Shown: piece after piece, positions 1-64,000 of the stretch
How positions within the stretch are numbered: the stretch's first letter is position 1
How the letters are laid out: each line of letters opens with the position of its first letter
Source: Ostreococcus lucimarinus
Taxonomy: Eukaryota
DNA length: 64,000 bases
Strand: one strand, 5' to 3'
Assembly: GCA_000092065.1 (NCBI GenBank)
Contig: CP000596.1
Program-made: the position numbers and the translations under genes
The notes under the pieces: model-generated
Databases searched by the model: none
Seen by the model: the letters and a program-made list of their open reading frames with translations, nothing else
What the model was told of the DNA's origin: nothing

Positions 1-97
1 GCAAGCGAAGACGAGGTTGGTTTTGGAAAAGTTGAGAACCAAATGAACAACGGATTAGCGAACGAGCTCTTACCACATAGGTATCTAGGATTTTTTA

Positions 98-1084
98 TCA
101 TTTAATCATCATGCCCGGCGACCATGGGAAATACCCATTATATAATCGCTGAGAACAAGTGTCGATGTGCAACCAGAACGCGCTGAGTATCTTCACCTGC
201 GAACTGTATGGTGCGCCTTCGTTGAACGGATCGCGATCGAGACGCTTCGCCGCGAGTGCGCCTCGACATCCGAACGGATCCCGCGCGAACGCCTCGCGAA
301 CTTTCACCTCGCCGGCCTCCATTTCCTTTTCATTCAACGCCTTGGTACCGATATACGTGAAATTGCTTTCCGGATACCCGATCGCCCGGAGATGGAGCTT
401 CTGGAAACGGTCGCGCTTGCTTTCAAAACCCACGACGGTGATTTTTGACGGGAACTTTCGAGTGAGCTCAAAGAAGCGACACACGCTGAAAAGCAGATTC
501 TCAAAGCTATCCCGTGCGTGTTCCTCCGTAAAGCTTCTAAGCTCCACCCCGGCGTCGACCCCAAACCAATCAAACGCCCTCGACACCTGCCAATACGAGC
601 TCGCCTCGCTAATTGCGCCCGCCTCGCGTCTCGTCTTACCACCGCTAAATACGAGCATAGCGCGCGGATTCTTCGCCAACTCGCGCACACCGCGCTCCAT
701 GTGCTCCATGAACGCCTTCGCCTCACCTTCTAGCAATTGATGAGGCTCTAACGCCCAGTTACTCTCGTCTTTTGCCTCCAAAAAATTATTACCGTAGTAC
801 ACCGCGTGCCCCGGCACGACGACGAGTTCATCCACCCCGTCCACCTGCGCCGGCGTCTTTCGCTCCACCACGCTCCTTCGCATCACCGGCATCACTCCCA
901 TCGCGCTCGGCACGCGATTCTCTTTCCCATCGAACACCGTCCGTCCGACGAATATCAACGCCAGCAACCCCAACCATCCCACGCGTTCGCCCCGACTTAT
1001 CGCCCGCCGCGCGCGCGCCAGCGCTCGCGTCGTCGCGCTCGCTCGATATTTCCCATTGTCGTGATCGTCCTTTCTTCGATACAT
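98..1084 (-). CDS. DUF218 (YdcF/SanA-like) domain protein with an N-terminal membrane anchor
   Basis: The minus-strand ORF 98..1873 is GC-spacer translation at its 5' end. The credible start is the ATG at 1084 (MYRRKDD...), followed by a hydrophobic helix (VGWLGLLALIFVG). It carries the DUF218-like blocks LVVVPGH, LVFSGGKTRREAGAISEAS, RDSFENLLFS and KITVVGFESKRDRF. Confidence 0.5.
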   Translation of the reverse strand: MYRRKDDHDNGKYRASATTRALARARRAISRGERVGWLGLLALIFVGRTVFDGKENRVPSAMGVMPVMRRSVVERKTPAQVDGVDELVVVPGHAVYYGNNFLEAKDESNWALEPHQLLEGEAKAFMEHMERGVRELAKNPRAMLVFSGGKTRREAGAISEASSYWQVSRAFDWFGVDAGVELRSFTEEHARDSFENLLFSVCRFFELTRKFPSKITVVGFESKRDRFQKLHLRAIGYPESNFTYIGTKALNEKEMEAGEVKVREAFARDPFGCRGALAAKRLDRDPFNEGAPYSSQVKILSAFWLHIDTCSQRLYNGYFPWSPGMMIK

Positions 1085-2055
1085 CGGCAGCGTCTCGACG
1101 TCTTCCACCGTTCCGAATCTGTACGCGCTGAACGCCCGCGCGCGCGCCGCGTGCGTCGCGTTCGCGCGCATCGCGATTCGCGTCCGATGGGCTATCTCCG
1201 GCGCCCGCGCGCGCGCGTCCTCGCGTCCCGACCGTCGTTCGCGCGCGCGCGCCTCGCGATCGATCCTCGCGCGCGTCTCGCGCGTCCTCTCGCGCCGCCG
1301 CCCGTCGTCGTCGGCGCCGTCGACGAACGGACGCGTCGACGTCTCGCGACGCGCGACGCGCGCGACACCCGAACGACGCGCGCGGCGCCCGAACGACGCG
1401 CGTGCGAGTACGGGCTTTTTTACGTTACGTCTACGCATACAATCGCGATCGAGCGCTATGTCGTGATCGCGTCGTGTTGTGAAATAAACCACCGAGCCGT
1501 TGCCGCGGGCGCCGCGCGCTACGGCGCGTCCGCGTCCGCGCGCTGGCGGCGACGCGCGCCGCCCGGCGCGAGGTCCGCGATCTCGGCCTCGTAATCCCAC
1601 GCCTCGGGCTCGACCTCGGGCGGGTACAGGACGTGCTTGAGCTTCAACAGCGGCGGGACGCTGAACAGGAGCACGGAGAAGGCGAACATGAAGACGTACA
1701 CCTGGTTGTCGGGGTCGCCGTTGAGGTACGCGCCGAGGAGCGCGCGACCGCGGCGGACGACGGCGTCGGGCGACGGGGACGACGACGACGGCGCGGCGTC
1801 GACGGCGTCGACGGCGAGCGCGCGCGCGAGCGGTCGCATGGCGCCGCGCGTCGACGAGTGCGAGGGCGTCCACCGCCGAACGATCGGCGTCGATGGACGC
1901 CGATCGACGCGACGTCGATCGACGCGCGACGCCGATCGACGACGCGCGGGGCGGGCGGCGGGCGGTCGTCGTTTGACGCTTTGACTTCCTCGCGACGCGC
2001 GCGAGGGCGCACAGGACGACGACGAGGGCGCACAGGACGCGCGCGCGCGGCGGTG

Positions 2056-5000
2056 ATGACGACGTCGACGACGACGTTCACGCCGCCCGCGCCGTCGACG
2101 CCGACGACGCTGTGCGATTCGCAAAACGTCGCGTGCGTGAACACGGATGTCGCGGATGCGGAAGTTTTGAGCGCGTTCGCCGCGTACGTGTGCGCCGCGC
2201 TCGCGGTGTTGACCGCGTTCGGGATCGCGAGGAAATACGTGCCGATTTATACCGGTCGAGAACACCTGCGGTCGCTGAAGACGAGCGGGTGCGCACCGCC
2301 GCGATTCGACGCGAGCGCGAATCGCGGCGGCGCGCGAGAGGCGTGCTCGACCACGTACGGATGGATCGCGCACGTGTTGACGGTGGCAGATTCTGACATC
2401 GTGCACACGGCAGGATTGGATGCATTAGTATTCTTAAGAATTGCGCAGTTCGGGACGCAGTTGTTCGCGCCTTTAGCGTTGGTTGGAGTGCTGGCGCTCG
2501 CGCCGACACACCTGTCGAGATCGTATTACGAGACGACGACGACGAGCGAGTCGTCTGCGGCGCGCGAGAGCCACGTGTTGATGCGAATGACGATCGCAAA
2601 CGTGGAACCGACCAGTTCGTTGATGTGGATGCACGTAGTGATGTTTTGGGCGTTCACGGCGTATGCGCTGTGGTTGCTGACGGCCCACTATCGCTCTTAC
2701 GAGTTTTTACGTCAAGTGTACGGAACGACGACGGGCGAGTCGAATCCTTGGCGCGCGGTGCACATCCCGCAAACCGTGCTACAGAAGTTTTTACAGCAAG
2801 GAATAAACACAAACAGAGAGTTCATGACGGAGACTATTGAGGAAGAGGAAAGAGAGGGCGGACAGACTCCTGCGGCGAGAACCATGCCGACGACGATGCT
2901 TCTCGAAGCGTTGCTTGGGCCGAAACGCTCGAACGGTCAGATGTCGACCGAGCAGAAGCTCAGACGTTTTCCTAGGGCATCGTTCATTGAAAGCACTCGT
3001 GGACCATCGATGGCGACGCCATCAAGAGGCTATCACTCCCACTTCGGTCCCCTTCGAGTGACGGAGACGCCGCGTGAAGAATCGTCTCGATCGGTGTCGG
3101 AGATTTCCATGGCGTCCATGAGTGACTTTGACGAAATGTCCAAAGAACATCACTTAGATAAATTGACGAGCGATAGCGAGGATGTCGCGATAAGACACAA
3201 TTGGTGGGAAGGGTTAGACATCGCTGAAGAGGTATGGAGCGACCAATTGAGGAGTGGGAGCGACGGATTTGGATCGACCGATGCGCTCTCTGCTCCGCGG
3301 CAAATCAAAGTTGATATCGAGGGGCGATTTCCTTGCAACGACGCATCAACGTGCGATATTAACCCAGTACCATCGATAGATGATAGACGGTACGTCTCAG
3401 CCGTCGCGGACGAAGTCAGCGAAGACGGCAGCGAAAAGGAAGTGGTGGTCAGCGTGTTGGTGCAAAACTATTGCGTCTTGATGACAGACGTCGGTGGTAA
3501 TCTTCCCGAGGGGGCCGCGGATCCGTGGGAAGGTGTGCGAGCGGTGGAGACATTTTTCGGAGGCCTGTTTCCAGACGACTTCCTAATGGTGATTCCTTTA
3601 CAGGACTACCGCCCTGTGGACGACTTACTCATCGAGCGCGACAAGCTCAAGAATGAAATCGAGAAACAATCGATGTTGCAATCAAAACGGCATGGACACC
3701 GTCGTATGCGTAGAGGGAGCGGTTTTCGGGATGAAATCACGGGTTTACGAGACAGAGTAGCAATTTTAGACCACTTGGTTGTTCAGGAGCGCACCAGAAT
3801 TCTTCAAACCGAGCCCGGGTCGAGTTGTATCGTTGCTTTCAAAAGCCAGTATGCGGCGGCGTGCGCGGCGCAGTGCCGTATCACATCGCGTCAGCGTGAT
3901 CTTTTTGCGATCGAACCCGCGCCGGGACCCGACAATCTCAATTGGCAATCGGTATTACTTCGAAGACGTCAGCGTGAGATCCGATCGATGGTGATTTTCC
4001 CGCTCATTCTCACCATCATACTCATTCCGACGGGAATGTTCACTGGCGTGATGTCGTCGCTATGCGTAGCAAATCAATTCGGTGCAAATCACAACGACGG
4101 CTTGAAGTGGTACTGCTCGAGCGATTCCGCGCGGTATCTACGAATTCTAGTGCAAGGTATTTTACCACCCATTCTGCTGACACTCTGGGAAACGTTTGTC
4201 GTTTCGTTCGGAATGATGTATCTCGTTCAGGCACAGAGCAAGTATTCTAGTCTGAGTAAAACAGACGAGTCGTTTGCGGAGTACTACTTTCTGTGGGCGT
4301 TTCTGAATGTGTTTTTCGGCACTGTATCTGGTTACGCCATTCAACGATATTTGAACGCGCTCAACACGAAAGGTCCGGATGCCATGCTGCAACTTCTCGG
4401 TACGTCGCTGCCGCTCACAAGTAATTTCTTCCTACTTTGGATCGTATTCAGAGGGGTATACCTCCCCACTCAGCGGTTGATTTTCCCTCATCCCGGAGTG
4501 CTATGCATGATCGTCAATCGCTGGCTGTGCTGTTTGGGATGCAACGTGACCGCTCGAGATAGAACGATCAAATACAGCCCGAGATCGGTTCGCCTTGGTC
4601 GCGAAGTCGGTGTGTTCGCCATGGTGATGATGATTGGTCTCGTCTTTTCCACAGTCGCACCTTTGATCACATTACTCTGCACCGTATTTTTCGTCTTTAA
4701 TTTTGTCATATGGCGTTATCACGTCCTATATGTGTACGAACGCTCGTACGAAGCCGGCGGGGCGATGTGGACAACGTTTTGCAACTTGACGATTTACGCG
4801 CTGGTCATCGCGCAGAGCTTTTTGTCGTTTGTCCTCTTGTCCAAGCAAGCGTACGCCGGAGCACTCATTCTCTGGATCACTGTCTTACCGGTTCTAAGCA
4901 AAGCCAGTCACAGATTTCGATCGATCGCGAGCGAGCTTCGCTGGTCCGTGCCCCTACCACAGGCGTCCATCGCGCCTCGCGCCGAGTTCAACGCCGAGAC

Positions 5001-5130
5001 TTACATGCATCCAGCGCTCAAGCGCAACTCCATGGGATGGCACCCAGAAATCGGCAAGGTCTGGCGAGGGTACCCTAACGTCACCGTGAAAGAGACTCGG
5101 ATATTCAGAAGACGTCAACGACATAGATGA
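2056..5130 (+). CDS. OSCA/TMEM63/CSC1-family (DUF221) stress-gated cation channel
   Basis: Single long ORF with many TM helices. It has the RSN1_TM-like N-terminus, a cytosolic PHM7-like block (CIVAFKSQYAAACAAQ) and a DUF221 7TM core. The start is taken at ATG 2056 (MTTSTTTF...) because the upstream part of the ORF is Arg-rich GC spacer. A TGTAA follows the stop at 5135..5139. Confidence 0.7.
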   Translation: MTTSTTTFTPPAPSTPTTLCDSQNVACVNTDVADAEVLSAFAAYVCAALAVLTAFGIARKYVPIYTGREHLRSLKTSGCAPPRFDASANRGGAREACSTTYGWIAHVLTVADSDIVHTAGLDALVFLRIAQFGTQLFAPLALVGVLALAPTHLSRSYYETTTTSESSAARESHVLMRMTIANVEPTSSLMWMHVVMFWAFTAYALWLLTAHYRSYEFLRQVYGTTTGESNPWRAVHIPQTVLQKFLQQGINTNREFMTETIEEEEREGGQTPAARTMPTTMLLEALLGPKRSNGQMSTEQKLRRFPRASFIESTRGPSMATPSRGYHSHFGPLRVTETPREESSRSVSEISMASMSDFDEMSKEHHLDKLTSDSEDVAIRHNWWEGLDIAEEVWSDQLRSGSDGFGSTDALSAPRQIKVDIEGRFPCNDASTCDINPVPSIDDRRYVSAVADEVSEDGSEKEVVVSVLVQNYCVLMTDVGGNLPEGAADPWEGVRAVETFFGGLFPDDFLMVIPLQDYRPVDDLLIERDKLKNEIEKQSMLQSKRHGHRRMRRGSGFRDEITGLRDRVAILDHLVVQERTRILQTEPGSSCIVAFKSQYAAACAAQCRITSRQRDLFAIEPAPGPDNLNWQSVLLRRRQREIRSMVIFPLILTIILIPTGMFTGVMSSLCVANQFGANHNDGLKWYCSSDSARYLRILVQGILPPILLTLWETFVVSFGMMYLVQAQSKYSSLSKTDESFAEYYFLWAFLNVFFGTVSGYAIQRYLNALNTKGPDAMLQLLGTSLPLTSNFFLLWIVFRGVYLPTQRLIFPHPGVLCMIVNRWLCCLGCNVTARDRTIKYSPRSVRLGREVGVFAMVMMIGLVFSTVAPLITLLCTVFFVFNFVIWRYHVLYVYERSYEAGGAMWTTFCNLTIYALVIAQSFLSFVLLSKQAYAGALILWITVLPVLSKASHRFRSIASELRWSVPLPQASIAPRAEFNAETYMHPALKRNSMGWHPEIGKVWRGYPNVTVKETRIFRRRQRHR

Positions 5131-5252
5131 ATCATGTAAAGACGCGTGCGCCTCGCCTTTTCGCTCGCCGCCTCGCCGCCGCACAACGCGACGGCCGATC
5201 GATCTCATCTCGCATCGACGAATGTCAGCGATAACGTTTAAAAACTGAGACA

Positions 5253-6353
5253 ATGGCGACGACCGCTGTACCTGCGCGCACGCAGTGCCTCACGCGCGCG
5301 CACAGTCGTCGTAATCGCGCGGTTTCGTCGTCGTTCGCTTCGACGTGCATTCCGCTCTCTCGCGCGTTTCGGACGGCTGTGCGCGTCGATCGCGTCGCCC
5401 GCGAGCGCGATGCCGCGTCCAGAGATGGCGCGCGGACGATTGGCTTGTGTGCTCGGTCGCTGAAGCGCATCGTGCGCGCTAGGGCGAGCGAAGGTGTCAT
5501 CGAGCGCGGAGGGCCGAGCGAACCGACGGCCACGACGCAGCCGTGGTTTGATCGATTCCTCAAACTTCCGAGCGATGGAAGCGAGATATGGGAAGCGAAG
5601 TGGGGAATGAAGGTGATTATTCAAGTTATGGTGCTGTGGTTTTGCGCGTTTTGCGTGATAGGAAACGCGGTGTTCCCGTACGCCGCGGGCGTTCTCGGGT
5701 TCGACACGTCGAGCTTCACGCAGCGAGGATTGGCGACGTACAGTTTGTGCTTAGATTTCACGCAAATGCTCATGACTTGGTTCGTTTTGCGTCAATCCTT
5801 ACGTCCATTTCGGCCGTTCGGGGTGAATTGGTTCCCAGTGCGCTGGTTTGAGGACAGAAAGTACCTGAGAGACGTCGCCGTGGCGTGCGTGGCGTTTCCA
5901 TTCGTCGTGTGGTTGCACGGATTGAGCACGACTTTATTGGAGCACATCGGCTTGATTGCTTTCGACGAAACCGTCACCGCGGCGTGGGAACAAAGCATGA
6001 AGTCGAATGATATCATATCGAAAGCGTTCTACATGCTCTTGGCCTCATTCGCCGCCCCCGTGTGGGAAGAGCTCATCTTTCGAGGCTTCTTCTTCGCCTC
6101 CCTCACCGCCTTCACCGGCGCCGCGCGCGCCATGCTCATCTCCTCCACCCTCTTCGCCTGCGCTCACTTCTCCCTCGAGCAGTTCCTTCCCCTCACCTTC
6201 CTCGGCTGTCTCATGTGCGTCGTCTTCGTTCGCACGCGCAACCTCCTCGCCCCCGTGCTCGTGCACAGCGCGTGGAACGCCTGGGTCCTCGCCGGCGACT
6301 TTCTCCCGCCCCTCGACGTCGTCCTTCGCGCCGTGTTCGCCGCCGCGCCGTAG
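5253..6353 (+). CDS. CPBP/CAAX-protease-family (Abi) intramembrane metalloprotease, probably organelle-targeted
   Basis: Motifs VWEELIFRGFFF, FACAHF and VHSAWNAWV match the EExxxR, FxxxH and HxxxN motifs of Abi/CPBP proteases. The N-terminus is Ser/Arg/Ala-rich and looks like a transit peptide. Confidence 0.7.
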   Translation: MATTAVPARTQCLTRAHSRRNRAVSSSFASTCIPLSRAFRTAVRVDRVARERDAASRDGARTIGLCARSLKRIVRARASEGVIERGGPSEPTATTQPWFDRFLKLPSDGSEIWEAKWGMKVIIQVMVLWFCAFCVIGNAVFPYAAGVLGFDTSSFTQRGLATYSLCLDFTQMLMTWFVLRQSLRPFRPFGVNWFPVRWFEDRKYLRDVAVACVAFPFVVWLHGLSTTLLEHIGLIAFDETVTAAWEQSMKSNDIISKAFYMLLASFAAPVWEELIFRGFFFASLTAFTGAARAMLISSTLFACAHFSLEQFLPLTFLGCLMCVVFVRTRNLLAPVLVHSAWNAWVLAGDFLPPLDVVLRAVFAAAP

Positions 6354-6689
6354 CGCGCGTCATCGCTGTCATCGCCGTCATCGTTTGTCACGGAATCCTC
6401 ATCCTCATCGCCGTTCGTCCTCGCGTTCGGCGCTCGCGTCGTCGTCTCGTCGTCTCGTGTCTCGCGTTCGGCTCGTCCGCGCTCGCTCGGGCGCCCGCGC
6501 GTTTGGTGGGCATGGCGAATGGCGATCGCGTCACATCGCGCCGCTCGTGACGCGCGAACGAGCGCCTCAGAGCACGCGCGTTTTCGCGCACGAACGAGAG
6601 CGCGCGCGCGCCTCGCGTCGAACGCCGTCGCGAATCGCACCGCGCGCGCGTCGTCGCCGACGTCGCCGACGTCGGTCGACGCCGCCGAC

Positions 6690-8043
6690 ATGGATGGGTC
6701 ATTCATAGGATCGACCATTTACCTCGTCTCGCACTCCGACATACGATACGAGGGCGTGCTGGTGAACATCGACCCGGTCGAGAGCACGCTGACGCTGCAG
6801 AACGGTGCGAGAGTGCGAGGCGAGACGACGCGGAGAGGGCGCGGAGGGCGGACGCGCGCGCGAGATCTGAGAGAGGCGACGATCGCGGACGACGAGGAGA
6901 GACTGACGACGGCGAACGTTGGACGCGAGCGCAGTGCGATCGTTCGGAACGGAGGGAAGACGGACGAATGGGGTGCAGATCCCGCCGAGCGTGGAGGTGT
7001 ACGAGTACATCACGTTTAAGGGGGATGATATCCAGGATTTGGAGATTGTCGAAAACGGCGCCTCGGCGGCGGCGCAGCAGCAACAGCACGCGCAGCAGCC
7101 GCAGTACATGCAACAGCCGCAGTACGGGCAGCAGCCGCAGTACGGGCAGCAGCCGCAGTATGGGTACATGGGCGCGCCGCAGCAGGCGTACATGGGATAT
7201 CCGCCGCAGCAGCAGTACGGGATGCCGCAGCAATACGGCGCTCCGCCGCCGGCGTGGGGACAACCGCCGCCGCAACAGCAGCAACCGCCGCCGCAACCGC
7301 CGATGCAACAGCAACCGCCGGTGCAGCAGCAGCAGCAGCAGCAACCGCCTGCGCCTGCGCCGAAGAAATCGGCGTGGGGTAACCCGAACCCGGCCGCGGC
7401 GGCATCCGAGGGCGTGATCCTTCCGGCGGCGCGGAACGCGCCCCCGGCCGCGGCCGGCGTCGCCAAGACCGCGGCTACGGTCGCCGCTCCGAAGGCCATC
7501 GCGAAGGCCGCCGCCCCCAAACCGAAACCAACCTCGTTTGCTGCCGCCGCTCTCAACGCGATGGCTCCCGAGGAAGTGGCTCGGCTCAGGGCTGCGCCCA
7601 GACCGGCGCCCACGCAGGGTGGCCGCGGGGTTCCGGCGCCGAGAACGGGCGGTCGTGGCGCCGGCGGTGGACGTGGTGCGGCTCCAGCGGTGCCGAAGGA
7701 AGCGTTCAACTTTGAGAAAATGTTGCAAAAATTCAACAAGGAAAAGTTAGCGCAATCTGCCGAGGCGAAGAAGCTCACGACCGAAGTTCAATCCAACCCG
7801 GTGTACGTCAAGGATGACTTTTTCGACACCATGAGCAGCGAAGCTACGGAGAAGGCTGCTGGGGGGAACAGAGGTCGATTTCACGAACAACGTCGCATGG
7901 ACGCCATGACGTTTGGCTTTGATGCGGTGAGCGCATCTCACGCCGCGCAACGCGCGGCCGCTGCCGGCAGAGGTGGCCGTGGCGGTCGAAGCGACGGGGG
8001 CCGAGGCGGCGGCCGAGGCGGCGGTCGAGGCGGTCGCAGATGA
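6690..8043 (+). CDS. LSM14: LSM14/Scd6/RAP55-like mRNA decapping/translation repressor (LSm, FFD-TFG and RGG regions), two exons
   Basis: Exon 1 (6690..6804) encodes [38 protein letters not shown], an LSm fold. The intron (6805..6934) has a GTGCGA donor, a CTGAC branch point and a CAG acceptor. Exon 2 (6935..8043) continues [10 protein letters not shown], then a Q/P-rich region, DDFFD and TFGF boxes and a C-terminal RGG repeat. The junction restores the conserved KVRSFGTE-type motif. Confidence 0.75.
7093..7165 (+). repeat. In-frame 18-bp tandem repeat (cagcagccgcagtacggg-like, encoding QQPQYG x4) inside the LSM14 Q/P-rich region
   Basis: Direct reading: [24 protein letters not shown]. Confidence 0.6.
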
Positions 8044-8210
8044 TAGGGAATCGGACAGAAAGGGAAGACGACGGAAACACAATAGTCTCTAGCGTGACTC
8101 ACTTCCAGTGACTCACTGAAACGATATGTGAATACGAATATTTCGTTCTCAAACTACAAATGCTGTGTGTGTTTATACAAATCAAAACGCCTCGCCGTCG
8201 TCCGCCGCCT

Positions 8211-8900
8211 TCATCGGTACATCGCCTCCGATTGCAAGTTTCTCGCGATCTCCTTCTCCCATCGATCACCGTTAGAGAGTAACTTCTCCTTATCGTACAG
8301 CAACTCCTCGTGCGAAAACGTCGCGTACTCAAAGTTTGGTCCCTCCACGATGGCGTCCACCGGGCACGCCTCTTGGCAAAACCCGCAAAAGATGCACTTC
8401 GTCATGTCTATGTCGTATCTCGTCGTTCGTCGACTTCCGTCCTCTCTCTCCTCCGCCTCGATCGTGATCGCTTGCGCTGGGCATATGGCCTCGCACAACT
8501 TACACGCGATGCATCTTTCCTCACCCGTGGGATACCTTCGCAGCGCGTGTTCGCCTCGAAACCTCGGCGACAGCGGTCCCTTTTCGAACGGGTAGTTGAT
8601 CGTCACCTTTTTATCGAAGAAGTACTTCAGCGTCAGCGACATCCCTCGCAGGAGCTCCGTGAGCACGAGCGTCTTCGCGCTCGCGTCCAGGACGCCCGCG
8701 AGATCGGTCGGCATCGCCTTCTCCGCGAGTTCGCGCGAGCGATCGGCGCTCGCGGTCGTCGCGGGCGATCGCGGGGTGGAGTCGCGATCGACGACGGCGC
8801 CCGCGTCGCGCGCGGTGTCGCTCGCGAACGCGCGAAGGGACGTCGAGGGCGAGCCCTCGGTGGCGCGCTTGAACGCGGCGCGCGCGCCGTGACGAAGCAT
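8211..8900 (-). CDS. NDUFS8: NADH:ubiquinone oxidoreductase 23 kDa Fe-S subunit (NDUFS8/TYKY), mitochondrial
   Basis: Two 4Fe-4S ferredoxin motifs ([12 protein letters not shown] and [12 protein letters not shown]) are present. The flanking sequence is the conserved TYKY sequence ([25 protein letters not shown]...[23 protein letters not shown]). An N-terminal presequence is present. Confidence 0.9.
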
Positions 8901-9009
8901 GGCGCGCGTCGATGTGCGGCGGACGTCGGCGTCGACGCGTTAGGTCTAGGCTGGTCGACGCCCGTCGACGCGACGCGCGAGCGAGGGAGTGTTTTACAGA
9001 TTACTACGA

Positions 9010-9492
9010 TCACGAGATGGCGATCTTATCCATGAGCGAACCGTGCATCTTCTCCAGTTTCATGAGCTGATCGTACACGTTCAAGATTTTATTCGTGTTG
9101 ATCTCGAGCACCAACCCCCCGACGATTGTCTCGTCGAGCACGGTGTACGCCTTCGGAGAGTTGAAAATCAAATCCAATTCGCACACGTTCTCGAACACCC
9201 GATCGAGGGTTTCGACGTAGACTTGAATCAGATCCAGCATCGCCAGCTCGCTCTCGCTTCGATCGCTCAGGATGCAAAAGTACAGCGTCGCGAAGTGTCT
9301 GTACACCAGCTTCGTGTCCGGGCCGAACGTCTTCTCGTCGTCCACGAACGAGCACAGGTGATCCGGTCGCCCCGTCACGAGCTTGTACACCGTCTGACAC
9401 AGCTCCGTCTGTTTATCCACCCCGAGCTGTTCGTAAAATCTACACAATCGCACCATGGCGTGGTTATTCACCACGATGAACGCCTTGATCAT
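9010..9492 (-). CDS. AP complex sigma subunit (clathrin-adaptor small chain), closest to AP-3 sigma
   Basis: 160 aa, single exon. MIKAFIVVNNH...LVYRHFATLYFCILSDRSESELAMLDLIQVYVETLDRVFENVCELDLIF matches sigma-adaptin, and AP-3 sigma best. Confidence 0.8.
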   Translation of the reverse strand: MIKAFIVVNNHAMVRLCRFYEQLGVDKQTELCQTVYKLVTGRPDHLCSFVDDEKTFGPDTKLVYRHFATLYFCILSDRSESELAMLDLIQVYVETLDRVFENVCELDLIFNSPKAYTVLDETIVGGLVLEINTNKILNVYDQLMKLEKMHGSLMDKIAIS

Positions 9493-9555
9493 CGTCCTCG
9501 TCGTCCGACAACACCAATGGATTGACCACCCAAATCAACGCAGTGAATGAATGAT

Positions 9556-9582
9556 TCGTTTCGTTTCGTTTCGTTTCGTTCG
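9556..9582. repeat. (GTTTC)5 microsatellite in a bidirectional intergenic region
   Basis: The sequence cgtttcgtttcgtttcgtttcgtt is seen directly. Confidence 0.8.
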
Positions 9583-9734
9583 CCGACGCGAGGTTCGCGC
9601 CGCGATCGTCGGACCCCGCGCGGCGCCGCGATCCGTCCTCGATCACCGCCACCGTCGCGCCCCCGTCCGACCGCGCGTCGGCGCGTCGGCGTGTCGCGCC
9701 CGCGCGCGATCGACGCGACGCGACGCGCGAAACA

Positions 9735-9790
9735 CCGAAAAACCGAAAAACCGAAAAACCGAAAAATCGAAAAACCGAAACCGAAAACGA
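9735..9790. repeat. (CCGAAAAA)n microsatellite, about 6 units
   Basis: The sequence ccgaaaaaccgaaaaaccgaaaaaccgaaaaatcgaaaaaccgaaaccgaaaacgaa lies in the spacer between the AP-sigma and COX6B genes. Confidence 0.8.
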
Positions 9791-10374
9791 ACCTCGACCG
9801 CGACGATCTCGAGGGCGTCCGGGGTTCCGTCAAAACCCTACATACTGTTTCCCCACACGACACAAAAACCGGTCGGTCGGACACCCATGCGCGTCGCCCG
9901 GCGTCGTCGCGCGACGCCGCAAACCCGCACGCCGCGCGCGATGTCGAGCGACGAGGAAGAAGCGCCGGCGCCGGCGATGGAACACGGCGAGGAGGCGCGT
10001 CGACGACGACGCGCGCGAGCGATCGACGCGCGCGCGGAAGCGCGAGAACCGCGCGCGCGGGCGAACGACGGGCGCGGGACGAGGGCGCGCGCGCGATCGG
10101 GGGCGAGGCGGACGACGCGCGACGACGGAGAAAGAGGGACGGGACGGGAGAGGGCGACCGGACGACGACGACGACGCGAACGATGGGATCGCGATGATGG
10201 GGACTGACGGCGCGCGACGCGCGAATCGAGCAGGTTTCGGCGCCGGAGCCGACGGCGAGCGCGGGGGACGTGGAGGTGCGTTTGAAGGCGACGCGCGCGC
10301 GAGGGGCGGGGAGGGGGACGAAATCACGGCGCGATCGATGAGACTGACGACGATGCGCGCGCGGTGGTGGATGT

Positions 10375-10605
10375 TTGGGTTCACAGTTGAAGACGACGCC
10401 GTTTGATCCGCGATTCCCGCAGACGAACCAAGCGAAGCACTGCTACACGAGGTACAACGAGTTTCACAAGTGCCAAGCCGAAAACGGCGAGGGCGCGGAA
10501 GAGTGCGAACCGTTGGCCAAGTTTTATCGCTCCATCTGTCCGACAGAGTGGACCGAGAAATGGAACGAGGAAAGAGAGGAAGGCACGTGGCCGGGGCGCT
10601 ATTAG
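10375..10605 (+). CDS. COX6B: Cytochrome c oxidase subunit 6B (CHCH fold)
   Basis: 76 aa. FPQTNQAKHCYTRYNEFHKCQAENGEGAEECEPLAKFYRSICPTEWTEKWNEEREEGTWPG matches the twin-Cys COX6B pattern. Confidence 0.85.
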   Translation: MGSQLKTTPFDPRFPQTNQAKHCYTRYNEFHKCQAENGEGAEECEPLAKFYRSICPTEWTEKWNEEREEGTWPGRY

Positions 10606-10778
10606 GAGGACTCGTGTGTGTGTAAATGTACGACGCGACGCGCTTTGGAAGCGCGCCAAGTCCGCGTCTTTTAGAAATCTAACCATGTAACGGCTGACAC
10701 ATTTCTGTTTGCGAAGCTAATGCGAACGGCGACGACGACTGTTTAAGCGCTACGCGTCGTCGTCGCGCTATGATCTAG

Positions 10779-11516
10779 CTATTTTCGAGCCCACTCCCCG
10801 CTCAGCATCCAACCGAACTGCACGACGACGCGATCCCACGCCGAACTCGGGCCGTCCAGCGCCGGTCGAACGTCCAGATGCATCGCCACGGGCGCGTTCC
10901 CACCGTACGGCACGGCGTTATAAAAATCAATCACGTATCGAACCTCGGTTCCGCATCTATCGACGATCCAATCGTGACGATCGAACGGCAGTTTGTATCC
11001 TAAAAAATTCAGAAACTGCGCCTTGGGGCTGTAATCCTTCGGCCGTCCTCGAAATTTCAACAGCTTGGGATCGGGGCACCGTTCGCAGTGTCGCCTCTCC
11101 CAGGCCATGACGTGCGCCCAGGCCTTTTCGTTCACCGCGTTGTGTATCTTTACCACGTGTTCCATGTCGTTCGCGCTCGGTTTCCACCCCTTGCGCTTCA
11201 TGGCGTTGTAAAACATCTCTTCGCTCGGGTACCGCCACGTCGCCTCCTCGCGCTGATGTTTCGGCAGCTCCGTGCGCGGGCTGATCGGGATCGAGCTCGA
11301 CTCGCGCGCGTCGCGCAGCGCTCGCGAGCGATCGCGCGCGAGCCACGTCCACGGCCGCGTCCAGCGCCGCGCGGGCGTCGACGTCGTCGCGTCCCCGTCG
11401 AGGCCGCGCGGGATGTTGTTCGGCGACGACGCGCTCGACGCCTCGGACGCGCCGTCGACGGGAGAGAGATCGCGCGCGAGCTTAGCGAAGAGCGTCGTCA
11501 CCTTGGGGTCGTTCAT
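10779..11516 (-). CDS. HCCS: Holocytochrome c synthase (cytochrome c heme lyase)
   Basis: The conserved CCHL core is present: WRYPSEEMFYNAMKRKGW, VVKIHNAVNEKAW, LPFDRHDWIVDRCGTEVRYVIDFY. Confidence 0.85.
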   Translation of the reverse strand: MNDPKVTTLFAKLARDLSPVDGASEASSASSPNNIPRGLDGDATTSTPARRWTRPWTWLARDRSRALRDARESSSIPISPRTELPKHQREEATWRYPSEEMFYNAMKRKGWKPSANDMEHVVKIHNAVNEKAWAHVMAWERRHCERCPDPKLLKFRGRPKDYSPKAQFLNFLGYKLPFDRHDWIVDRCGTEVRYVIDFYNAVPYGGNAPVAMHLDVRPALDGPSSAWDRVVVQFGWMLSGEWARK

Positions 11517-12378
11517 GGCGCGCTCTCGCGCGCGCGACGCGCACTGCGGCGAGGCGCGCGAACGCTCGGGACGGCGACGGCTTCGCGCGCCGCGCTACGC
11601 TACGTTTCCATTCTAAATCATCGAGCTCGACGCCGCGCGCACGGCGGCGTCGGCCTGGTACCAAACTAAATCATCCGAACTCTCATCGTCGCTCGCGTCG
11701 TCTCGGTCGTCGCTCGCGTCGCCGTTCACGACGACGCGAACGCGCCGGCGCTCGACGCGCGCGCGCTTCGCCGGCGCGAATCCCGGCTTGGGCGCGTATC
11801 CCTCCACCTCGTCCGTCGTCGCGCGCGCCTCGACGAAGAAAAACGCCCTCAATCCCGCGCTCTGCGGCGGATTTAACGTCGCCATCACCGGCACGAACGC
11901 CCGCACCGCTCGTCTCGACACCGCGTCCGCCGTCTCTTCGCGTTCGTCCTCGCGCGTCGTCGTCGTCTCCGCGTACGCCACCCCTCGCAGATCCATCTCG
12001 TACGCCTCCCTCGTCCGCGTCGCCGTCGTTCCCAGCGTCATCACCACCCTTCGCGGTCGCAATCGTTCGAACGCGCGCGCGTCGAACGCTCGCGCGAGCG
12101 CCCTTCTCGTCTCTCGCGCGCGTCGTCGCCGCGTTCGCTCGCCGCGCGTCCTCGCCCGCGTCCCGCGCGCGCGTCCCTCGTTTCGCCGTCTTCGTCGCGC
12201 GACGCCGACGGCGCGCGAATTGAACGCATCGTCGTCGTCGCGCGCGCCGTCGTCGTCGCGCGCGTCGTCGTCGCGCGCGTCGTCGTCGTCGGTCGTTTCG
12301 TCGTCGTTCGGCGCCGGTTCGCGCGCGCAGTCCCTGGCGTAGAGCGCGAACGCGAACGCCGCGCGCGCGGCTCTGGCG

Positions 12379-13560
12379 ATGACGAACGCGTCGCGCTCGC
12401 GGTGCGCGTCGCGCCGGAGCGCGAGCATGCGTGTGACGCGCGCGAAGAAGGCGAATCGCCGCGTCAGTCCACGACGCGTCATGCCGAGCCCGACGCGGAC
12501 GCCGACGACGAGCGCGGCGACGTTCACGCGCGCGCTGCGCGGAAGCGCGAGCGATCGACGTCGCGCGCGCGCGCGGCGCGCGCTCGCGGCGACGCGCGGC
12601 GCGCGCGCGGCGGACGCGGGCGCGGCGAGGGGGACGATCGCGCGTCGCGCGCGGGGCGTCGCGCGCGCGGACGCGCGATCGCTCGGCGGACGCGATGGCG
12701 CGGACGCGCGGCGTCGAGACGCGAGGCGTCGCGCGACGAGCGAGGAGAGCGAGGACGACGACGTGGATTGGGCGCGGGAGGTGGACGCGGGGGACGGCGA
12801 CGGCGAATTCGTCGTCGAGGCGTTCGATACGAGGGACGATCTGGCGCGGGCGCTGTGCCTGGAGGTCGAGGAAAACGCGCGGGGGTGCTTGCAGGAGCGA
12901 GGGGCGTTCACGATGGCGGTGCCGGGAGGGAGCGTGGCGAAGGCCCTGCGCGGGCTGCGCGAGGCGGAGGGATTGGATTGGGACAGGGTGCACGTGTTCT
13001 TCGTCAACGAGCGACCGGGGGAGCAAAAGTGCGCGAAATTGGCCAAGGAGACGTGGACGGAGGCGTGTGGGATTCCTGATGCGAACGTGCACTGCGTGAT
13101 GGCGAGCGATGACGTGGAAGCGTGCGCGGCGGATTACGAAAAGCAAATGCGGTCGCTCGACGAAAACCAAATGCCGATCGACGAGGAGAACGGAATGCCG
13201 GTGTTTGATTTGATCTTGCTCGGAATGGGGGCGGATGGACACGTGGGGAGTATTTATCCGAACTCTGCCGCGGCGAACGACGAGACCGGGGCGTGTGTGC
13301 TCGGAGTGGACATGCCGGGGAAGCGGACGGTGACGATGAGCATGGCGCTCATCAACACCGCCGATCGCGTCGTGCTCGCGGCGACTGGGAGTGAGAAGGC
13401 TGAGACCGTGCGAGCGGCGCTCGAGGACGAACTCGAGTGGGGGGAAATTCCGGGCTCCATGGTGGACGCGTTCTCGACGATTTGGTTCCTCGATCTCGCG
13501 GCGGCGTCCAAGTTGAGCGCCTACGAGGACATGGACATGGACACGGACGACGACGAATGA
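12379..13560 (+). CDS. PGL: 6-phosphogluconolactonase with a long N-terminal targeting/low-complexity extension
   Basis: AVPGGSVAKAL and VFDLILLGMGADGHVGSIYPNS...RVVLAATGSEKAETV match the PGL/glucosamine-6-P isomerase family. The true start may be a later Met; the N-terminal 120 aa are Arg/Ala-rich. Confidence 0.75.
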   Translation: MTNASRSRCASRRSASMRVTRAKKANRRVSPRRVMPSPTRTPTTSAATFTRALRGSASDRRRARARRALAATRGARAADAGAARGTIARRARGVARADARSLGGRDGADARRRDARRRATSEESEDDDVDWAREVDAGDGDGEFVVEAFDTRDDLARALCLEVEENARGCLQERGAFTMAVPGGSVAKALRGLREAEGLDWDRVHVFFVNERPGEQKCAKLAKETWTEACGIPDANVHCVMASDDVEACAADYEKQMRSLDENQMPIDEENGMPVFDLILLGMGADGHVGSIYPNSAAANDETGACVLGVDMPGKRTVTMSMALINTADRVVLAATGSEKAETVRAALEDELEWGEIPGSMVDAFSTIWFLDLAAASKLSAYEDMDMDTDDDE

Positions 13561-13727
13561 CGCGCGCGTCGACGACAGGCGACGACAAGGAACGTATTTT
13601 TATCGATCAAAGTTTGATAGTAATACGAGAAAATTTTCCCATGAGGTGGTGCATTAGATTGAGTTTGAAATTACATTTCAATGCGTACAACAAAAGACAA
13701 CTTTCGAGCGCCGCTCGAGTCGCGCAA

Positions 13728-14776
13728 TCACCAGTCTCCGCTTCCGATGGGCTGCTGCACGCCCTGCGCCGCGCGCATCATCTGCACCGCGCGTTCTCGA
13801 AGCTGCGCGACGTCCCAATCGAGATCGGTGATTTTATGCTCGTAGATGAAGCCCTTGGAATCGAGCTTGTACTCGGAGATTCCGTCGAACCTCGCCTCGT
13901 CGGCGCCGATGGAGCCGACGAGTCTCACCTTGCCGCGAACGCTCCAGCGCACGCGGATCGTTCGAAGGCCCGACGAACCCAAAGGGGACCAAATGCGAGA
14001 CACCTCCATCGTGCTCTGCGAAAACAACACGGCGGCGATGATACGAATGATCTTGAACACTCGTTTGTACTCGGACATGTTCGTCGCCATGACGCCGTTT
14101 CGTCCCTCTCTTCCCGGCCCCGCGAACGTCATCGTCTCGTCCAACAGCCCGATATCGTCCCTGTAGATCGTCCATCGAGGCTCTTTGGTCAACAAATACG
14201 GGTAGTCCTCGCGAAGGACTCGAATCGCCTCCCCAGACTGCGCGTAAAAATCGTCGTCCTTGCTCGAGCTCGGGCCGTCCTCGTCGCGTCCGCCCGACGG
14301 TCCCTTCGATTCCGTCGAATCCACGATCGCGGGCGTCGTGGACACGCTGTAATCTGTCCCACCCTCCACCGCGACGCATCGCAGCGCGCGCGCGCGCGTC
14401 GTCGTCGTCGTCGTCGTCGCCCTACTCCCCGTCGCGTTCGACCTATCCCGTTCGAATCCCCCCTCGCTCGTCTCGCTCGGCGCCTCGATCTTCACCGTCA
14501 CTCGCACCGCGCGCCCTCCGCCCCTGCACGCCGGACACGCCGTCACTCCCGTGTATCCACACGACCCGCATCCCTCGCCGTCGCCGCTCCATCGCGTGCA
14601 CGAGCACGCCGTTCGTCCGCTCCCCTCGCACTTCGGGCACGCCTCGTCCGCGTCGTCCCCGTCACTCGTCATCCGCGCGTACGCGCACAGGATCGCCCCG
14701 CACGTCGCCGCCTGCTCCGCCCACCACACCGCGTCGCCCGCGTGCGGCATCGCGCGCGTCCGCGTCGTCCCGCGCG

Positions 14777-14813
<37 letters not shown>

Positions 14814-14963
14814 GCGGTCCGCAATCACCGCGCGTTCGACCGCGCCCCGCGCGCGCGACGCGCGACGACGCGTCGCGGCGACGCGCGCCGTCGTCGCGCG
14901 CGCGCCGTCGTCGCGCGCGGTCGACCGCGCGGGCGCGATCGCGCGCGCGACCGCGCGCGCCAT
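13728..14963 (-). CDS. Hypothetical protein with poly-Thr runs, a DnaJ-type CxxCxGxG zinc finger and a C-terminal DUF2358/NTF2-like region
   Basis: CPKCEGSGRTACSC...CGSCGYTGVTACPACRGGG is a DnaJ-like Zn finger. The C-terminus is conserved-looking and non-low-complexity (DYPYLLTKEPRWTIYRDDIGLLDETMTFAG...). The poly-T runs are encoded by (GTC/GAC)n. The start is uncertain. Confidence 0.5.
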
Positions 14964-15004
14964 CGCAGATCCCCCGCGATTCGCCGCGACGTCGAGTGCC
15001 GACG

Positions 15005-15373
15005 GTCGACGCGACGACGGCTCGATCGCGCGATCGCGCGATCGCGACTCGATCGACGACGCGCGTTTCGACGCGCGCGCGCGATCGACGCCGCGAGGTT
15101 CGCGCGCGACCGCGCCGATCGATCGGCGTCGACGCGACGACGGCTCGATCGCGCGATCGCGCGATCGCGACTCGATCGACGACGCGCGTTTCGACGCGCG
15201 CGCGCGATCGACGCCGCGAGGTTCGCGCGCGACCGCGCCGATCGATCGGCGTCGACGCGACGACGGCTCGATCGCGCGATCGCGCGATCGCGACTCGATC
15301 GACGACGCGCGCTTCGACGCGCGCGCGCGATCGACGCCGCGAGGTTCGCGCGCGACCGCGCCGATCGATCGGC
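15005..15373. repeat. Near-perfect 123-bp tandem repeat x3 (a fourth unit is degenerate), frame-preserving
   Basis: The unit gtcgacgcgacgacggctcgatcgcgcgatcgcgcgatcgcgactcgatcgacgacgcgcgtttcgacgcgcgcgcgcgatcgacgccgcgaggttcgcgcgcgaccgcgccgatcgatcggc recurs at 15005, 15128 and 15251, with a single t/c difference between copies. Confidence 0.9.
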
Positions 15374-15811
15374 GTCGGCCGCGGTCGCGCGCGCGACTCG
15401 CGCGACGCGCGCGCGAGACGCGCGCGCGGTGGACGATCGCGACGCGGGCGTCGACGCGACGGACGCGCGGTCGACGATCGATCGGCGCGCGCGACGGGCG
15501 CGAGGGAGGCGCGCGCGACGCGGGAGGCGCGCGCGGCGGTGCGGGTTCGGAGAGACGCGCGCGGCGGACGGACGCGCGGGGGCGCGGCGGAGGCGCGGAG
15601 ACGACCGAGGCGCGGTGAGGGAGTCGAGGGGATGCGCGCGCGAGCGATGGTGGGGGTCGAGGGGGGCGCGCGCGGGCGCGCGCGGGCGGTGGGACGCGAA
15701 AGAGGGAGGGACGGCGGGCGACGGCGACGCGCGGCGACGACGAGACGCGCCTCGGTCGTGGATTCCGACGCGGAGAGGGCGGGGAAGGATAAGGCGACGA
15801 AGGGATCGAAA

Positions 15812-16780
15812 ATGGTGACGAGCGTGGCGGAGGAGGAGGAGGATGGATTGGAGCACGTGTACGAGAAATCGCGGTGGTTTGAGATTCGGGACGTGGTTCG
15901 CCCGACGCAGGTGGCGCTGGGGTGGGATTGGACGTTTTATAAGCTCGCGAATTTTAAAGACGCCGACAGCGCCAAGGCGTACATGGCTCGGAAACCGATT
16001 CCGTACGTTAAATACCGAGGGTTGCGGTACGTGGTGGATCATCATCACACGCTCGCCGCGCTGAACCTGGCGGGTTGGGACATCGACGTTTACATGGAAG
16101 AGATTTTTGAGTACGACGACGACATCGGGGACGACAGGTTTTGGGGTAACATGGAGGGTAAAGGTTGGAGCTTCTGTTGGGATTCGGATTACTCTCGCTT
16201 GTCGCACGAATCTATCCCGAAATCGTTTGAACTGCAGGCGTTTAGAAACGACATCTTTCGCTCGCTCGGGGGGTTCTGCCGGAAAGCCAAGCTCCTCAAG
16301 CGCGGCAAGATGCTCGAAGAAAAATTATTTTTCGAGTTCCAGTGGGGATACTTTTTCTGGCTCCATAGAAACGACGCTTACGCGCTCTGGCCGTCGTCAC
16401 AACTGCAACGCGGTTTTGACCGTCTGCTCGCTATGATTGAGCAAACGGACGACAGCGAATACATCGGCGAGGGACATCTTGAGGCGAGTCGTGACGTCGC
16501 AGACATGATCTTTCTCTCGGACAAAGTTTTGCAACCGCTTTACGAAGTGCTCGTTGAGTACGTCGCGCCCCTGGCGTACGCGTACGCCACCTTGCCCGAC
16601 GACGCGCGCGTCGTCCACGGTTTGAGAAAGAGATTCGGCCGCGAGACTCTTCCCGGTTCCGTCATCACCGGCCAGTTTGACTTCTTAACCGAGCGTCAAA
16701 ATTTCACCATGCCCGAGGATGGGAAGAAGGACAAGTCTAAGGATGGAAAATCGAGCTCGAGCTCGAAGAAGAAGGACTAA
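15812..16780 (+). CDS. ParB-like nuclease (ParBc_2-type) domain protein
   Basis: PTQVALGWDW...PIPYVKYRGLRYVVDHHHTLAALNLAG resembles the ParB/sulfiredoxin-fold DGHHR motif. The ORF stays open upstream through the tandem repeats to 14996, so an Arg-rich N-terminal extension cannot be excluded. The first Met after the repeats is at 15812. Confidence 0.5.
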   Translation: MVTSVAEEEEDGLEHVYEKSRWFEIRDVVRPTQVALGWDWTFYKLANFKDADSAKAYMARKPIPYVKYRGLRYVVDHHHTLAALNLAGWDIDVYMEEIFEYDDDIGDDRFWGNMEGKGWSFCWDSDYSRLSHESIPKSFELQAFRNDIFRSLGGFCRKAKLLKRGKMLEEKLFFEFQWGYFFWLHRNDAYALWPSSQLQRGFDRLLAMIEQTDDSEYIGEGHLEASRDVADMIFLSDKVLQPLYEVLVEYVAPLAYAYATLPDDARVVHGLRKRFGRETLPGSVITGQFDFLTERQNFTMPEDGKKDKSKDGKSSSSSKKKD

Positions 16781-16882
16781 AAGAACGCCGCCCACCACCC
16801 GCCCTCCCCACTAGCCGACGCGCTGCCTGACGTGCGAGCTGTAATACGCACCAAACACCACGCTTACAATACGCGAGCGCGC

Positions 16883-17374
16883 ATGGTACACACCGCGTCG
16901 CGCGCTCCGCTCGCGCTACGACTGGCGTCCCCGCGCAGCGTCAGGGACGGGGACGTTGTCCGCCGAGTCGCCAGCGCCGCGCCCGCTCGCGACGATCTAC
17001 CGCAGACCTCGCGCGCGTCCAACGCGTGCTCCACGCTCATCGCTATCGCGCTCACCGCCTCGGCGCCAGCGTGGGCTTTCGACGGCGACGCCGCTGGGGC
17101 GTTCTCCTCCAGAGGTTGCGTCGGGTGCCACGCCGCGGGCGGCAACGTCGTCGCCGCGTCGGCCACGCTCTTCGCTCGTGATCTCGAACGCAACGGTGTG
17201 GCGACCAAAGAAGATATTTCGAACTTGATAGAGCGAGGGAAAGGGAAGATGCCGGGGTACGGGGAGTCGTGCGCGCCCAAGGGCGCGTGCACGTTCGGCG
17301 CGCGTTTGGACGCCGAGGAAATCGACGCATTGGCGACGTACGTCCTCGATCGCGCCGCGGTCGATTGGAAGTGA
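16883..17374 (+). CDS. Cytochrome c6A (c6-like haem protein with a Cys-containing loop insertion), chloroplast lumen
   Basis: A CVGCH haem-binding site is present, followed by ATLFARDLERNGVATKEDISNLIERGKGKMPGYGESCAPKGACTFGARLDAEEIDALATYV. The C..C loop insertion between the Met ligand region and the C-terminal helix is the c6A hallmark. The N-terminus is a transit peptide; an alternative start is the ATG at 16832. Confidence 0.8.
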   Translation: MVHTASRAPLALRLASPRSVRDGDVVRRVASAAPARDDLPQTSRASNACSTLIAIALTASAPAWAFDGDAAGAFSSRGCVGCHAAGGNVVAASATLFARDLERNGVATKEDISNLIERGKGKMPGYGESCAPKGACTFGARLDAEEIDALATYVLDRAAVDWK

Positions 17375-17459
17375 AACGAAATTGGATTGTTAGTTTTCAT
17401 CGTCGCCGAGCTTTGTATTTCAATTATAACTGTACAGGACATCTTGTCGAACGCTCGGC

Positions 17460-17915
17460 TCACCGCGTTGCGAGCGCTTCCGACGCCCCGCACGCCTCTC
17501 GAAGCGTCTCCACTAAGTGCATCATCTCCTCAGCGTCGCACATAAAATTCACGCGCTCGTCATTGCCCGAACCATCGCCTAAGACCCACGATATGTGAAA
17601 CGCCGGCTCGCGTCTATCTCCGTTGGCCGACGCGCTCACGACGTAATCCGCCCGACACGCGTGCGATTTCAACCGTTTCACCGCGCTCGACCGCGCGTGT
17701 CTTCGCAATTCCCGCTCTAACTCTCCTCTAATTTTCTCATATGCAGCTGCGACGCGCTGCGCGTTGGTTTTCGACGTTCCAGCGTCCCGCTCGAGCGTCG
17801 ACGCGACGTCGCCGCCGTCAAAGCCTCGTCTCGCCGCCTCCACGAACGTCACGGACACCCCCGCCACGGCGTCGCGCGCCTCGAGCGTCGACAATACCTC
17901 TCCAGCGTCTTCCAC
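17460..17915 (-). CDS. Hypothetical small protein, possibly Roadblock/LC7-like fold
   Basis: 151-aa ORF in a gap between annotated genes. The N-terminus (GEVLSTLEARDAVAGVSVTFVEAARRGFDGGDV) follows the roadblock pattern of hydrophobic and G positions. The call is weak. Confidence 0.3.
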   Translation of the reverse strand: MEDAGEVLSTLEARDAVAGVSVTFVEAARRGFDGGDVASTLERDAGTSKTNAQRVAAAYEKIRGELERELRRHARSSAVKRLKSHACRADYVVSASANGDRREPAFHISWVLGDGSGNDERVNFMCDAEEMMHLVETLREACGASEALATR

Positions 17916-18219
17916 CGTCGTCTTTGACGTGAGCGCGCTCGAGACGTGCGAGAGGACGGCGTTTAACGCGTTCGCATCGCACCGGTCGATGGATTCCAGT
18001 CGTTTTCGTACGCTCGCCTGCGCGCGTGAGAGCGATCGAGGTCGTCAGTCAGTGACGTGCGAAGCGCGATGAAACGCGACGTCGAGTCGAAATCGAATTT
18101 CAGGTCGAACGCGCGTTTCGTCGCACCCCGAGGTCCATGGCGTTGAGTTGTGCGGTGCGAGACGCCGCGCGCGCAGATTTTAATTTTTACTCGAACCACA
18201 CTACAATCGCTACTTTGAG

Positions 18220-19164
18220 CTAAACCGCTCGAACCGCGACATCGTCGTTGGCGTGAAATGTTGCGATCCAACCATGCTTGAGCACGACGCATTCGTGCCC
18301 GAAGAGATGCGCATTCTTTCTCGCGGATGTGGCGAACGCGCGCCGAAACGCCGGCGCGTCCTCGACTGCGCTCAAGAAGACTTTGTTGTGCCCGATGCAG
18401 AACGGTACGCGCGTGCCACCTTGTGCGAGGTACTGTCCAAGCCCACTGATGCATCCGGGCCAATCGGGATTGAAACAGTCGTCCAAGATAATGACGCCGT
18501 GAGCGTGTGAGCACGACTCGGCAAGGCGTAAATCAGCGAGCGTGCACTCAGCCGTGTGAGAACCATCGACGCTAAACATGCGCACATCGATCGCGTCGGC
18601 ACCATCGCCAACAACATCGCTCGGTTTTAAATCTGTCGAATTTCCCTGGATCACCTTGATGAAACTCGGCACGCCGTTTTCGTCCGTCGGCGTCCAACCG
18701 TCGACGTCGGCGCAAAACTTTCGGCAATTCTTTGTAAATTTACGCAAGTTCCCTCGTCCGCTTTCATCGACGTTAAAGTCTTGCTCCTCGAAGCAATCAA
18801 TCGCTATGCACCTTTCTTCCTCGCGCCTGCGTAGCGCCGTCAGAGCTAAAAACGACCGTCCATGATAGACGCCAATTTCGCACAACGCCGTCCTCTCCGC
18901 TGTCCCCAAACCGAACGCGTCCTGCTGCACCCTGTCGATAGTCTCGTACGCCTCCACGCATCCCAGCTCAAAGAACCCGCTCACAGACGTCAACGCTTCC
19001 ATCACCCGGCGCGTTCGCTCGCTCGCCGCGCTCGCGCACGACGCAGCGTGTTCGTTTCGTCGTCGCTCGGCGGCTGAACGAACTTTCGTGTCGTCGAACG
19101 ACGACGACGCCCGCGCGGTGGCGGTGCGCGCGCGCGCCGAGACGACGCGCGGGCACGATGACAT
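18220..19164 (-). CDS. Class I SAM-dependent methyltransferase, Methyltransf_24/TylF-like
   Basis: CEIGVYHGRSFLALT is a Gly-rich SAM motif. It sits in a roughly 250-aa Rossmann-like region (VIILDDCFNPDWPG). Confidence 0.5.
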   Translation of the reverse strand: MSSCPRVVSARARTATARASSSFDDTKVRSAAERRRNEHAASCASAASERTRRVMEALTSVSGFFELGCVEAYETIDRVQQDAFGLGTAERTALCEIGVYHGRSFLALTALRRREEERCIAIDCFEEQDFNVDESGRGNLRKFTKNCRKFCADVDGWTPTDENGVPSFIKVIQGNSTDLKPSDVVGDGADAIDVRMFSVDGSHTAECTLADLRLAESCSHAHGVIILDDCFNPDWPGCISGLGQYLAQGGTRVPFCIGHNKVFLSAVEDAPAFRRAFATSARKNAHLFGHECVVLKHGWIATFHANDDVAVRAV

Positions 19165-19425
19165 TTAAATTATGAATCGACACGACCGCTTGTTGAGAAC
19201 TTTGTTGAGTTATTACAACGACTCGCGTTGTGCGGCGAAGGACGCCGGCGTTGAGAAAACGCCGAGACGCGTCGCGGCTTGACGCTAGCGATAGATAGAC
19301 CGTGGGAAAATCTCTACTCGAAGAACGGGATTCTTCGTGGTAATGAGTGAAAGTTTATTGTTTCATTCGCGCCATCGCCCGTGATGCTCGCGAATGGGGT
19401 GGCTCGCGCGTCGTCGCGACGACGT

Positions 19426-20433
19426 TTACAACTTCGGAATGAAGGAGTTCGTCGGCGTGCACTCGCGCATGAAAACCATGGCGGCGCCGAGGTGCATGGC
19501 GCTCAGAGCGCGGCCCCAGGGCTGAACCATTTGCGGCGCCAAAGAAGTGGCGACGATGAGAAGCTCGAGGCACAAGAACAACGCGGCGCGTCGGGTGGAG
19601 TAGCCAGAGATGTAGCCCAAGGCGACGCACGTGCTGACGACGTGGTGCAGCGGGTGGAAGATCAAGCCGGCGACCGGGCCGAGGACGCCCGGACCGGTCA
19701 TGCCGGCGGCGGTGAACTTGGCCATGGACGAGCCTTGCATCATGAGGAAGCTCATCATCAAGCCCGGAACAGCGATCGCGAGCTTGCGAAGCGCGGCGGC
19801 TTGCTTGGAAGAAAAGTAGCCGCGCGCCTTGCGCGTCGTGAGCAACAAAAGAATGGCGTTCGAGTACTTGAACGCCATGGCGTTGCGAATGAACACATCG
19901 CGAACGCCGTGCGAAGAGCCGGCGATCATGGTGTTACCGCATAAGAATAAGCTCATAGCGGTGAAGAGCGCCGGAATGTCACTGTTCGACCCGATGCCCA
20001 AGATGGCGCCGAAACCGATGAGAAACTGCACGAAGCTCCAGTGCGCGCCGAACCACGCGGCGCCGACGGGCGCCAACGGCCCGGACGCTCCCTTCAACCC
20101 GAGCGACTTAAACATCGCCGCCGTGCCTCGTCCACCGAGCTCCGGCACGCCCGCGTACGCGATCGACGTCGCCGCACCGTACGCCCCGAGTCGTTCCAAA
20201 AACGTCTTCAACCCGCTCACCGACGTCAGCATCGTCGCCGTCGCCTTCGCGTTTCCGAGCACGTTCAAATTCACGAGCGTCGTCAACGGATTCCCGATCT
20301 TCGGCAAACTCGGAAGTTTAGACTTCGGGCTCGAGCGCGTGCTTCGCGCCGACTTCTTCGAGCTCGATCTCTTCGAAGGCGCGCGTCGCGCGCCCGCCAT
20401 GGTCGCTTCTCTCGTCGTTGAATTAATTCCCAC
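19426..20433 (-). CDS. Multi-pass membrane protein of unknown function
   Basis: Six or more predicted hydrophobic helices. The composition is non-random with a lower GC third position. The start may be the ATG at 20400. Confidence 0.45.
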   Translation of the reverse strand: MGINSTTREATMAGARRAPSKRSSSKKSARSTRSSPKSKLPSLPKIGNPLTTLVNLNVLGNAKATATMLTSVSGLKTFLERLGAYGAATSIAYAGVPELGGRGTAAMFKSLGLKGASGPLAPVGAAWFGAHWSFVQFLIGFGAILGIGSNSDIPALFTAMSLFLCGNTMIAGSSHGVRDVFIRNAMAFKYSNAILLLLTTRKARGYFSSKQAAALRKLAIAVPGLMMSFLMMQGSSMAKFTAAGMTGPGVLGPVAGLIFHPLHHVVSTCVALGYISGYSTRRAALFLCLELLIVATSLAPQMVQPWGRALSAMHLGAAMVFMRECTPTNSFIPKL

Positions 20434-20646
20434 GCGCGAATGTCAATTCGCCTCCTGAGGTCGCGCTCGCGCGTGTCCCGCGCTCGACCGCGCGTGAACC
20501 GCGCTTCGTGCGTTCGCGCGTGAAGCGCGTTCGTTCTCTCGCTTCGATGCTTCGATGCGTCGGTGGTCCTCGACGCGTCGTTCGCGAACGTTCGTCACGC
20601 GCGCGTCACGAAGTGTCGCGCCGCGCAACCGTCGCTTCGCGCGCGT

Positions 20647-20676
20647 GTCGCGTCGCGTCGCGTCGCGTCGCGTCGC
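20647..20676. repeat. (GCGTC)6 microsatellite
   Basis: The sequence gtcgcgtcgcgtcgcgtcgcgtcgcg is seen directly. Confidence 0.8.
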
Positions 20677-20993
20677 GATCGTTCCCCTCTCGACGCGTAC
20701 TCTACGCGTTTTATCGCCATCGCGCACATTTTCCACACGTCCCCAAAGTGCGCGCGCCAGCGCATCGGTCGAGGGGAACGAGCGCTGACGGCGCGAGTCA
20801 CCGAATGTCCGAACCATCGCGCGTGATCACCGGTCGTGACTCAAAAAGAGTCATAATTCAATAAAATACGGTACGCGACGCATTGAGAGTCACAAAAACC
20901 CTAAACGACCGAAACGTCGATCGGCGTCGACCGACGCGCCGCGCCGCGCGTCGATCGACGCGCGACGACGGCGCGAGATCGCGACGCGACGCG

Positions 20994-21548
20994 ATGGCGT
21001 ACGCGGGCTACGCCCCGGGACACCGCGTCGTCGAGCGCACGCCGCTCGAGCGCGCGCTCCGCGCGATCGCGCGCCCGGAGACGCTCGATCTGCTCGAGCG
21101 ACTGAGCAAGAACGTCGCGCGCGCGCCGAGCGAGGCCAAGTATCGAAAGTTGAAGCGCGCGAACGCGACGATCGGGCGAGAGATATTCGACGACGAGCGC
21201 GCGATGCGGGCGATGATGACCATGGGGTGGATCGCGGAGACGATCGAGGGGTCGGAGTGCCTGACGCTGCCGAGAGGGACGACGACGACGATGCGAGAGG
21301 TGCGCGCGATGGACGAGGCGCGGACGGCGCTGCGACGAAGGCTGGAGGAGGAGATGCGGGCGAAGATACGAGCGAGAGCGATGGCGAATGATCCGCGGAG
21401 AGCGGCGCTGAGGGAGGCGGTGGAGGCGGATCGAGCGGAACGCGCGGTGAGGGAACCGGTGACGACGGGGTCGCGCGCCGCGGCGCGAGGGACGGGGACG
21501 ACGGTGACGGCGAAGGAGGTCGGCGCGTCGGGAAGCTCGGGGTGCTGA
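20994..21548 (+). CDS. PUB (PNGase/UBA-or-UBX) domain protein, likely a p97/Cdc48 adaptor
   Basis: ETLDLLERLSKNVARAPSEAKYRKLKRANATIGREIF...AMRAMMTMGWIAE fits the PUB-domain consensus (nP.e.KYR.i...N). Confidence 0.55.
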   Translation: MAYAGYAPGHRVVERTPLERALRAIARPETLDLLERLSKNVARAPSEAKYRKLKRANATIGREIFDDERAMRAMMTMGWIAETIEGSECLTLPRGTTTTMREVRAMDEARTALRRRLEEEMRAKIRARAMANDPRRAALREAVEADRAERAVREPVTTGSRAAARGTGTTVTAKEVGASGSSGC

Positions 21549-22020
21549 GGATAATGCGCTATTACGCGACGGCGCGATGTGAGCGGACGAGACGCGGACG
21601 CACCCGCTCGCTCGCTCGCTCGCGCGCGCGCTCGTCGCGTAATAGTCGCGCCGCGGCGCGCGTTCCGCGCGTTCGATTGGAACGGTCGCGCGCGATCTCG
21701 CGAGGAATTCGTTCGCATCGTCGCCGTGCGAAAACCATGGCTTCGACGATGACGACCACGACACAGTCCTCGCGACTCGCGCGCTCGTCGTGACGCCAAG
21801 TCGAGTAACCGTCGAGCGTCTCCGCGCTCGACGTTCGTCTTCGCCGATAACCGCCGAACAATCGACGCGAACGCTCGCGTAAGATTTATCACATCATTCA
21901 TTTCACGCGCCATCATTCTTTGTACGTTGTTATACACTACACTCATTCATACGCGAACGCTCGCCTCGCCGCCGTCTCGTCTCGCGCCCGCCGCACTTTG
22001 TCCCTCGCGCGTTCGCCGTC

Positions 22021-22884
22021 ATGCCCATCATCGACGTCGCCATCGGCCCGTTGATCCAAATGGCCGAGGCCGCGTCGCTCGGCATGCCGTTTGAGGTCTG
22101 GAAGACCCGCATGGGTCGTAAGCGCGACGAGAGCACGCTCCGCGCGTTCGCAAACATTTACCGCGAGGGCGGCCCTAGCGCTTTTTGGCGCGGAACGCAG
22201 GCGAAAATGGTGGAAAGCGCGACGAAAGGGGCGATATTGATGTACGCGAAGGAAGGCATAAACGATGGGTTACTCGCGAGCGGATGGACGCCCGGAGCGG
22301 CGGGCGTGGCGGCGGGCGCGGGTGGTGGGATCGCGCAGGTGAGCGTCATGGCGCCGACGACGTACTTGGTCACGGGCGCGGTGAACTCGCCCGGCATGTC
22401 GACGATGGAGCGGATACGGACGACGTACGCGCGGGGAGGGATCGGAGGATTTTATCCAGGCGGTGTCGCCATCGCGTTCCGGCAAGCGACGAATTGGGCG
22501 TCGAGACAAGGATTCACAGAGATCGTTCGCGAAAAGGCGCGAACGGCGATTTACGGCGACGCCGAGGGCGCGAAATTGACCAAGTGGGAAGAAGTCGGGT
22601 GCGGGATCGTCGGTGGGACGTTGGCGTCGTGGAATCATCCGTTTGAAGTCGCGCGGATCGAGGCGCAGAGTCGTGGGAACGCCGGAATTCCCACCGGGAA
22701 CATGGTGAGCGTGATGCGCGACATCGTCAAGGAGAGCGGCGTCGGCGGTTTGTTTCGCGGCATCGTTCCTCGCATCGGATTGGGAATTTGGCAGACGCTC
22801 TTCATGGTGACCGGGGCAAAGATGGTGAAGGAGACTTTGAAAGAGAACGGGTATCTCGAGAACGCCGGTTCGGGCGGGCATTAA
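22021..22884 (+). CDS. Mitochondrial carrier family (solute carrier 25-like) protein
   Basis: Repeated PFEVWKTRMG and PFEVARIEAQ signature-like motifs and GxxxG-rich helices. The size is about 287 aa. Confidence 0.6.
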   Translation: MPIIDVAIGPLIQMAEAASLGMPFEVWKTRMGRKRDESTLRAFANIYREGGPSAFWRGTQAKMVESATKGAILMYAKEGINDGLLASGWTPGAAGVAAGAGGGIAQVSVMAPTTYLVTGAVNSPGMSTMERIRTTYARGGIGGFYPGGVAIAFRQATNWASRQGFTEIVREKARTAIYGDAEGAKLTKWEEVGCGIVGGTLASWNHPFEVARIEAQSRGNAGIPTGNMVSVMRDIVKESGVGGLFRGIVPRIGLGIWQTLFMVTGAKMVKETLKENGYLENAGSGGH

Positions 22885-22968
22885 TCAATACGATCTTTTC
22901 GTCAGTCTTTGTTGAGCGCGACTCCTTTCTAATCCTCCGAAACATCACATCTCGTCGCGTCGTTCAAG

Positions 22969-24237
22969 ATGTCAATCCGCGCCGTGCTCGCGTCACTCAA
23001 CGATCCGCGCGATCGTCGATGCGTGCGCATCGTCTGCGTCGCGTTAATCGCGTTCGAACTCGCGTTGTGCGCGGTAATCATCGCCAAAGTTGCCTACACA
23101 GAAATCGATTGGATCGCGTACATGGAGGAAGTGCACGGCTATGCGCGAGGCGAGCGCGATTACACCAAACTGAAAGGTGGCACTGGACCTTTGGTATACC
23201 CAGCTGGGTTCGTGTACGCGTACAAGGCGCTGTATGATTTGGTGGGTGGGCTTGAACGCGGGACGAGCGCGCGCGGCGTGGCGACGGCGCAAGTCGTCTT
23301 CGCGTTAGTGTACGCCGCGCATCAAGCGCTGGTGTTCTCGATGTACGCGATGTGTGAAATTATACCACCGTGGGCGTACGCATTGTTGTGCCTGTCGAAG
23401 CGCGTACACAGTATTTTTGTGCTTAGAATGTTCAACGACGGCGTCGCGATGGCGTTGGCGTATGGCGCGACGACGTTGTTTCAACGCAAAAGGTGGATCG
23501 CGGGGAGCGTGGTGTTTTCTCTCGGAGTGTCGGTGAAGATGAACGTATTATTGATGCTTCCTGGGTTATTGGTACTGCTGGTAGGAGGTACGAGCGCGGG
23601 AACGGCCATCGGAGCTGTCGCGGCGATTGTGGGGACGCAAATCGCGCTCGGCGCGCCGTTTCTTGCGACGTATCCTCGCGAGTATCTAAGCCGCGCGTTC
23701 GAGCTCGGTCGCGTGTTCACGCACAAGTGGAGCGTCAACTTCAAGTTTGTGTCGGAAGACATTTTTGTGTCGAAGTCATTCGCAAAATACCTACTTCTTG
23801 CGCACTTGGTCTGCTTGTTTGTCTTCGCGCACCGACGGTGGTGCGCACGCGAAGGGGGATTTTTCTTCAATTTCGTGCGAGATTTCTTCAAACGCTTGCT
23901 CCTGAGGAACGTTGATGGCGTGCAATCGACGTTTACCCCCGCGCACGTCGCGCTGGTGCTGGCGCAGAGTAACTTGATCGGCATCGTTTTTGCGCGTTCG
24001 TTGCATTATCAATTTTATTCGTGGTACTTTCACACTATACCCCTGTTGCTTTGGTCCAACCCACGAGTGCCGGTGGGGGCTAAGCTCGCAATCATGGGTG
24101 CGATAGAGTGGTGTTGGAACGTCTACCCGTCCACGCCGACGTCGAGTAAGATTTTCGTCGTCATTCACCTCGGTGTTCTGGCAGTTGCTTACGCCGCGCC
24201 GACGGCGTCGAGACGTGGCAAACAAAAGAGCGCGTAG
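22969..24237 (+). CDS. ALG3: Dol-P-Man:Man5GlcNAc2-PP-Dol alpha-1,3-mannosyltransferase
   Basis: Strong blocks: YTEIDWIAYMEEVHGYARGERDYTKLKGGTGPLVYPAGFVY, RVHSIFVLRMFNDGVAMA, VSVKMNVLLMLPGLL, FARSLHYQFYSWYFH. A TGTAA follows at 24249..24253. Confidence 0.9.
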   Translation: MSIRAVLASLNDPRDRRCVRIVCVALIAFELALCAVIIAKVAYTEIDWIAYMEEVHGYARGERDYTKLKGGTGPLVYPAGFVYAYKALYDLVGGLERGTSARGVATAQVVFALVYAAHQALVFSMYAMCEIIPPWAYALLCLSKRVHSIFVLRMFNDGVAMALAYGATTLFQRKRWIAGSVVFSLGVSVKMNVLLMLPGLLVLLVGGTSAGTAIGAVAAIVGTQIALGAPFLATYPREYLSRAFELGRVFTHKWSVNFKFVSEDIFVSKSFAKYLLLAHLVCLFVFAHRRWCAREGGFFFNFVRDFFKRLLLRNVDGVQSTFTPAHVALVLAQSNLIGIVFARSLHYQFYSWYFHTIPLLLWSNPRVPVGAKLAIMGAIEWCWNVYPSTPTSSKIFVVIHLGVLAVAYAAPTASRRGKQKSA

Positions 24238-24311
24238 TGTGAGTAGTGTGTAATAGCCTAGCTTAGAGCCCACAATTGTACAAAATGATAGATATATATA
24301 CAAAGCAGGTA

Positions 24312-25382
24312 CTAAATCTGAATCCCGAAGAAACGATCCCAAAACGTCGCCGTTCGCGTGACGTAGAAGCTTCGTCCCGACGGCGACGTCAAAGGTCCTT
24401 CGTAATCCACGGAGTCCGTCATCTCGCCGTAGCCTTTACCCGCGCCAGCCATGACGCGATCATCGTCGTATTCTTCTAGTAAGCCCGCTTCTTTGAGTTT
24501 ATCTTGAAGCTCCGACCGTCTGGCCTCCATGGTGAGCACCAAGTCGCCCAACGCGCGCGTGCGCTGACGATCAATTTGACGCAGCCTAGCCACCGCCTCG
24601 GCTTGCTGTTGTGCCTGTTGCAGCACGCTTCGCGTCTGTTCGATGAGTTCAAACTGCCCCTCGTCGTTTAATTCCTTAATCTCGACATTAATCGACACCG
24701 GTCGCTCGCCAATCAAATCAAACTCGTTTTCGCGTTGCTGCAACAAGCGCCGCACCGCCTGCAATTCTCGCTCCTTTTCTTGATGCTGCGCGTGCAAGTC
24801 CTGCATTTTCTGCGTCAACTCCTTCACGCGCGTGATCAAAACACCATTCTGATGCTCCACACTCCCAGGAAGCGCACCCCCGGTCTGCTCTACCGTCTGT
24901 CCCTGCAGCGCCGCCTTGCGCACCGCGCTCAAAGATTTCGCCGTCTCTCGCAATATATTCTCCGTCACCTCCCGCTTCATCGTCTCTCGCACCAGCGTCG
25001 CCTGCGTCTCAAACAACCTCTTCTCATTCGTCTCCACCTTTTCCTCCAAATTCATCTCCTCGTACCGCTTCAACGGCGTCCTCGACCGCGCGCTCGCGCT
25101 CGTCGCCGGCGTCCTCGTCGCCGTCTCTCCGTTCCCGCGCTCTCCGAGCGTCGTCAACCGTCCGTTCGTCGCCTCCGGCGCCGGCACCGGTCGCGATCCG
25201 ATCGCTCGCGGCCGATTCGCGGCGCCATCGACGACGCGTTTCGTCACCGTTCGCACCGGGATCTCGTCCACGGTTTGAATCGTCTTCACCGTGCGCGTCA
25301 CCGTGCGCGTCACCGTCGTCCCGTCCGCGAGCGTCTCGGTGTTTTCGTTCGTTTCGCGCGCTTTCGCGTCGCCCTCGCCCAT
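24312..25382 (-). CDS. Coiled-coil protein, unknown function
   Basis: Long heptad-like Q/E/R/L-rich stretch (QKMQDLHAQHQEKERELQAVRRLLQQRENEF...). The codon usage is coherent. Confidence 0.45.
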   Translation of the reverse strand: MGEGDAKARETNENTETLADGTTVTRTVTRTVKTIQTVDEIPVRTVTKRVVDGAANRPRAIGSRPVPAPEATNGRLTTLGERGNGETATRTPATSASARSRTPLKRYEEMNLEEKVETNEKRLFETQATLVRETMKREVTENILRETAKSLSAVRKAALQGQTVEQTGGALPGSVEHQNGVLITRVKELTQKMQDLHAQHQEKERELQAVRRLLQQRENEFDLIGERPVSINVEIKELNDEGQFELIEQTRSVLQQAQQQAEAVARLRQIDRQRTRALGDLVLTMEARRSELQDKLKEAGLLEEYDDDRVMAGAGKGYGEMTDSVDYEGPLTSPSGRSFYVTRTATFWDRFFGIQI

Positions 25383-25646
25383 GGCGGTCGTCGCGCCGTC
25401 GCGCGCGCGCGTGTGACGTCGTCGCCGCGAATCGAATCGGGGTGTCGGGCGCGCCGAACCCTAAACCCTAACTAAACGCGCGACACTAATCGACGCGTCG
25501 TTCGATTCGCGCGAACGACGCGATGGCGACGAAAGCGCGCGCGGTCGGTGCGTGAGAGCGCGCGAGGGCGCGCGCGAGCGTCGACGCGACGCCTCGACGA
25601 CGACGACGACGACGCGGAAGCGCGCGGTCGATGAGATTCGTGACGA

Positions 25647-26801
25647 TTGATTGATTTCTTCGTGACGCGACGCTTCCATCGGGACGCGACGCCTCGACGA
25701 CGACGACGACGACGACTGACGAGCGATGGATTGGACGCGAGCGCAGCGGCGACGAAGGCGAGCCTGGACGCGTTCGAGACGATCGACGTCGAGCGACACG
25801 CCGTCGGGGACGATGACGTGAGCTTCGACTTGGCGTATTGCGGTATATGCCACACCGACCTGCACTTCGCGATGAACGACTTGGGGAACACGCGGTATCC
25901 GATCGTTCCGGGACACGAGCTCATCGGAACGGTGACGGAGGTTGGTAAAAATGCGGCGTCGAGAGGTTTCGCGATCGGGGACGTCGTCGGCGTGGGATGC
26001 ATCGTGGATTCGTGCTTGGCTTGTAAATACTGCGCCTCGAACGAAGAACAATATTGCGAAGCGGGCATGACGATGACGTACGGCGGCGAAACGAAGCATG
26101 GGCGAGCCGGCCCGAACGGTCAAATCACCGTCGGTGGGTACAGTACCAAGCACGTCGTCGACTCAAGATTCGCGATTAAGATTCCCAAGGGCGTGGATGA
26201 CCTCGCTGCGTGCGCGCCCCTTATGTGCGCCGGTATCACGCTGTTTGATCCCATCAAGGCGTTCGGCGTGCGAGAGGGCATGCGAGTCGGCGTCGCGGGT
26301 ATCGGTGGATTGGGTCAAATGGGGATTAAAATCGCCGCCGCGCTCGGCGCCGAGGTCACCGCGATTTCTCGCACGAACGCCAAGGAGGCCAAGGCCAAAG
26401 CCGCCGGCGCGAAGCACTTCATCGCGTCGTCGGACGCCGAGGCGATGAAGAACGCCGCGGGCTCGCTTGACTTGATTCTTGACACCGTCTCCGCTAGCCA
26501 CGACAGCGAACCGTACGCGGCCATGCTCGATAAGAAGGGCACACTGTGCTTGCTTGGGTTACAAACGGCGCCCGTCGCGGTGAACGCGACGCAGTTTGTC
26601 TTCAACCGCATCGCCGTCACCGGATCGTTGATCGGTGGCATCAAAAATACACAAGAGATGATCGATTTTTGCGTCGAGAAGAAGCTGTATCCGGAAATCA
26701 AAATTATCGACGCGAAGGAAATTCCCGAAGCGCTCAAGAACTTGAACGACGGTAACGACGCGGGCGTTCGATACGTCATCGACTGCAAGACAATCAAGTA
26801 G
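25647..26801 (+). CDS. Zn-dependent medium-chain alcohol dehydrogenase, cinnamyl/mannitol-dehydrogenase-like
   Basis: GICHTDLH with GHE and a structural-Zn Cys cluster (CLACKYCASNEEQYC). The NAD(P) GxGxxG motif is GVAGIGGLG. The N-terminal 25 aa look atypical, so an upstream exon or alternative start is possible. Confidence 0.8.
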   Translation: MIDFFVTRRFHRDATPRRRRRRRLTSDGLDASAAATKASLDAFETIDVERHAVGDDDVSFDLAYCGICHTDLHFAMNDLGNTRYPIVPGHELIGTVTEVGKNAASRGFAIGDVVGVGCIVDSCLACKYCASNEEQYCEAGMTMTYGGETKHGRAGPNGQITVGGYSTKHVVDSRFAIKIPKGVDDLAACAPLMCAGITLFDPIKAFGVREGMRVGVAGIGGLGQMGIKIAAALGAEVTAISRTNAKEAKAKAAGAKHFIASSDAEAMKNAAGSLDLILDTVSASHDSEPYAAMLDKKGTLCLLGLQTAPVAVNATQFVFNRIAVTGSLIGGIKNTQEMIDFCVEKKLYPEIKIIDAKEIPEALKNLNDGNDAGVRYVIDCKTIK

Positions 26802-26879
26802 ATGCGCGGATCTCTTTTATTTTTCAATCTTACGAAATTCTTTACTACAGCTCTGCATTTCAATTTCAAATCATTCGCG

Positions 26880-28466
26880 CTAAGACGAAGAATCCTCCGC
26901 CGTGACGCCTGACATCACCGTCGCTTCTCTTTCCAATCTCTCTAAAAGTCGAATCTTGTCCGCATATTTCCAATACGGATTGGCGTCGAGCGTGTTCACC
27001 GCCATCTTCGACATTTCGCGCAAGACGTTGTCTTTGTCGATGTCGGAGACGACGGCTTCGAGCGAGGCGCGTTCGGCGAGGAAGTTATCGCGGAAAGGAG
27101 ACAAACCCGCGCGCTTACGCATCAAACGTTCGTAATCGCGCTGCTGCGCTCTCGCCTCCACCGCTTCCTTCTTCAAAAACTCAAACTCTTCCTCGCTCTC
27201 CACCTCGGCGGCTTGCATCAGCCACTCCTTGTTCGCTTCGACGTACTCTTCGTCGCTCTGCGCTCGTTCTTGGCTCCCAAGGCGTGGCGTTTCGATGATA
27301 TGCGCAACATCGAGGTTTTCGTGGAACAAAAGCAAACTCTTACGATCGAACTCTTGCCTGTCATAATCGTAAGTCTTGTTCTCGGCTTGAAGCTGACGCG
27401 CGACGCGAATGCGCTCGGTGAGCGCCTGTTGAATCTTCGCGTCTTGCGCGTCGCCTCTCTTCTCGCGACGACGCGTCGACGGCGCAGCGCGTCTACGCTG
27501 TGCGATACCCATTCCCATGGCGCCATCCTTGCTACGTCGCGACGACGTGGATGCTAAAAGCGATGGATCAAACTTCAAATCATCCACCGAGCCGCCGTCG
27601 GTGCGTCGCTTGTAGCGAGGCACGAAAAATTTAACATTTTCTCGCCCCGCGGCGACGCGTTCGGCACGCCGCGCTTCAGACATCTCCCGCGCCTTTGCCT
27701 TCTGATCCATTAACTTTTCTGCTCGAATCTTGCGACGATTTGCAATCTCCGCCTCTCGCCTCTCCAACGCCTCCGCCGCCGCCTCCGCGTCCAACGGTTC
27801 GCCGTCGTCGCCGACGAGCGACGTCAAATTCTCAATCACTTTTCGCGACTTTCGCCTCGGCGTCGGTGACATCTCCTCAACTTCCCCTTCTTGCGGTTTC
27901 TTTGCCGCTAATCGCAACACCAACGCCCCCGGCGCGCCGTCCAGCGCCCCCAACTCGCCCTCGCTCGCCGCCGCGATCGCCTTCTCCGCGTGTTCCGCCC
28001 TCACGAAGCGCACCAGCCCGCCCGGCCACGGCCCCTCGGGATTCAGCGCTTTCGCCGATAATATCGGTCCATACTTTCTAAACGTCCGCTTCAGCATGTC
28101 CTCGTCCACGCCCGGCGGCATGTTTTTCACGTAGACGTTCGCCGCGTCCCGAGGCGACGGTTCGAGCCTCGCTCGCGTCTGCGCCGTCCGTCGTCGCGTC
28201 CGCCGTTTCGCCGTCTCCGCGTCCCGCGCCGTCGCGTCGTCACCCTCGTCATCGTTCGTCGCTCGCGTCGTCGTCGCGTTCGCGTCCTCGCCCGCGTCGT
28301 CGTCGTCGTCGCCGTTCGTCGTCGTCGTCGACAGAAACCTAAGCGCGATCGCGCGCCCGCTCGCGCGCGTCGCGCTCGCGCTCGCGCGATGCGACGCCTC
28401 GTCGGCGAAGCGCGCGCGCGTCAGCGCCTCCGCGAGCGCGCCGCGGGCGAGCGCGCGAAGCCGCAT
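26880..28466 (-). CDS. RRM-domain RNA-binding protein
   Basis: VYVKNMPPGVDEDMLKRTFRKYGPILSAK...GGLVRFVRAEHAEKAI contains RNP2/RNP1-like motifs. The rest is a charged or coiled region. Confidence 0.55.
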   Translation of the reverse strand: MRLRALARGALAEALTRARFADEASHRASASATRASGRAIALRFLSTTTTNGDDDDDAGEDANATTTRATNDDEGDDATARDAETAKRRTRRRTAQTRARLEPSPRDAANVYVKNMPPGVDEDMLKRTFRKYGPILSAKALNPEGPWPGGLVRFVRAEHAEKAIAAASEGELGALDGAPGALVLRLAAKKPQEGEVEEMSPTPRRKSRKVIENLTSLVGDDGEPLDAEAAAEALERREAEIANRRKIRAEKLMDQKAKAREMSEARRAERVAAGRENVKFFVPRYKRRTDGGSVDDLKFDPSLLASTSSRRSKDGAMGMGIAQRRRAAPSTRRREKRGDAQDAKIQQALTERIRVARQLQAENKTYDYDRQEFDRKSLLLFHENLDVAHIIETPRLGSQERAQSDEEYVEANKEWLMQAAEVESEEEFEFLKKEAVEARAQQRDYERLMRKRAGLSPFRDNFLAERASLEAVVSDIDKDNVLREMSKMAVNTLDANPYWKYADKIRLLERLEREATVMSGVTAEDSSS

Positions 28467-28519
28467 CGCGCGCCGCGCGTCGCGATCTGCGCCGCGTCAC
28501 ATCGCGCCGCGTCATCGTC

Positions 28520-29443
28520 ATGACGCTCGCGCGGCGCGCACCGCGCGTCTCGGTCGCCCTCGCGCGCGACGAGGGACGATCGCGACGACGCGCGCCCGAG
28601 CGCGCCCGAGCGCGTCGCGGCGCGCGCGCGCGGGCGAAGGAATCGAGCGGAGACTTCATCACGGACGTCGTCGGGAAGATTTTCGGCGCCGACGCGCTCG
28701 CGGACCCCGAACCGTTCGGACTGAAGCGCATGAACAAGGACGAGTGGCCCGATCAGTGGCCCGCGGAGACGACGGCGTCGGCGGCGGCGCTGGCGAGCGA
28801 CGAGGGGGAGGTGAGGGAGATTCGACCGGCGCTGAAGCAGACGCAGTTGGAAAAGTTGGCGCTCGGGTGCGCGTACGACGCGAGGACGCACGGGTGGTCG
28901 GCGCGCGCGTTTCACACGCAACTCGACGGTCAGGGCGCGGCCGTGTTGGTCGGGAAGACGGCGGACGGGGAGACGTTCGGAGGATATAATCCGATCGGTT
29001 GGTTGGGATACGGCGAAGCGCGCGACGCCATCTCGGCGTTTTTGTACGTGCTCGATCGAAAAACGGGTAAAGCCGTCAAGCTGCCCAAGACGGGCGGGAG
29101 CGGCATGGCGATCATCGATGAGGATGGGAAAGGGCCGCAGTGGGGGCCGGACGGGTTGAAGATTTCGCTCGAGGGACGAAGCGCGAGGTCGCGGTTGGGG
29201 ACGTATTACGAAACCATGCCAGACGGCGGCGACTGCATGTTCGCGAACACCAAGCGCGGATCACCCGTGGAACTCACCGAGCTTCGCGTCTACGTGTCCT
29301 TAGAGGACACCGAGATCGCGAAAAATTACCAGCCGAACGCGTTGCAGTGGCAAAAGGGGGAACTGGAAGAGATTCGATCGAACGACGACGACCCAAACCA
29401 CATGGACGGGTTCTTCGGCAAACTCTTCGGCAAGAAAAAGTAA
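28520..29443 (+). CDS. TLDc-domain protein with an N-terminal targeting peptide
   Basis: AYDARTHGWSARAFHTQLDGQGAAVLVGKTADGETFGGYNPIGW...ELRVYV fits the TLDc pattern (F..GGY....W; the block ends in a variable stretch). Confidence 0.5.
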   Translation: MTLARRAPRVSVALARDEGRSRRRAPERARARRGARARAKESSGDFITDVVGKIFGADALADPEPFGLKRMNKDEWPDQWPAETTASAAALASDEGEVREIRPALKQTQLEKLALGCAYDARTHGWSARAFHTQLDGQGAAVLVGKTADGETFGGYNPIGWLGYGEARDAISAFLYVLDRKTGKAVKLPKTGGSGMAIIDEDGKGPQWGPDGLKISLEGRSARSRLGTYYETMPDGGDCMFANTKRGSPVELTELRVYVSLEDTEIAKNYQPNALQWQKGELEEIRSNDDDPNHMDGFFGKLFGKKK

Positions 29444-29512
29444 TATGTATTAGCGGCAGCTTTTAATCGATGTTGTACAACGCGTGCGCGCAAATAATAT
29501 CGATTCGTCAAT

Positions 29513-30196
29513 CTATTGCCCCTCCGGCATGGCGTCCGGCGGATTCTCCGCGAGCTCGCGCTCGAACGCCTCGAGCGCTTCCTCGTCTTCGCGTTTCAGC
29601 CGCATCCCTCTGTGCCCGCCCGGATACCGTCCCTCCACGAACGCCTTCGCCGCCGTCAGGCTCATCCGCATCTTAAACATCACGTACGCCACCGCCACCG
29701 ACGGCGCCTTCGACCGCCCGCTCATGCAATACACCAACACTCTCATCGGATAAGACTCGTACGCCCTCGCCGACCGCGCGTGCAGCGCCTGCAAGCGCTC
29801 GCACGCGTGTCTAAAATCCAACCCCCTCTCCGGCGGTTCCCTCGCGTTCAGCGTCACCACGCTCAAATACTTCCCACTGCAGCACGGCGTGCAGCTCGGC
29901 ACCGCGTTTATCACCGTTCGCACCCCCGCCGCGAGCAGCGCGCGTTCGCTCGACGTGTGCTCGAACGCGCCCACCAGCATGAACCTCTCGATCACCTCCA
30001 CCACCGTCGTCGACTGCGCGCGCGCCCGAGCGCCGCCGTCCCGCGTCGTCGCTCGTCCGCGCGCGTCGCGGGACGCCTCCGCGTCGCGCGCGCGCACGTG
30101 CCCGCACTCCGCGCACGTCGTCCCGCGCGCGTGGTAGTGCTCGCACGTCTCGCAGCGCTCGTCCGCGAGCGCCTCGTCGCTCGCGCGCTTGGGCAT
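29513..30196 (-). CDS. Dual-specificity-phosphatase-like protein with an N-terminal C4 zinc finger and a non-canonical P-loop
   Basis: DSP fold blocks are present (AGVRTVINA...LVYCMSGRSKAPSVAVAYVMF). The catalytic loop reads YCMSGRSK rather than HCxxGxxR. The N-terminus has CETCEHY...CAECGH. The start is the ATG at 30196; the longer ORF to 30727 is probably spurious. Confidence 0.5.
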   Translation of the reverse strand: MPKRASDEALADERCETCEHYHARGTTCAECGHVRARDAEASRDARGRATTRDGGARARAQSTTVVEVIERFMLVGAFEHTSSERALLAAGVRTVINAVPSCTPCCSGKYLSVVTLNAREPPERGLDFRHACERLQALHARSARAYESYPMRVLVYCMSGRSKAPSVAVAYVMFKMRMSLTAAKAFVEGRYPGGHRGMRLKREDEEALEAFERELAENPPDAMPEGQ

Positions 30197-30552
30197 CGCG
30201 CGCGCGGCGACGGCGACGCGATCGGCGTTCGATCGCGATCGCGTCGCGAGCCGACGCTTCGCGCGCGCGGCGCACTGGCGACGAATCGACGAATCGCCGC
30301 GCGTCGTCGTCGCGTCGCCGGACACGACGGCGCGCGCGCGAACGCCGAGCGACGACGCGCGAGACCGCGACGCGCGGCGATTCGTCGATTCGCGCGACGC
30401 GCCGGATCGCGCGACGCGCCGGATCGCGCGAGAGGACGCGAGAGGACGCGAGAGGACGCGCTTCGACGAGTCGGCACCGATGCCGCGATCGCGCGCGACG
30501 ACGCGCGACGACGACGACGCGTGCGATGCGAACGGCGACGATCCGTGCGCGA

Positions 30553-32204
30553 TGGGGGCGCTGTTGCTCCTGGGGGCGCGCGACGCCGCGCGCGAGGGAC
30601 GCGGGCGCGCGGCGGGGGCGCGGCGGGAGCGACGCGGCGAAGGGACGCGCGAGGGAGCGAGGGACGACGATGGATCGGTAAAAATAAAAATCAACGAAAG
30701 CGCGCTGAAGATGAGGCTTGGGATCAAGAATGCGGATCATCGGCGGTTGATTTATAGGTGGACGAACGCGCTGATTCGCGCGGTGGGGTTGAAGGTGCCG
30801 ACGGGATTGGGGGCGATTGTTTTGCATAACGCGAAGAACAAGCGGGAGAAATTCGATAAATTTTTGTTGCATTACTACGGGAAGGAGTCGTTTTCGCCGG
30901 GGACGTATTGGTACTCGAACGCGAACGCGCTGGCATTTTTTAGCGAAATATTTTACGTCGCGACGAATGGACGCGTGCGGTGCAACGACGACGACATCAT
31001 GCAAATCTTTTCGAAATCCGATCCAAACAGGCAGGCGAGCACGTGGGTGACGTCGTCTGCTACGTTGGAGCGCTTTGGAATCACTCGCATGGAAGTTTTG
31101 GCGATTTATTGCGGTGAACCTCGCTTTGAGAACGGTTGGCCGAAGGGGCAACCGCTTCGCGTGCAGCCACCAAAAATCGTGGTGACTCAGCGCGATGGCT
31201 CGGTCACCGATAAATCTGACTTGACAAATGTGAAGACAAATACCGCTCTCGTCGACCCAGGGCGGGTGGCGCTCAAGCGCGAAAGATCGAAAAAGCACGT
31301 CGTCTCCGTGGTTGGTGTCGACCCGCGAGTCACCTCGTTGGGTTGGAAGCGACAGGCGGTGGAATCGGGACACGCGATGCAGAGGACGACGCTGCTGGAG
31401 CGTCAAGCGATTGAACTTTGCAAGCACATCGAGCCGAGCGAAGAAAACTCACCAATAATGATTATGCCTCTGATTTACGATCAGATTTTACGAGGCACAA
31501 AGTGCTGCGGACCGCGATCCCGACCTTGCGAGAGAAACAAATTTAACAAACACTACGGTAAACTTCTGTCTACCGACGTCTTCTTGCCTGAAGACGTCGG
31601 TGTCGCGCTGAAAATCAAAGACTCCGCGGTTGAAGTGCAAGAGCTTTTCAGGAAGTTCACCAACGCTTTCCTCAAGCTTAAAGTTGCCATGGCGGATTTG
31701 GACGAAGTGAGCGCTACGCGAGACTCAGTATCGACCACGTTAAACGGTGTACTCTCGGTCTTAAATACCGTGGCCGATACGAAAAGGAAAAGTGAACTCG
31801 AAGCCATCATCACCGAGCAACGAGCTCACTTTCATGGGCTCGAGTCGGAAGTCGCGCGCTTGAATAAAATTGTGGACAGCGTTCGCGTTGAGTTCGACAA
31901 GTCGGAGTCCGCGGCGCGTCAGCCCTATTTGGATATCGTACGTCGTTGCTACGAGCTCGGTAGTTTGGTGCAAGATCGAATGCAAAAGAGTATCAACGCA
32001 ACTCTTGACTCGTGCATGACTGATATTGCCGCGTGCGAGATCAAGCAAGTTGGAGCCGACACCGACGAGCTGAACGCACTGTTTGTAAAACGCGATTCGT
32101 TGAAAAGTCTCAACGACACTTTGCGCGACTGCAAGGCGTGCTTTGCTTTCTCGCTCAATACGTTGGACCAACGCTGGGAACAGTTTAAACCGATGCGCTT
32201 GTGA
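30553..32204 (+). CDS. Orphan protein with no recognisable domain, in a markedly lower-GC segment
   Basis: About 550 aa of uninterrupted ORF. Its composition differs from the flanks: AT-rich codons and a Lys/Asn/Ile-rich protein. The start is uncertain (ATG 30553 or 30709). The upstream part of the ORF overlaps the divergent DUSP-like gene. Confidence 0.45.
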
Positions 32205-32322
32205 ACTGTACTTTTCGTTGAGTCGCATTGTATTAATATCACCACTAATTTTCGTTGCGTGTACGAAAGATGATCGGTAGCTAGTTACAAGAAATCTATT
32301 TCAAGCCATGAAGGTTATGAGG

Positions 32323-33612
32323 CTAAGCCATGAGACCCGCTAAAAACGCTTTGCGACGCGCTTCACACTCGCGCGGCGAAGGTCGATAGTACTTGAGCAT
32401 ACCGTCCCAGGGTACGGCTTTCAAACCCGCGCGCTTGCATATCATTCCTCGCACACGCTCCGCAAACTCGATGCTTGTTTCATCCTCACGTTTTCTCTGT
32501 GGCTCCATGTACCATACATCCGCGACGACGGCCCAAGAGCTCATGAGTGTGCACAAGTGCCTGGAAAAGCTCTGTCGCCGCGAGTTCCAAAACGCATCGA
32601 CGAAAATGTTGTTGTACTTTATCGCCACCGGCACGACGTCCACGCCGAGATCAAACGCCCCTCGCTTGAACATCACGCAATATTTGTTGTTCACGCACGT
32701 GCCCTCGGGGAAAATCAACAGCGGCAACCGCGACTTCTCCGCCACGTGCTGCTTGAGTCTCGTCGCCACTGTGTTGCGGTCTTTGATATCAGTGCGGTTG
32801 AACTCGATGCAATCTATCGCATTCATCGCCGTTCTCTGTAACAGCCCCACCCATCCTTTATGCTTCTGCTGTATCACCGCGAACGGTGAGACTTGCGTCA
32901 TCACTAAGTAATCGATCATCGACGTGTGGTTACTGACGTACACCATCCCTCCCATGTGTCCTCTTCGCGACGGTCTCGGCCCGTGATACTTGATCACTCC
33001 CGTCCACGAAACCACAAACGCCGCCGCATACAGCTCCACGCACTTTCTCTCGAATCCCCACCGTCTCGGTGTGCAGTAGTGCGAAAACATAAACGCCAAC
33101 GCGAACGCCGCGCTCGCGCTCAAAATGAACCCCAGTCGCAACGGAAACAAGACAAAGTGTCGAATCACCCATCCGCACCACCACAGCGGCAGCAGATAAA
33201 AGTTAAAATTCCAATTCGCCTCCGCGGACTCTTGAAAGCATCGATTGAAGCTGTCATCGATCATCGCCGCGCACGCGTCTTGCAATATGCCGGAGCAGTC
33301 CAACAACCTCGCGAGCGTCGCCGCGTCCTCGGGCGTCGACGTTCGCGACGCCGTCGCGCGTCTTTCCAGCTCGATTCCGGGCGTCACGCGCTGAACCTCT
33401 TCGCGCTCGAGCTCACCGTCGCCGAAGCTGTCGAACGGGGCGAAGGACAGCGAGCGCGCGCCCATGGATGGTCTCTTCGCCACCTCGGGCGTGGACGCGC
33501 GATCGCTCTCGCGCGCGTCGTCGTCGTCGCCGTCGACGCGCGGCATCGCTCGCGTCGACGCGTCGTCTCGAGACGCGTCGGTTTGCGCTCTGGGCGGACG
33601 CGCGTGCGACAT
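32323..33612 (-). CDS. GPAT9: Glycerol-3-phosphate acyltransferase, GPAT9/AGPAT6-like (ER)
   Basis: The acyltransferase motifs NHTSMIDYLV (motif I), FPEGTCVNN (motif III) and VVPVAIKYN are present. TM helices lie upstream. Confidence 0.85.
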   Translation of the reverse strand: MSHARPPRAQTDASRDDASTRAMPRVDGDDDDARESDRASTPEVAKRPSMGARSLSFAPFDSFGDGELEREEVQRVTPGIELERRATASRTSTPEDAATLARLLDCSGILQDACAAMIDDSFNRCFQESAEANWNFNFYLLPLWWCGWVIRHFVLFPLRLGFILSASAAFALAFMFSHYCTPRRWGFERKCVELYAAAFVVSWTGVIKYHGPRPSRRGHMGGMVYVSNHTSMIDYLVMTQVSPFAVIQQKHKGWVGLLQRTAMNAIDCIEFNRTDIKDRNTVATRLKQHVAEKSRLPLLIFPEGTCVNNKYCVMFKRGAFDLGVDVVPVAIKYNNIFVDAFWNSRRQSFSRHLCTLMSSWAVVADVWYMEPQRKREDETSIEFAERVRGMICKRAGLKAVPWDGMLKYYRPSPRECEARRKAFLAGLMA

Positions 33613-33750
33613 CGCGCGCGCGAGTGCGGACGACGGCGCGGGTCCCGCATCCTCCCCTCGAGCGCGCGGGGCGCGCCGGGCGCGGCGTCGAGCGTCGGTC
33701 GGTTTGATTTTAAAACTCGTGGCTATGACGTAGATTAGGTAAATACGACG

Positions 33751-35184
33751 TTACTTTTTACTCTCGCGCATCATTTGCACGAAATCCGCGAAGCAGCGAT
33801 CGGAATCGTGCGGACCCGGAGACGCCTCGGGGTGGTACTGAATCGTCATCGCGCGCTGCTCGGGCCAAACCATGCCGGCGCACGTGCCGTCGTTGAGGTT
33901 GACGTGGGAGACTTGAACGCCCGCGGGCAAGGACTTGGGGTCCACGGCGAAGTTGTGGTTCTGAGAAGAAATCTCAACCGCATCGTCGGGGCCGCGAACG
34001 GGGTGGTTACCGCCGTGGTGACCGAATTTGAGCTTAAACGTGGACCCGCCGAAGGCTTGGCCGAGGACTTGGTGGCCCATGCAAATGCCAAAGACGGGAA
34101 GCTTACCGAGGATTTGCTTGGCGTTCTCCACCGCGTACGGCACCGCGCTGGGATCGCCCGGACCGTTGGAGAACAAAATTCCATCCGGGTTCATCGCCAT
34201 CACCTTATCCGCCGGGTAAGACGCCGGAACGATGGTGAGCTTGCACCCGAAAGAAGCTAAGCGGCGCAAAATGTTGTGCTTGACGCCGAAGTCGTACACC
34301 ACGACGTTGAACGAATCCTTGTTCGCCTTGGCTTCGTTACTGAATTCCCACTCCGCTGTGGTTTCCTTCCACTCGTACGGTTCCTTGCACGTCACTTCGC
34401 TGATCAAATCCTTCCCGACGATATTATACGCCTTCGCCTTTGCGACGAGTTCGGCGTCGCTCAACGAGGCATCCGTCGTGAGCACGCCATTTAAGCAACC
34501 AGTTTCCCGCAATCGACGCGTGATCTCACGAGTATCGATATCGGTGATCCCAATCACCCCTTGTTCTTCCAAATACGTCCCCAAATCCTTCACGCTGCGG
34601 TAGTTCGACACGTTCAGCGACAAGTTTCTCACCAGCATCGCGCCCATGTGCACCTGCTTGCTCTCCATGTCGCCCTCGTTGATGCCGACGTTGCCGATGT
34701 GCGGGCACGTGAACAACACGAACTGCCCCGCGTACGACGGATCGGTGAGAATTTCCTGATACCTAAAATTTCATCAAACGCGCGATGCGTCGTCGGCGTC
34801 AGTCAGACGATCGATCGAAGTCCGCGAAGCGCGCGCGCGAGATTTCAAAAACCGTCGGCGATCCGCCCCTCGCCCGCGCGCGCTTCCGACTCAACCATCC
34901 CTCTCCGCGCCTCGCGCCCTCGCGACGCGCGCGAACGACGTGACGTACCCACTGAGCGAGGTGTTAAACACCACCTCACCGACCTGCGTCGCCTTGGCGC
35001 CGAACGACCGCCCGTTCCACACGCTCCCATCCTCCAAAACCAAGCGGCAGTCGCGCTCTTCCCACGGCTTTTTCGCCGTCGCGCTCGCGCGCGCGACCGC
35101 GGCGCGTCGCGCGGCGCTTCGACGCGTCGGGAGCGAGCGCGCGGGCGTCGCGCGCGTCAGCGGGGTGGGCTTCGAGCTCAGCAT
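33751..35184 (-). CDS. carA: Carbamoyl-phosphate synthase small (glutamine amidotransferase) subunit, two exons, chloroplast-targeted
   Basis: Exon 1 (35184..34949) encodes a transit peptide plus [32 protein letters not shown]. The intron (34948..34763) has a GTACGT donor, a CTGACTGAC branch point and a TTTTAG acceptor. Exon 2 (34762..33751) continues [10 protein letters not shown]...HIGNVG and the class-I GATase region with GICMGHQ and a His/Glu triad. The splice restores the conserved [11 protein letters not shown] motif. Confidence 0.85.
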
Positions 35185-35340
35185 CGCGTTCGCGCGGGCG
35201 CCGCGATGTGAAGCCCCAGCGCGAAGCCGCCATTCGAATCGCGCGTCCGCGCGTGTGTTTCATGGCTTACTTTGATCGCTCAATGCGCTGTTTTCGCGCA
35301 CGAGTCTGTCATAAATATGTAAATTCGGACATTAGGGTAT

Positions 35341-36642
35341 GTGAGATTATGTGAGATGATGAAAAAGATCGATCTGGGGACGCCACCTCGTCGCGCGCGC
35401 CGCCTCAAATCATCGCGCGCCATGCTCGCGCCGTCCAGCGCCGCGGCGCGAACGACGCCGCGCGCGCGCTCGACGACGCACTCGGTGACGCGCTCGAACC
35501 AGCTCCGAATCGCGACCGGCCGAAAAGCGCGCGCGACGACGGTTCGAGCGACGTTTTTCGATCGATTGAAGAAATCCACCGACGACGACGTCGACGCGGA
35601 GGGCGAGGCGGGGGACGGCGAAGACGAGGGCGAGGGCGGAGAGGCGAGGAAAATGATCGAGCGACGCGCGTCGGGGGCGAGCTTGGACATCGACGACGCG
35701 ATGGCGAGCTTTAACGAGTTTGGGTCTGGGATGTTGGATAAGATCAACGCGATGGTGTCGCAGACGGTGGACTTGGACGTCGTGGAGGTCGTGGAAGAGG
35801 ACGTGTACGAACGACCGAAGCCGAAGTTTAAGGCGCCAGCGTTTGGAGGACGAAAGGAGCCCGTGGAGGCGCCGAAGGAGAAGAAGGAGCGCGCGGGAAG
35901 GGCGCCGTCGTTTGGTTTCGGCGGGCGCGTGAGTCGAAGCGTCGACGAGGAAAAGGTGGAGGAAGAGCCGAAGCCGAAGTCGAGTGGGTTCGGGGCGATT
36001 CTAGAGCGGAGTGCGAGACGGCTGGATAAGACGAGGGAGATTTTAGACGAGGACGTGAAGAGGGGGGAGGCGGCGAGGATGAAGTTGCGCGCGGGACGGG
36101 AAGGCGGTAAAGCCGTCGCGGCCATCGCCGGGGACAGCCGTTTGGCTGCGGATGGCACGTGGACGCTCACGTCGGTCGTGGAAGAAGGTACAAATGGTAA
36201 GAAATTACCTTCGTTGAAGATCAAGCGCGGCGAGTCGAAAATTATCGGTCGTGCGAAGGGGCCTGGGGTGGACTTGGTCGTCCCGCTGCCGTGCGTCAGC
36301 ACTGTGCACTGCGAACTCGAGACCGAGGGCAACAAGCTTTACATCACCGATCTCGGCTCGACGAACGGCACCTACGTAGAAGGTTTCGAGGTTAAGCAGA
36401 ACAGGCGATTCCGTATCTTCAACGGCGCCCAAGTGCGACTCGGCGCCGAAAACTTCAACGGCGAGCCGTACGCCACGTTCAAGGCTTCGTTGTCGGGCGC
36501 CAAGGAGTTAGAGAAAGATTCCGAGTACGGTCAGTTGAACTACTTTATTGAGTTCTTGGGCGGTCCCCAAGTCGTGGTCAACTTCTTGTTCATCAACTTT
36601 GCCTTCCAAATGACCTTCTTCTTCATCATCACTTCGCAATAG
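35341..36642 (+). CDS. FHA-domain protein with an N-terminal transit-like peptide and a C-terminal hydrophobic tail
   Basis: GRAKGPGVDLVVPLPCVSTVHCELETEGNKLYITDLGSTNGTYVEGFEV...GAQVRLG matches FHA (GR...S..H, a SxNGT-type motif here as STNGT). A TGTAA follows at 36662..36666. Confidence 0.65.
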   Translation: MRLCEMMKKIDLGTPPRRARRLKSSRAMLAPSSAAARTTPRARSTTHSVTRSNQLRIATGRKARATTVRATFFDRLKKSTDDDVDAEGEAGDGEDEGEGGEARKMIERRASGASLDIDDAMASFNEFGSGMLDKINAMVSQTVDLDVVEVVEEDVYERPKPKFKAPAFGGRKEPVEAPKEKKERAGRAPSFGFGGRVSRSVDEEKVEEEPKPKSSGFGAILERSARRLDKTREILDEDVKRGEAARMKLRAGREGGKAVAAIAGDSRLAADGTWTLTSVVEEGTNGKKLPSLKIKRGESKIIGRAKGPGVDLVVPLPCVSTVHCELETEGNKLYITDLGSTNGTYVEGFEVKQNRRFRIFNGAQVRLGAENFNGEPYATFKASLSGAKELEKDSEYGQLNYFIEFLGGPQVVVNFLFINFAFQMTFFFIITSQ

Positions 36643-36770
36643 CGGGAGTCGAGCAGAGGCGTGTAAGCTAAAATCCCTTTCAACAATATCGTGCGAATAG
36701 AATAACAACTAAATCTAACAAAGAATGCTTCGCGAGACGTGGACGGACGCCGCGGCGGTCGCGCCGCGCC

Positions 36771-36962
36771 TCATCGCGCCTTGTTCAACGAGACGGCATC
36801 GGCTAAAAAGAAACCTGTCCCGAACACGAAACTCACCGAGCCGAGCATGTAGAAGACGCATCCGAGGAGATAATTGGACATGATTGACGATTTTACCCGC
36901 GGCGCGTCCTCGGTCGTCCCCTTCGCGGGGTGGACCGCGATTACGACCTCCGAAATCGTCAC
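36771..36962 (-). CDS. Possible small single-TM protein (63 aa)
   Basis: ORF in a convergent 3' intergenic gap. It has one clear hydrophobic helix (YLLGCVFYMLGSVSFVFGTGFFL). It could be a real micro-protein, a terminal exon, or chance. Confidence 0.2.
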   Translation of the reverse strand: MTISEVVIAVHPAKGTTEDAPRVKSSIMSNYLLGCVFYMLGSVSFVFGTGFFLADAVSLNKAR

Positions 36963-37016
36963 CGTGGCGCGCGAGAGTGTGGCGCGGCGGTTGGGCCGGC
37001 GGAATATTTTACAATT

Positions 37017-38738
37017 TTACACCACTTCTAAAGCTTGCTTGCCCCTTGCGCGCGACTGCTTGTCGATCATTTGGACGCTAGTTGATAATATTTCCTGCGC
37101 ACGCCTCTTTCTCACGTCGTTTCGTCGCTTGATTTGGCGATTCTCGACGGCGATGTACAGCGCTCGTGACGTCGGCACGAGGAAGAAAATGCCCGCGTAC
37201 ACGAGCAAGAGCGGCATGAGGAGTTTGAGCAGTTTGGGGAACAGCTCGAGGATAAGAATCACCAACGGTGGTTCGCCGTAGTCATCGATCGGGACGGTGC
37301 TCGTCGTCGGCGCGGCGTCACGGAATCTTCCCGCACGACGTCCCATCGTTTGTTCGGCTCTTCGTGGAAGTTGACTTTGGCGTGGAGGCTTGAAGTCCAT
37401 ACCACCGGCGGCACGGAAGATGAAAATAAGTGCTACGTTCAAAAATCCCAGGGCGACAACAAGCGGCATCTTCGCACCGCTCTCCCACAGAGGTCGGACT
37501 CGCTCGTAAATTGGCGGCGGCGTCGGAGCCTGAACGCTGCGCGACGGCATCAGTCGCGACGAAGAGGGTTCGACCGCGCGAGCGGTCACTTGCAAAGATG
37601 GGAACACGTATATGAGCTCTCCAGCATCCGAAGCTTCGGCAAATCCACCGAAACGCGTCAAGACCTCGAGCATGTAGCCCTCGTGCATCCTTCGAACGTC
37701 TCGCTCGGCATCCGCCTTCCTTCTGAAAAGTCGTCGCGCGTGCGCGACAAGGTCGAAAACCACGGCAAATAACCCGTTTCGAACTTCGCTATGATCCTCT
37801 TTCGTGAGGAGATACGTGTCTAAAAACGGCGCCACTTGCTCGGCGAACACGCAGCCTTTGTTCACTCGCAAAAGCGCCCCGACAGCGCGCCATCGCCTGG
37901 TTTCCAAATTATCGTTCGGATCACCTCTTCCGAAAACAAACGCGAATATGCTTTCAAAAAATGACAACTCACGATCGCGGTCGAGCCAATCGTCTTCTTC
38001 CTCTTCTTCATCGCCATCAACGCCGTCGCCGCCTCTTCGCGGGCCGACGTTTGTCGGTGGCGGCGCGTTCGCTCGCCCTGCGGGATCCCCACTTCCTCCA
38101 TCGTCACCGCCACCGCCACCGCCACCGTGTCCGCTGCCGCCAACGCGCGGTTTACTCACTGGAACGCCCTCCGCGACGCCATGCGCGCGATCAAACGCGC
38201 GCGCTCGTTCGAATCGCATAACGTCGTTCCAATACGCTAGTTCAATCAAATCGCGCATCCACAGATAGTACCAGAAATCCGCGTTCACCCCTCGTCCGTG
38301 CCCGACGTACGTGGGTAACACCGGCGTCGACCCTCCACCTCCTCCTCGTCCCTGGTGGCCTCGAGAAAGCGCGATGACGACCAACGCGATGACTGCGAGC
38401 GCCGTCAACGCCGCCGAGACGACGAGGAAAGACCCAAACGCGGCCCTCACCGCGCGCATCGTCGTTCGCCACGCCGCCCGACGCGCTCGGCGCGCGCGTT
38501 CGCTCACATCACGGGCTAAGATGGCCGCGCGCACGCGCACGGGGACTACGTAGATGACTTCTCGGGTTTCTTCGTCGACATCGAGATGACCACCGCTCAG
38601 ATGGACGGCAAAGATGACGCGTTGGCGCAGAGCGTCCGCGGAATCATCCAGCGCGGGGCCTTCGGAGAGGAGTAAGTCACCGAGCGTAAACCGCGGGCCG
38701 ACTCTTTCGAGCGCGAGATGGAGCTCGCGGTCGCTCAT
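37017..38738 (-). CDS. Hypothetical membrane protein with Gly-rich and acidic inserts
   Basis: 573-aa ORF with several hydrophobic helices and a non-repetitive, conserved-looking middle (DDWLDRDRELSFFESIFAFVFGRGDPNDNLETRRWRAVGALLRVNKG...). No family recognised. Confidence 0.4.
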   Translation of the reverse strand: MSDRELHLALERVGPRFTLGDLLLSEGPALDDSADALRQRVIFAVHLSGGHLDVDEETREVIYVVPVRVRAAILARDVSERARRARRAAWRTTMRAVRAAFGSFLVVSAALTALAVIALVVIALSRGHQGRGGGGGSTPVLPTYVGHGRGVNADFWYYLWMRDLIELAYWNDVMRFERARAFDRAHGVAEGVPVSKPRVGGSGHGGGGGGGDDGGSGDPAGRANAPPPTNVGPRRGGDGVDGDEEEEEDDWLDRDRELSFFESIFAFVFGRGDPNDNLETRRWRAVGALLRVNKGCVFAEQVAPFLDTYLLTKEDHSEVRNGLFAVVFDLVAHARRLFRRKADAERDVRRMHEGYMLEVLTRFGGFAEASDAGELIYVFPSLQVTARAVEPSSSRLMPSRSVQAPTPPPIYERVRPLWESGAKMPLVVALGFLNVALIFIFRAAGGMDFKPPRQSQLPRRAEQTMGRRAGRFRDAAPTTSTVPIDDYGEPPLVILILELFPKLLKLLMPLLLVYAGIFFLVPTSRALYIAVENRQIKRRNDVRKRRAQEILSTSVQMIDKQSRARGKQALEVV

Positions 38739-38792
38739 GGCTCGGAGTGCGGATTAGCGGCGCTCGCGACGAGCTATTTGTTGAATACAAAG

Positions 38793-40353
38793 CTAAATGC
38801 GAACAACGTAGGACGAACTCTTGGTCATGTAACGAATCCATCTGTGTGGATTTCGCGGTGGGTCATCGCGATGACGAGGCTCGTTGGAAGAGCCGACGAC
38901 TTGGAGGTAGCGCACGGCGAGGTCGCTCGCGCTAAAGGTTGGAATCTGAAACGTCAACGATAGCGGACCAATCTCTCGACGAACGTTTGGAATGCGCTCG
39001 GATTGCAGCGAGATTTGTACAGAACACTCGTGATCGGAACCGCCGGGTAGTTTTTTGAACTGCCAGACGATTTGCTTTTCGGCGGCGTCGTACATGACGT
39101 GCTGCGTGCTTGCCGTGACGTGCTTTGGCAATCGAGCAGTGGCGCCAATCGCACCTTTGGGGATTGGCAAGGTTACGATACACCCCGTACACGTGTGTTT
39201 TGCGTTAAAGTCAGCGTAGAGCTTGAGCTCGATGCCCACTTTGTACGGTACGCTCTCGTCGATGATCGGTACGATTCTAAATGGAGGCTTGAAGTCGTCG
39301 GCGCTTCGATAGTGCATCAACGAAAACTCCCCTTGTGGCGGTCGTAAACTTATCGTACGATCGATGTCGAACTGATCCAAGTTTGCCGTCTCGTGGAAGT
39401 TGCAATCATCGAGGATGACGCCTGTATACGCGCCACCCGCGCTCGCACCTTTCCCGCCAATGGTCAAGTCTTCCGACAGCGCCAGCTTCACCTTTGTGTC
39501 CTCACCTTGCAAAAAGTTCCGTACTTGAATGTGCCCATTGATCTCAGACGTTACTACATCTCCATTCGCGTTGAACGTCACGTTCACTTTCTCGATGATG
39601 TCCACGAAAATCTCATCCCGAGTCGTCGCGCTCGACGCGCTCACCACGCTCTTTTGCGTCGCGCTGCTAGAAACTCTATTCACCCCACTCGCCACCGACG
39701 CCGCGTTCATTAAATTAATCGCCGCCTTGGTCGGAAAGTTGACTCTCATCCCCAGATTATTTTTAAACATCGTCTCAACCTTCTGTCCCGCCTTGAGCGC
39801 CCCCGCCGCGATTTTCGTCGAATCCGCCTTTGCGCTCACCAGCATCCCCGCCAACCCCCCTCCGATTTCCACCGGTTCGTTACATACCCTCTCGCGAAGC
39901 ATCTCCGTCGACGTCGTTTGTGCGTATCCATAATCCATCGCCTCATCGATCACCTCGTACACCAACGTCGCGTTTTTCCTCACCGCGTCCTCCGTCAGCG
40001 CGCCGCAATAATCCTTCACCAATCTCGCCAACCGATGCAAAAGTTCTAATATCACGCTCCCGCTCGCGTTTCGCGTCGTCGTCGCGACAAAGTACAGCCC
40101 ACTCGCCTTGACGTGCGCGTAATTCACCCCATCCTCGCGAAAAACCGCCGGCGCGCCGCTATATTCCCGAGAATGTTCGCCCATCGCCGATTCCTCCGCA
40201 TCCTCTTCGCCGTCCTCACGCCGCCGCGAGCGCGCCCACGCGCGCACGGTTCGATAAAACGTCTCGTGCGTGCGTCGAGGCAAGTCCCTGCGGAAGTCTT
40301 TCGTCACCAGCGCGTCCCCGCGCGGGCTCAGGATGAAGAATTGCGACAGCATG
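38793..40353 (-). CDS. AP complex mu subunit (mu-adaptin), AP-4-mu-like C-terminus
   Basis: The longin-like N-terminus is MLSQFFILSPRGDALVTKDFRRDLP. The mu-homology domain ends ...PHRWIRYMTKSSSYVVRI (compare the KWVRHLSHSDAYVIRI type). The start is the ATG at about 40353; the ORF continues upstream into spacer. Confidence 0.75.
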
Positions 40354-40454
40354 ACGGTCGCGTCGCGTTGTGTCGCGTTTACGCGCGCGTCACAGACGCG
40401 CGCGCCGCGTCCACGCGCGCCTCGCGACGCCGCGCGTCGCGCGAGACGATCTTC

Positions 40455-41629
40455 ATGTCCGCCGCGCGCTCGGAGGCGCCGACGTCGACGCGCGCGACGA
40501 CGAACGCGACGACGACGGTTCAAGATGCGAACGACGGCGTGAGCGCGGCGTTCGCGCTGACGCTGAGCGTCGTCAGCAGCGTGTCGCTCGTGATCGTGAA
40601 CAAACACTTGATCAGCATTCTCGGGTTCAGAGAGGGTGCGTCGCGCGCGACGCGCGAGGGCGCGCGCGAGGCCGGAGGGCGTCCGCTCGCGTCCGGACGC
40701 GTTTCCGGAGTTTTGGATTTTTGGAAATTTCGCGAGACGCGGGGCGACTGACGACGGAGAAACGCGGCGCGATGGCGATCGCAGTGACATTTTTGACGGC
40801 GATGCACATGGTGCTCACGGCGTTGGTGCTTCGCGCGGCGGCGAGGATGGGGTACTTTGAAAAGAAGTCGGTGGGGAGGGCGGAGGTGGTGAAGTTTGGC
40901 GTGTTGAACAGCGCGTCGATCGCGCTGTTGAACTTATCGCTAGGATTTAATTCGGTGGGGTTTTATCAGATGACGAAACTGAGCATCATTCCCGTCACCG
41001 TGGGGTTACAGATAACGTATTTTAACAAGAAATTCAGCGCTGGGGTGAAGATGAGTTTGTTGGTGCTGCTCCTCGGCGTCGGGGCGTCGACGGTGACGGA
41101 TGTGCAGCTCAACGCGACGGGGAGCGTCGTCGGGGGGTTATCCGTGGTCACCACGGCGTTAGGACAGATATTGACCGGATCGATGCAACAAAAGCATCAA
41201 ATCAGCTCAACGCAGCTGCTATGCGCGTCGGCACCGTGGATGGCGATGACGCTCATGATCCTAGCCCCGCCCGTGGACGGCGTCCTGAACGGAGGTAACA
41301 TCCTCGAGTCGAGGTACTCCAACGAGGTCCTCATCGTCGCCTTCATCTCGTGCGGTCTCGCCATCGCGGTAAATTTCGCCACTTTCGCCGTCATCGGCAA
41401 GTGCTCCGCCGTCACCTACCAAGTCGTCGGTCATTTGAAAACCATGCTCATCCTCGGTTTCGGTTTCGCCGTCGTCGGCGACCCAATCGTCGCCAAGAAC
41501 GTCTTCGGTTTGCTCGTCGCTCTTTGCGGCATGTTCCTCTACGCTCGCGCCGAGATGCGCGATCGCGCCGTCGCCACCGCCGCGCCTCGTCGCGCTTCGG
41601 CGGACGAGGAATCAGCCGCTGGAAAGTAG
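40455..41629 (+). CDS. Nucleotide-sugar / triose-phosphate-translocator-family (TPT/NST) transporter, two exons
   Basis: Exon 1 (40455..40635) encodes ...SAAFALTLSVVSSVSLVIVNKHLISILGFRE. The intron (40636..40784) has a GTGCGT donor, a CTGAC branch point and a CAG acceptor. Exon 2 (40785..41629) continues VTFLTAMHMVLTAL, with a 10-TM NST core and the KT motif region (HLKTMLIL). Confidence 0.75.
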
Positions 41630-41817
41630 TCGTGCAATCCGATTCGCGTCCTTCGCCTCGCGAAACCCCGGCGCCGCGACGGGGCCTGCAAAACCTCAAG
41701 CCCGTCGCCCCATCGCTCGTCCCGCACACGCGCGCGCGCGACGCCCGCGACGCCCGCTGCGCTCGCGCGAGATGCCTCCGGGTGATCTCAGTCGCATGGA
41801 CCCGCGCCAGGTGCGAA

Positions 41818-41851
<34 letters not shown>

Positions 41852-42087
41852 TCGCGCGTCGTCGCGACGCCCCAGGGCTCGAGCGCCGCGACGCGCGATG
41901 AAAACGCGCGCGACGACGCGCGGACGCGCGCGAAGGGCGATCGGCGACGAAGACGCGAACGATAACGTCAATAGACGCGCGACGCGCGCGCGAACGGACG
42001 AGAGCGGCGAAGAGGGACGCGCGAGACGCGACGGGAAGGCGCGCGAGGACTGACCCGAGCGGGACGCGCGCGCGACGGACGAAACAG

Positions 42088-42906
42088 GTGCCGGCGCTGG
42101 TGATGCGAAGCGTGGAGAACGCGCGGACGGCGTTAGACGATGGAAAGGTAGACACGGCGATAAAAATGATGAAGAGCACGGACGCGCTGTGCTCGAGGGT
42201 GGTGGCGCCGCCGACGGTGCACGGGATAGCGTTGAGGGTGCTCGCGGACGCGTACATGGAGAAGGCGGCGGGACGGACGGAGAGCGGGACGGTAGAGGCG
42301 AGCGAGAGCGGAGAGGACGCGGCGAAAGATAATGGTAAAGAAGAGGCGGAAGAGGAGTCTGATTACGTTGATTGCGCGAAGAGGACGCTGAAGAAGGCGC
42401 TCGATATTTGCAAGGTGCACGACGGGAAAGCCGGGATGCCTCGGTTTATGGTGCAGGATTTAGCCGGTCGCATGGGAGATCTCTACGCAGCGCAAGGGGA
42501 AATTTTTAGACAAGAAGGGAACTATAAAGAAGCGCTTCGCTCGCTTCGCCTGGGCATAGGAAAGTTTGAAGTGCTCGGGGCGAACGAGTTTGTCGGCGCC
42601 ACCTACAATCGCGTCGCGTACTGCTACATGGAGAAAGAGCAGTGGAAAGAGGCTCTGGAAGAGCTTCAAAACGCCGAGCGAATCGTGAACGGGGTCGAGG
42701 CCGAGTCCGCCATCTTGAGCACGACTTTCGCCTACCGAGGCGAGTGCTTAAAGAGACTCGATAAAATCCAACTCGCCCGCGCGGCGTTCGAAAGCGCTCT
42801 GAAATTCGGCATGGCGAGCGGTAACGAGGGCGTCGTCCGCGAGGCCGAAGAATTTCTAGCCCAAACCCAACAGCACAGCACCGTTGACGACTCTGCTTTC
42901 CTTTAA
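42088..42906 (+). CDS. TPR-like helical repeat protein
   Basis: Repeated 34-aa-like helical pairs with W/LG/Y/A/F/A/P-pattern residues (GDLYAAQGEIFRQEGNYKEALRSLRLGI; EALEELQNAERI). Confidence 0.45.
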   Translation: MPALVMRSVENARTALDDGKVDTAIKMMKSTDALCSRVVAPPTVHGIALRVLADAYMEKAAGRTESGTVEASESGEDAAKDNGKEEAEEESDYVDCAKRTLKKALDICKVHDGKAGMPRFMVQDLAGRMGDLYAAQGEIFRQEGNYKEALRSLRLGIGKFEVLGANEFVGATYNRVAYCYMEKEQWKEALEELQNAERIVNGVEAESAILSTTFAYRGECLKRLDKIQLARAAFESALKFGMASGNEGVVREAEEFLAQTQQHSTVDDSAFL

Positions 42907-43206
42907 CGGACGGCTGGGTGATTTTTCGGCGATTAGACGTCTCCGCCGCGTCTCGGCTCATGAGCGCGTCCCGAGCGTCCAAACCTCTTCTCACTCTTCG
43001 CCGCGCGACACTTGAAATTGACATAGCAGCGCAACATTCACTCGCGCCGCCGCTCGCGCGCCCCCCCGTCGCGCTTTCGCGGCGCCGTCGACGCCAGTCC
43101 TCGACGCTCGACGCTTCGTTCCCCACTTCCCCACCGCGCACTGTTTACCCATACGACATCGCGCCCTCGAAAATCTCGACGCCGACGCGAAAAAGCGCGC
43201 GATTGA

Positions 43207-46200
43207 TTGCATCCACGTCAGCACACGCCGGCGCGCGCGCCGCGGAGCGCCTCTCGACGCGCGCTCGACATGCGAGGCGCCGCAAAACTTCGATCCGATC
43301 GCGCCGACGTCGCGCGCCCGAGCTCGACGAGCGATCTCGCCGCGCGCGGCGCGCGACGGTCGACGAATCGCGACGATCCGAACGGCCTCGGCGCGTCGAC
43401 GACGGCGCGACGCGCGAGCGACGACGACGCGCGAGCGATGGCGCGATCGAAATCAACGCCGATCGACGCGCGACGGGAGCGAAGGATGAGCGCGGGCGCG
43501 CGAGACGCGAGGACGTGGCGAGCGTTCGCGCGGGGACGGGTGGACGGCACGGGGGTGCGGTTGAGCGCGCTGACGGTGTTGTTTTTGTCCTTCGTCGTGC
43601 TCACGGAGTGGATACGCGATCGCGAGGGAGAAAAGTTTAGCGCGTTTACGCCGAGGTTGATTCGGTCGAGACACGTGCTGGACGTGACGACCGGGGAACG
43701 GGTGATGATGACGGAGGAACGCGCGCGAGGGAGCGGATTGAACGCGGGGAACGCGAGCGGAGCGGCGGCGGCGAATTTGCGAACGTACATGGATCACGGC
43801 GTGGTGCGACTGGAGGCAGAGGTGTGTGGATCGACGTCGCTGATGGCGCTCACGGTGTTCGCGGTGTGCGCGAGCATTGGGTTGAACGATATCATGTGGA
43901 CGGCGTCGAGACAGAGGCGAAGAGTGAGTTCGACGGTTATGTACATCACGATTATCGCGTGTTACACGCACTATTTGATGGTTCAAGGGTCGGATTTGCT
44001 CATGAAGAGCATTGAAGGGACGTACTACTCGCTGTTGCGATATTTGGAGTGGATTTTCACGACGCCCGTGCTGCTGATTTTGGTGTTTCAACTTCACGCT
44101 CTCGTCGTCGGCGGAGCAAAGTCGAGATTTCGCACGGAAATGTACGCCATCTGCGTCGCGGATGAAATCATGCTCATCACCGGCATGCTGGTGAATGAAA
44201 TGAACGGCACGGTGCGAGGTATGCTTCTCACCGTGTCAATCGGTTGCTTCATGTACGTCATCACTACGTGCATTCAACTCTTTCGCGAGGTGCTCGCGAA
44301 CGAGCTCACCAAGGGCGATCGCACGAGATTTGTCATCCTCGCCATCGCCAAGACGGTGTGCTGGACGTCGTTCCCCTTGGTCTTCATGGCAAAAGAGCTG
44401 AACTACATCGATACGAGCGCCGAACACGAGTGGTTTTTGAGTTGTGACGTGTTGACCAAGGCGGCGTACTGCCTATTGCTCTCCGCCGGGAACATTCGCG
44501 TCCTCGACGCCGCTCGTGACGAAGAGATGGCTGACATCGAGCGCTTGACCAAAATGCAGCGAGATTTCTTCTTCAACATCACTCACGAATTGCGCATGCC
44601 TCTGAACTCCGTGATAGGCTTCAACACCTTGGCGGTGGAATCCGGTGAGTTGACGGATGTCGCCGACGGCTTTATCAAAAATTCCCTCACCTCAGCCGAG
44701 GCGTTGCTCGGGTTGATTAATCAAGTCCTGGACTACGCCAAGTTCAACCGCAAGGGCGCCGAAGTCGACCAGGCGCATGGGCTAGAGCTGACCAACGACG
44801 ATTTCACCATCGAAGAGCTCATAGATCAAACTTTGAGCATCTCTCAGCGTCAAGACTACACTGGAAACGTCTTCGTGCGCATCGATCCGAGCTTGTTTCG
44901 CATGACGTACAAGAGTGACTTTTTCCGTTTGCGTCAATGTCTTGTGAACGTCGTGAACAACGCGTTGAAGTTTTCCAGTAATCTCGATCGATCAGGGAAC
45001 GTCATAATCGATGTTCGCGGCTATCTCGAGGAGCAGGAGGCGCGCCTGACGTTTTCCGTCGAGGACAACGGTGTGGGCATTCCGGAAGAGAAACAGAGCG
45101 CTGTCTTCGTGCCGTTCAGCCAGCAGTCCGACTACTCCGCGCTCCGTGTGCAAGGCACCGGTCTCGGTCTTACTATCACGAAGACTATCATCGAGCTCAT
45201 GGGAGGCGTTATCGACTTCACGTCTCGAGAAGACGTCGGCACAAAGTTCAACATCACGCTTCCGCTCGGGTACAAGGCGACGGAGAAACAACACACGGCG
45301 CCGCGAGACTTGAAGGTGCTCATCGGGCTTCGCCCTGGCTTGCAAATGCGCACCGTTCGAAATATTTTAGCGTGCTATCAAGTTAACGTGCAAGATATGC
45401 TCGAAGTTGGTCTCGAAGACGCTCAGGATCGCGAACAAGTGGAGCATTACGTGCGACACTCGCACAAGGCAAACAGACCCGCGGTGTTGTGCATCGAAGA
45501 AGAGCAGTATTTCGCACACGAAAGCTGGTTGAATTCGATCGATCCCGAACCTCACATCTTGATCATATCCAAGTCTTCGAGAATGAAAGACTTGCCGCAT
45601 TCCGCGTGTAAGCGAGCCATCATGAAGCCGATAGCGATGTCAGCGTTCATCGAGACGCTCGAATACCTCGCGGCGGACGCGAAGAACGGCGAAGTCGACG
45701 AGAACGCGATGAGAACACGCGGTCTCGGAGGGAGAGACGAGAGCACTTCGAGTCTCGCTGAAAACTCTATGATGAGAAGTGAGAGAACTTCAAGTGACTC
45801 CAAACGTGCGCCCAAGTCTAGCGCAGAGCAGCCTGACATCGACATCAGCTCCATGCGCGTGCTCCTCGTCGAAGACAACAGGCTGAATCAGCAAGTGGCG
45901 ATTCACTCGATGAAAAGATGTAACGTATTCGTCGATGTCGCTGAGAATGGTTTGATCGCGACGCACAAAGTCGAAGACACCATTCGTGGGAACTCCAAAC
46001 CTTACGACGTCATTTTCATGGACATGATGATGCCCGTGATGGATGGAAACGACGCGACGAGGCGAATTCGCGAGATGGAACAAAGCGCCCCGCCTGGGTA
46101 CAAGCGTAATCTGATCGTCGCCTTGAGCGCAAACGTCGGACCCGAGCATACACTTGCGGTCACGGAAGCTGGATGTGATGGTTCACTCGGGAAACCATTC

Positions 46201-46302
46201 TACCCGAGCACGTTGCGCTCGCTTTTGTATTCCATCTTTCTCGACGAATACGAAGGCTTCGAGGGTGAGACGATGAACACGGCGTCGAGGCCCGGACACT
46301 GA
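43207..46302 (+). CDS. Histidine-kinase rhodopsin (HKR): microbial (type-I) rhodopsin 7TM fused to HisKA, HATPase_c and response-regulator receiver domains
   Basis: The rhodopsin helix C is RYLEWIFTTPVLLIL (BR RYADWLFTTPLLLL; Glu at the D85 position, Leu at the D96 position). Helix F has CWTSFPLVF. Helix G has the retinal lysine in SCDVLTKAAYCLL (BR DVSAKVGF). The H-box is FFFNITHELRMPLNSVIGF. The N/G boxes are NNALKFS...VEDNGVGIPEE...GTGLGLTITKTIIELMGG. The REC domain is MRVLLVEDNRLNQ...YDVIFMDMMMPVMDG...LSANV. No cyclase domain follows. The start is uncertain (ATG 43207, 43438 or 43486). Confidence 0.85.
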   Translation: MHPRQHTPARAPRSASRRALDMRGAAKLRSDRADVARPSSTSDLAARGARRSTNRDDPNGLGASTTARRASDDDARAMARSKSTPIDARRERRMSAGARDARTWRAFARGRVDGTGVRLSALTVLFLSFVVLTEWIRDREGEKFSAFTPRLIRSRHVLDVTTGERVMMTEERARGSGLNAGNASGAAAANLRTYMDHGVVRLEAEVCGSTSLMALTVFAVCASIGLNDIMWTASRQRRRVSSTVMYITIIACYTHYLMVQGSDLLMKSIEGTYYSLLRYLEWIFTTPVLLILVFQLHALVVGGAKSRFRTEMYAICVADEIMLITGMLVNEMNGTVRGMLLTVSIGCFMYVITTCIQLFREVLANELTKGDRTRFVILAIAKTVCWTSFPLVFMAKELNYIDTSAEHEWFLSCDVLTKAAYCLLLSAGNIRVLDAARDEEMADIERLTKMQRDFFFNITHELRMPLNSVIGFNTLAVESGELTDVADGFIKNSLTSAEALLGLINQVLDYAKFNRKGAEVDQAHGLELTNDDFTIEELIDQTLSISQRQDYTGNVFVRIDPSLFRMTYKSDFFRLRQCLVNVVNNALKFSSNLDRSGNVIIDVRGYLEEQEARLTFSVEDNGVGIPEEKQSAVFVPFSQQSDYSALRVQGTGLGLTITKTIIELMGGVIDFTSREDVGTKFNITLPLGYKATEKQHTAPRDLKVLIGLRPGLQMRTVRNILACYQVNVQDMLEVGLEDAQDREQVEHYVRHSHKANRPAVLCIEEEQYFAHESWLNSIDPEPHILIISKSSRMKDLPHSACKRAIMKPIAMSAFIETLEYLAADAKNGEVDENAMRTRGLGGRDESTSSLAENSMMRSERTSSDSKRAPKSSAEQPDIDISSMRVLLVEDNRLNQQVAIHSMKRCNVFVDVAENGLIATHKVEDTIRGNSKPYDVIFMDMMMPVMDGNDATRRIREMEQSAPPGYKRNLIVALSANVGPEHTLAVTEAGCDGSLGKPFYPSTLRSLLYSIFLDEYEGFEGETMNTASRPGH

Positions 46303-46414
46303 AAACGTGATCCGTGCGATGCAACTACTACTACTGTACAGTATAACTATTATAACGAACGTGACGCCCCCCGCGCGCGCGCGCGGGAAATTTTGTAACG
46401 AAGCTTGTATCACG

Positions 46415-47353
46415 TCACGTCGCGCTTCCTTCTCGTAGGCGCTCTTCGACCGCGTCCATCGCCGCGGCGTCGAACCCCAAAATCTCGTACCACATTTTCC
46501 CATTCGCAGACTTCAAGTCTTTTTCACACTTCAAATTGACGCTCGCGCGGCGCACTGCCGCCGCCGCGATCGTCGGCGCCTCCTCTTCCCCCACGGGCTC
46601 CGCCGTCGCGAAGAGGGCATCCAACAGCGTCGCGCTCGCCGCGCACGCCAATTCCCTACTACCTCCGATCACATGTACGATGTGAAACATGTACACGTGC
46701 GGTTGCGCCGTGTTCAACTCATATTCCATCGCGCGAAGCATCTCTTGCTCCAAAACTAAGATTCGATCCTTGTACGCGTAATACAACGCCCCCGTCGCCG
46801 CGTTCATCGCGTCGCCGTCGCGCGCCGCGTTCATCGCCTCCGCACCCTCATCTCCCGCCCCACGACCCACGACCGCGTACCCAGCCAGCATTTCACCCTC
46901 CGCCCGTTCTCTCGCGTCCGCCTCGCTCAACCGCACGTCCGCGCGATCATCCAGCGCCACCGTTCCGTCCTCGCCGTCGAGCGTCGCCGCCGTCGCCGCC
47001 ACGACGTCCGCCAACCGCACCACCGACTCCTCCAGCTTACACGCCAGGTAGATCCCCGCCTGCACGACCAATTCGGGCGAGACTTTCGCGCGCTTCCGCG
47101 CCTCGTCCTCGCTCGCGCGCTCGATCGCGTCGCGCCGTTTATAAAACTTTAAAACGTTCGCCAGCGCCGTCACCGCGGTGTCGATCGGGAGGTTCAGCAG
47201 CTCGCACGCGCGCCGACACAGCGCGCGCGCCTGCGCGTTGCGACGCGCGCGACGCGCGTCGTCGCCGTCGCTCGACGCGACCGGCGCGCGGGACATGCGT
47301 CGCGGTGTGCGGAGATCAATCGACGTTCTAAATTTATGGCGCGACGTCGTCAT
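46415..47353 (-). CDS. Transcription-type cyclin (cyclin L/K/T-like, two cyclin folds)
   Basis: LCRRACELLNLPIDTAVTALANVLKFYKRRD...VVQAGIYLACKLEE is cyclin-box helix 1-3. The second fold is ILVLEQEMLRAMEYEL...AAAAVRRASVNL. The start is taken at the ATG at 47353 because the longer ORF (to 47506) would abut the divergent gene's ATG. Confidence 0.6.
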   Translation of the reverse strand: MTTSRHKFRTSIDLRTPRRMSRAPVASSDGDDARRARRNAQARALCRRACELLNLPIDTAVTALANVLKFYKRRDAIERASEDEARKRAKVSPELVVQAGIYLACKLEESVVRLADVVAATAATLDGEDGTVALDDRADVRLSEADARERAEGEMLAGYAVVGRGAGDEGAEAMNAARDGDAMNAATGALYYAYKDRILVLEQEMLRAMEYELNTAQPHVYMFHIVHVIGGSRELACAASATLLDALFATAEPVGEEEAPTIAAAAVRRASVNLKCEKDLKSANGKMWYEILGFDAAAMDAVEERLREGSAT

Positions 47354-47504
47354 CGCGCGACGCGACGCGTTTTCGGCGCGGTCCCGTCGCGGCCGTCGAC
47401 GCGGCGCGCGACGCGACGCGCGCGACGACGCGCGAGGCGGTTCGCGAGGACGCGCGGACGCGCGAACGCGCCGGAAACGCGTCGCGACGGTTCGTTTGAG
47501 CGTC

Positions 47505-48359
47505 ATGGGGAGCGATTACGCGCGACGCGTGCGGCGCGCTCGCGCGCTCGCGCGCGATCCCACGACGGCGCGCGACGCGCTGAGGGCGTTTTGCGCGTCC
47601 GACGCGAGCGCGGTCGGCGCGGTCGCGACGTTGGCCACGGCTGGGGCGAGCGGGTGCGGGAAAACGGCGCTCGTGCGGCGATTCTTCGCCGAGTCGCGGC
47701 GTCGACGCGGATGCGCGAACGCGGACGCGAGCGAGGATCGGCGCGCGACGCGGACGATCGGGATGGATTTCGGCGTGATGTCGTGCGCGCTCGAGCGCTC
47801 GGACGGCGACGAGGACGGTGGCGAAGCGCGCGCGCCGGCGCGCGCGCGCGGACGGTTTTTCGATCCGAGCGGCGCCGCGGCGCACGCGGCGTGTCGCGCC
47901 GCGGCGTACAGACGCGCCGACGGCGTCGTCTACGTCCTCGATCAGACGCTCGGAGACGTCGACGCGCGAGCCATCGAGCGCGGGCTTCGCGAGATCGTCG
48001 ACGCGCGGCGCGGCGAGACGCGCGGCGTCGTCCGCGTGCTCTTCGCGACGCGTCGGCGCTCGGGCGTCGACCGAATCGACGCCGCGACGACCGTCGACCG
48101 TCGCGCGCGAAAGCCGAGACCGACGCCGCGAGACGATCCATTCGCGCTGCTGCGCGACGTCAAAGCCGCGTGCGCGGCGGTGCTGACGACGAATCCGCTC
48201 GACGTCGCCTTCGTCCTCGTCGAGCCGCCGCGCGGGGCGTCGCTCGCGCGCGCGCTCGATTCGCTCCGCCATCTGACCCTCGTCGAAGTCGACGCTCGCG
48301 CTGGAACCGGCGTCGTCGACGCTTTTCACGCGTTATTCGCCGTCGCGCGGCGCGAGTGA
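47505..48359 (+). CDS. Degenerate Rab-like small GTPase, closest to IFT22/RABL5
   Basis: The P-loop is GASGCGKTAL (GxxxxGKT). A switch-I-like TIGMDFGV is present. FDPSG replaces WDTAGQ. ADGVVYVLD matches DAHGVVIVFN of IFT22. The NKxD motif is absent (LFATRRR), suggesting altered or no nucleotide specificity. Confidence 0.45.
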   Translation: MGSDYARRVRRARALARDPTTARDALRAFCASDASAVGAVATLATAGASGCGKTALVRRFFAESRRRRGCANADASEDRRATRTIGMDFGVMSCALERSDGDEDGGEARAPARARGRFFDPSGAAAHAACRAAAYRRADGVVYVLDQTLGDVDARAIERGLREIVDARRGETRGVVRVLFATRRRSGVDRIDAATTVDRRARKPRPTPRDDPFALLRDVKAACAAVLTTNPLDVAFVLVEPPRGASLARALDSLRHLTLVEVDARAGTGVVDAFHALFAVARRE

Positions 48360-48587
48360 CGCGCGCCGTCATCGCGCGTCTTCGTCTTCGTCGTCGTCGC
48401 CGCCGCGTCCCGCACACCTCGCCGCCCTATCCGCGATGTTCGCCGTCTCGACGTCCACCGTTGCCCTCCGCGCGCCCGCGCGATTCACCGTCAAGGTGCG
48501 TTTAGAGCGCAGACGGCGCGTTCGCGCGCGCAGAGCGCGTTCGCGCGCCGTCGCGGCGACGAACGCGAGCGATCACGCGGCAATGAC

Positions 48588-49001
48588 GTGTCCCGCTGTC
48601 GCGACGAAAGACTGACGAACGACGCGCGCGCGCGATGGATCGAGCAGCGAAGCGCGCGAGGCAACGCGCAGACGCGCGCGCTGTTTGGGAAGAAACCCGC
48701 GGCCGAGGCCGAGAGCGCGCCGGCGACGAAGAGCCGGTTCAAAGCCAAGGCGAAACCCGCGGCGGCGGCGAAAGCCGTCCCGGGCGAGCCGTACTACGTG
48801 GACGGTAAATTGTGGGTGTGCCAAGGGTGTGGATACGTCTACGACGGCTCGAAGGGGGCGTGGGCGGAGGGGAAGCGATGCCCGGCGTGCGGTGAGCGAC
48901 GATTCGCGCTGAAGTCGCCGCAGGAATTGCAAACGGCGATTTACGCCCTCGCGGCGTCGGTGGCGCTCATCGGCTTGCTCTTCATCATTCCCCGATTGTG
49001 A
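48588..49001 (+). CDS. Membrane-anchored rubredoxin (RBD1/RubA-like), probably thylakoid
   Basis: WVCQGCGYVYDG...RCPACG is a rubredoxin Fe(Cys)4 knuckle pair. The C-terminal TM helix is AIYALAASVALIGLLFIIP. Confidence 0.65.
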   Translation: MSRCRDERLTNDARARWIEQRSARGNAQTRALFGKKPAAEAESAPATKSRFKAKAKPAAAAKAVPGEPYYVDGKLWVCQGCGYVYDGSKGAWAEGKRCPACGERRFALKSPQELQTAIYALAASVALIGLLFIIPRL

Positions 49002-49118
49002 TGACGCGCGCGGTGGGGTGGGATGATAACATCGCGCGCGCGGCGAGTCGGTCGGTCGGTCGGTCGGCGCGCCACGCGATTAATTTTTTATGACTATCAA
49101 TCGATGAAACAAAACTTT

Positions 49119-49997
49119 TCACTCTCGCGGCGGCTCGCCGAATGGCTTTAAAATCCCTCGCGCGAACGCTTGCTCGAGCGCGAGCGCGGCGAAGGCGTAC
49201 GTCAGCACGCCTTGACCCGCTAAGAGCGCCGCTTGCGCGTACGTCGCGAAATCGGCGTCGCCGTTCAGAGACGCGGCGCGTAGATAGACGTCGGCGGCGC
49301 TCAAACCGCGCGCCAATCCAAACGCGCCGACGACGCCACCCTTGAGCTCGTTATTCCCCAGATCTCGTCTCACAGCGTACCGATACGTGACCCCGAACAC
49401 CGCGCACGACACGGCGACGATGCCGATGGACACCAAGCCGCCGCCCTGCGACACAATCAAAGGCGTCGCCAATAAAGCGCCCGACGCGCCGCCGACGGCG
49501 GCTGACTTCGCGCTCTCCGCCTTCTCCGCCGCCTCATCGATCGACGTCCCGTCCGCCCACTTATCGCCCGCACCGTTCCCACCAGACGCGTCTTCTTTCG
49601 CTAATTCCTCCCGCAACGCCGCGCGTTCGGCGTCCAACGCCCGCATCTTCGCCTCGGCGCGCTCCACCGCGTCTCGCTTCAACGCCAGCGTCTCCTCCGC
49701 CGCGCGCTCCGCCTTCGACTGACTCGCTTCCGTCTTCATCTGCACCTCCTCAAACGTCGTTCGCACGCGCTCTCGCTCCATCTGTTCAACCTTTTCGATC
49801 TCCCGCGCCGCGACGTCGCGCGCGTCCCGCCCCGCCCGCTCCGCCTCCGCCCGCACGCTCGCGTCGCTCGCCATCATCGCCTCGATCTCCCGCGCCGTTC
49901 GCGCCTCGAGCGTTTCGATCGACGCGTCGATCGCGCGCGCGACCTCGTCCTCGCTCGCGTCGTCCAGCGCGCGCGCGCGCGTCGCGCGTCGCCGTCG

Positions 49998-50029
<32 letters not shown>

Positions 50030-50099
50030 CGCGCGCGCCGGACGACGACGCGACGCGCGCGCGCGCGATCGCGACGCGCGCCATCGTCGTCGTCGTCAT
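49119..50099 (-). CDS. Coiled-coil protein with a C-terminal Gly/Ala-rich membrane region, unknown function
   Basis: The N-terminal half is E/R/A coiled coil. The C-terminus has two hydrophobic segments (LLATPLIVSQGGGLVSIGIVAVSCAVFGV and GVLTYAFAALAL). Confidence 0.4.
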
Positions 50100-50587
50100 C
50101 TCGTCGTCGCGCGTCGTCGGCGCGCGCGCGCGTGCGCGGTGTCGCCGACGCCGACGCGCGCGCCCGCGACGCGCGCGTGGTCATTAATATAATCTGTTTC
50201 ATTAGCGCTAGTGGGACATTTTCGTTAGTTGTGTGGGTAAACAGTAGCGGCAGGCGAGATGGAAAAAAGGGACTCGACGGTTCGTGATTCGAGAGGTGGC
50301 TTTTGGAGCGGTATTATTATTTTTGTCCGCGCTTGAAGAACGGAAAAAAATGCACAAAAAAAAGTCTCGTCGCGTTTTTTGTTTTTTGTCCATCTACCGT
50401 AAAGTGAATGTTAAATACGTAACCTCGTTTGAGTCCGCGTTAAGTAGTTTGGGTCCGTTTAGTGGTATATTTTATTTCGGATCCGCCCTCGGTGGTCACC
50501 CGTCGCGGCGTAGACCCTCGTCGATGCGATGCGGCCGCCGATCGCGGGCGCGCGCGTCTCGCGCTCCGTCTCTACGCGACGCGCGTG

Positions 50588-51643
50588 TTTAGGCAACATG
50601 GCCCGTGGCCTCAAAAAGCATTTGAAGCGTCTCAATGCGCCCAAGCACTGGATGCTCGACAAGCTCGGCGGCGTCTTCGCCCCGAAACCGTCGCCCGGTG
50701 CGTGTCGCGCGAAGGGTTTCGCGCGCGCGGGACGATGGGCGACGCGCGCGCCTCGCGAGCGCGCGATGACGCGCGATCGAGATCGCGATCGACGCGAGCG
50801 ATATCTCGTCGACCGTCACTGACCGTTCGTTCGACGTCGCGATCGCGCGCAGGTCCGCACAAGTCGCGCGAGTGCTTGCCGCTGTGCCTCATCCTTCGCA
50901 ACCGCTTGAAGTACGCGCTGACGTACAAGGAAGTGACGACGATTCTCATGCAGCGCGTGGTGAAGGTGGACGGGAAGATTCGCATGGATAAGTGCTACCC
51001 GTGCGGGATCATGGGTGCGTGGATCGAGGCGACGCGACGCGAACGACGCGCGAATTTCAGCGATCTCGACTCTTGGCTTAGGGCTTGCGCGACGCGCGAG
51101 ACGCCGGACGACTGACGAAGGACGACGACTTTGACTTTGACAGACGTCGTGAGCATCGAAAAGAGCGATGAACACTTCCGATTGATTTACGATAACAAGG
51201 GACGATTCGTCGTGCACCGCATCGAAGCCATCGAGGCGCAATACAAGCTGTGCAAGGTGAAGAGCAAAAAGCTCGGGGATAAGGGCGTGCCGTGCGTCGG
51301 CTTGCACGACGGACGCACGATTCGATACCCCGATCCGCTCATCAAGGAGGGTGACTCCGTCATGGTTGACATCGCGACGAACAAGATTACCGATTTCGTC
51401 AAGTTTGACGTCGGTGCGTTGTGCATGATCACGGGCGGCCGCAACGCCGGTCGCGTCGGGGTGATTCAACGCCGCGAAAAGCACATCGGAAGCTTTGAAA
51501 TCGTGCACTTGAAGGATGCCGCGGGTCAAGAGTTTGCGACGCGCGCGACGAACGTGTTCGCGATCGGCACCGGGAGCAAGCCGATGATTTCTTTGCCCAA
51601 GGGTAAGGGTATCAAGCTCTCCATCGTCGACGAGCGCCACTAG
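50588..51643 (+). CDS. RPS4: 40S ribosomal protein S4 (eS4), three exons
   Basis: Exons are 50588..50687, 50853..51014 and 51144..51643. Both introns have GTGCGT donors, CTGAC branch points and CAG acceptors. The spliced product reads [34 protein letters not shown]|[10 protein letters not shown]...CGIM|[22 protein letters not shown]...[14 protein letters not shown], which is colinear with eS4. Confidence 0.9.
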
Positions 51644-51873
51644 GCGCCGAGACGACGCTCGAGCGGCGATTCTCGAAGTCGCGTTCGCGTCCGATGATTT
51701 CGTCCGACGCATCGTCCGACGCATCTATCTCGACCGTCTGTCCGTCTGTCTTCGATCACCACCTTAAGCGCTTCGTGCGAGGATCCAATAGCCCGGTAGA
51801 TTTGTGATTTTCTTCAAGCCGAACCGCACAACAAAAGACGTTATTTTTTGCCACGACCGCGGGCGTCGAATGC

Positions 51874-53166
51874 GTGCGCGCGCAAACGCAATTGGCGTCG
51901 TCGTCGTCGTCGCGTCGTCACACCGCGACGCGCTCGACGCCCGCGCGCGCACGCACGCGCCCGATCACAACGCTCGATCGCACCGCCCTCGACATGCTCG
52001 CCGCGCGCCGCGCGCTCGACGCGCGCGCGCACCGATCGCCGACGACGCATCCGCGTCAGCGTCGCCATCGCGGCGACGCGCGGCGACGAAACGACGCGAT
52101 GACGCGATGCGCGCGCGCGAACGACGCGCGGAGAGACGCGCGACGATGCGCGGTGACGACGGGCGCGACGCGCGCGCCGGCGGGATCGGCGCTGGACGCG
52201 GCGCGGGCGTTCAGTAATCTCGTGCTGGATTCTAAAAAGTTCGCGAGCGAGGCGGAGGCGGAGGCGAACGCGATGGATTTGGGCCCGCGGGCGGGCGTCG
52301 TGAGCTCGTGCGTGCTGCTGTACAGCGTGAAGAGCGGAGGACGCGACGCGGGGGCGGTCGAGGGGGCGATGGCGGCGATACCGGGAGGATTGAACGCGGA
52401 GAACGTCGATTTCGTGGTGGACAAGGCGAAGGCGAATTTGGCGAGCATGTGGTCGACGAAGGTGGACGGTCGGGTGAGCGTGGAGCTCGGATGGTGGTTG
52501 GTGAACGACGCGGACGCGTGCGAGAAGAAGGCGATAGAGATGCTCGCGCTGTGTGATGACCTGAAAACGCCGAGGGATAAGCTGCTGTTTAAGATTCCGG
52601 CGACGTACGCGGGCATCGAGGCGACGCGAAGGCTCGAGGCGCGCGGCGTGGCGTGTCACGTGTCGCACGTGTACTGTCGCGAGCAAGCGAACGCGGCGAT
52701 CGATGCGGGCGCGTCAGTGGTTCAACTGTACTACTCTCGCTTGAACGCGTGGTACAAGTCCAAAAAATCGCTCGACGCGAACGCCGATCCCGGGTACGAG
52801 CTCGCGCGAGACGCCTTGGCGCGCGCCAAAGCCGCCGGCGGAAAGACGAAAATCATGGTGGCCAGTTTAGCGAACGTCGACGCCGTCAAGCGCGTTTTGG
52901 GAGCGGACTACTTGTTAGTGGGCCAACGCATCATCGACGAGCTGGCGAACACGCCCGCGAGTGATCTTGGGGAAACAATCATCTCCGACGCCGCGAGCGT
53001 CGCGGTGGGCGCCCCGGCGCGCCTCGACGAAGCCGCGTACCGCGCGGCGTGCGACGCGTCCCCAGCTTCGGAAGAGCTCGAGATCGCGCTCAAGCGCAAC
53101 GCTGCGAGTGACTCTGAACTGATCGATTACATCAACGAGCACAAAGGCGGCGGCGGGAACGCGTAA
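51874..53166 (+). CDS. Transaldolase-family protein (divergent, plastid-type) with a long transit peptide
   Basis: LFKIPATYAGIEATRRLEARGVACHVSHVYCREQANAAIDAGASVV matches the transaldolase Schiff-base Lys region (KIPxT.eGi.A...L...Gi..n.TlvFs..QA). The downstream SPFVGR motif is replaced by QLYYSRLNAW. Confidence 0.6.
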   Translation: MRAQTQLASSSSSRRHTATRSTPARARTRPITTLDRTALDMLAARRALDARAHRSPTTHPRQRRHRGDARRRNDAMTRCARANDARRDARRCAVTTGATRAPAGSALDAARAFSNLVLDSKKFASEAEAEANAMDLGPRAGVVSSCVLLYSVKSGGRDAGAVEGAMAAIPGGLNAENVDFVVDKAKANLASMWSTKVDGRVSVELGWWLVNDADACEKKAIEMLALCDDLKTPRDKLLFKIPATYAGIEATRRLEARGVACHVSHVYCREQANAAIDAGASVVQLYYSRLNAWYKSKKSLDANADPGYELARDALARAKAAGGKTKIMVASLANVDAVKRVLGADYLLVGQRIIDELANTPASDLGETIISDAASVAVGAPARLDEAAYRAACDASPASEELEIALKRNAASDSELIDYINEHKGGGGNA

Positions 53167-53329
53167 AATTTTGGCCAGTCGGGCTTCTCGGCGTCCTCGT
53201 CAGCGCGTCGCCCACCGCCGAGCGAGTTCGACTTTCCCGCGATCGATCGTCGACGCCGTTCGACGTCGACGACGCGCGCGCGCGCGATCCACGATCCGCG
53301 TCACGATCTGCGCTTTGTAACGAATAACG

Positions 53330-54346
53330 ATGACTTTACGACGACTTTACGACTGCGTCGTCCCGCCCGCGTCGTCCCGCGCGTTCAAACGAAACCGTTA
53401 CGCTCGGCGCGACTCGGCTCGACCGCACACGATGGCGCGCCTCCGACCGTGCGCCGCGAGCTGGCACCGCGGACACGGCACGAACAGACTCTTATGCGCG
53501 TACGAGTACTCGCCCGAGCGCAAACCGCGCGCCGTCGTCGTGTTTTTGCACGGCATCGGCGAACACGCCACGCGCTACTCGAACCTGTTTAAACGACTCA
53601 CGAGCGCCGGTCTGCGCGTCGTGACGTACGATTGCGTCGGACACGGCGCGTCCGAGGGCTTGCCCGGATACTTCGAACAGTTCGAGGACGTCGTGGAGGA
53701 CGCGCGCGGGTTTTGTGAGATGACGCGGGCGCGGCGAGCGGGACGCGAACCGCTGGTGCTGTGCGGACAGTCGTTCGGGGGACTCGTCGCGGCGACGGTC
53801 GCGGCGAACGACGCTCGAGCGAACGCGCGGTTGATCGATGGTTTAGTGCTCACGGCGGCGAGCATCGACGTGAAGTGGAACGCGGTGCTGAGGGCGCAGG
53901 CGGCGATGGGGGCGCTGTTGGCGAGAGGGGCGCCGCGCGCGCGTTTGGTGCCGGCGGTGCGGTTGGAAGACATGTCGAACGATGCGGCGACTTTAGAGTC
54001 GTACGCCACGGATCCGTACGTGCAGTTAGGACCGGTGCGTTGTCGCACGGCGTATGAGATCCTGCGCGGGTTCAAGGCGCTCAGAGCGAGATACGGAGAG
54101 TTGAGGTGTCCGCTCTTGGCGCTGCACGGCGCCGAGGACGCGTGCGCGGATAAAACCGCGAGCGAGCGCCTCGTGTGCGAGGCATCGAGCGCGGTGAAGC
54201 AATACGTAGAGTTACCGGGGATGCACCACTTGATTCTTCAGGAACCGGGAAGCGGGACGGTGCTGAATCGAATAGTAGAGTTTGTCGACGGCGTCGCCGG
54301 CGCGGCGTCGCCGGCCGCCCGGGACCAACCTCGATCGAGGCTGTGA
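53330..54346 (+). CDS. Alpha/beta-hydrolase, monoacylglycerol-lipase/lysophospholipase-like
   Basis: HGIGEH...GHGASEG, the nucleophile elbow GQSFGG, and a later LHGAEDACAD region (the Asp is in GAEDACAD; the His is in MHHL). An alternative start is the ATG at 53432. Confidence 0.7.
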   Translation: MTLRRLYDCVVPPASSRAFKRNRYARRDSARPHTMARLRPCAASWHRGHGTNRLLCAYEYSPERKPRAVVVFLHGIGEHATRYSNLFKRLTSAGLRVVTYDCVGHGASEGLPGYFEQFEDVVEDARGFCEMTRARRAGREPLVLCGQSFGGLVAATVAANDARANARLIDGLVLTAASIDVKWNAVLRAQAAMGALLARGAPRARLVPAVRLEDMSNDAATLESYATDPYVQLGPVRCRTAYEILRGFKALRARYGELRCPLLALHGAEDACADKTASERLVCEASSAVKQYVELPGMHHLILQEPGSGTVLNRIVEFVDGVAGAASPAARDQPRSRL

Positions 54347-54577
54347 CGTCGTCTCGCTCCCCGCCGCCGCCTGTACATTACGAAACCTACGACGTCACGC
54401 ATCGTCACCGAGCGAGCGAGCGCCGACGCGCGCCATGCCGCTGTAATATAACGTTTCGCGAAACCGTCCCGAGCCGCCGCGCGCGCGTCGTCGGCCCGTC
54501 ACACCGCCACTCGCGCGTCCCGCTCGCGTCGCGCCTCGCTCGCGCCGCACGTCGCGCGCGATCGCGAGTCGCTCGAA

Positions 54578-55975
54578 ATGCCCGCCGCGAGGCGCGCGCG
54601 CGCGGCGCCCGCGCGCGCGCAGCGAAAACCAACCACCGAGAAAGAATCCACCGCGCGCGACGATGTCGACGCGAAACCCGACGACGACGTCGCGGTGAAG
54701 CGCGAACGGCGCGCGGCGGACGCCGACGCCGTCGCGTCCGACGACGAGTCGACGCGGGCGACGAAACGGACGAAATCGAGCGAGACGGGGACGGGGACGG
54801 TTGGCGGCGGCGGCGACGCGTGCGACGACGATTTCAAGACGCTCGTGCGCATCGATAACAACGCGGGCAGAGTGATCGGTAAGGGTGGCGAAAATGTCAA
54901 GTACATCGAGAACACGTGCGGATGCGTGGTTGAATTTCGCCGCGATGAAGGCGTGGCGGTGGTTCGGCCGAACGTCGTCGGCGCGGGCGGCGCGCGGCGA
55001 ACGAGCGAGGAGAAGCGAGCGAGCACGCAACGCGCCAAGGCGCTGATCGAAGAGGTGGCGAACACGGGACAGATCATGGAGATGTTAACGGCGCACGTGC
55101 CGAGCGATGTCAACGCCGGGATACGGATCGATGTGAGCGTGGTGCCGGAAAGCGTCATTTCGGGGGACGACGAGGAGGAAATCGAAGTGGCGATTCCGTG
55201 CCCGGGGAAAGAGGGTCGCGTGATCGGTCGCGGCGCGGCGACGATTCGAGAGATAAGCGCGAGGAGCGGGGCGAGTTGTCACGTCGTTAAAGGTAGTGGC
55301 GTGTGCACGGCAAAAGGAAAGCGCAAGTGCGTGAGAATCGCGTATCAAATGGTGCACGACACGCTGCAGCTGCAAGTAGATAGATTCGCGGCGCCGAGCG
55401 CGCCGGCTGTGGCGCCACAGATGCAACCACATGCTTTGCCGATACAAGGTTTGCCTCAAGGCGCAGTGTTACTTCCGAATGGCATGGCCATGGTGCCTCT
55501 GGCCGCGATGGGACTCGCGGCGCCGGCGCCGACCGCGGCGCCGGCGACGACTATCGAGGTTCCTTGCGCCGGGAACGAGGGACGAGTCGTCGGTAAGGGT
55601 GGTGAAATGATCAAACATTTACGCGCCGTAACGGCGTGTGGGGTTGATATTAAGAATAACAAATCGCCGCACGCGGTGGTGGCGATTACTGGGCCGCTCG
55701 CGAACGCGCAACTGTGCGCCTCGTACGTGCGCGAAGTCATGGAAATGGGCGACACTCGCGCGACAGGGGGATTAAGCGGAGCGCCTCTACACGCGGCGCC
55801 GGCGAACACACCTCCGTTCATCGTGCCACAGCAGCAACAAGCGTATCAACACGCGCCGGTGACGCCACATTACGCGCCGGCGCCTCACGGAGCCGAGACG
55901 TGGGTACGATACTACGACGCCGAAGGTAAGCCTTACGAGCACAACCCGGTGACGAACGAAACGCGTTGGGTGTGA
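54578..55975 (+). CDS. Triple KH-domain RNA-binding protein with a C-terminal WW domain
   Basis: Three (V/I)IGKGG/IGRGA GxxG loops sit in KH-like contexts (RVIGKGGENVKYIE; RVIGRGAATIREIS; RVVGKGGEMIKHLR). The terminal WVRYYDAEGKPYEHNPVTNETRW is a WW domain. Confidence 0.65.
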   Translation: MPAARRARAAPARAQRKPTTEKESTARDDVDAKPDDDVAVKRERRAADADAVASDDESTRATKRTKSSETGTGTVGGGGDACDDDFKTLVRIDNNAGRVIGKGGENVKYIENTCGCVVEFRRDEGVAVVRPNVVGAGGARRTSEEKRASTQRAKALIEEVANTGQIMEMLTAHVPSDVNAGIRIDVSVVPESVISGDDEEEIEVAIPCPGKEGRVIGRGAATIREISARSGASCHVVKGSGVCTAKGKRKCVRIAYQMVHDTLQLQVDRFAAPSAPAVAPQMQPHALPIQGLPQGAVLLPNGMAMVPLAAMGLAAPAPTAAPATTIEVPCAGNEGRVVGKGGEMIKHLRAVTACGVDIKNNKSPHAVVAITGPLANAQLCASYVREVMEMGDTRATGGLSGAPLHAAPANTPPFIVPQQQQAYQHAPVTPHYAPAPHGAETWVRYYDAEGKPYEHNPVTNETRWV

Positions 55976-56006
55976 GGACTTTGCGACGTGAGACGAATGG
56001 ATAACT

Positions 56007-56696
56007 TTAGATTAGCAAATCGTAGTGATTTTCGCCGTTGTAGAGCAGCTTAATAGCCTTTCGCTTACCCTCCTTCGCGAATTCCTCGCCGTACGTCTGA
56101 ATCGACACGAACCCACTGCCCTGCGCGTTCTTCGCCTGACTCGCGTGTATGAACACCTTGATCGGTCGGCGAATCAACCTCGCGATCACTAACAATTCCG
56201 GCTCGCCGCCCCAAAACGACGGGTCCAGGATCCGTCGACAATATTGCTCCAAACCGTACTCGTACGAAATCGCCATCACCGCCTCACTAAAATTTTCCCG
56301 TTTCTCCGACGTCCGGCACAAACTTTCCGCCACGGCCAACCGCAACTGATCCGCCTCGAACTCCTCCTCCCCGCTCGTCATCGTGCGATTCGCGATCGCC
56401 GCTAAACCGAGCGCGAGCGACCGAAACATGCACCGCCCGTCGCCGCGCGTCCGCACGACTTGATAAAACTCCCCCCTTCGCGCCTCCCTCTTCGTCGCTT
56501 TCGTCGCTCTCGCGATCGAGAACACCTCTCGTCGCGCATCGCGCGTCGTCGCGTCTTCGCCGTCGCCGTCGTCGCGCGCGCGCCGTTCGGGCGCCGCGCG
56601 CGCGCGCACCGGTCTCGACGCTTTCGGGTTTTCATCGCGCCGCCGCGGCGCGCCGCGCGCGCGCTCGGCCGCGCGCGCGCGTCGCGGTTCGTCCAT
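56007..56696 (-). CDS. OTU-family cysteine protease (deubiquitinase-like)
   Basis: DGRCMFRSLALG is the Cys box. WGGEPELLVIARL and NGENHYDLL (the His box) are also present. Confidence 0.75.
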   Translation of the reverse strand: MDEPRRARAAERARGAPRRRDENPKASRPVRARAAPERRARDDGDGEDATTRDARREVFSIARATKATKREARRGEFYQVVRTRGDGRCMFRSLALGLAAIANRTMTSGEEEFEADQLRLAVAESLCRTSEKRENFSEAVMAISYEYGLEQYCRRILDPSFWGGEPELLVIARLIRRPIKVFIHASQAKNAQGSGFVSIQTYGEEFAKEGKRKAIKLLYNGENHYDLLI

Positions 56697-56777
56697 GTCG
56701 CGCGTCGTTCGCCGCGCGCGCGTCGCGCTCGAGGGCGTCGCGGAGTGCGGATCGCGGTTGCAAACTGTCCCGAAGAG

Positions 56778-57663
56778 CTAGCCTAGAGAGATTCTCGCGC
56801 GGCGACCGTCGCAGTGACTGAACGTGCGCTCGACGCAGTACGTCGCGCTGCGCGCCTTGAAACGGGCGCCGCGAAGGGCGCTGGTGACGGTGGCGCACAT
56901 GGCCTGCACGGCGCGCGCGCGCTCTGGGTCCATCTGAAAGCCGTCGGCTCTGGCGAAGAGTCGCGCGAGCGTGCAGTGCACCGTGTCGTTCTGCGCTCGC
57001 GCGGCGCCGACGGCGCTCCGAGCCAATCTCTCGCGAATGGTCTGCACGTTCCCGTGAACGTCGTTGAAACAAAGAATGAGACACCCGCTCGGCGCCAGGC
57101 AGACGCGATCGACCTCGAGCTCGCACTCGCCGCACCCGCGCAGCGCCTCCGCCACGGCGCTCTCCTCGTACGCGACGGCGTCCTCGCGCGCGTTCGGCGC
57201 GTTCGGCGGCAGCGTCGCCGCGCTCGCGAACTCCACCGGCGCGCGCACGTACTCGAACGTCCGACTCAGATGAAACAGCGTCACGTGCAGGCTTCCTCGT
57301 CCCGGCGCGTACGCGTCCATCGTCGTCCCGCACAGCCGCGTCAACTCTCGCGTCGCCCGCTCCGCGGCGCTCACGATCGCCGGCGCGTCCTCCATCGTCA
57401 GTATCACCAATCTCGCGCAATCGCTCGGCATGCCCATCTCCGCGTACGTCTTCGGCCGCGTCCCGACGTCGGCGCGGCGCGCGAAGCGAAACCGCCGCCG
57501 CGCCGTCGTCGTCGTCGCGTCCAGCCCGTGCGTCGCGAACGCGAGCTCGAGCGCCTCGTACGTCCGCGAGACCTCGCGCGTGTGTTTCACGTCGATCGGC
57601 GCGCGCTTTTTCGACGTCGACGCTTCGGCGCGCCTCGTCCGCGCGTCGTCGTCGTCGTAATCG

Positions 57664-57700
<37 letters not shown>

Positions 57701-57799
57701 GCGCGAAGACGCGCGACGCGCACGCGTAATACGCCCCCGCGCCGCACGCCGCGCCCGCGAGCGCGGCGAGCGCGATCGCGCGCGTCCGTCGATCGAACA
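56778..57799 (-). CDS. 2H phosphoesterase superfamily protein (LigT/CPDase-like) with an N-terminal hydrophobic anchor and a poly-Asp tract
   Basis: Two H-x-T-x motifs (SLHVTLFHL and TVHCTLARLF) are spaced about 90 aa apart. The N-terminus is AIALAALAGAACGAGAYY. An 18-residue acidic run is encoded by (GAC)n. Confidence 0.5.
57645..57699. repeat. (GTC/GAC)n trinucleotide repeat, about 16 units, encoding a poly-Asp tract within the 2H phosphoesterase gene
   Basis: The sequence gtcgtcgtcgtcgtaatcgtcgtcatcgtcgtcgtcgtcgtcgtcgtcgtcgtcg is seen directly. Confidence 0.8.
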
Positions 57800-57953
57800 T
57801 CGCGTCGCGACGTGCCGATCGATCGCATCCGTCACACCGCGCCGTCGCGCATCGCGACGGCGCGCGTCGCGACGACCGCCGACGCGCGCGCCATCTCCGG
57901 CGCGCGAACGTTCCTGCGACGCCGCCGCGATACGCGACGACGCGGCGCGAACG

Positions 57954-58907
57954 ATGGATTCGCGATTCGCGTGCCGACGCGCGCTCGTCCGTCGCGCGCG
58001 CGACGCGTGCGCGCTGACGCTCGCGGCGTGCGCGCTGATCGCGGCGGTGAGCGCGGCGGCGACGCCGACGACGGCACAGGTCTCGATCGGGGCGCGGCGC
58101 GCGCGGACGGGGGCGATCGTCGCGGCGTGCGCGGCGGCGGCGTGCGCGGCGGCGACGCGCGCGCTGGATCGGGTCGGCGCGCGCGCGCGGTTCGTCGGAC
58201 CGGGGTCGCAGGACGCGCGGCGCGATGGGCGCGCGCGCGGGGGGGGGTCGGGCGGCGCGGGAGGGGCGCTGGAGACGCGGGCGTGGAACGGAAGCGCGTG
58301 GGTGGCGCGAGACGCGGCGGCGGCGGCGCCGGTGACGCGATGGATGGGACGCGATCGGAACGCGAGCGACGGCGTCGACGTCGTGCAGGGGACGGGGGCG
58401 TTCGGGTACGGTGGGTATCAGGAGGGGGTGGGGTACGAGGACGCGCGCGCGCGCGCCGAGGCGGAGCGCGCGGAGCGGGAAAAGTGGGCGCGGTGGGAAG
58501 CCGAGGACGAAGAGCGCGAGTCTCGCAAAGCGGAGAAGAAGGCGGAGAAAAAAGCGGAAGATCGGGCGAAGAAGGAAAAATCGCGCGCGAGGCGTTGGCA
58601 AAAGTACGACGAAGCTTGGGCGCGGTTGGACGCCGACTCGGGCGCGTCGTCGGAACCGCTTCGCTACGCCGACGTTCCTTGGCCGCCGAAAATGAAAGAG
58701 CTCCTCGACCGCGAAGCCGGCGGCGCGAGCGCCACCGATCGCGAGCGCAAGCTCGCGTACCACCGCTGCGTGAAGCGGTGGCACCCGGACAAGTTTCTCG
58801 CCAGATTCCGCGCGCGCCTCCGCGCCGACGACGCCGAGCGCGTCGTCGAGCGCGTCGAGGCGGTCGCCAAATCCTTGACCATCGCCTACGCCGCCTCCGC
58901 CTCGTAG
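57954..58907 (+). CDS. J-domain (DnaJ-like) protein with an N-terminal TM segment and a Lys/Glu-rich charged region
   Basis: The C-terminal LRYADVPWPP...ERKLAYHRCVKRWHPDKF...AKSLTIAY is a J-domain with the HPD tripeptide. The N-terminus has the hydrophobic ACALTLAACALIAAVSAAA. The middle is AEAERAEREKWARWEAEDEE. Confidence 0.55.
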   Translation: MDSRFACRRALVRRARDACALTLAACALIAAVSAAATPTTAQVSIGARRARTGAIVAACAAAACAAATRALDRVGARARFVGPGSQDARRDGRARGGGSGGAGGALETRAWNGSAWVARDAAAAAPVTRWMGRDRNASDGVDVVQGTGAFGYGGYQEGVGYEDARARAEAERAEREKWARWEAEDEERESRKAEKKAEKKAEDRAKKEKSRARRWQKYDEAWARLDADSGASSEPLRYADVPWPPKMKELLDREAGGASATDRERKLAYHRCVKRWHPDKFLARFRARLRADDAERVVERVEAVAKSLTIAYAASAS

Positions 58908-59071
58908 TCTCGCCGCTTGTATTTACGTATTTATGTAACCTCCTCTCGCGCCTCTCGCGCGCGTCGCGTCCGGGATTCATCGACACCGCGTCGGTTCGAT
59001 TTCGTCGCGCCGCGTCGCCGTCGCTCGCGCGCGCGCCGACGCCCAACCTCAGAGGGCGCCTCGCGAGCGCC

Positions 59072-60958
59072 ATGCTTCGCCCGCTCGCGCCGCGCCGCGT
59101 CCCGAGCGCGCGCCTCGCTCGCGCGTCGCGCGTCGCGCGTCGCGCGCCGCCCGCGCGCCCGCGCGCCCTCGCGCGCGCGTCGGCGGCGGCGTCCCGAAGA
59201 CTCTTTCGCCGCGACTCGGCGCGCGACGACGGCGCGCGCGACGGCGCGCGACGCCCGATCGCGCGCGACGCGCCCGTCGACGCCGCGCTCGCGCCCGCGG
59301 CGCGCGAGGACGAAAACGACGCGCGCGAGGCGAGGCGCGGGCGCGGGACGAGAAGCGGGACGAGGGACGACGACTCGAGCGACGACTCGAGCGACTCGAG
59401 CGACGACGACGACGCGACGAAGGAGGCGTCGGTGAAAGATTTGATGCGATTCACGCTGCCGACGATGGCGATATGGCTGTGCGATCCGCTGCTGTCGCTG
59501 GTGGACACGTCGGTGGTCGGGCTGAGCAGCGGGACGCTGGAGCTCGCGGCTATCGCGCCGGGGAGCGTGTACGCGGGGTATCCGTTTTATTTGCTGGCGA
59601 CCGGGTTCGCCGTGGCGACGACGTCGATGGTGGGACAGGATCGATTGCTCGCGAGACGCGGTGGGGCGGAGGATGAAGACGAGCGCACGGTGGCGTCGGC
59701 GATCATGACGGCGTCGGGGGTGGCGGCGATTTCGGCGGTTTTGTTAATCGCGGCGCACGAGCCGGCGCTCGCGAGATACGTGGGGAGCGCGAATGTGGCG
59801 CTTTTGCCCTACGCGAGCGCGTACAGCGTGATTAGAATATTGGCACTTCCCGCGGGGATCATCAGCGCGGTGGCGCAGTCCGCGTTTTTAGCCGTTCGCG
59901 ATCCGTGGACGCCGCTCAAGGCGGTGACGCTGACGACGGTGCTCAACCTCGTGCTGGATTTATGGTTCGTCACCGGGTTAGGTTGGGGGATCGCCGGCGC
60001 CGCCTGGGCGACGAGCGCATCACAAGTCATCACCATGGCGCTCCTCATCCGAGCGCTCGTGCGTCGAGGGCCGCAAATAGACAAGGTTAAGGAAATGTTG
60101 CGCGAGGCGAAGGAGCGCGCGAAGACGTCGGCGTTTTCGTCGACGAAGGAATCGCGCGCGGTGCGCAACGTGGGCGCACCAGCGTTGCGTCTACCATTTA
60201 AGAAGCCGAGAAATGATTATCTCGAGCGTTTGAAGTCGATCGCCGGGCCGGTGATGATGGTGGCGCTCATAAAGTGTATCTTTGTTGGTGCCATAGTGCG
60301 ATCCGCGACGGCCATCTCCCCGGAGGCGTCCGCGGCGAACGGCGTGCTCTTGACCGTGTACTTTTTTTTCGCCGTCGTCGGCGAGGGCGTGAGTCAGGCG
60401 GCGCAGGCCTTCTTACCGCCTCAACTCGGTAACTTTGAAAAGGCTTCCAAGCTCGCGTTCAACATCATGCTCGTCGGAGTCGTCATCGGCGGCTTCAACG
60501 CCGCCACGAGCGGTTTAGTGCCGAGCCTGTTCCCGCAAATGTTCACGAAGAGCGCGCCGGTGATCGATCTCATGAATCAAGCCATCCCATTCATGGCCTT
60601 GGCGCTTTTCGCGCACACTGGTAGCATGGCATCCGAAGGTTGTCTCCTCGCCGCGCGCGACGGCGTCTTCATGTCTCTCTCCTACGTCCCCAACGCCGCG
60701 CTGAGCTGCGTCACCCTGTCCATTTTATCCGCCAACGGCTTCGGCGTTCGCGCTTCCTGGATCGCACTCTTCCAGTTCCACTGCGTTCGTTTGGTCATCA
60801 ACGCCGTCCGTTTACGCGCCGCGAACAGCCCTCTGCGAAAGTCGTTATCCGCCGTCGCCGACGCTTCGAAAACCGACCTCGCCGCCGCCGCCGACAATTT
60901 CGCCGGTCTCGAGGGCATCGCCGACGTCGGCCAAACCCCAACCCCGACCACGTCTTAA
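59072..60958 (+). CDS. MATE-family efflux transporter (DTX/EDS5-like) with a long N-terminal transit-like extension
   Basis: Twelve-TM MATE core (MRFTLPTMAIWLCDPLLSLVDTSVVG...; the second half is LKSIAGPVMMVALIKCIF...). The upstream part of the frame (57812..59071) is Arg/Gly-rich spacer and was rejected. Confidence 0.75.
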   Translation: MLRPLAPRRVPSARLARASRVARRAPPARPRALARASAAASRRLFRRDSARDDGARDGARRPIARDAPVDAALAPAAREDENDAREARRGRGTRSGTRDDDSSDDSSDSSDDDDATKEASVKDLMRFTLPTMAIWLCDPLLSLVDTSVVGLSSGTLELAAIAPGSVYAGYPFYLLATGFAVATTSMVGQDRLLARRGGAEDEDERTVASAIMTASGVAAISAVLLIAAHEPALARYVGSANVALLPYASAYSVIRILALPAGIISAVAQSAFLAVRDPWTPLKAVTLTTVLNLVLDLWFVTGLGWGIAGAAWATSASQVITMALLIRALVRRGPQIDKVKEMLREAKERAKTSAFSSTKESRAVRNVGAPALRLPFKKPRNDYLERLKSIAGPVMMVALIKCIFVGAIVRSATAISPEASAANGVLLTVYFFFAVVGEGVSQAAQAFLPPQLGNFEKASKLAFNIMLVGVVIGGFNAATSGLVPSLFPQMFTKSAPVIDLMNQAIPFMALALFAHTGSMASEGCLLAARDGVFMSLSYVPNAALSCVTLSILSANGFGVRASWIALFQFHCVRLVINAVRLRAANSPLRKSLSAVADASKTDLAAAADNFAGLEGIADVGQTPTPTTS

Positions 60959-61515
60959 TAAACGATGGAACACGTGTATCGTGACCTGTAATACATAACG
61001 TCGTAGACACAGTCGCGCGTCGTCGCGCGCGCCGTCGCGCGCGCCGTCGACCCGCGCCCTCGCCAAAATCCGTGTTTATCACGATACTCACGCACGCGAA
61101 ACCCTTCGCGCGCGGCGCGTCCCGCTCCGTCTTTTCAACGCGCTCGCGAACGAGCGTCGACTCGAGGTGCGACCCCGACGACGCGACCGCGCGATGCGCG
61201 CGCATCACTCTCGTCGCGCGACGCCGCGCCGCTCGATCGACGTCGCGCGCGCGACGGCGACGACGCGACGACGGTCGGCGTTAGGGCTTTGCGACATCGC
61301 GATCGCGTCGAACGCGAACGCGCGTCGCGCCGCGCGCGAGCGTCGAACGACGCGCGAGGGCGTGGAATCGGATGACAAAAACGCTCTCGCGTCGTTCGCG
61401 CGCGCGTGGGGTGGGAAAGGACGCGGGCGTGGGATGGAGGATGGCGATCTGTGATCGACGGACGATGGGACTGACTTTGGGACGCGACTGTCTCGCGCGC
61501 AGAACACAGCGAATA

Positions 61516-61608
61516 ATGTCTGATCGAGGCGGATTCTCCCGCGGTTTCGGCCGCGGTGGTGAACGCGGTCGCGGTGATCGCGGTCGCGGTGATCGCGGAC
61601 GCGGCGAT

Positions 61609-61643
<35 letters not shown>

Positions 61644-62337
61644 CGGCGACGACAAGGATGTGTGGGTGCCGTGCACCAAGCTCGGTCGTCTCGTGCAACA
61701 AGGGAAGATCAAGTCGCTCGAACACATCTTCTTGTTCTCTTTGCCGATCAAGGAGCACCAAATCGTTGAACACTTCATCGGTGGGGAGCTTAAGGATGAA
61801 GTTATGAAGATTTGCCCGGTTCAAAAGCAAACCACGGCGGGTCAGCGCATGCGCTTCAAGGCGTTCGTCGTCGTCGGCGACTGCAACGGTCACATCGGTC
61901 TCGGTGTCAAGGCGTGCAAGGAAGTCGCGCACTCGATCCAAGGTTCTATGATTTTGGCCAAGCTCAACATCGTTCCGGTGCGCCGAGGTTACTGGGGCTC
62001 CAAGCTCGGTGAGCCGCACACCATCCCGACCAAGGTTCACGGCAAGTGCGGTTCCGTGCACGTTCGTCTCATCCCGGCGCCGCGTGGTGCGGGTATCGTC
62101 GCGTCCGGTACCGTTAAGAAGGTGCTCGCCATGGCGGGTCTCCACGACGTGTACACGTGCTCTAGAGGTCACACCCGTACGCTCGGTAACTCCGTGAAGG
62201 CGACGTACGAAGCGCTCAAGAATTCTTACGGCTTCTTGACGCCGGATTTGTGGGCTGAGACTCGTTTCGCGAAGCCGCCGGCGCAGGAATTCACCGATTT
62301 GCTCTCCAAGCCGGACCGCAAGGCTCGCGATTACTAG
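61516..62337 (+). CDS. RPS2: 40S ribosomal protein S2 (uS5), single exon, with N-terminal GDRGRG repeats
   Basis: ...[42 protein letters not shown]...[26 protein letters not shown]...[23 protein letters not shown] is colinear with uS5. The N-terminal RG repeats are encoded by tandem ggtgatcgcggtcgc units (61560..61650). Confidence 0.9.
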
Positions 62338-62393
62338 ACGTCGACGAGTTTTACGTAGCTAGAGTTTATGATACAACAATCTTCGTAAACAAA

Positions 62394-63131
62394 CTATCGC
62401 CCGATCCGCGCGGCGTTGCGAATGCGTTCGTCGTACTCGAGCCCATCGATGCGCTCCAACTGCGCCACGGCGTGCGCTCGAAGCGAGTGGAGAATGCGTA
62501 CGAGCGCTTTACGTTTCTGCGCTTCGCGACCATCGCTGACTGGGACGTGCGGTCGAACCACCGCCTTCTCGTTCCGTCTCTTCGCCGTCTGGCGCTCTCT
62601 AAATTCCATCGCGCGATACAAATTCTCCGTCGCCTTCGCCTTCTCCATCGCCGCATCCCGCTCCGCCGTCGCTCGCAGCACCATCAACCTCGCCTCGAGC
62701 ACTTCTTTATCCCTGACCGCGTCCAACGCGCGCTGTCGTTCGCGCGCGCTCTCTCGAGCCGCTCGAAACCACGCTCGCAGCCAACCGCGTCGGCGTCGTC
62801 TCGCCCATCGCGCGCGATGCGCCTCCAATCGCGCCGCCGGATCCGCGCGTGCGCTGCGCTCGCGCCAAGCGGAGAACGCGCGCGCGAGCGCCCGCGCGCG
62901 ACGCGCATCGGCGACCGCAGCGCGCGCCGCGCGGCGTCGCACCGCGTCAGAGGCGACGAATCGCCACTCCGCGAACGCGCGTCGCATCGTCTCTCCGCGT
63001 CGAACGCGCGCGCGCGAGACGGATTTCCATCGCGCGAACGCGTCCGCGGACATCCGCCGCGCGCGCGCGCCGCGCGCCCGGTCGACCGGTCGCGCTCTGA
63101 CGCGACGACTCGTCTCGTCGAAAAGCGCCAC
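62394..63131 (-). CDS. Arg-rich coiled-coil protein with spaced AFxxWR motifs (Sfi1-repeat-like, tentative)
   Basis: AFARWK, AFAEWR, AFSAWR and LRAWFR recur at 23-34 aa spacing in a helical Arg/Ala-rich context. The C-terminus is a non-repetitive coiled coil. The call is weak. Confidence 0.3.
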   Translation of the reverse strand: MALFDETSRRVRARPVDRARGARARRMSADAFARWKSVSRARVRRGETMRRAFAEWRFVASDAVRRRAARAAVADARRARALARAFSAWRERSARADPAARLEAHRARWARRRRRGWLRAWFRAARESARERQRALDAVRDKEVLEARLMVLRATAERDAAMEKAKATENLYRAMEFRERQTAKRRNEKAVVRPHVPVSDGREAQKRKALVRILHSLRAHAVAQLERIDGLEYDERIRNAARIGR

Positions 63132-63279
63132 CGAGGTGAGCGGGACAGCGGGACAGCGGGACAGCGGGACGCGTAGGGACGACGGGACGCATCGCGAGCG
63201 AGCGAGCGAGCGAGCGAGCGAGCGACGTAAGCTCTAATGTAATACTGAATGTTGGCCTACGTCGCGTGGTGCGCGTCCA

Positions 63280-64000
63280 TCAAGACGCGCGCGCGGGGAG
63301 ACGCTCGAGCTTGGCGAGCGTGTTGAAGGCGGCGACCTGGCTCAAGCCGTCCGGCCACGTCACGGACATGGCGTAGTTTCCGATGACGGACATTTCTATC
63401 GGAGCGATATCGTCCGGGATCGGGGTGCCGTTTAAGAGCCTGTCCGGGGACTCGTCGCTGCCCTTGACGCGAGCGCTCGTGTCGGACATGCGAACGTTTT
63501 TCGCCGTGATCCAAAACGGCTTATCGTCATTCTCCCCGGGAAGTTCGACGCGAAACGCGCCATCATAACCTGGATCGATATCGACGCGCGGCTTCTTTCC
63601 GTTGTTAAGCTTGGCGACCTCTCGAACGACGGTGGCGGCGACGTCTTGGTACCTCGAGCTCGTCTTGCACGCCGGGTCTCGCAACACGAGCGGCCGACCG
63701 GTGTCCCCGCACGCGCTCAACTCGGGCACGATGGGCATTTGCAGCAAGTTTGGCACGCCATATTGCTCACAAATCGCCGCGCCACTGCCCTCGCCGAAGG
63801 GTTTGTGTTTGACGCCGTCGACTTCAAAGTAACTCAGGTTTTCTACGACGCTCACGCACGGCACCGCTAGCTTGGCAAACATGCGCACACCTTTTTCGAC
63901 GTCGATGAAGGCTAACTTTTGCGGCGTTGTCACGACGACCGCAGCGGTGATGGGGACGACTTGGCACAGCGTCAACTGAATATCCCCAGTTCCCGGTGGC
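63280..64000 (-). CDS. HCF101: HCF101-type Mrp/NBP35 Fe-S cluster scaffold ATPase, C-terminal part (gene runs off the window end)
   Basis: The Mrp C-terminal region is (VVTTPQKLAFIDVEKGVRMF...CEQYGVPNLLQMPI). It is followed by a DUF971 domain (MSVIGNYAMSVTWPDGLSQVAAFNTLAKL), the domain combination that defines plastid HCF101. The 5' end lies beyond position 64000. Confidence 0.75.
   Translation of the reverse strand, partial: PPGTGDIQLTLCQVVPITAAVVVTTPQKLAFIDVEKGVRMFAKLAVPCVSVVENLSYFEVDGVKHKPFGEGSGAAICEQYGVPNLLQMPIVPELSACGDTGRPLVLRDPACKTSSRYQDVAATVVREVAKLNNGKKPRVDIDPGYDGAFRVELPGENDDKPFWITAKNVRMSDTSARVKGSDESPDRLLNGTPIPDDIAPIEMSVIGNYAMSVTWPDGLSQVAAFNTLAKLERLPARAS

Follow-up and report, generated by a model that had tools for sequence, protein, structure and literature searches.

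A 123-bp tandem repeat between two divergently transcribed nuclear genes of Ostreococcus lucimarinus is probably a young, unstable and non-coding minisatellite (variable-number tandem repeat, VNTR) in a very CpG-rich spacer. Its units stand head to tail, at a single locus in the sequences searched, differ in number among haplotypes and carry variant-repeat patterns. The copies are homogenised within haplotypes, coding signals are absent over them, and the array is restricted to one lineage. All coordinates refer to the window, that is, the whole stretch of 64,000 nucleotides that was analysed.

Structure and setting of the array

Positions 15005-15377 form by a wide margin the strongest tandem array of the 64-kb window (Tandem Repeats Finder: period 123, 3.0 copies, 99% matches, no indels, score 739). 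An earlier note on this DNA had described three 123-bp copies at 15005..15373 that differ by a single base, and direct comparison agrees: a T>C change at unit position 62 of copy 3 is the sole internal difference. Where that note counted three to four copies, the three full copies stand but the fourth amounts to just 4 bp, GTCG (x3.03), after which the periodicity breaks off; there is no leftward extension either. Half-unit patterns allowing up to three mismatches matched solely at the three array copies within the window, with no matches expected from shuffles. The right flank (15380-15586) is slightly more unit-like than simulated sequence, a marginal difference that carries no conclusion (P about 0.01), and likeness of the left flank to the unit was not above that of simulated sequence (P about 0.09). 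Signs of possible older, degenerate unit copies in the flanks are marginal at best. The runner-up, and the sole other array scoring above 150, is a CpG-rich repeat at 49968-50129 (89 bp x1.8, 81% matches) that spans the ATG (50099) of the minus-strand ORF 49119-50099, again at a gene 5' end or leader.

The array is 74% GC with a CpG o/e of 2.4, and each unit holds one 22-bp perfect palindrome (Table 1) and seven CGATCG sites. The latter amount to 57 per kb in the unit versus 2.3 per kb in the window, a 25-fold enrichment that is not common to the window's other GC-rich spacers. Together, the enrichment and the palindrome could reflect a binding site instead of neutral sequence. Literature searches for the CGATCG motif in Ostreococcus regulation and for a published description of an Ostreococcus minisatellite found nothing specific. 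A structured RNA or DNA hairpin was considered and rejected: the best Rfam matches reached 20-23 bits against gathering scores of 40-90, and the unit's fold is no stabler than that of shuffled sequence (z = -0.24).

The spacer that holds the array measures 848 bp at 14964-15811, with 76.8% GC and a CpG o/e of 2.03, whereas the window as a whole has 62% GC and a CpG o/e of 1.71. The array had been placed about 40 bp from the start codon of the divergent zinc-finger/DUF2358 gene; the measured distance to its ATG at 14963 is 42 bp, or 255 bp should translation truly begin at Met72 (14750). On the other side, the array ends at least 259 bp upstream of the ParBc_2 start. The remaining neighbours (6-phosphogluconolactonase, cytochrome c6-like, COMM, ALG3 and mitochondrial carrier genes) fit a picoalgal nuclear chromosome. 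In 1-kb bins, GC content spikes to 70-75% at intervals (for example in 1001-2000, 12001-13000, 14001-16000, 28001-29000, 47001-49000 and 57001-60000), versus 51-60% in conserved coding sequence, and where checked these spikes fall on gene 5' ends, leaders and spacers.

O. lucimarinus is an extreme outlier for CpG-rich tandem repeats, with CG, ACG and CCG types dominant, and its density of repeats with units longer than 6 bp exceeds that of microsatellites (Mayer et al. 2010, PMC3152781). The array is a large, clean case of this known genome-wide tendency. Indels of 3-36 bp separate six haplotypes at about 25 sites in the 21 kb around the locus, and the largest step is the one of 123/246 bp at the array. 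Positions 21936-21954 are a multi-allelic indel hotspot, with +35, +18, -18 and -19 bp relative to the window among haplotypes.

The N-terminal leader of the DUF2358 protein is variable and Arg/Ala/Thr-rich, and conservation among aligned orthologues begins at about residue 72; homologues include an O. tauri protein. The coding region contains a perfect (CGT)10.7 microsatellite at 14781-14812, which on the minus strand encodes the leader's poly-Thr run and is length-polymorphic in frame (+3 bp in L018, +6 bp in L024). An imperfect, CpG-rich 30-bp repeat (x2.7, 14882-14960) also lies inside the coding leader, so that similar low-complexity DNA extends without a break from the spacer into Arg/Ala-rich leaders that are translated. 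In two of the 427-kb JGI contigs (L026 and L027, positions 8205-8978 and 9073-9972), DUF2358 is called as a truncated 257-aa product, which suggests that a frameshift, genuine or due to a sequencing error, lies in the GC-rich leader region. The window's exact 411-aa DUF2358 protein is not on record because of a private G at 14896, and the common variant P0035 was used in its place.

Table 1. Features of the locus in window coordinates, and array alleles with the contigs that carry them
Feature	Position or contigs	Strand	Remarks
DUF2358 gene, DnaJ-type Cys-rich zinc-finger motif	13728..14963	-	Pfam PF10184, E = 7.7e-16
Divergent spacer, putatively non-coding	14964..15631	none	DUF2358 ATG to first possible ParBc_2 ATG; to 15811 if the start is 15812
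Repeat copy 1	15005..15127	none	123 bp, identical to copy 2
Repeat copy 2	15128..15250	none	123 bp, identical to copy 1
Repeat copy 3	15251..15373	none	123 bp, one change: C at 15312
Palindrome, 22 bp, perfect	15023..15044, 15146-15167, 15269-15290	none	CGATCGCGCGATCGCGCGATCG = (CGATCGCG)x3; one per unit
GTCG	15374..15377	none	First 4 bases of right flank = first 4 bases of unit; junction microhomology
ParBc_2 gene (putative ParB-like nuclease)	15632..16780	+	Pfam PF08857, E = 1.1e-33, domain from about 15893
Repeat-frame peptides			DATTARSRDRAIATR, STTRVSTR
1 copy, C at unit position 17	L016-L022, L025, L035, L042, L049, L053
1 copy, A17	L054
2 copies, [C17][C17]	L026, L027, L028		Contigs about 427 kb
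2 copies, [C17][A17]	L023		427 kb
3 copies, all A17	L041
3 copies, all C17	Window		Third copy also C62
At least 2 copies	L044, L029, L024, L052		L044: A17 x2 or more, contig end; L024 and L052: 100-N gap inside array

Copy number and distribution of the unit

Exact-protein look-up in public assemblies returned many contigs of the locus, 99.2-99.8% identical to the window over 10-20 kb; a large share come from a few projects and are not independent population samples. Across about 25 environmental contigs, the array is present as one copy in 13, as two in four, and as three in one contig and the window, with at least two copies in four more (Table 1). The earlier note had proposed a very recent, unstable expansion and suggested comparing copy number across assemblies; that comparison, with one, two and three copies at the same locus, supports it. 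Copies within an array are homogeneous, whereas C17 and A17 distinguish haplotypes, and one array (L023) is mixed. Such a variant-repeat pattern marks a minisatellite that undergoes unequal exchange or conversion (concerted evolution). At 15312, the window alone has C, against T in every environmental copy, and the window also differs from every examined environmental haplotype at 14896 (G versus C) and 15546 (T versus G). These three differences are either private strain variants or errors in a region that is hard to sequence.

Most of the single-copy calls rest on short-read assembly, a process in which identical tandem copies can collapse. At k = 127, a one-copy path cannot be told from longer arrays, since GTCG begins both the unit and the right flank. 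By our own reasoning, however, the k141 one-copy contigs (L019-L022, L054), which belong to assemblies ERZ27284422, ERZ27284436, ERZ27284513, ERZ27284522 and ERZ27295444, should need k-mers present solely in true one-copy molecules. About 20 other short-read contigs (among L001-L015 and L029-L035) stop at 15680-15803 or inside the array, and at several of these ends there is Nextera adapter sequence (AGATGTGTATAAGAGACAG) or a chimeric stretch of unrelated sequence; contigs that end in the spacer or array indicate that the region sequences poorly. Since such spacers break short-read metagenome assemblies and can collapse repeats, claims about copy number need long reads.

In the window and in the metagenome scan, the unit occurs at this locus only. 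There is no other copy in the window, and a 30-mer from inside the unit matched four additional JGI metagenome contigs, all four of them here. No unit was found in viral contigs, and all occurrences in the window and the environmental contigs have identical flanks. A dispersed element (transposable or introner-like) or a viral origin was rejected on these two grounds. Three related Ostreococcus lineages (L036, L039 and L040; 78-81% ParBc_2 amino-acid identity) keep the gene order 6PGL / DUF2358 / ParBc_2 / cytochrome c6, with spacers that measure 467-909 bp between the DUF2358 ATG and the conserved block (65-67% GC, CpG o/e 1.6-1.9). Neither the 123-bp array nor a recognisable homologue of the unit was found in these three spacers, where comparison with the unit gave just scattered CpG-rich, low-complexity matches on both strands. 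The array is therefore young and lineage-specific.

Reading frames across the spacer

An ORF at 14996-16780 (translation table 11) does run through the repeats into the ParBc_2 gene, as the earlier note had observed, and the 41-aa translation of the unit given there matches the computed one. This ORF begins with GTG, a start that is valid solely under the bacterial code of the ORF tool. Open frames are the rule in this sequence: five of the six frames of the 848-bp spacer are stop-free, with two stops in the sixth, close to its 3' end, and the unit has no stop in any of its six frames. In simulations with the dinucleotide statistics of the spacer, 82% of 123-nt units had no stop in one given frame and 55% had none in any of the three, and 25% of whole 848-nt frames were stop-free. 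The frame through the array is thus open because of base composition, T and A being too rare for stop codons; a unit length that is a multiple of three is a coincidence with odds of 1 in 3. The same scarcity accounts for four overlapping ORFs of 355, 460, 594 and 793 aa across the spacer (13437-15818, 14551-15618 and 14996-16780 on the plus strand; 14825-16207 on the minus strand).

No ATG occurs in any plus-strand frame of 14964-15631, so the repeat is without a canonical start codon. The first three plus-strand ATGs (15632, 15647 and 15812) are all in the ParBc_2 frame, and on the minus strand the sole ATG of the spacer region is the DUF2358 start. We rejected ATG depletion as evidence of a 5'-UTR, since this absence is compositional (probability of no ATG under dinucleotide shuffles, P = 0.16).

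Codon usage was scored as a log-likelihood, in bits per codon, trained on conserved coding segments of the window. The three plus frames of the repeat score -0.20, -0.11 and -0.04, the lowest value being that of the frame claimed to be coding, and every frame of the post-repeat spacer lies at about 0. By comparison, the in-frame score is +0.41 for the conserved ParBc_2 coding sequence, +0.16 for the genuine Arg/Ala-rich leader of DUF2358 and +0.17 for that of 6PGL. The segment 15632-15811 reaches +0.36 in the ParBc_2 frame, a positive signal that makes a 60-aa Gly/Arg-rich ParBc_2 leader plausible.

The true ParBc_2 start, among 15632, 15647 and 15812, is uncertain. Met 15812 has the best start context (AAAATGG) and recurs in one related lineage (P0017), but P0018, P0019 and P0021 lack it and must therefore start upstream. 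An NCBI partial model begins at 15758, and the protein from that position is identical to XP_001421863.1 (O. lucimarinus CCE9901). Gene models on record encode 382, 377, 340 and 322 aa, and the repeat is in none of them. In an alignment of 12 homologues (A1), ParBc_2 conservation begins at EEEEDGLEH, just past ATG 15812, and the upstream parts of other Ostreococcus-type ParBc_2 proteins are unalignable R/A/S-rich leaders. One contig (L028) carries a 1-bp insertion equivalent to window position 15383 that would break the repeat frame, though it could be a sequencing error. Judged by these signals, the repeat appears to be non-coding and not part of the ParB-like protein.

Origin and possible effects of the array

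One copy is probably the ancestral state. In single-copy alleles, the unit, which starts GTCGAC, is followed directly by GTCGGCCGCGG, so that the duplication junction is a 4-bp direct repeat, GTCG, 123 bp apart, as expected for slippage or illegitimate recombination. A plausible history is that the 123-bp segment bounded by GTCG was duplicated by replication slippage or by illegitimate recombination at this microhomology. Copy number may then have shifted among one, two and three by unequal exchange, slippage or gene conversion, and the same exchange or conversion would keep the copies within one array identical. The repeat would not be translated, its open frame being a by-product of base composition. 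Because the array begins so close to the DUF2358 ATG, it should lie in or right beside the 5'-UTR or core promoter of that gene, a position relative to the transcription start sites that we infer from this distance. Each added copy would make the shared 5' region 123 bp longer, and the phenotype would most likely change little or not at all.

Two other readings would remove either the polymorphism or the non-coding status of the repeat. Mis-assembly of a GC-rich region could in principle produce three copies, or differences between assemblies, with no real polymorphism behind them: short-read contigs break systematically at 15680-15803 or in the array and end in adapter remnants, a 100-N gap interrupts the array in each of two scaffolds, and identical repeats collapse easily. 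We regard this as very improbable. L041 has three copies independently and on the other SNP background, and the window's array is therefore not an assembly artefact; single-copy alleles of both SNP types together with the mixed array of L023 cannot arise by collapse of one sequence; and four chromosome-length contigs agree on two copies. Still more remote is the proposal, made in the earlier note, that the repeat is an Arg-rich N-terminal extension of ParBc_2, adding 41 aa per unit from an upstream start. The frame is indeed unbroken from 14996 to 16780, the unit is divisible by three, and genuine leaders in this genome are likewise Arg/Ala-rich. However, a GTG would have to serve as the start in a eukaryote for want of any ATG upstream of 15632, all six frames are open for compositional reasons, codon usage is non-coding with the claimed frame scoring worst, no orthologue aligns over the repeat, no recorded gene model covers it, and the L028 insertion, if not a sequencing error, breaks the frame. 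The coding extension was rejected on the start codon, the codon log-likelihood, the lack of orthologue support and the six open frames.

The other proposal of that note, a variable-number promoter or 5'-UTR element of the divergent pair, fared better, in that both the position and the variability hold. One to three units might tune the expression of DUF2358 and/or ParBc_2 as a copy-number-dependent cis-regulatory element, either as a block of putative binding sites (for example, the CGATCG palindromes) or as a spacer that sets nucleosome occupancy or the geometry of the promoter; a comparable tuning of expression is reported for unstable promoter repeats of yeast. The location between divergent start codons at 42 bp from the DUF2358 ATG, the polymorphism in the wild and the enrichment of CGATCG in the unit relative to the window's other GC-rich spacers are all consistent with such a role, and the overlap or contact with the DUF2358 5'-UTR or core promoter keeps an effect of copy number on regulation conceivable. 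Yet the unit is wholly absent from related lineages with the same gene pair and is thus not a conserved module, its motif richness may just reflect the (CGATCGCG)n microrepeat in low-complexity CpG-rich DNA, and no literature was found linking CGATCG to Ostreococcus regulation; we consider this role unlikely. More speculatively, and with rather little expectation of its being right, the CGATCG-dense palindromic unit may be an array of putative binding sites or DNA-modification targets in a bidirectional promoter, with one to three copies maintained in wild O. lucimarinus by expression tuning of DUF2358 and/or ParBc_2. A related idea is that CpG-rich spacers that are open in six frames and encode Arg and Ala may be raw material for new N-terminal targeting leaders once an ATG is gained.

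The biological stakes of a minisatellite at this locus are modest, and the practical lessons for ORF calling and short-read assembly outweigh them. Bacterial-code ORF calling on a eukaryote yields false N-terminal extensions, and long ORFs over the GC-rich spacers of this genome (355-793 aa, in several frames together) are no evidence of a gene. The array is also a PCR-sized polymorphic marker by which O. lucimarinus haplotypes can be distinguished in metagenomes and cultures, through its 123-bp steps and the diagnostic SNPs at unit positions 17 and 62. The mixed array is a hint that haplotypes undergo exchange in natural populations.

Comparison with known repeats and leaders

Classical GC-rich promoter minisatellites and VNTRs include the human INS VNTR and the unstable promoter repeats of yeast. 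The array resembles them in its head-to-tail units of tens to about a hundred bp, its high GC content and its location upstream of genes, as well as in its copy-number polymorphism and the variant-repeat patterns of unequal exchange or conversion. Unlike them, it has a very low copy number (1-3), is known here from sequence alone, and resides in a haploid picoalga with a compact genome, for which an 848-bp spacer is long.

The Arg/Ala-rich leaders of Mamiellales proteins, presumed targeting peptides, offer a second comparison, since the repeat gives a similar R/A/S/T/D-rich composition in any frame. CpG-rich, low-complexity DNA of this sort also encodes real leaders, among them the leaders of DUF2358 and 6PGL and those of ParBc_2 orthologues, but these have an ATG and a positive in-frame codon signal, whereas the repeat has neither.

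A third comparison is with the repeats surveyed by Mayer et al. 2010 (PMC3152781), which come from the same genome and belong to the same CpG-dense CG/ACG/CCG class; the 123-bp unit is itself built of short CpG-rich sub-repeats, as in that class. Whereas the survey covered units of 1-50 bp and no population variation, the array described here has a longer unit, near-perfect copies and documented copy-number alleles.

Follow-up and report, generated by a model that had tools for sequence, protein, structure and literature searches.

A cytochrome c6A gene with an intact two-cysteine loop insertion in the marine picoalga Ostreococcus lucimarinus

Described c6A proteins and the prior record

Within the cytochrome c6 family, c6A has a working definition in two parts, namely V, L or I at position 52 and a disulfide-bearing loop insertion, the LIP (Slater et al. 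2021, PMC8358224), and the residue at position 52 lowers the midpoint potential of the haem (PMC8358224; 2026 Chlamydomonas preprint). The potential of Arabidopsis c6A is ~+70 mV, against ~+325 mV for c6 and plastocyanin (2026 Chlamydomonas preprint). As cited in PMC8358224, the LIP disulfide is seen in the Arabidopsis crystal structure and loop-intact algal c6A has been known since 2004. The proposed ancestors of c6A are the cyanobacterial c6B and c6C (PMC8358224), low-potential cytochromes whose equivalent of position 52 is hydrophobic (PDB 4KMG and 4EIE; Leu50 in c6C).

A knockout phenotype has been published for one c6A only, that of Chlamydomonas reinhardtii (CHLRE_16g670950, XP_001692119), a green-algal orthologue with the LIP GKECAPKGACTF and Ile at position 52. 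Its loss shifts light harvesting toward PSII, leaves the plastoquinone pool over-reduced and impairs growth under fluctuating light (2026 preprint). The same preprint proposes that c6A helps to oxidise the STT7 kinase via the LTO1 thiol-oxidase axis and passes the electrons to plastocyanin, while its authors allow that more indirect explanations are possible and consider a catalytic role of the LIP disulfide uncertain, as the bond may be structural. Chlamydomonas also possesses a canonical c6, induced by copper scarcity, whereas Ostreococcus is recorded as having none.

That record comes from Slater et al. 2021 (PMC8358224), whose supplementary table 1 lists a c6A for O. lucimarinus CCE9901, given as the chromosome record CP000596.1 only, and also for O. 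tauri (CAL57840.1), M. pusilla (EEH51598.1) and B. prasinos (CCO17277.1), with c6 and c6B entered as ‘n/a’ for all four of these Mamiellophyceae; the same paper assigns the O. tauri, Micromonas and Bathycoccus orthologues to the c6A set and reports a phylogeny that groups these three with the green c6A clade. A review (PMC3296057, citing Palenik 2007) has plastocyanin standing in for c6 in Ostreococcus. Because c6 is recorded as absent and plastocyanin takes its place, Ostreococcus has the land-plant configuration of plastocyanin and c6A without canonical c6, and for the same recorded absence c6A is its sole c6-family protein. A full-text literature search joining cytochrome c6A with Ostreococcus returned no paper, and a looser one none on c6A among the 10 listed of 1,266; the one prior record that we found is in the supplement of Slater et al. 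2021. The preliminary description of the locus had offered this algal copy as a tractable comparison point; the copy adds little as a new point, with loop-intact algal c6A long described, the copy of this species already listed and the Chlamydomonas knockout characterised.

Here we describe this gene in a window of 64 kb, the whole stretch of O. lucimarinus DNA that we analysed. Three ORFs near the gene match O. lucimarinus CCE9901 proteins exactly (ABP00160.1, a mitochondrial carrier; ABP00161.1, an ALG3-type mannosyltransferase; ABP00292.1, an RRM protein), and the ORF at 16883..17374 (+) is almost certainly the nuclear cytochrome c6A gene of this strain. The explanation developed below, which joins the c6A identity to a targeted precursor and to a proposal for a lumenal redox relay, is as a whole very probably the right one, and the relay carries a grade of its own. 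O. lucimarinus c6A is an ordinary member of a known family, and already catalogued.

Reading frame, constraint and presequence

The complete coding sequence of the c6A precursor runs from 16883 to 17374 (+) as one unbroken ATG-to-TGA frame of 163 codons plus the TGA, which yields a protein of 163 aa upon ORF translation with no need for an intron; the PDB match and an MMETSP product agree with this model. Upstream of the c6A ATG, the frame holds no further ATG before it meets the TAA (16778-16780) that ends the preceding gene, and we therefore place the start at 16883. The preceding gene lies at 15632..16780 (+), 102 bp upstream; its product has a ParBc_2 (PF08857) domain and a C-terminal tail rich in Lys and Ser. 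Related contigs carry c6A versions of 192-193 aa with longer N-termini (P0088, P0093), which we discount as starts set by prokaryote-style gene callers; such callers produce these spurious extended models because the TAA of the ParBc_2 gene lies in frame with the c6A ATG across those 102 bp.

All four strings quoted in the preliminary description were recovered in the ORF, namely CVGCH (residues 79-83; nt 17117-17131), ATLFARDLERNGVATKEDI, GKGKMPGYGESCAPKGACTFGARLDAEEI and CAPKGAC (residues 130-136). Six-frame translation of the whole window gives only two CxxCH motifs. The haem-binding CxxCH, on whose presence in the transcript the preliminary description had staked its claim, is found in the intronless coding sequence and confirmed by a transcript-derived protein.

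An antisense ORF of 209 aa (16864..17493, -) overlaps the c6A ORF, and GC3 does not discriminate between the two (0.80 for the c6A sense frame, 0.75 for the antisense ORF), so that homology and conservation were used to separate them. The c6A ORF could accordingly be suspected of being either a pseudogene in decay or one of the spurious long ORFs that arise by chance on both strands of a GC-rich genome: the overlap, the high GC3 in both frames and what appears to be the lack of a protein record in the reference annotation all favour such a reading. It is set against a strong homology to a solved protein family in which the catalytic residues are all intact, and against a pattern of change in which the presequence drifts while the mature domain stays conserved. 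Thus, in Ostreococcus-clade orthologues, the mature domain is 74-82% identical and the presequence 22-38%, and in four close variants from other assemblies and the MMETSP transcriptome, 13 of the 14 substitutions fall within residues 1-65. A transcript-derived protein argues likewise against a pseudogene, as the full-length MMETSP product (P0085) is nearly identical, with three substitutions and the same length and start. So does the recurrence of the same protein in independent environmental assemblies, where four contigs encode it identically with at most one nucleotide difference, at a synonymous third position; in the public assembly collection, contigs in 1,316 blocks yield exactly this protein, which is widespread in marine assemblies. 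The conservation pattern read from these sequences already refutes the spurious-ORF and pseudogene reading, to which we attach a negligible probability. The locus is a real, intact and expressed gene under constraint. The 209-aa antisense ORF is best read as a by-product of high GC.

The precursor appears to carry a bipartite presequence that would direct it first into the chloroplast and then, by a Sec-type signal such as a c-type apocytochrome should have, into the lumen, as judged from composition, hydropathy and a conserved A-x-A motif. Residues 1 to ~42 (16883..17008, +; the boundary is approximate) form a putative stromal-targeting transit peptide that carries a net positive charge and is enriched in Ala, Ser and Arg, with 8 basic, 4 acidic and 16 Ser, Thr and Ala residues among the first 45. 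They are followed by a putative Sec-type thylakoid-lumen signal (residues 43-65; 17009..17077, +), composed of R43, a hydrophobic core at ~48-60 (CSTLIAIALTASA) and A-W-A at 63-65. This core is the sole strongly hydrophobic segment, with a Kyte-Doolittle peak of 2.0 at residues 48-58. The A-W-A lies directly before FDGD, and [AV]-x-A equivalents (ARA, VWA, AVA, AMA, ALA) occur in five of five Ostreococcus-clade orthologues, which points to cleavage after A65. A Tat signal at R27-R28 was considered and rejected, as ~20 residues separate the RR pair from the hydrophobic core downstream of it, and as c-type apocytochromes would be exported in the unfolded state. The mature cytochrome domain, delimited by conservation, homology to Arabidopsis c6A and fold matches, would then comprise the 98 aa of residues 66-163 (17078..17371, +); for a 97-residue version (residues 67-163), calculation gives a pI of ~5.0 and, haem excluded, a mass of ~9.9 kDa.

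On its 3′ side, c6A converges with a COMM-domain gene (17460..17894, -) that is followed by a methyltransferase gene, and with only 85 bp (17375..17459) between the two stop codons, the 3′ UTRs of the convergent pair probably overlap, as is typical of the compact Ostreococcus genome. None of the adjacent genes (ParBc_2, COMM-domain, methyltransferase) has a functional tie to c6A, as expected in a eukaryote. Searches of the 64-kb window by tblastn, for which a plastocyanin, a canonical c6 and the Chlamydomonas c6A served as queries, found neither a second c6-family gene nor plastocyanin. Approximately 1.5 kb upstream of c6A, between a DUF2358 gene (-) and the ParBc_2 gene, a repeat made up of 3.0 copies of a 123-bp unit, with 99% identity between copies, occupies 15005..15377 within a region of ~72% GC that has long ORFs on both strands. 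The number of copies varies among assemblies of the same species, with three in the window, two in L003 and one in each of L001, L002 and L004, and the repeat thus behaves as a minisatellite-like polymorphism.

Haem site, position 52 and the loop insertion

The sequence and fold matches place the mature domain with c6A of Arabidopsis (At5g45040; PDB 2CE0, 2CE1 and 2DGE; V52Q variant 2V07). Its best PDB sequence match, far stronger than chance would give, is 2dge (E 6.4e-29), aligned without gaps over 90 residues of which 47 are identical (52%), and the three highest-scoring matches, 2dge, 2v07 and 2ce0, are all Arabidopsis c6A (99.9-104 bits; E 6e-29 to 1e-27). The next best is the cyanobacterial c6C 4eie (51 bits, E 1e-12), and lower scores are given by cyanobacterial c6 (~43 bits), c6B 4kmg (38) and Chlamydomonas c6 (24); all 36 PDB matches at E <= 0.01 are c-type cytochromes, most of them of the c6 family. 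The resulting order of closeness, c6A (104 bits) before c6C (51), c6 (43) and c6B (38), is one of bit scores, and the fold ranking also puts c6A first. An AlphaFold2 model of the mature domain, from which haem is absent, has a pLDDT of 68.6 (loop region 54-70); a fold search with this model, of moderate confidence and used for ranking only, returned Arabidopsis c6A structures as the top four PDB matches (TM ~0.69-0.70). At the level of domain families, the protein matches Pfam Cytochrome_CBB3 (PF13442; 35.1 bits, cut-off 27) and Cytochrom_C (PF00034; 25.4 bits, cut-off 21.3).

The haem-attachment motif C79-V-G-C82-H83 is read directly from the sequence at 17117..17131 (+), and its two cysteines and histidine are invariant in 45 of 45 aligned homologues, a set of 42 LIP-bearing sequences and three LIP-less c6. 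We take C79 and C82 to be the thioether links to the haem and His83 to be its proximal axial ligand. The distal axial ligand, Met123 in GKGKMPGYG (17249..17251, +) by reference to established structures of class I cytochrome c and c6, is likewise invariant in all 45 homologues and is the only Met of the mature domain. With an N-terminal CVGCH and a distal M123, the protein has the hallmarks of a class I c-type cytochrome of the c6 family.

Within this family, the two parts of the definition of Slater et al. 2021 are both present, Leu115 at position 52 and a LIP with two cysteines. Leu115 (17225..17227, +) is the equivalent of Arabidopsis c6A Val52 in the numbering provided by the gapless 2dge alignment. 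In the corresponding column, the 42 LIP-bearing homologues have L in 14, I in 14, V in 13 and M in one, and the LIP-less c6 sequences have Q in three of three. The LIP, GESCAPKGACTF, spans residues 127-138 (17261..17296, +), with Cys130 at 17270-17272 and Cys136 at 17288-17290. It aligns without gaps to the Arabidopsis LIP, GEKCTPRGQCTF, with 8 of 12 residues identical, and corresponds to an exact 12-residue gap in c6C 4eie and in two canonical c6 sequences (P0078, P0080). Both LIP cysteines and a hydrophobic position 52 (including the one M) occur together in 42 of 42 LIP-bearing homologues, and the motif C-x-P-[KR]-G-x-C-T-F is kept in nearly all of them. By analogy with the Arabidopsis protein, Cys130 and Cys136 would form a disulfide at the surface.

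These observations support the main claims made beforehand. The c6A-type gene with a Cys-Cys loop that the preliminary description proposed is borne out by the gapless 2dge alignment and by both parts of the definition. Its CxxxxxC does lie at the c6A loop-insertion site, the point on which the proposal could have failed, as it falls column for column on the Arabidopsis C-TPRGQ-C and in the 12-residue gap of the loop-less c6C 4eie and canonical c6. The further suggestion of a low-potential form distinct from photosynthetic c6 draws support from the Leu that occupies the equivalent of position 52, a site at which canonical c6 carries Gln.

Could the protein nonetheless be a canonical photosynthetic c6 (PetJ), carrying electrons from cytochrome b6f to PSI? 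The JGI/IMG and TARA pipelines name the exact protein ‘cytochrome c6’ (COG2010, K08906), and its best NCBIfam match is Cytc6PetJCyano (NF045930). That match, however, reaches only 74.1 bits against an equivalog cut-off of 135, 61 bits short, and so the protein is not a canonical c6. The 12-residue Cys-Cys LIP is absent from canonical c6, position 52 is Leu and not Gln, the 104 bits to c6A compare with 24-43 bits to true c6 structures, and surveys describe Ostreococcus as lacking c6 and reliant on plastocyanin. We therefore regard the canonical reading as very improbable and, on the sequence evidence, as effectively refuted already. The ‘cytochrome c6’ (K08906) label for this c6A is misleading, and could make ocean ’omics studies score Ostreococcus as having an iron-dependent alternative to plastocyanin.

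The hydrophobic residue at position 52 is also common to c6B and c6C, and 4eie, with its Leu50, is the closest solved relative after Arabidopsis c6A, so that a c6B/c6C-type protein might be considered. Both of these, however, lack a LIP by definition (PMC8358224), and the cysteine pair with it, whereas the LIP is present here; their scores of 38 and 51 bits contrast with 104 for c6A. A c6A-like protein that evolved independently, as in peridinin dinoflagellates, was also considered, but dinoflagellate LIPs share little beyond their two cysteines (PMC8358224), in contrast to the 8 of 12 residues shared here with Arabidopsis, and the organism is a green alga. Neither of these origins seems to us to have any appreciable likelihood, and c6A remains the reading that we adopt.

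Compared with its named relatives, O. lucimarinus c6A has the same fold and mature-domain length as the Arabidopsis protein, which likewise has CxxCH, the Met ligand, a LIP at the identical position with both cysteines and a hydrophobic position 52. The two differ in Leu versus Val at position 52, Glu versus Tyr at 54 and CVGCH versus CIGCH; their presequences are unrelated in sequence, and the O. lucimarinus gene is intronless in a picoalgal genome of 13 Mb. Chlamydomonas c6A finds the window by tblastn with E 8e-37 and 48% identity over 154 residues, part of the presequence included. The O. tauri protein (CAL57840.1; OUS45373.1, ‘Cytochrome c-553’) is a direct orthologue, as are those of M. 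pusilla and B. prasinos, and all of them are catalogued as c6A (PMC8358224); the O. tauri mature domain, which likewise begins with FDGD and has the LIP GEACAPKGACTF, is identical at 81% of positions, while its presequence is only 22% identical and its position 52 is Val.

Two residues past position 52, Ostreococcus-clade c6A has Glu (Glu117; 17231..17233) where most c6A have Tyr (Tyr54 in Arabidopsis). This column among the 45 homologues holds Y in 27, E in six, A in five and T in four. Going by this substitution, some properties of c6A in the Ostreococcus clade could differ.

Annotation, proposed function and significance

In the protein collection, the exact c6A protein is of NCBI source but lacks a protein accession and does not appear in UniRef, nr or EukProt, whereas its annotated neighbours carry ABP/XP accessions. 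A second ORF of the window, 24312..25382 (-), is likewise of NCBI source without a protein accession or an entry in UniRef, nr or EukProt. This suggests that neither is included in the reference protein set of O. lucimarinus CCE9901. A protein of 108 aa (P0006) that is 82% identical to the O. lucimarinus c6A is named in NCBI as ‘MAG: c-type cytochrome [Burkholderiaceae bacterium]’, and is probably picoeukaryote contamination of a bacterial metagenome bin.

As for function, we propose the following course from what is known of the family. The c6A precursor would cross the chloroplast envelope, whereupon the Sec-type signal would take the unfolded apoprotein into the thylakoid lumen and be cut after A-W-A65; once there, the protein would receive its haem, on the lumenal side, from the plastid CCS (system II) machinery, and the surface disulfide between the two LIP cysteines would form. 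The midpoint potential would lie ~250 mV below that of plastocyanin, a value that is transferred from the family with Leu115 as its sequence proxy. Because of this difference, c6A would be unable to accept electrons from cytochrome f and would not serve as the carrier from b6f to PSI, a job that would fall to plastocyanin in Ostreococcus. Instead, it may act as a low-abundance lumenal redox relay that passes electrons from thiol oxidation, along the LTO1/STT7 axis, to plastocyanin, and so may help to keep light harvesting by PSI and PSII, and the redox state of plastoquinone, in balance under fluctuating light. Interactions with LTO1, FKBP13 and plastocyanin have been reported, and are, together with the Chlamydomonas knockout, the basis of the functional analogy; for Ostreococcus, we advance this relay tentatively, as the likeliest role, with odds that fall somewhat short of even.

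The main rival to the thiol relay, which we rank below it and consider rather unlikely, is that the LIP disulfide is purely structural and c6A a simple low-potential carrier or safety valve, passing, for example, excess lumenal or PSI-side electrons to plastocyanin. The very strong conservation of the LIP sequence across nearly all 42 homologues suits a structural constraint no less than a catalytic one.

Far less probable, in our estimate, is that c6A of the Mamiellophyceae has shifted in potential, partner or role relative to plant and Chlamydomonas c6A, for instance by acting more directly on the redox poise of the lumen in an iron-sparing electron transport chain that uses plastocyanin only. 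The idea arises because c6A is the sole c6-family protein in a tiny free-living eukaryotic genome and because the change from Tyr54 to Glu lies beside the potential-tuning residue. The Ostreococcus genome is among the smallest of free-living eukaryotes, and O. tauri can be transformed. If the role had indeed shifted, c6A function would be testable in an ecologically dominant alga, owing to this transformability and to the abundance of the protein in ocean metagenomes.

Whichever role c6A plays, the fact that the drastically reduced Ostreococcus genome has kept it, and no other c6-family protein, is a further circumstantial sign of its importance, as published surveys already say. The residual value of the locus is modest, and consists of the correction of an annotation together with a possible plant-like algal test system: the Ostreococcus orthologue offers a plant-like background, with plastocyanin and c6A and without c6, in which the LIP cysteines could be tested.

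Follow-up and report, generated by a model that had tools for sequence, protein, structure and literature searches.

The gene at 30480-32204 on the plus strand of the 64-kb stretch of Ostreococcus lucimarinus DNA analysed here (the window) is very probably an ordinary nuclear gene of this alga, made of a single exon and inherited vertically, and its low GC content is then no foreign mark. Judged by synteny, the host-like GC content of its orthologues, purifying selection, intact variants, transcripts and the lack of viral relatives in the collections searched, the gene is an old resident of these genomes. Its product had previously been annotated as a hypothetical protein. The composition of the gene is ordinary and lends it no importance as an anomaly; its value is modest and lies in defining an uncharacterised protein family of ecologically dominant picoalgae, which keeps its chromosomal position and is under selective constraint while evolving unusually fast.

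Gene identity and layout of the region

The open frame on the plus strand ends with a TGA at 32202-32204 and extends mechanically back to 30189, with in-frame ATGs at 30480, 30552 and 30711. An earlier note on this DNA had reported an uninterrupted ORF of about 550 codons, and this was confirmed, the ATG of that reading being located at 30552 (not 30553) and giving 550 codons. The start is more likely ATG 30480 than ATG 30552, since a [GS]-A-L/M-L-L-L motif (GALLLL in the present gene, 30555-30572) was aligned across 15 homologues and is mostly internal in them, so that the GC-rich 5' stretch must be coding as well. The translation of 30480-32201 (574 aa) exhibited 0 differences from XP_001421870.1 / UniProt A4S944 of Ostreococcus lucimarinus CCE9901 (protein P0016). 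The gene is thus already catalogued, residue for residue, in a record with the title 'predicted protein' that carries no function, domain or name.

The features of the region are given below, with coordinates in the window and strand (a dot where neither strand is meant); structural terms refer to predicted structure.

29513..30196, minus: DUSP-like phosphatase gene, 227 aa, divergent (Pfam DSPc E = 1.3e-6, below the gathering score)
30197..30479, dot: inter-start region, 283 bp, 75-78% GC; by its position a putative bidirectional promoter with 5' UTRs
30480..32204, plus: CDS of the gene, complete, single-exon, 574 codons plus stop; translation identical to XP_001421870.1 / UniProt A4S944
30480..30710, plus: N-terminal tail, low-complexity, predicted disordered (pLDDT < 50), with GALLLL at 30555-30572; GC about 72% (30552-30710)
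30726..31166, plus: basic N-terminal domain (N-domain), about 150 aa, pI 9.9, K-x-A-D-H-R-R ... G-W-P-K-G-x-P-L; the most conserved part
31167..31409, plus: variable, predicted disordered basic linker, pI 10.6, pLDDT < 50, with an NLS-like KRERSKKH at 31275-31298
31410..31586, plus: short helical middle region with a conserved GP-x-x-RPCE-R/K-N/D; invariant Cys codon at 31527-31529
31587..32180, plus: predicted C-terminal long-helix bundle or coiled coil, acidic (pI 5.3), AF2 pLDDT > 90, with L-N-T-L-D-Q-R-W-x-Q-F conserved at its end
32205..32322, dot: tail-to-tail spacer, 118 bp, between the stop codons of the gene and the acyltransferase gene
32323..33612, minus: PF01553 acyltransferase gene, 429 aa, convergent (Pfam E = 3.1e-24)

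The upstream part of the frame had been taken to overlap the divergent DUSP-like gene. This does not apply to the coding sequences, which are apart, with their ATGs at 30196 (minus strand) and 30480 (plus strand) and 283 bp between them; the mechanical ORF alone overlaps the neighbour, by 8 nt. From its position, the 283-bp region between the divergent starts is plausibly a bidirectional promoter. It contains two tandem repeats, a 17-mer in 2.5 copies at 30390-30431 and a 10-mer in 3.4 copies at 30427-30460. A tblastn search detected no paralogue of the gene elsewhere in the 64-kb window, and no RNA families were found by Rfam in 29000-34000.

Base composition and codon usage

The segment is indeed AT-richer, and 31441-31500, for which a GC content below 40% had been claimed, was measured at 35%, a level reached by 0.6% of the window's 60-nt windows. 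The description of a very GC-rich neighbourhood of about 70% GC fits the 5' side (30050-30650, 76-78% GC), which consists of the putative bidirectional promoter region and the gene's own 5' end, but not the 3' flank (32300-33200), where the GC content is 53-55%. When calculated in 1.5-kb windows, the GC content of the window had a mean of 62.3% with a standard deviation of 5.3 points. The core of the gene (30711-32204), at 52.2% GC, falls on the 3rd percentile of these 1.5-kb windows, and a stretch at about 2700-5250 equals it in low GC.

Gene-by-gene statistics were based on a crude map of the window, comprising 42 ORF-genes chosen by a GC3 > GC2 frame signal, which is a heuristic and not an annotation. 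Against these 42 genes the whole-gene GC was 0.549 (0.625 ± 0.048 for the set, z about -1.5) and GC3 was 0.664 (0.760 ± 0.063, z about -1.5), the latter being the fourth lowest of the 42. The low-GC end is shared with three other long genes (2056-5130, 37017-38738 and 38793-40790), and GC3 declines as gene length increases among the window genes (Spearman rho -0.45, P = 0.005). [quoted passage not shown] The predicted protein was said to be rich in Lys, Asn and Ile, but its contents of K (7.2%), N (4.6%) and I (4.8%) are unremarkable.

A mild local compositional effect is thus real. It does not amount to the compositional island proposed in the earlier note, since GC and GC3 are about 1.5 standard deviations low, three other long genes are as low and codon usage is host-like. 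That note had also named a uniform GC3 as evidence against its own reading, and on this point the outcome is divided: the GC3 of the gene is below that of its neighbours, yet inside the normal spread of the window. A 10-point drop in GC across 1.5 kb is within the normal gene-to-gene variation in this genome.

Two sources would account for the lowered GC content. One would be the amino-acid composition, through which the first and second codon positions would be poorer in GC (0.53 and 0.40, respectively, in the core). The other would be a weaker preference for G/C-ending codons (GC3 0.64-0.66), a trait that the remaining long genes of the window share. Low expression may lie behind the latter. 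In O. tauri, more highly expressed genes show a stronger codon bias and almost every optimal codon is G- or C-ending, and the genes of the prasinovirus OtV5 have a GC3 of 47-52% (PMC3673656). Viewed against both, a GC3 of 0.66 is as in a weakly biased host gene and not virus-like.

The contrast between the gene and its surroundings looked dramatic in the earlier note because the 5' ends and promoter regions of the genes of this genome are at 70-78% GC. GC peaks at most gene 5' ends, with a mean of 0.689 in the first 300 nt vs 0.594 in the 3' halves of the 42 genes, and such GC-rich 5' ends can lend an ordinary gene body the look of an island.

Conservation, gene order and origin of the gene

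A homologue search covering 5.8 billion protein clusters returned 15 clusters of homologues at 36-92% identity, spanning the whole core, and their alignment contains about 90 invariant columns. Together with 54 representatives that carry the N-terminal domain, these clusters make the label 'orphan' untenable. The family was seen only in marine picoeukaryotes, where it is represented by the O. lucimarinus reference protein, metagenome contigs and transcriptomes, and its members lack a functional name or Pfam domain. Many intact full-length 574-aa variants with single-residue differences were found in metagenomes, and complete transcripts or ORFs of distant orthologues in MMETSP. Two distant orthologues matched strongly over the N-domain (E about 1e-60) and weakly but specifically over the C-terminus (E 1e-5 to 4e-7). 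A Mamiellales-wide range of the family would be suggested by synteny and composition, rather than by taxonomy.

Genomic context was retrieved for seven related loci from six diverged lineages (L001, L002, L003, L006, L007, L008 and the contig of P0077), and in all of them the gene is present with the same neighbours as in the window; a check of synteny in sister species had been proposed in the earlier note. Three of these loci (L001, 47% identity; L002, 46%; L003, 38%) exhibited the same order as the window, namely TLD (plus), DSPc (minus), the gene itself (plus), PF01553 acyltransferase (minus) and carbamoyl-phosphate synthase (CPSase) small chain (minus). The gene adjoins the acyltransferase in L006 (91% identity), and the gene-acyltransferase pair is also present in L008 and the P0077 contig, the loci of the two distant orthologues, with ALG3, Mito_carr, TLD, CPSase-small and Adap_comp_sub nearby. 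In L007 (48% identity) DSPc adjoins the gene, and the convergent gene is partial, at the contig end and without a Pfam assignment. The acyltransferase is thus the 3' partner in six of the seven related loci, tail-to-tail wherever the flank is interpretable, the DUSP-like neighbour (PF00782) was found in L001, L002, L003 and L007, and the longer related contigs also contain most of the remaining neighbours. The GC3 values of the orthologues are like those of their own neighbours (L001 0.74, L002 0.67, L003 0.65, and L008 0.87 on a contig with 67% GC).

The gene evolves faster than all its neighbours, yet under purifying selection. It is the most diverged gene of the neighbourhood in L001 (47% identity vs 64-94%), L002 (46% vs 58-93%) and L003 (38% vs 54-87%). 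When compared with the 91%-identical L006 orthologue its dN/dS was 0.26 (0.15 for the acyltransferase), with regional values of 0.25 (N-domain), 0.14 (middle region), 0.20 (helical C-terminus) and 0.54 (linker). Among the origins listed in the earlier note, that of a lineage-specific fast-evolving gene therefore stands, the gene being the most diverged among its syntenic neighbours and its family being restricted to marine picoeukaryotes. It resembles taxonomically restricted, fast-evolving genes in that no homologue was detected beyond a narrow set of marine picoeukaryotes, in its divergence, the highest among its neighbours, and in its long disordered low-complexity stretches. The present gene differs from them in being neither young nor species-specific: lineages at 38% identity, and still more distant ones, share it, its folded domain is strongly conserved and purifying selection on it is clear.

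The other origins on that list, recent acquisition and viral derivation, are contradicted by the microsynteny, by the orthologue GC values that follow their own genomes, by the host-like RSCU and by the absence of viral relatives. An island acquired recently from a prasinovirus or by other horizontal transfer, and retaining the lower GC of its donor, would be in keeping with the 52% GC of the core against the window mean of 62%, with the missing Pfam annotation and with the existence of outlier low-GC regions in Mamiellales, which are enriched in genes putatively acquired by horizontal transfer (PMC3491373). The gene order is, on the other hand, kept in the seven loci from 91% to about 38% identity and beyond, orthologue GC3 is host-typical in every lineage examined, RSCU is host-like (r = 0.83) and the GC3 of 0.66 clearly exceeds the 0.47-0.52 of OtV5. 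Two profile-guided scans of the IMG/VR viral contigs gave no relative that was confirmed by tblastn, PHROGs contained no match, and a fold search in BFVD gave no match with E < 1. Finally, the window, at 62% GC and colinear with its relatives, is unlike an outlier chromosome. Taken together, we consider a recent acquisition very improbable.

The comparison with the outlier regions deserves a separate comment. The genome of O. lucimarinus is at 60% GC, and its low-GC outlier chromosome, which lacks colinearity, is at 53% (PMC3491373). The gene resembles the outlier regions of Mamiellales in being below the genome-average GC, in belonging to the same algal group and in having no known function. 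Those regions are, however, at least 150 kb long, about 53% GC throughout in O. lucimarinus and not colinear (PMC3491373), whereas here a single 1.5-kb gene lies within a fully colinear region of 62% GC. An assignment to an outlier-chromosome region was thus rejected, the window having a GC of 0.623, no low run of kb-bins and a conserved gene order.

That the gene is decaying or spurious, with a GC3 lowered by lost selection under relaxed constraint, would agree with its having the lowest identity among its neighbours, a GC3 at the low end and no known domain, but is contradicted by several results. The dN/dS is 0.26 for the whole gene, 0.25 for the N-domain and 0.14-0.20 for the C-terminal parts, the ORF is uninterrupted in all lineages and in many variants from natural populations, and about 90 columns stay invariant although identities range over 36-92%. 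In addition, the structure models are confident and orthologues are transcribed (complete MMETSP ORFs).

Protein architecture and possible function

A full-length AlphaFold2 (AF2) model was calculated from a 16-sequence alignment, with the 550-residue numbering from ATG 30552, and had a mean pLDDT of 70.8. It predicts disorder in the tail (residues 1-49) and in the linker (208-277), with a folded domain of helices between the two; a short helical region and three long helices complete the model. The latter (about 59, 88 and 33 residues, pLDDT > 90) bear out, at the level of prediction, the helical C-terminal half that had been anticipated from the letters. A K/R cluster in the linker recurs at one alignment position in most of the homologues.

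The Cys-containing stretches mentioned in the earlier note exist in that the peptide KCCGPRSRPCERNKFNKHYG is present, but they form no conserved motif, a single Cys (in PCERN) being invariant. The 'KCC' of this stretch is an insertion confined to the closest Ostreococcus relatives. A zinc-finger-like, metal-binding reading was rejected on these two grounds. A SNARE-like reading was likewise rejected, given the Foldseek values for Sso1/Sso2 (E of at least 0.13), the hydrophilic C-terminus (…QRWEQFKPMRL) and the lack of a transmembrane stretch.

An exhaustive HMMER search of 1.84 billion representatives was performed with the N-terminal two-thirds of the protein as query. It matched 54 proteins only, 36 of them at E <= 1e-10, and beyond the orthologues the shared part is the first ~150 residues alone. 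The signature of the domain is K-x-A-D-[HR]-R-R ... Y-R-x-x-F ... G-x-x-F ... A-T-x-G-R ... K ... G-[FWY]-P-[RK]-G-x-P-L. Of the 18 residues that are invariant in it, seven are Lys or Arg, among them K8, R13, R14, R25, R47 and K104 (A4 numbering). Modelled alone, from 22 diverse sequences, the domain gave a pLDDT of 87.9 and a pTM of 0.84, with about eight helices and two small hairpins. Marine picoeukaryote proteins of at least four sub-families contain the domain, and several family members have low-complexity flanks rich in Q, H and G.

In these models the N-domain is confidently folded, and it is unmatched in the domain and structure libraries searched. With the 497-aa core as query, Pfam, PHROGs and PDB sequences gave sub-threshold noise only, and the N-domain alignment, used as a profile, retrieved no PDB sequence. 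Pfam scans of 22-30 members of the N-domain family, even at E <= 10, revealed no recurrent family (one protein with a SET domain, described below, was the exception), and the hits of the N-domain alignment in a word-indexed profile search were short unnamed gene fragments only. No relatives of the N-domain were found among PDB folds. When the full-length model was compared with the PDB by Foldseek, generic long-helix bundles alone were retrieved (maquettes, McpS, Sso1, SMC and ClyA, at E of at least 0.037), and these were set aside as uninformative.

The disordered tail with its short hydrophobic motif, the basic helical domain with its largely Lys/Arg invariants, the NLS-like linker and the long-helix bundle together suggest that the protein is nuclear and a binder of nucleic acid or chromatin. 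The protein would enter the nucleus through the basic linker with its NLS-like cluster, the basic N-domain would contact nucleic acid or chromatin, the long C-terminal helices would dimerise, self-associate or scaffold, and GALLLL in the acidic tail would serve as a docking site for a partner. As a whole, this course of nuclear entry, binding and helical self-association, drawn from the anatomy, is offered tentatively; searches by sequence and by fold found no clear similarity to any known DNA-binding domain. It is likewise possible, though doubtful, that the N-domain is a previously undescribed nucleic-acid- or chromatin-binding module and the gene a lineage-specific nuclear regulator of Mamiellales.

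A different assignment, which we regard as unlikely, would make the protein an adaptor of the cytoskeleton or of mitosis instead of a nucleic-acid binder, with a basic helical head that binds microtubules or a structural partner and a C-terminus that dimerises. Proteins of the Ndc80/Nuf2/Hook/EB type, with a helical head followed by a coiled coil, would be its models. A specific CH-domain or Ndc80-Nuf2-like reading was dropped, as neither the calponin-homology fold in the head nor the family Pfam profiles were found.

With respect to the nucleic-acid- or chromatin-binding reading, the nuclear regulators built from a basic domain and a coiled coil likewise have a basic folded head, an NLS-like linker, a helical region and low-complexity flanks, a likeness to the present protein that is architectural only. 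The function of the conserved N-domain is the remaining point of mild interest, and since Ostreococcus tauri is genetically tractable, it could feasibly be studied directly. One relative, the MMETSP protein P0103, combines the N-domain with a genuine C-terminal SET methyltransferase domain (E = 2.8e-20), a fusion that we count as a likeness to chromatin-binding regulators.

Base composition along the genes of the window

GC content generally falls from 5' to 3' within genes, from a mean of 0.689 in the first 300 nt to 0.594 in the 3' halves, as measured over the 42 ORF-genes of the window, a heuristic map based on the frame signal GC3 > GC2 and not an annotation. In the same set GC3 decreases as gene length increases (rho -0.45). 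Gene starts and divergent promoter regions stand out as sharp GC peaks of 72-78%, exemplified by the first four entries below.

28250-28700, GC peak
30050-30650, GC peak
33350-33650, GC peak
34850-35300, GC peak
2056-5130, + strand, GC-poor gene of 1024 codons (GC 0.541, GC3 0.633)

The region of the last-named gene (about 2700-5250) constitutes the other minimum when GC is followed in 1.5-kb windows over the whole window. This gene equals the target in low GC.

Hydrophobic motif and distant relatives of the target

30555-30572, + strand, short hydrophobic motif of the target (columns about 140-150 of alignment A1)

The alignment of the target with its homologues revealed a [GS]-A-[LM]-L-L-L motif that is kept in 15/15 homologues, often followed by D or G-A, while the N-terminal tail around it is otherwise unalignable, acidic and of low complexity. 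A comparable MLMLLGEL is found in distant orthologues. The conserved stretch might act as a short linear motif for docking.

The sole association with a known domain found for the family was observed in P0103, a distantly related MMETSP transcript product of 1051 aa, which carries the N-terminal domain at residues 22-146 and a C-terminal SET domain at residues 910-1027 (E = 2.8e-20). Distant family members are also encoded on two eukaryotic metagenome contigs of 72-73% GC, L004 and L005. L004 retains ALG3 and Mito_carr as neighbours of the family member, as in Ostreococcus-type loci; the gene neighbourhood in L005 differs, and its family member may represent a paralogous sub-family.

DUSP-like neighbour and putative shared promoter region

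29513-30196, - strand, DUSP-like gene (active-site loop compared with homologues)
30390-30460, two perfect short tandem repeats directly 5' of the target start codon

The active-site loop of the DUSP-like neighbour reads VLVYCMSGRSKAP in the window and VLVYCMSGRSRAP in four homologues (loci L001, L002, L003 and L007); in the O. lucimarinus copy Lys therefore replaces Arg of the C-x5-R phosphatase signature. At its N-terminus a CxxC...CxxC zinc-ribbon-like stretch was noted, which the Pfam profiles for L32p and for the Cas12f TNB domain matched weakly. The repeats, located in the putative promoter region that this gene shares with the target, consist of TCGCGCGACGCGCCGGA (2.5 copies) and CGCGAGAGGA (3.4 copies).

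Follow-up and report, generated by a model that had tools for sequence, protein, structure and literature searches.

The closest described relative of the gene considered here is the rhodopsin histidine kinase of Ostreococcus tauri, Rhod-HK or Ot-HKR (CAL57859.1, ostta17g01230; Thommen et al. 2015 PMC4343026; Luck et al. 2019 Biochemistry 58:1878). Rhod-HK and LOV-HK are the sole histidine kinases of O. tauri and have been modelled as inputs to HPt and TOC1. According to the accounts of this work relayed in PMC7693036, PMC10662239 and PMC12704426, Ot-HKR is green-absorbing, salt-sensitive and expressed at dusk. Rhod-HK1 was listed in seven out of seven sequenced Mamiellales genomes, with Ol16g01360 as the O. 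lucimarinus entry (ISME J 2025, PMC12704426). Each of the seven species has a single HPT, located elsewhere in the genome; the Rhod-HK1 partners proposed in the same study (HPT, TOC1 and REC-GARP/WD40/CAMK proteins) are likewise encoded elsewhere.

We analysed a single uninterrupted ORF of 1031 codons (43207..46302, + strand) in a 64-kb window, i.e. the whole stretch of DNA under study. The flanking genes are those of O. lucimarinus CCE9901 (254 of 254 residues identical to ABP00166.1 and 271 of 272 to ABP00167.1); the sole mismatch to ABP00167.1 is the GTG start set by the ORF tool. With a probability of about 0.9, the locus is the single Rhod-HK (HKR) gene of O. lucimarinus, orthologous to O. 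tauri Rhod-HK/Ot-HKR and working by the mechanism proposed below. Its product is 73-75% identical, collinear end to end, to a cluster holding the O. tauri protein CAL57859.1/XP_003083892.1, and the opsin-HisKA-HATPase_c-REC architecture in one chain is shared by at least 40 homologues. From the species identity and the single-copy listing we infer that the gene is Ol16g01360. The exact protein is common in marine metagenomes (a 353-member cluster), and a 938-aa form (P0001), 100% identical, was called on 12 metagenomic contigs. The upstream neighbour, a TPR protein gene outside the photoreceptor, serves as a syntenic marker, as it also lies upstream of O. tauri Rhod-HK.

The features of the locus are as follows.

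42088..42906, + strand: TPR protein, upstream neighbour (ABP00167.1; Pfam TPR_12)
43207..43485, + strand: ORF extension, aa 1-93 (R 23%, A 19%), most likely a non-coding 5' leader
43486..46302, + strand: most probable CDS, 938 aa plus TGA stop, from ATG M94, where coding periodicity starts; the metagenomic form
43546..43620, + strand: TM0, putative extra N-terminal transmembrane helix, aa 114-138, GTGVRLSALTVLFLSFVVLTEWIRD (hydropathy, conservation, AF2)
43621..43827, + strand: TM0-TM1 loop, aa 139-207, presumably extracellular/lumenal, containing a short helix and then a beta-hairpin ahead of TM1 (AF2)
43828..44484, + strand: seven-helix type-1 rhodopsin domain, aa 208-426 (Pfam Bac_rhodopsin, phmmer, AF2)
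44047-44049, + strand: E281, equivalent to D85 of bacteriorhodopsin (BR) (phmmer alignment)
44080-44082, + strand: L292, equivalent to BR D96 (phmmer alignment)
44446-44448, + strand: D414, equivalent to BR D212 (phmmer alignment)
44458-44460, + strand: Schiff-base K418, equivalent to BR K216 (phmmer alignment)
44500..44757, + strand: helical linker and DHp/HisKA, aa 432-517 (Pfam HisKA)
44584-44586, + strand: phospho-acceptor H460 in the H-box FFFNITHELRMPLNSVIGFNTLA
44800..45279, + strand: HATPase_c catalytic ATP-binding (CA) domain, aa 532-691, with N, G1, F and G2 boxes (Pfam HATPase_c)
45304..45720, + strand: pseudo-receiver, aa 700-838, predicted (beta-alpha)5 CheY-like fold lacking a phospho-acceptor pocket
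45496-45498, + strand: E764, at the Asp position of the pseudo-receiver
45721..45840, + strand: disordered acidic/Ser-rich linker, aa 839-878 (pLDDT 26-36)
45856..46239, + strand: genuine receiver, aa 884-1011, with E889-D890, D939, S974 and K996 (Pfam Response_reg)
46021-46023, + strand: phospho-acceptor D939 (alignment to 7P8E)

A reading of the sequence alone (below, the sequence-only reading) had proposed that one 1031-codon ORF joins a rhodopsin to a HisKA/HATPase kinase and a receiver. This is borne out by an HMM search, in which all four Pfam domains scored above gathering thresholds: Bac_rhodopsin (aa 216-429, 75.4 bits where 24.6 is the cut-off, spanning profile positions 8-221 of 224), HisKA (aa 451-513, 38.7 bits), HATPase_c (aa 573-687, 88.1 bits) and Response_reg (aa 885-1006, 53.0 bits). 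That reading had also implied that a cyclase-less fusion of rhodopsin and kinase was new, for which we find no support: the gene, its architecture, the absence of a cyclase and the presumed output pathway are already published, with the same architecture described for O. tauri and catalogued in seven Mamiellales, and the locus does not represent a new kind of system.

The phosphorelay residues (the H-box His, the N, G1, F and G2 boxes, and the DD, D, S and K of the receiver) are intact. The H-box is invariant in 41 homologues, as are N585, D620/G622/G624, F637 and G650/G652/G654 of the catalytic domain, which matches PDB kinases down to E 1e-31. Close homologues are 97% and distant ones 82% identical in the DHp; two long helices, aa 432-479 and aa 486-517, are predicted in the AF2 monomer, where pLDDT is low for the DHp region. 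The active-site residues of the receiver are invariant or present in at least 40 of 41 homologues, and the domain can be aligned to hybrid-kinase receivers from plants and yeast (7P8E, SLN1). Its DVIFMDMMMP motif had been picked out as the phospho-acceptor context, and D939 does align with the acceptor Asp of the plant-type hybrid kinase receiver 7P8E (...FMDIQMP...).

No cyclase was found in the ORF with Pfam at E-values up to 0.1, and 13 of 13 aligned orthologues end at a common ...PG(H/N/M) tail. The stop codon lies 25 residues past the receiver and the end of a convergent gene 112 bp further downstream, leaving no room for a cyclase exon; the claim that the ORF ends after the receiver with no cyclase output was thus correct. 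Among the larger ORFs of the window we found no HPt, REC or cyclase besides.

The region between CA and receiver is more structured than the sequence-only reading had supposed. The acidic Ser-rich linker that it placed before the receiver is present at aa ~839-878 (21% identity even in close orthologues, with variable length), but the ~140 residues ahead of it are predicted to form a folded pseudo-receiver. This domain has no match to sequence profiles, as was also reported for RcsC; the full AF2 model has ShkA as its best full-length structural match (E 5e-18, 580 columns). The loop after beta1 is GLR, with the acidic pair missing; the beta3 end carries E764 here and V, E, A or I across the family, never Asp; and K807-P808 at the beta5 end are all that is left of the active site. 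The model thus points to a receiver-fold domain devoid of phospho-acceptor chemistry between CA and REC. Its identity is 58-66% in close orthologues and 16% in distant homologues; C723 and P808 are invariant and K807 is mostly conserved.

One could speculate that aa 700-838 form a second regulatory input, which binds a small molecule or partner and gates receiver access to the DHp, as c-di-GMP does at ShkA, so that light and a metabolic or ionic signal would be integrated in one protein. It has been proposed that input domains of this kind, pseudo-receivers located between CA and REC, are widespread and have gone unrecognised, and the receiver fold, the match to ShkA and the conservation among close orthologues all agree with such a role. 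The salt dependence reported for Ot-HKR photochemistry could be counted in its favour as well, but that effect concerns the rhodopsin fragment rather than the middle domain. The low identity in distant homologues suggests, moreover, a weakly constrained surface; a ShkA-like linker motif or ligand site was not identified in aa 700-838; no nucleotide second-messenger link is known for Rhod-HK; and the domain could just as well be purely structural or serve dimerisation, the role assumed in cytokinin receptors. We therefore regard a second input as doubtful. Extended to the Mamiellales Rhod-HKs in general, the proposal by analogy with ShkA REC1, that the pseudo-receiver is a functional second input or an autoinhibitory gate through which light colour and a cellular signal (metabolite, ion or partner protein) would be combined before HPt phosphorylation, seems to us unlikely. 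On that proposal, the 'intermediate section of unknown function' of Chlamydomonas 2c-Cyclops may hold the same module. In our preferred reading, the pseudo-receiver is probably a docking module with a structural or autoinhibitory function, like its counterparts in ShkA and the cytokinin receptors.

At the other end of the ORF, position 43207 is a mechanical ORF limit and not a eukaryotic start codon: it is a TTG sitting directly behind an in-frame TGA at 43204. Conservation and codon statistics indicate that the CDS most likely starts at ATG 43486. In the orthologue alignment conservation is absent before about aa 98, and the O. tauri model begins at the equivalent of aa 96. Over aa 1-93 the values of GC1, GC2 and GC3 are flat (0.72, 0.71 and 0.76) and the codon log-odds is -0.10, versus +0.40 from aa 94 onward. 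We also considered population variation as a test of the start codon: aa 1-93 have four SNPs among four near-identical metagenomic loci, 4 of 4 at codon positions 1 or 2, and this test was rejected as four SNPs are too few to decide.

The sequence-only reading had ascribed to the protein a long Arg/Ser-rich N-terminus; the stretch is there in the open frame, but it is most likely an untranslated leader read from the TTG rather than part of the protein. We find it distinctly improbable that translation covers all 1031 codons, or begins at one of the further in-frame ATGs (43270, aa 22; 43438, aa 78), with the Arg/Ser-rich stretch as a genuine cytosolic extension, e.g. targeting or regulatory. 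From 43207 onward the frame has no stop, the ORFs of several orthologues likewise begin with long stretches of low complexity, and a positively charged N-terminus would fit the cytosolic side ahead of TM0; yet TTG is an abnormal start codon for eukaryotes, and the stretch is unconserved and very variable in length across orthologues, and devoid of the codon periodicity and coding log-odds seen from aa 94 on. JGI gene callers do give 1010-aa and 1031-aa versions, but these are products of prokaryote-style longest-ORF calling, and in composition the stretch matches spurious Arg-rich ORFs, which occur in every frame of this GC-rich DNA.

In the 938-aa form thus preferred, the opsin is preceded by a hydrophobic segment, and the suggestion of an extra N-terminal helix is supported by its hydropathy (Kyte-Doolittle 19-mer score 1.84, the level of the opsin helices), by conservation in 13 orthologues (G114, G116, L122, L125, F129, E134 and R137 invariant) and by an AF2 helix at aa 119-138 (pLDDT 80-91). 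In the loop that follows, AF2 placed a helix (aa 149-161) and, further on, a hairpin (aa 193-202), with pLDDT <50 at aa 159-190, and a RTYxDHGxVRLExEVCGS motif is kept in close orthologues. These predictions support the presence of TM0 in the Ostreococcus/Bathycoccus clade and fit the 8-TM type Ib opsin topology with cytosolic N-terminus, which was shown by BiFC for Cop5 and 2c-Cyclops (PMC6284317). TM0 as a family-wide trait was rejected, since a strongly hydrophobic segment lies upstream of TM1 in only 13 of 41 homologues.

The opsin domain is, by its sequence, a type-1 (microbial) rhodopsin, with seven helices in the AF2 model (pLDDT 80-93). In phmmer alignments to BR, 6KFQ and 7CJ3, RYLEWIFTTPVLLIL pairs with BR RYADWLFTTPLLLLD and DVLTK with DVSAK, so that the Lys and the RY..W..TTP motif are in register with solved microbial rhodopsins; K418 is also in register with K216 in the alignment to 8XX8. 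These alignments confirm the earlier assignments of the helix G Schiff-base Lys in DVLTK and, in helix C, of Glu at the counter-ion and Leu at the proton-donor position. Residues R278, E281, W282, T285, T286, L289, W386, P390, D414 and K418 are invariant in 41 homologues. The BR pocket residues R82, D85, W86, T89, W182, P186 and D212 are all matched, with D85 to E281 as a conservative change; BR Y185 and W189 correspond to F389 and F393 here. Position D96 of BR is Leu in 40 of 41 homologues, and the lack of a BR-type cytoplasmic proton donor (L292) argues for signalling rather than pumping; the earlier reading of the pigment as sensory and non-pumping is judged right by motif. That the rhodopsin is instead a light-driven ion pump or channel, with the kinase part an unrelated fusion or gene-model artefact, would agree with the pump-like carboxylate pair E281/D414, R278 and the TTP motif, but is extremely improbable given the Leu at the donor site, the fusion in one unbroken ORF, whose domain order recurs in more than 40 homologues and on 12 independent contigs, the 82% conservation of the TM7-DHp linker across close orthologues, and the published description of the orthologue in O. 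tauri as a sensory pigment with photochromic behaviour.

The mechanism that we propose for this sensory rhodopsin kinase combines the domains, residue register, conservation, middle-domain fold, species and orthology, and cyclase absence established by the present analysis with the green absorption and dusk expression of Ot-HKR and the HPt-to-TOC1 hypothesis, all taken from the literature. The chain would run from a short cytosolic N-terminus through TM0, seven opsin helices with retinal at K418, the helical linker, the DHp with H460, CA, the pseudo-receiver and the disordered linker to the receiver with D939. Retinal isomerisation would change the protonation state of the Schiff base, whose counter-ions are the pair E281/D414, and the conformational change would then pass from TM7 via the helical linker to the DHp dimer. 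Light would thereby alter, upward or downward, autophosphorylation of H460 by CA and phosphotransfer to D939; the related 2c-Cyclops is inhibited by light (PMC6284317). As the protein has no effector domain, it would pass the phosphoryl group to the only HPt of the cell, from which it would reach response regulators (possibly TOC1, REC-GARP and others), and the circadian clock would in this way be informed of light colour and photoperiod. The sequence-only reading had the effector as unknown, perhaps a separate response regulator; a separate phosphorelay partner is indeed needed, but a candidate output, from HPt to TOC1/REC proteins, had already been proposed.

Ostreococcus has just two histidine kinases, Rhod-HK and LOV-HK, which are believed to report the ratio of blue to green light, hence depth and photoperiod, to the TOC1/CCA1 clock, and the host lineage is one of the ocean's most abundant picoeukaryotes, which makes the gene biologically important. 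An Evening Element (AAATATCT), sought in the promoter in view of the proposed CCA1 repression, was not found near the gene; the 64-kb window has a single AAATATCT match, at 17212, which is at chance level. The better supported 938-aa start could be useful for HKR expression constructs, and the support for an 8-TM topology in the Ostreococcus/Bathycoccus clade could be of use to HKR workers. The folded pseudo-receiver within the former 'linker' gives the protein a cytoplasmic layout like that of ShkA and the cytokinin receptors and should guide construct cuts and mutants.

Compared with O. tauri Rhod-HK, identity is 75% in the 7TM domain, 95% in DHp, 84% in CA and 81% in REC. The two proteins have in common the predicted TM0, domain order, the absence of a cyclase and a ...RPG C-terminus, and the two loci the upstream TPR gene. 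They differ in species, O. lucimarinus belonging to clade A, and in substitutions found mostly in the TM0-TM1 loop, TM4-TM5, the pseudo-receiver (66% identity) and the disordered linker (25%). The Mamiellales Rhod-HK1 proteins (Bathycoccus, Ostreococcus spp., Micromonas spp.; PMC12704426) have the same Rhodopsin-HisKA-HATPase-REC architecture, although the published domain scheme has neither TM0 nor the pseudo-receiver; Micromonas has the extra paralogues Rhod-HK2 and Rhod-HK3, which are missing in Ostreococcus.

The HKRs of Chlamydomonas and Volvox (Cop5/HKR1 and the 2c-Cyclops Cop6/Vop6; Luck 2012; Tian 2018, PMC6284317) are likewise enzymerhodopsins with opsin, HK, an intermediate section and REC in one chain; they have an extra N-terminal TM helix (8 TM, type Ib), with the N-terminus in the cytosol, and an intramolecular phosphorelay (PMC6284317), features that the O. 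lucimarinus protein would share. They differ in their length of 2200-2500 aa, an intermediate section of ~500 aa and a C-terminal guanylyl cyclase, degenerate in Cop5; the class III guanylyl cyclase that follows the receiver of a 2c-Cyclop is absent in the O. lucimarinus protein. Cop5 lacks the D85 carboxylate and Cop6 lacks D85, D96 and D212, whereas E281 and D414 are present here.

Outside the algae, the DHp-CA-pseudoREC-linker-REC layout is that of ShkA (Caulobacter, 6QRJ), GacS/BarA, RcsC and plant AHK2-4. With 22% sequence identity to ShkA this is shared architecture, not orthology, and the input is a fused rhodopsin here versus c-di-GMP or a CHASE domain in the pseudo-receiver hybrid kinases. 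Among opsins of solved structure, Rh-PDE of Salpingoeca rosetta (7CJ3/7D7Q) is one of the closest (E 2e-9); there too Glu occupies the D85 position (RYAEW versus RYLEW) and a helical linker joins TM7 to a cytosolic enzyme, and it has a TM0 helix like the one predicted here, but it comes from another eukaryotic lineage and has a PDE output in place of the two-component module.

An open frame of 1031 codons on the plus strand of the window (amino acids, aa, numbered from codon 1 at 43207) contains the four domains searched for, each matched by its Pfam model above the gathering score:

43207..46302, plus strand: HKR (histidine-kinase rhodopsin) ORF, 1031 codons
aa 216-429: Bac_rhodopsin, 75.4 bits
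aa 451-513: HisKA (DHp domain), 38.7 bits
aa 573-687: HATPase_c (CA domain), 88.1 bits
aa 885-1006: Response_reg (receiver, REC), 53.0 bits

The sequence-only reading, which had joined rhodopsin, kinase and receiver in one frame, is borne out by these matches, and its residue assignments agree in register with rhodopsins of known structure. When aligned by phmmer to bacteriorhodopsin (BR), 6KFQ and the rhodopsin phosphodiesterase structure 7CJ3, helix C, RYLEWIFTTPVLLIL, stands opposite RYADWLFTTPLLLLD, which places the expected Glu counter-ion at D85 (E281), T285 at T89 and the expected Leu at D96 (L292); in helix G, DVLTK stands opposite DVSAK, with D414 at D212 and the proposed Schiff-base lysine, K418, at K216. 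W386 and P390 are opposite BR W182 and P186. The phospho-acceptor Asp proposed in DVIFMDMMMP is D939, opposite the acceptor of a plant-type hybrid kinase receiver. No cyclase domain was found in the HKR ORF by Pfam search (E up to 0.1), and its stop codon lies 25 residues past the receiver, in agreement with the proposed lack of a cyclase output. A convergent minus-strand gene (46415..47506) ends 112 bp downstream of the ORF; therefore, there is no room for a cyclase exon.

The window is O. lucimarinus, or cannot be told apart from it, as the two genes upstream are nearly or fully identical to consecutive accessions of O. lucimarinus CCE9901:

40370..41629, upstream of HKR: TPT/SLC35-type transporter, identical to ABP00166.1 at 254/254 residues
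42088..42906, upstream of HKR: TPR protein, identical to ABP00167.1 at 271/272 residues

A 100% identical form of the HKR (P0001, 938 aa), found on 12 contigs with the same gene neighbourhood, represents a 353-member marine metagenome cluster (ENA, Logan, JGI, Tara). The cluster after it is 73-75% identical, collinear from one end to the other, and includes O. tauri CAL57859.1/XP_003083892.1, the published Rhod-HK/Ot-HKR, which likewise has a TPR neighbour upstream. A 2025 survey reported Rhod-HK1 (Rhodopsin-HisKA-HATPase-REC) in 7/7 sequenced Mamiellales, listing Ol16g01360 for O. lucimarinus, with HPT (Ol08g04140) and several REC proteins at other sites of the genome (PMC12704426). The window gene is the known O. 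lucimarinus copy, presumably Ol16g01360. Rhod-HK and LOV-HK are the sole histidine kinases of O. tauri, and their light inputs have been modelled as passing via a single HPt to TOC1 (PMC4343026); the suggestion that the effector may be a separate response regulator thus agrees with a published model. Given the O. tauri protein and the Mamiellales survey, neither the cyclase-less HKR nor the idea of a separate effector is new. The earlier interpretation was essentially right, of a gene already known and read alike in the literature; what is novel here, at the level of annotation, is the start codon, an extra N-terminal helix (TM0) and a pseudo-receiver. For Ostreococcus RCC809, Od15g00300 is assigned to both phototropin and HKR in one paper (J Exp Bot 2023, PMC10662239), probably a typographical error, and Rhod-HK1 is Od16g01400 in the ISME J 2025 table (PMC12704426).

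The long Arg/Ser-rich N-terminus ascribed to the protein most likely does not belong to it. Position 43207 is a TTG immediately following an in-frame TGA, hence merely a mechanical ORF limit; in-frame ATGs occur at 43270 (aa 22), 43438 (aa 78) and 43486 (aa 94). Orthologues have nothing conserved ahead of about aa 98, a part in which their lengths differ wildly, and the O. tauri model start aligns to aa 96. The composition of aa 1-93 (23% Arg, 19% Ala) resembles that of spurious ORFs present in every frame of the GC-rich DNA here; GC1/2/3 is flat (0.72/0.71/0.76) and codon log-odds are -0.10 with no frame preference, whereas from aa 94 onward GC3 is far above GC2 and the ORF frame, alone of the frames, has log-odds of +0.21 to +0.43. 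Among near-identical metagenomic loci, 4/4 SNPs in aa 1-93 affect the first or second base of a codon. Orthologue conservation, composition, codon statistics and SNP positions together argue that the CDS is most likely 43486..46302 (938 aa), with aa 1-93 an untranslated leader.

In the intergenic TPR-HKR region the window differs from near-identical metagenomic contigs (L001-L004) by 3-bp and 8-bp indels at 42935 and 43119-43126, while the HKR protein is 100% identical, so that this population-level variation is restricted to the non-coding leader or promoter. The TPR and HKR ORFs share a reading frame (42088-43207) with six in-frame stops between them (42904, 42919, 42934, 42961, 43024 and 43204). 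An O. tauri model, OUS45390.1 (1207 aa), falls in one 90% cluster with both the TPR protein and Rhod-HK and hence appears to fuse two genes, probably a gene-model artefact.

Across 41 homologues (34-76% identity) we scored residues that were invariant or kept in 40/41. These include R278, E281, W282, T285, T286, L289, W386, P390, D414 and K418 in the opsin; H460-E461, N585, the G1 box (D620/G622/G624), F637 and the G2 box (G650/G652/G654) in the kinase; and E889-D890, D939, S974 and K996 in the receiver. Such conservation disfavours a pseudogene. A pump is disfavoured as well, the BR D96 position being Leu (L292) in 40/41 homologues, and the sensory, non-pumping character proposed for the pigment is supported by motif. 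The conserved residues support a working light-regulated phosphorelay. The DHp (44500-44757, aa 432-517) is 97% identical in close homologues and 82% in distant ones, compared with ∼34% for the opsin (7TM) and 44% for CA in the latter; among its long stretches without variation are FFFNITHELRMPLNSVIGFNTLA and SAEALLGLINQVLD. Such conservation is as expected of an interface for phosphotransfer and suggests strong constraint on contacts with the receiver, HPt or linker. At the C-terminus (46285-46299) every aligned orthologue, including those at only 40% identity, keeps a tail ...(R/K)PG(H/N/M) and a preceding EY.GF motif. Y1015, G1017 and F1018 never vary, P1029 and G1030 reach 90% conservation or more, and this ending may serve as a short signal for targeting or interaction.

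We count as results of this analysis which domains are present, the register and conservation of residues, the species and orthology, the absence of a cyclase and the predicted fold of the middle domain; green absorption, dusk expression and the HPt-to-TOC1 hypothesis are taken from the literature. Papers citing Luck et al. 2019 (PMC7693036, PMC10662239) describe the Ot-HKR pigment as green-absorbing, sensitive to salt and expressed at dusk. Light would isomerise retinal at K418, and protonation would shift at the Schiff base and at the E281/D414 complex that serves as its counter-ion, the cytoplasmic donor being absent (L292). The helical linker (aa 432-450) would relay TM7 motion to the dimer of DHp domains and so modulate autophosphorylation at H460 and phosphotransfer to D939; HPt would then carry the phosphate to response regulators. 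The related 2c-Cyclops are inhibited by light (PMC6284317).

By gene content the window is ordinary Ostreococcus chromosome. Apart from the HKR's own receiver, no HPt, receiver or cyclase was found among the larger ORFs of the 64 kb, and the Evening Element is absent from the HKR promoter. Other genes encode an RSN1/OSCA-type channel, an Rce1-like protease, a methyltransferase, a mitochondrial carrier, ALG3, Zn-ADH, an acyltransferase, the CPSase small subunit, an FHA protein, AP-complex subunits, ribosomal protein S4e, transaldolase, a KH protein and an NUBPL-type ATPase. The channel frame (1483-5127, plus strand, 1215 codons; RSN1_TM / PHM7_cyt / RSN1_7TM) belongs to the OSCA/TMEM63-type calcium-permeable family and is unrelated to the HKR. 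The convergent 363-aa ORF (46415-47506, minus strand) has a weak Cyclin_N match (E 0.0045; 17.2 bits, below the cut-off of 23), and in metagenome gene calls its product has 293 aa and no Pfam match; the gene may encode a cyclin-like protein that has diverged. Two long ORFs, at 30138-32201 (plus, 688 aa) and 19429-20442 (minus, 338 aa), resemble coding sequence in composition (Arg 0.11 and 0.05) but match no Pfam family at E up to 0.001, and may encode proteins specific to the lineage.

The possible extra N-terminal helix gained support within one clade. In hydrophobicity (KD 1.84) the segment GTGVRLSALTVLFLSFVVLTEW (aa 114-135) equals the opsin helices; it has seven invariant positions in 13 orthologues, some only ∼40% identical overall, and is predicted helical by AlphaFold2 (pLDDT 80-91). 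It is strongly hydrophobic in 13/41 homologues and only weakly so in more distant ones; therefore support for TM0, short of proof, is limited to the Ostreococcus/Bathycoccus clade. As the kinase needs cytosolic ATP, the end of TM7 should be cytosolic, and with an eighth helix the N-terminus would be cytosolic too. This predicted topology matches the 'type Ib' demonstrated by BiFC for Chlamydomonas Cop5 and 2c-Cyclops (PMC6284317).

Between CA and REC (aa 700-838), predicted structures, the sole basis here, point to a receiver fold lacking the phospho-acceptor pocket. In the literature searched we found no description of a pseudo-receiver in HKRs; for 2c-Cyclops, an 'intermediate section of unknown function' is mentioned (PMC6284317). 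The domain may be simply structural; by analogy, it could gate the receiver as in ShkA, a regulatory role that we consider rather unlikely. Pseudo-receivers at this position are reported to be widespread, and to be missed by many sequence searches, in hybrid kinases such as ShkA, GacS/BarA, RcsC and cytokinin receptors (PMC7010744). Against the PDB, the whole model matched best to full-length ShkA (6QRJ; E 5e-18 over 580 columns), a kinase of DHp-CA-pseudoREC-REC order whose layout is like that of the cytoplasmic part of the HKR model.
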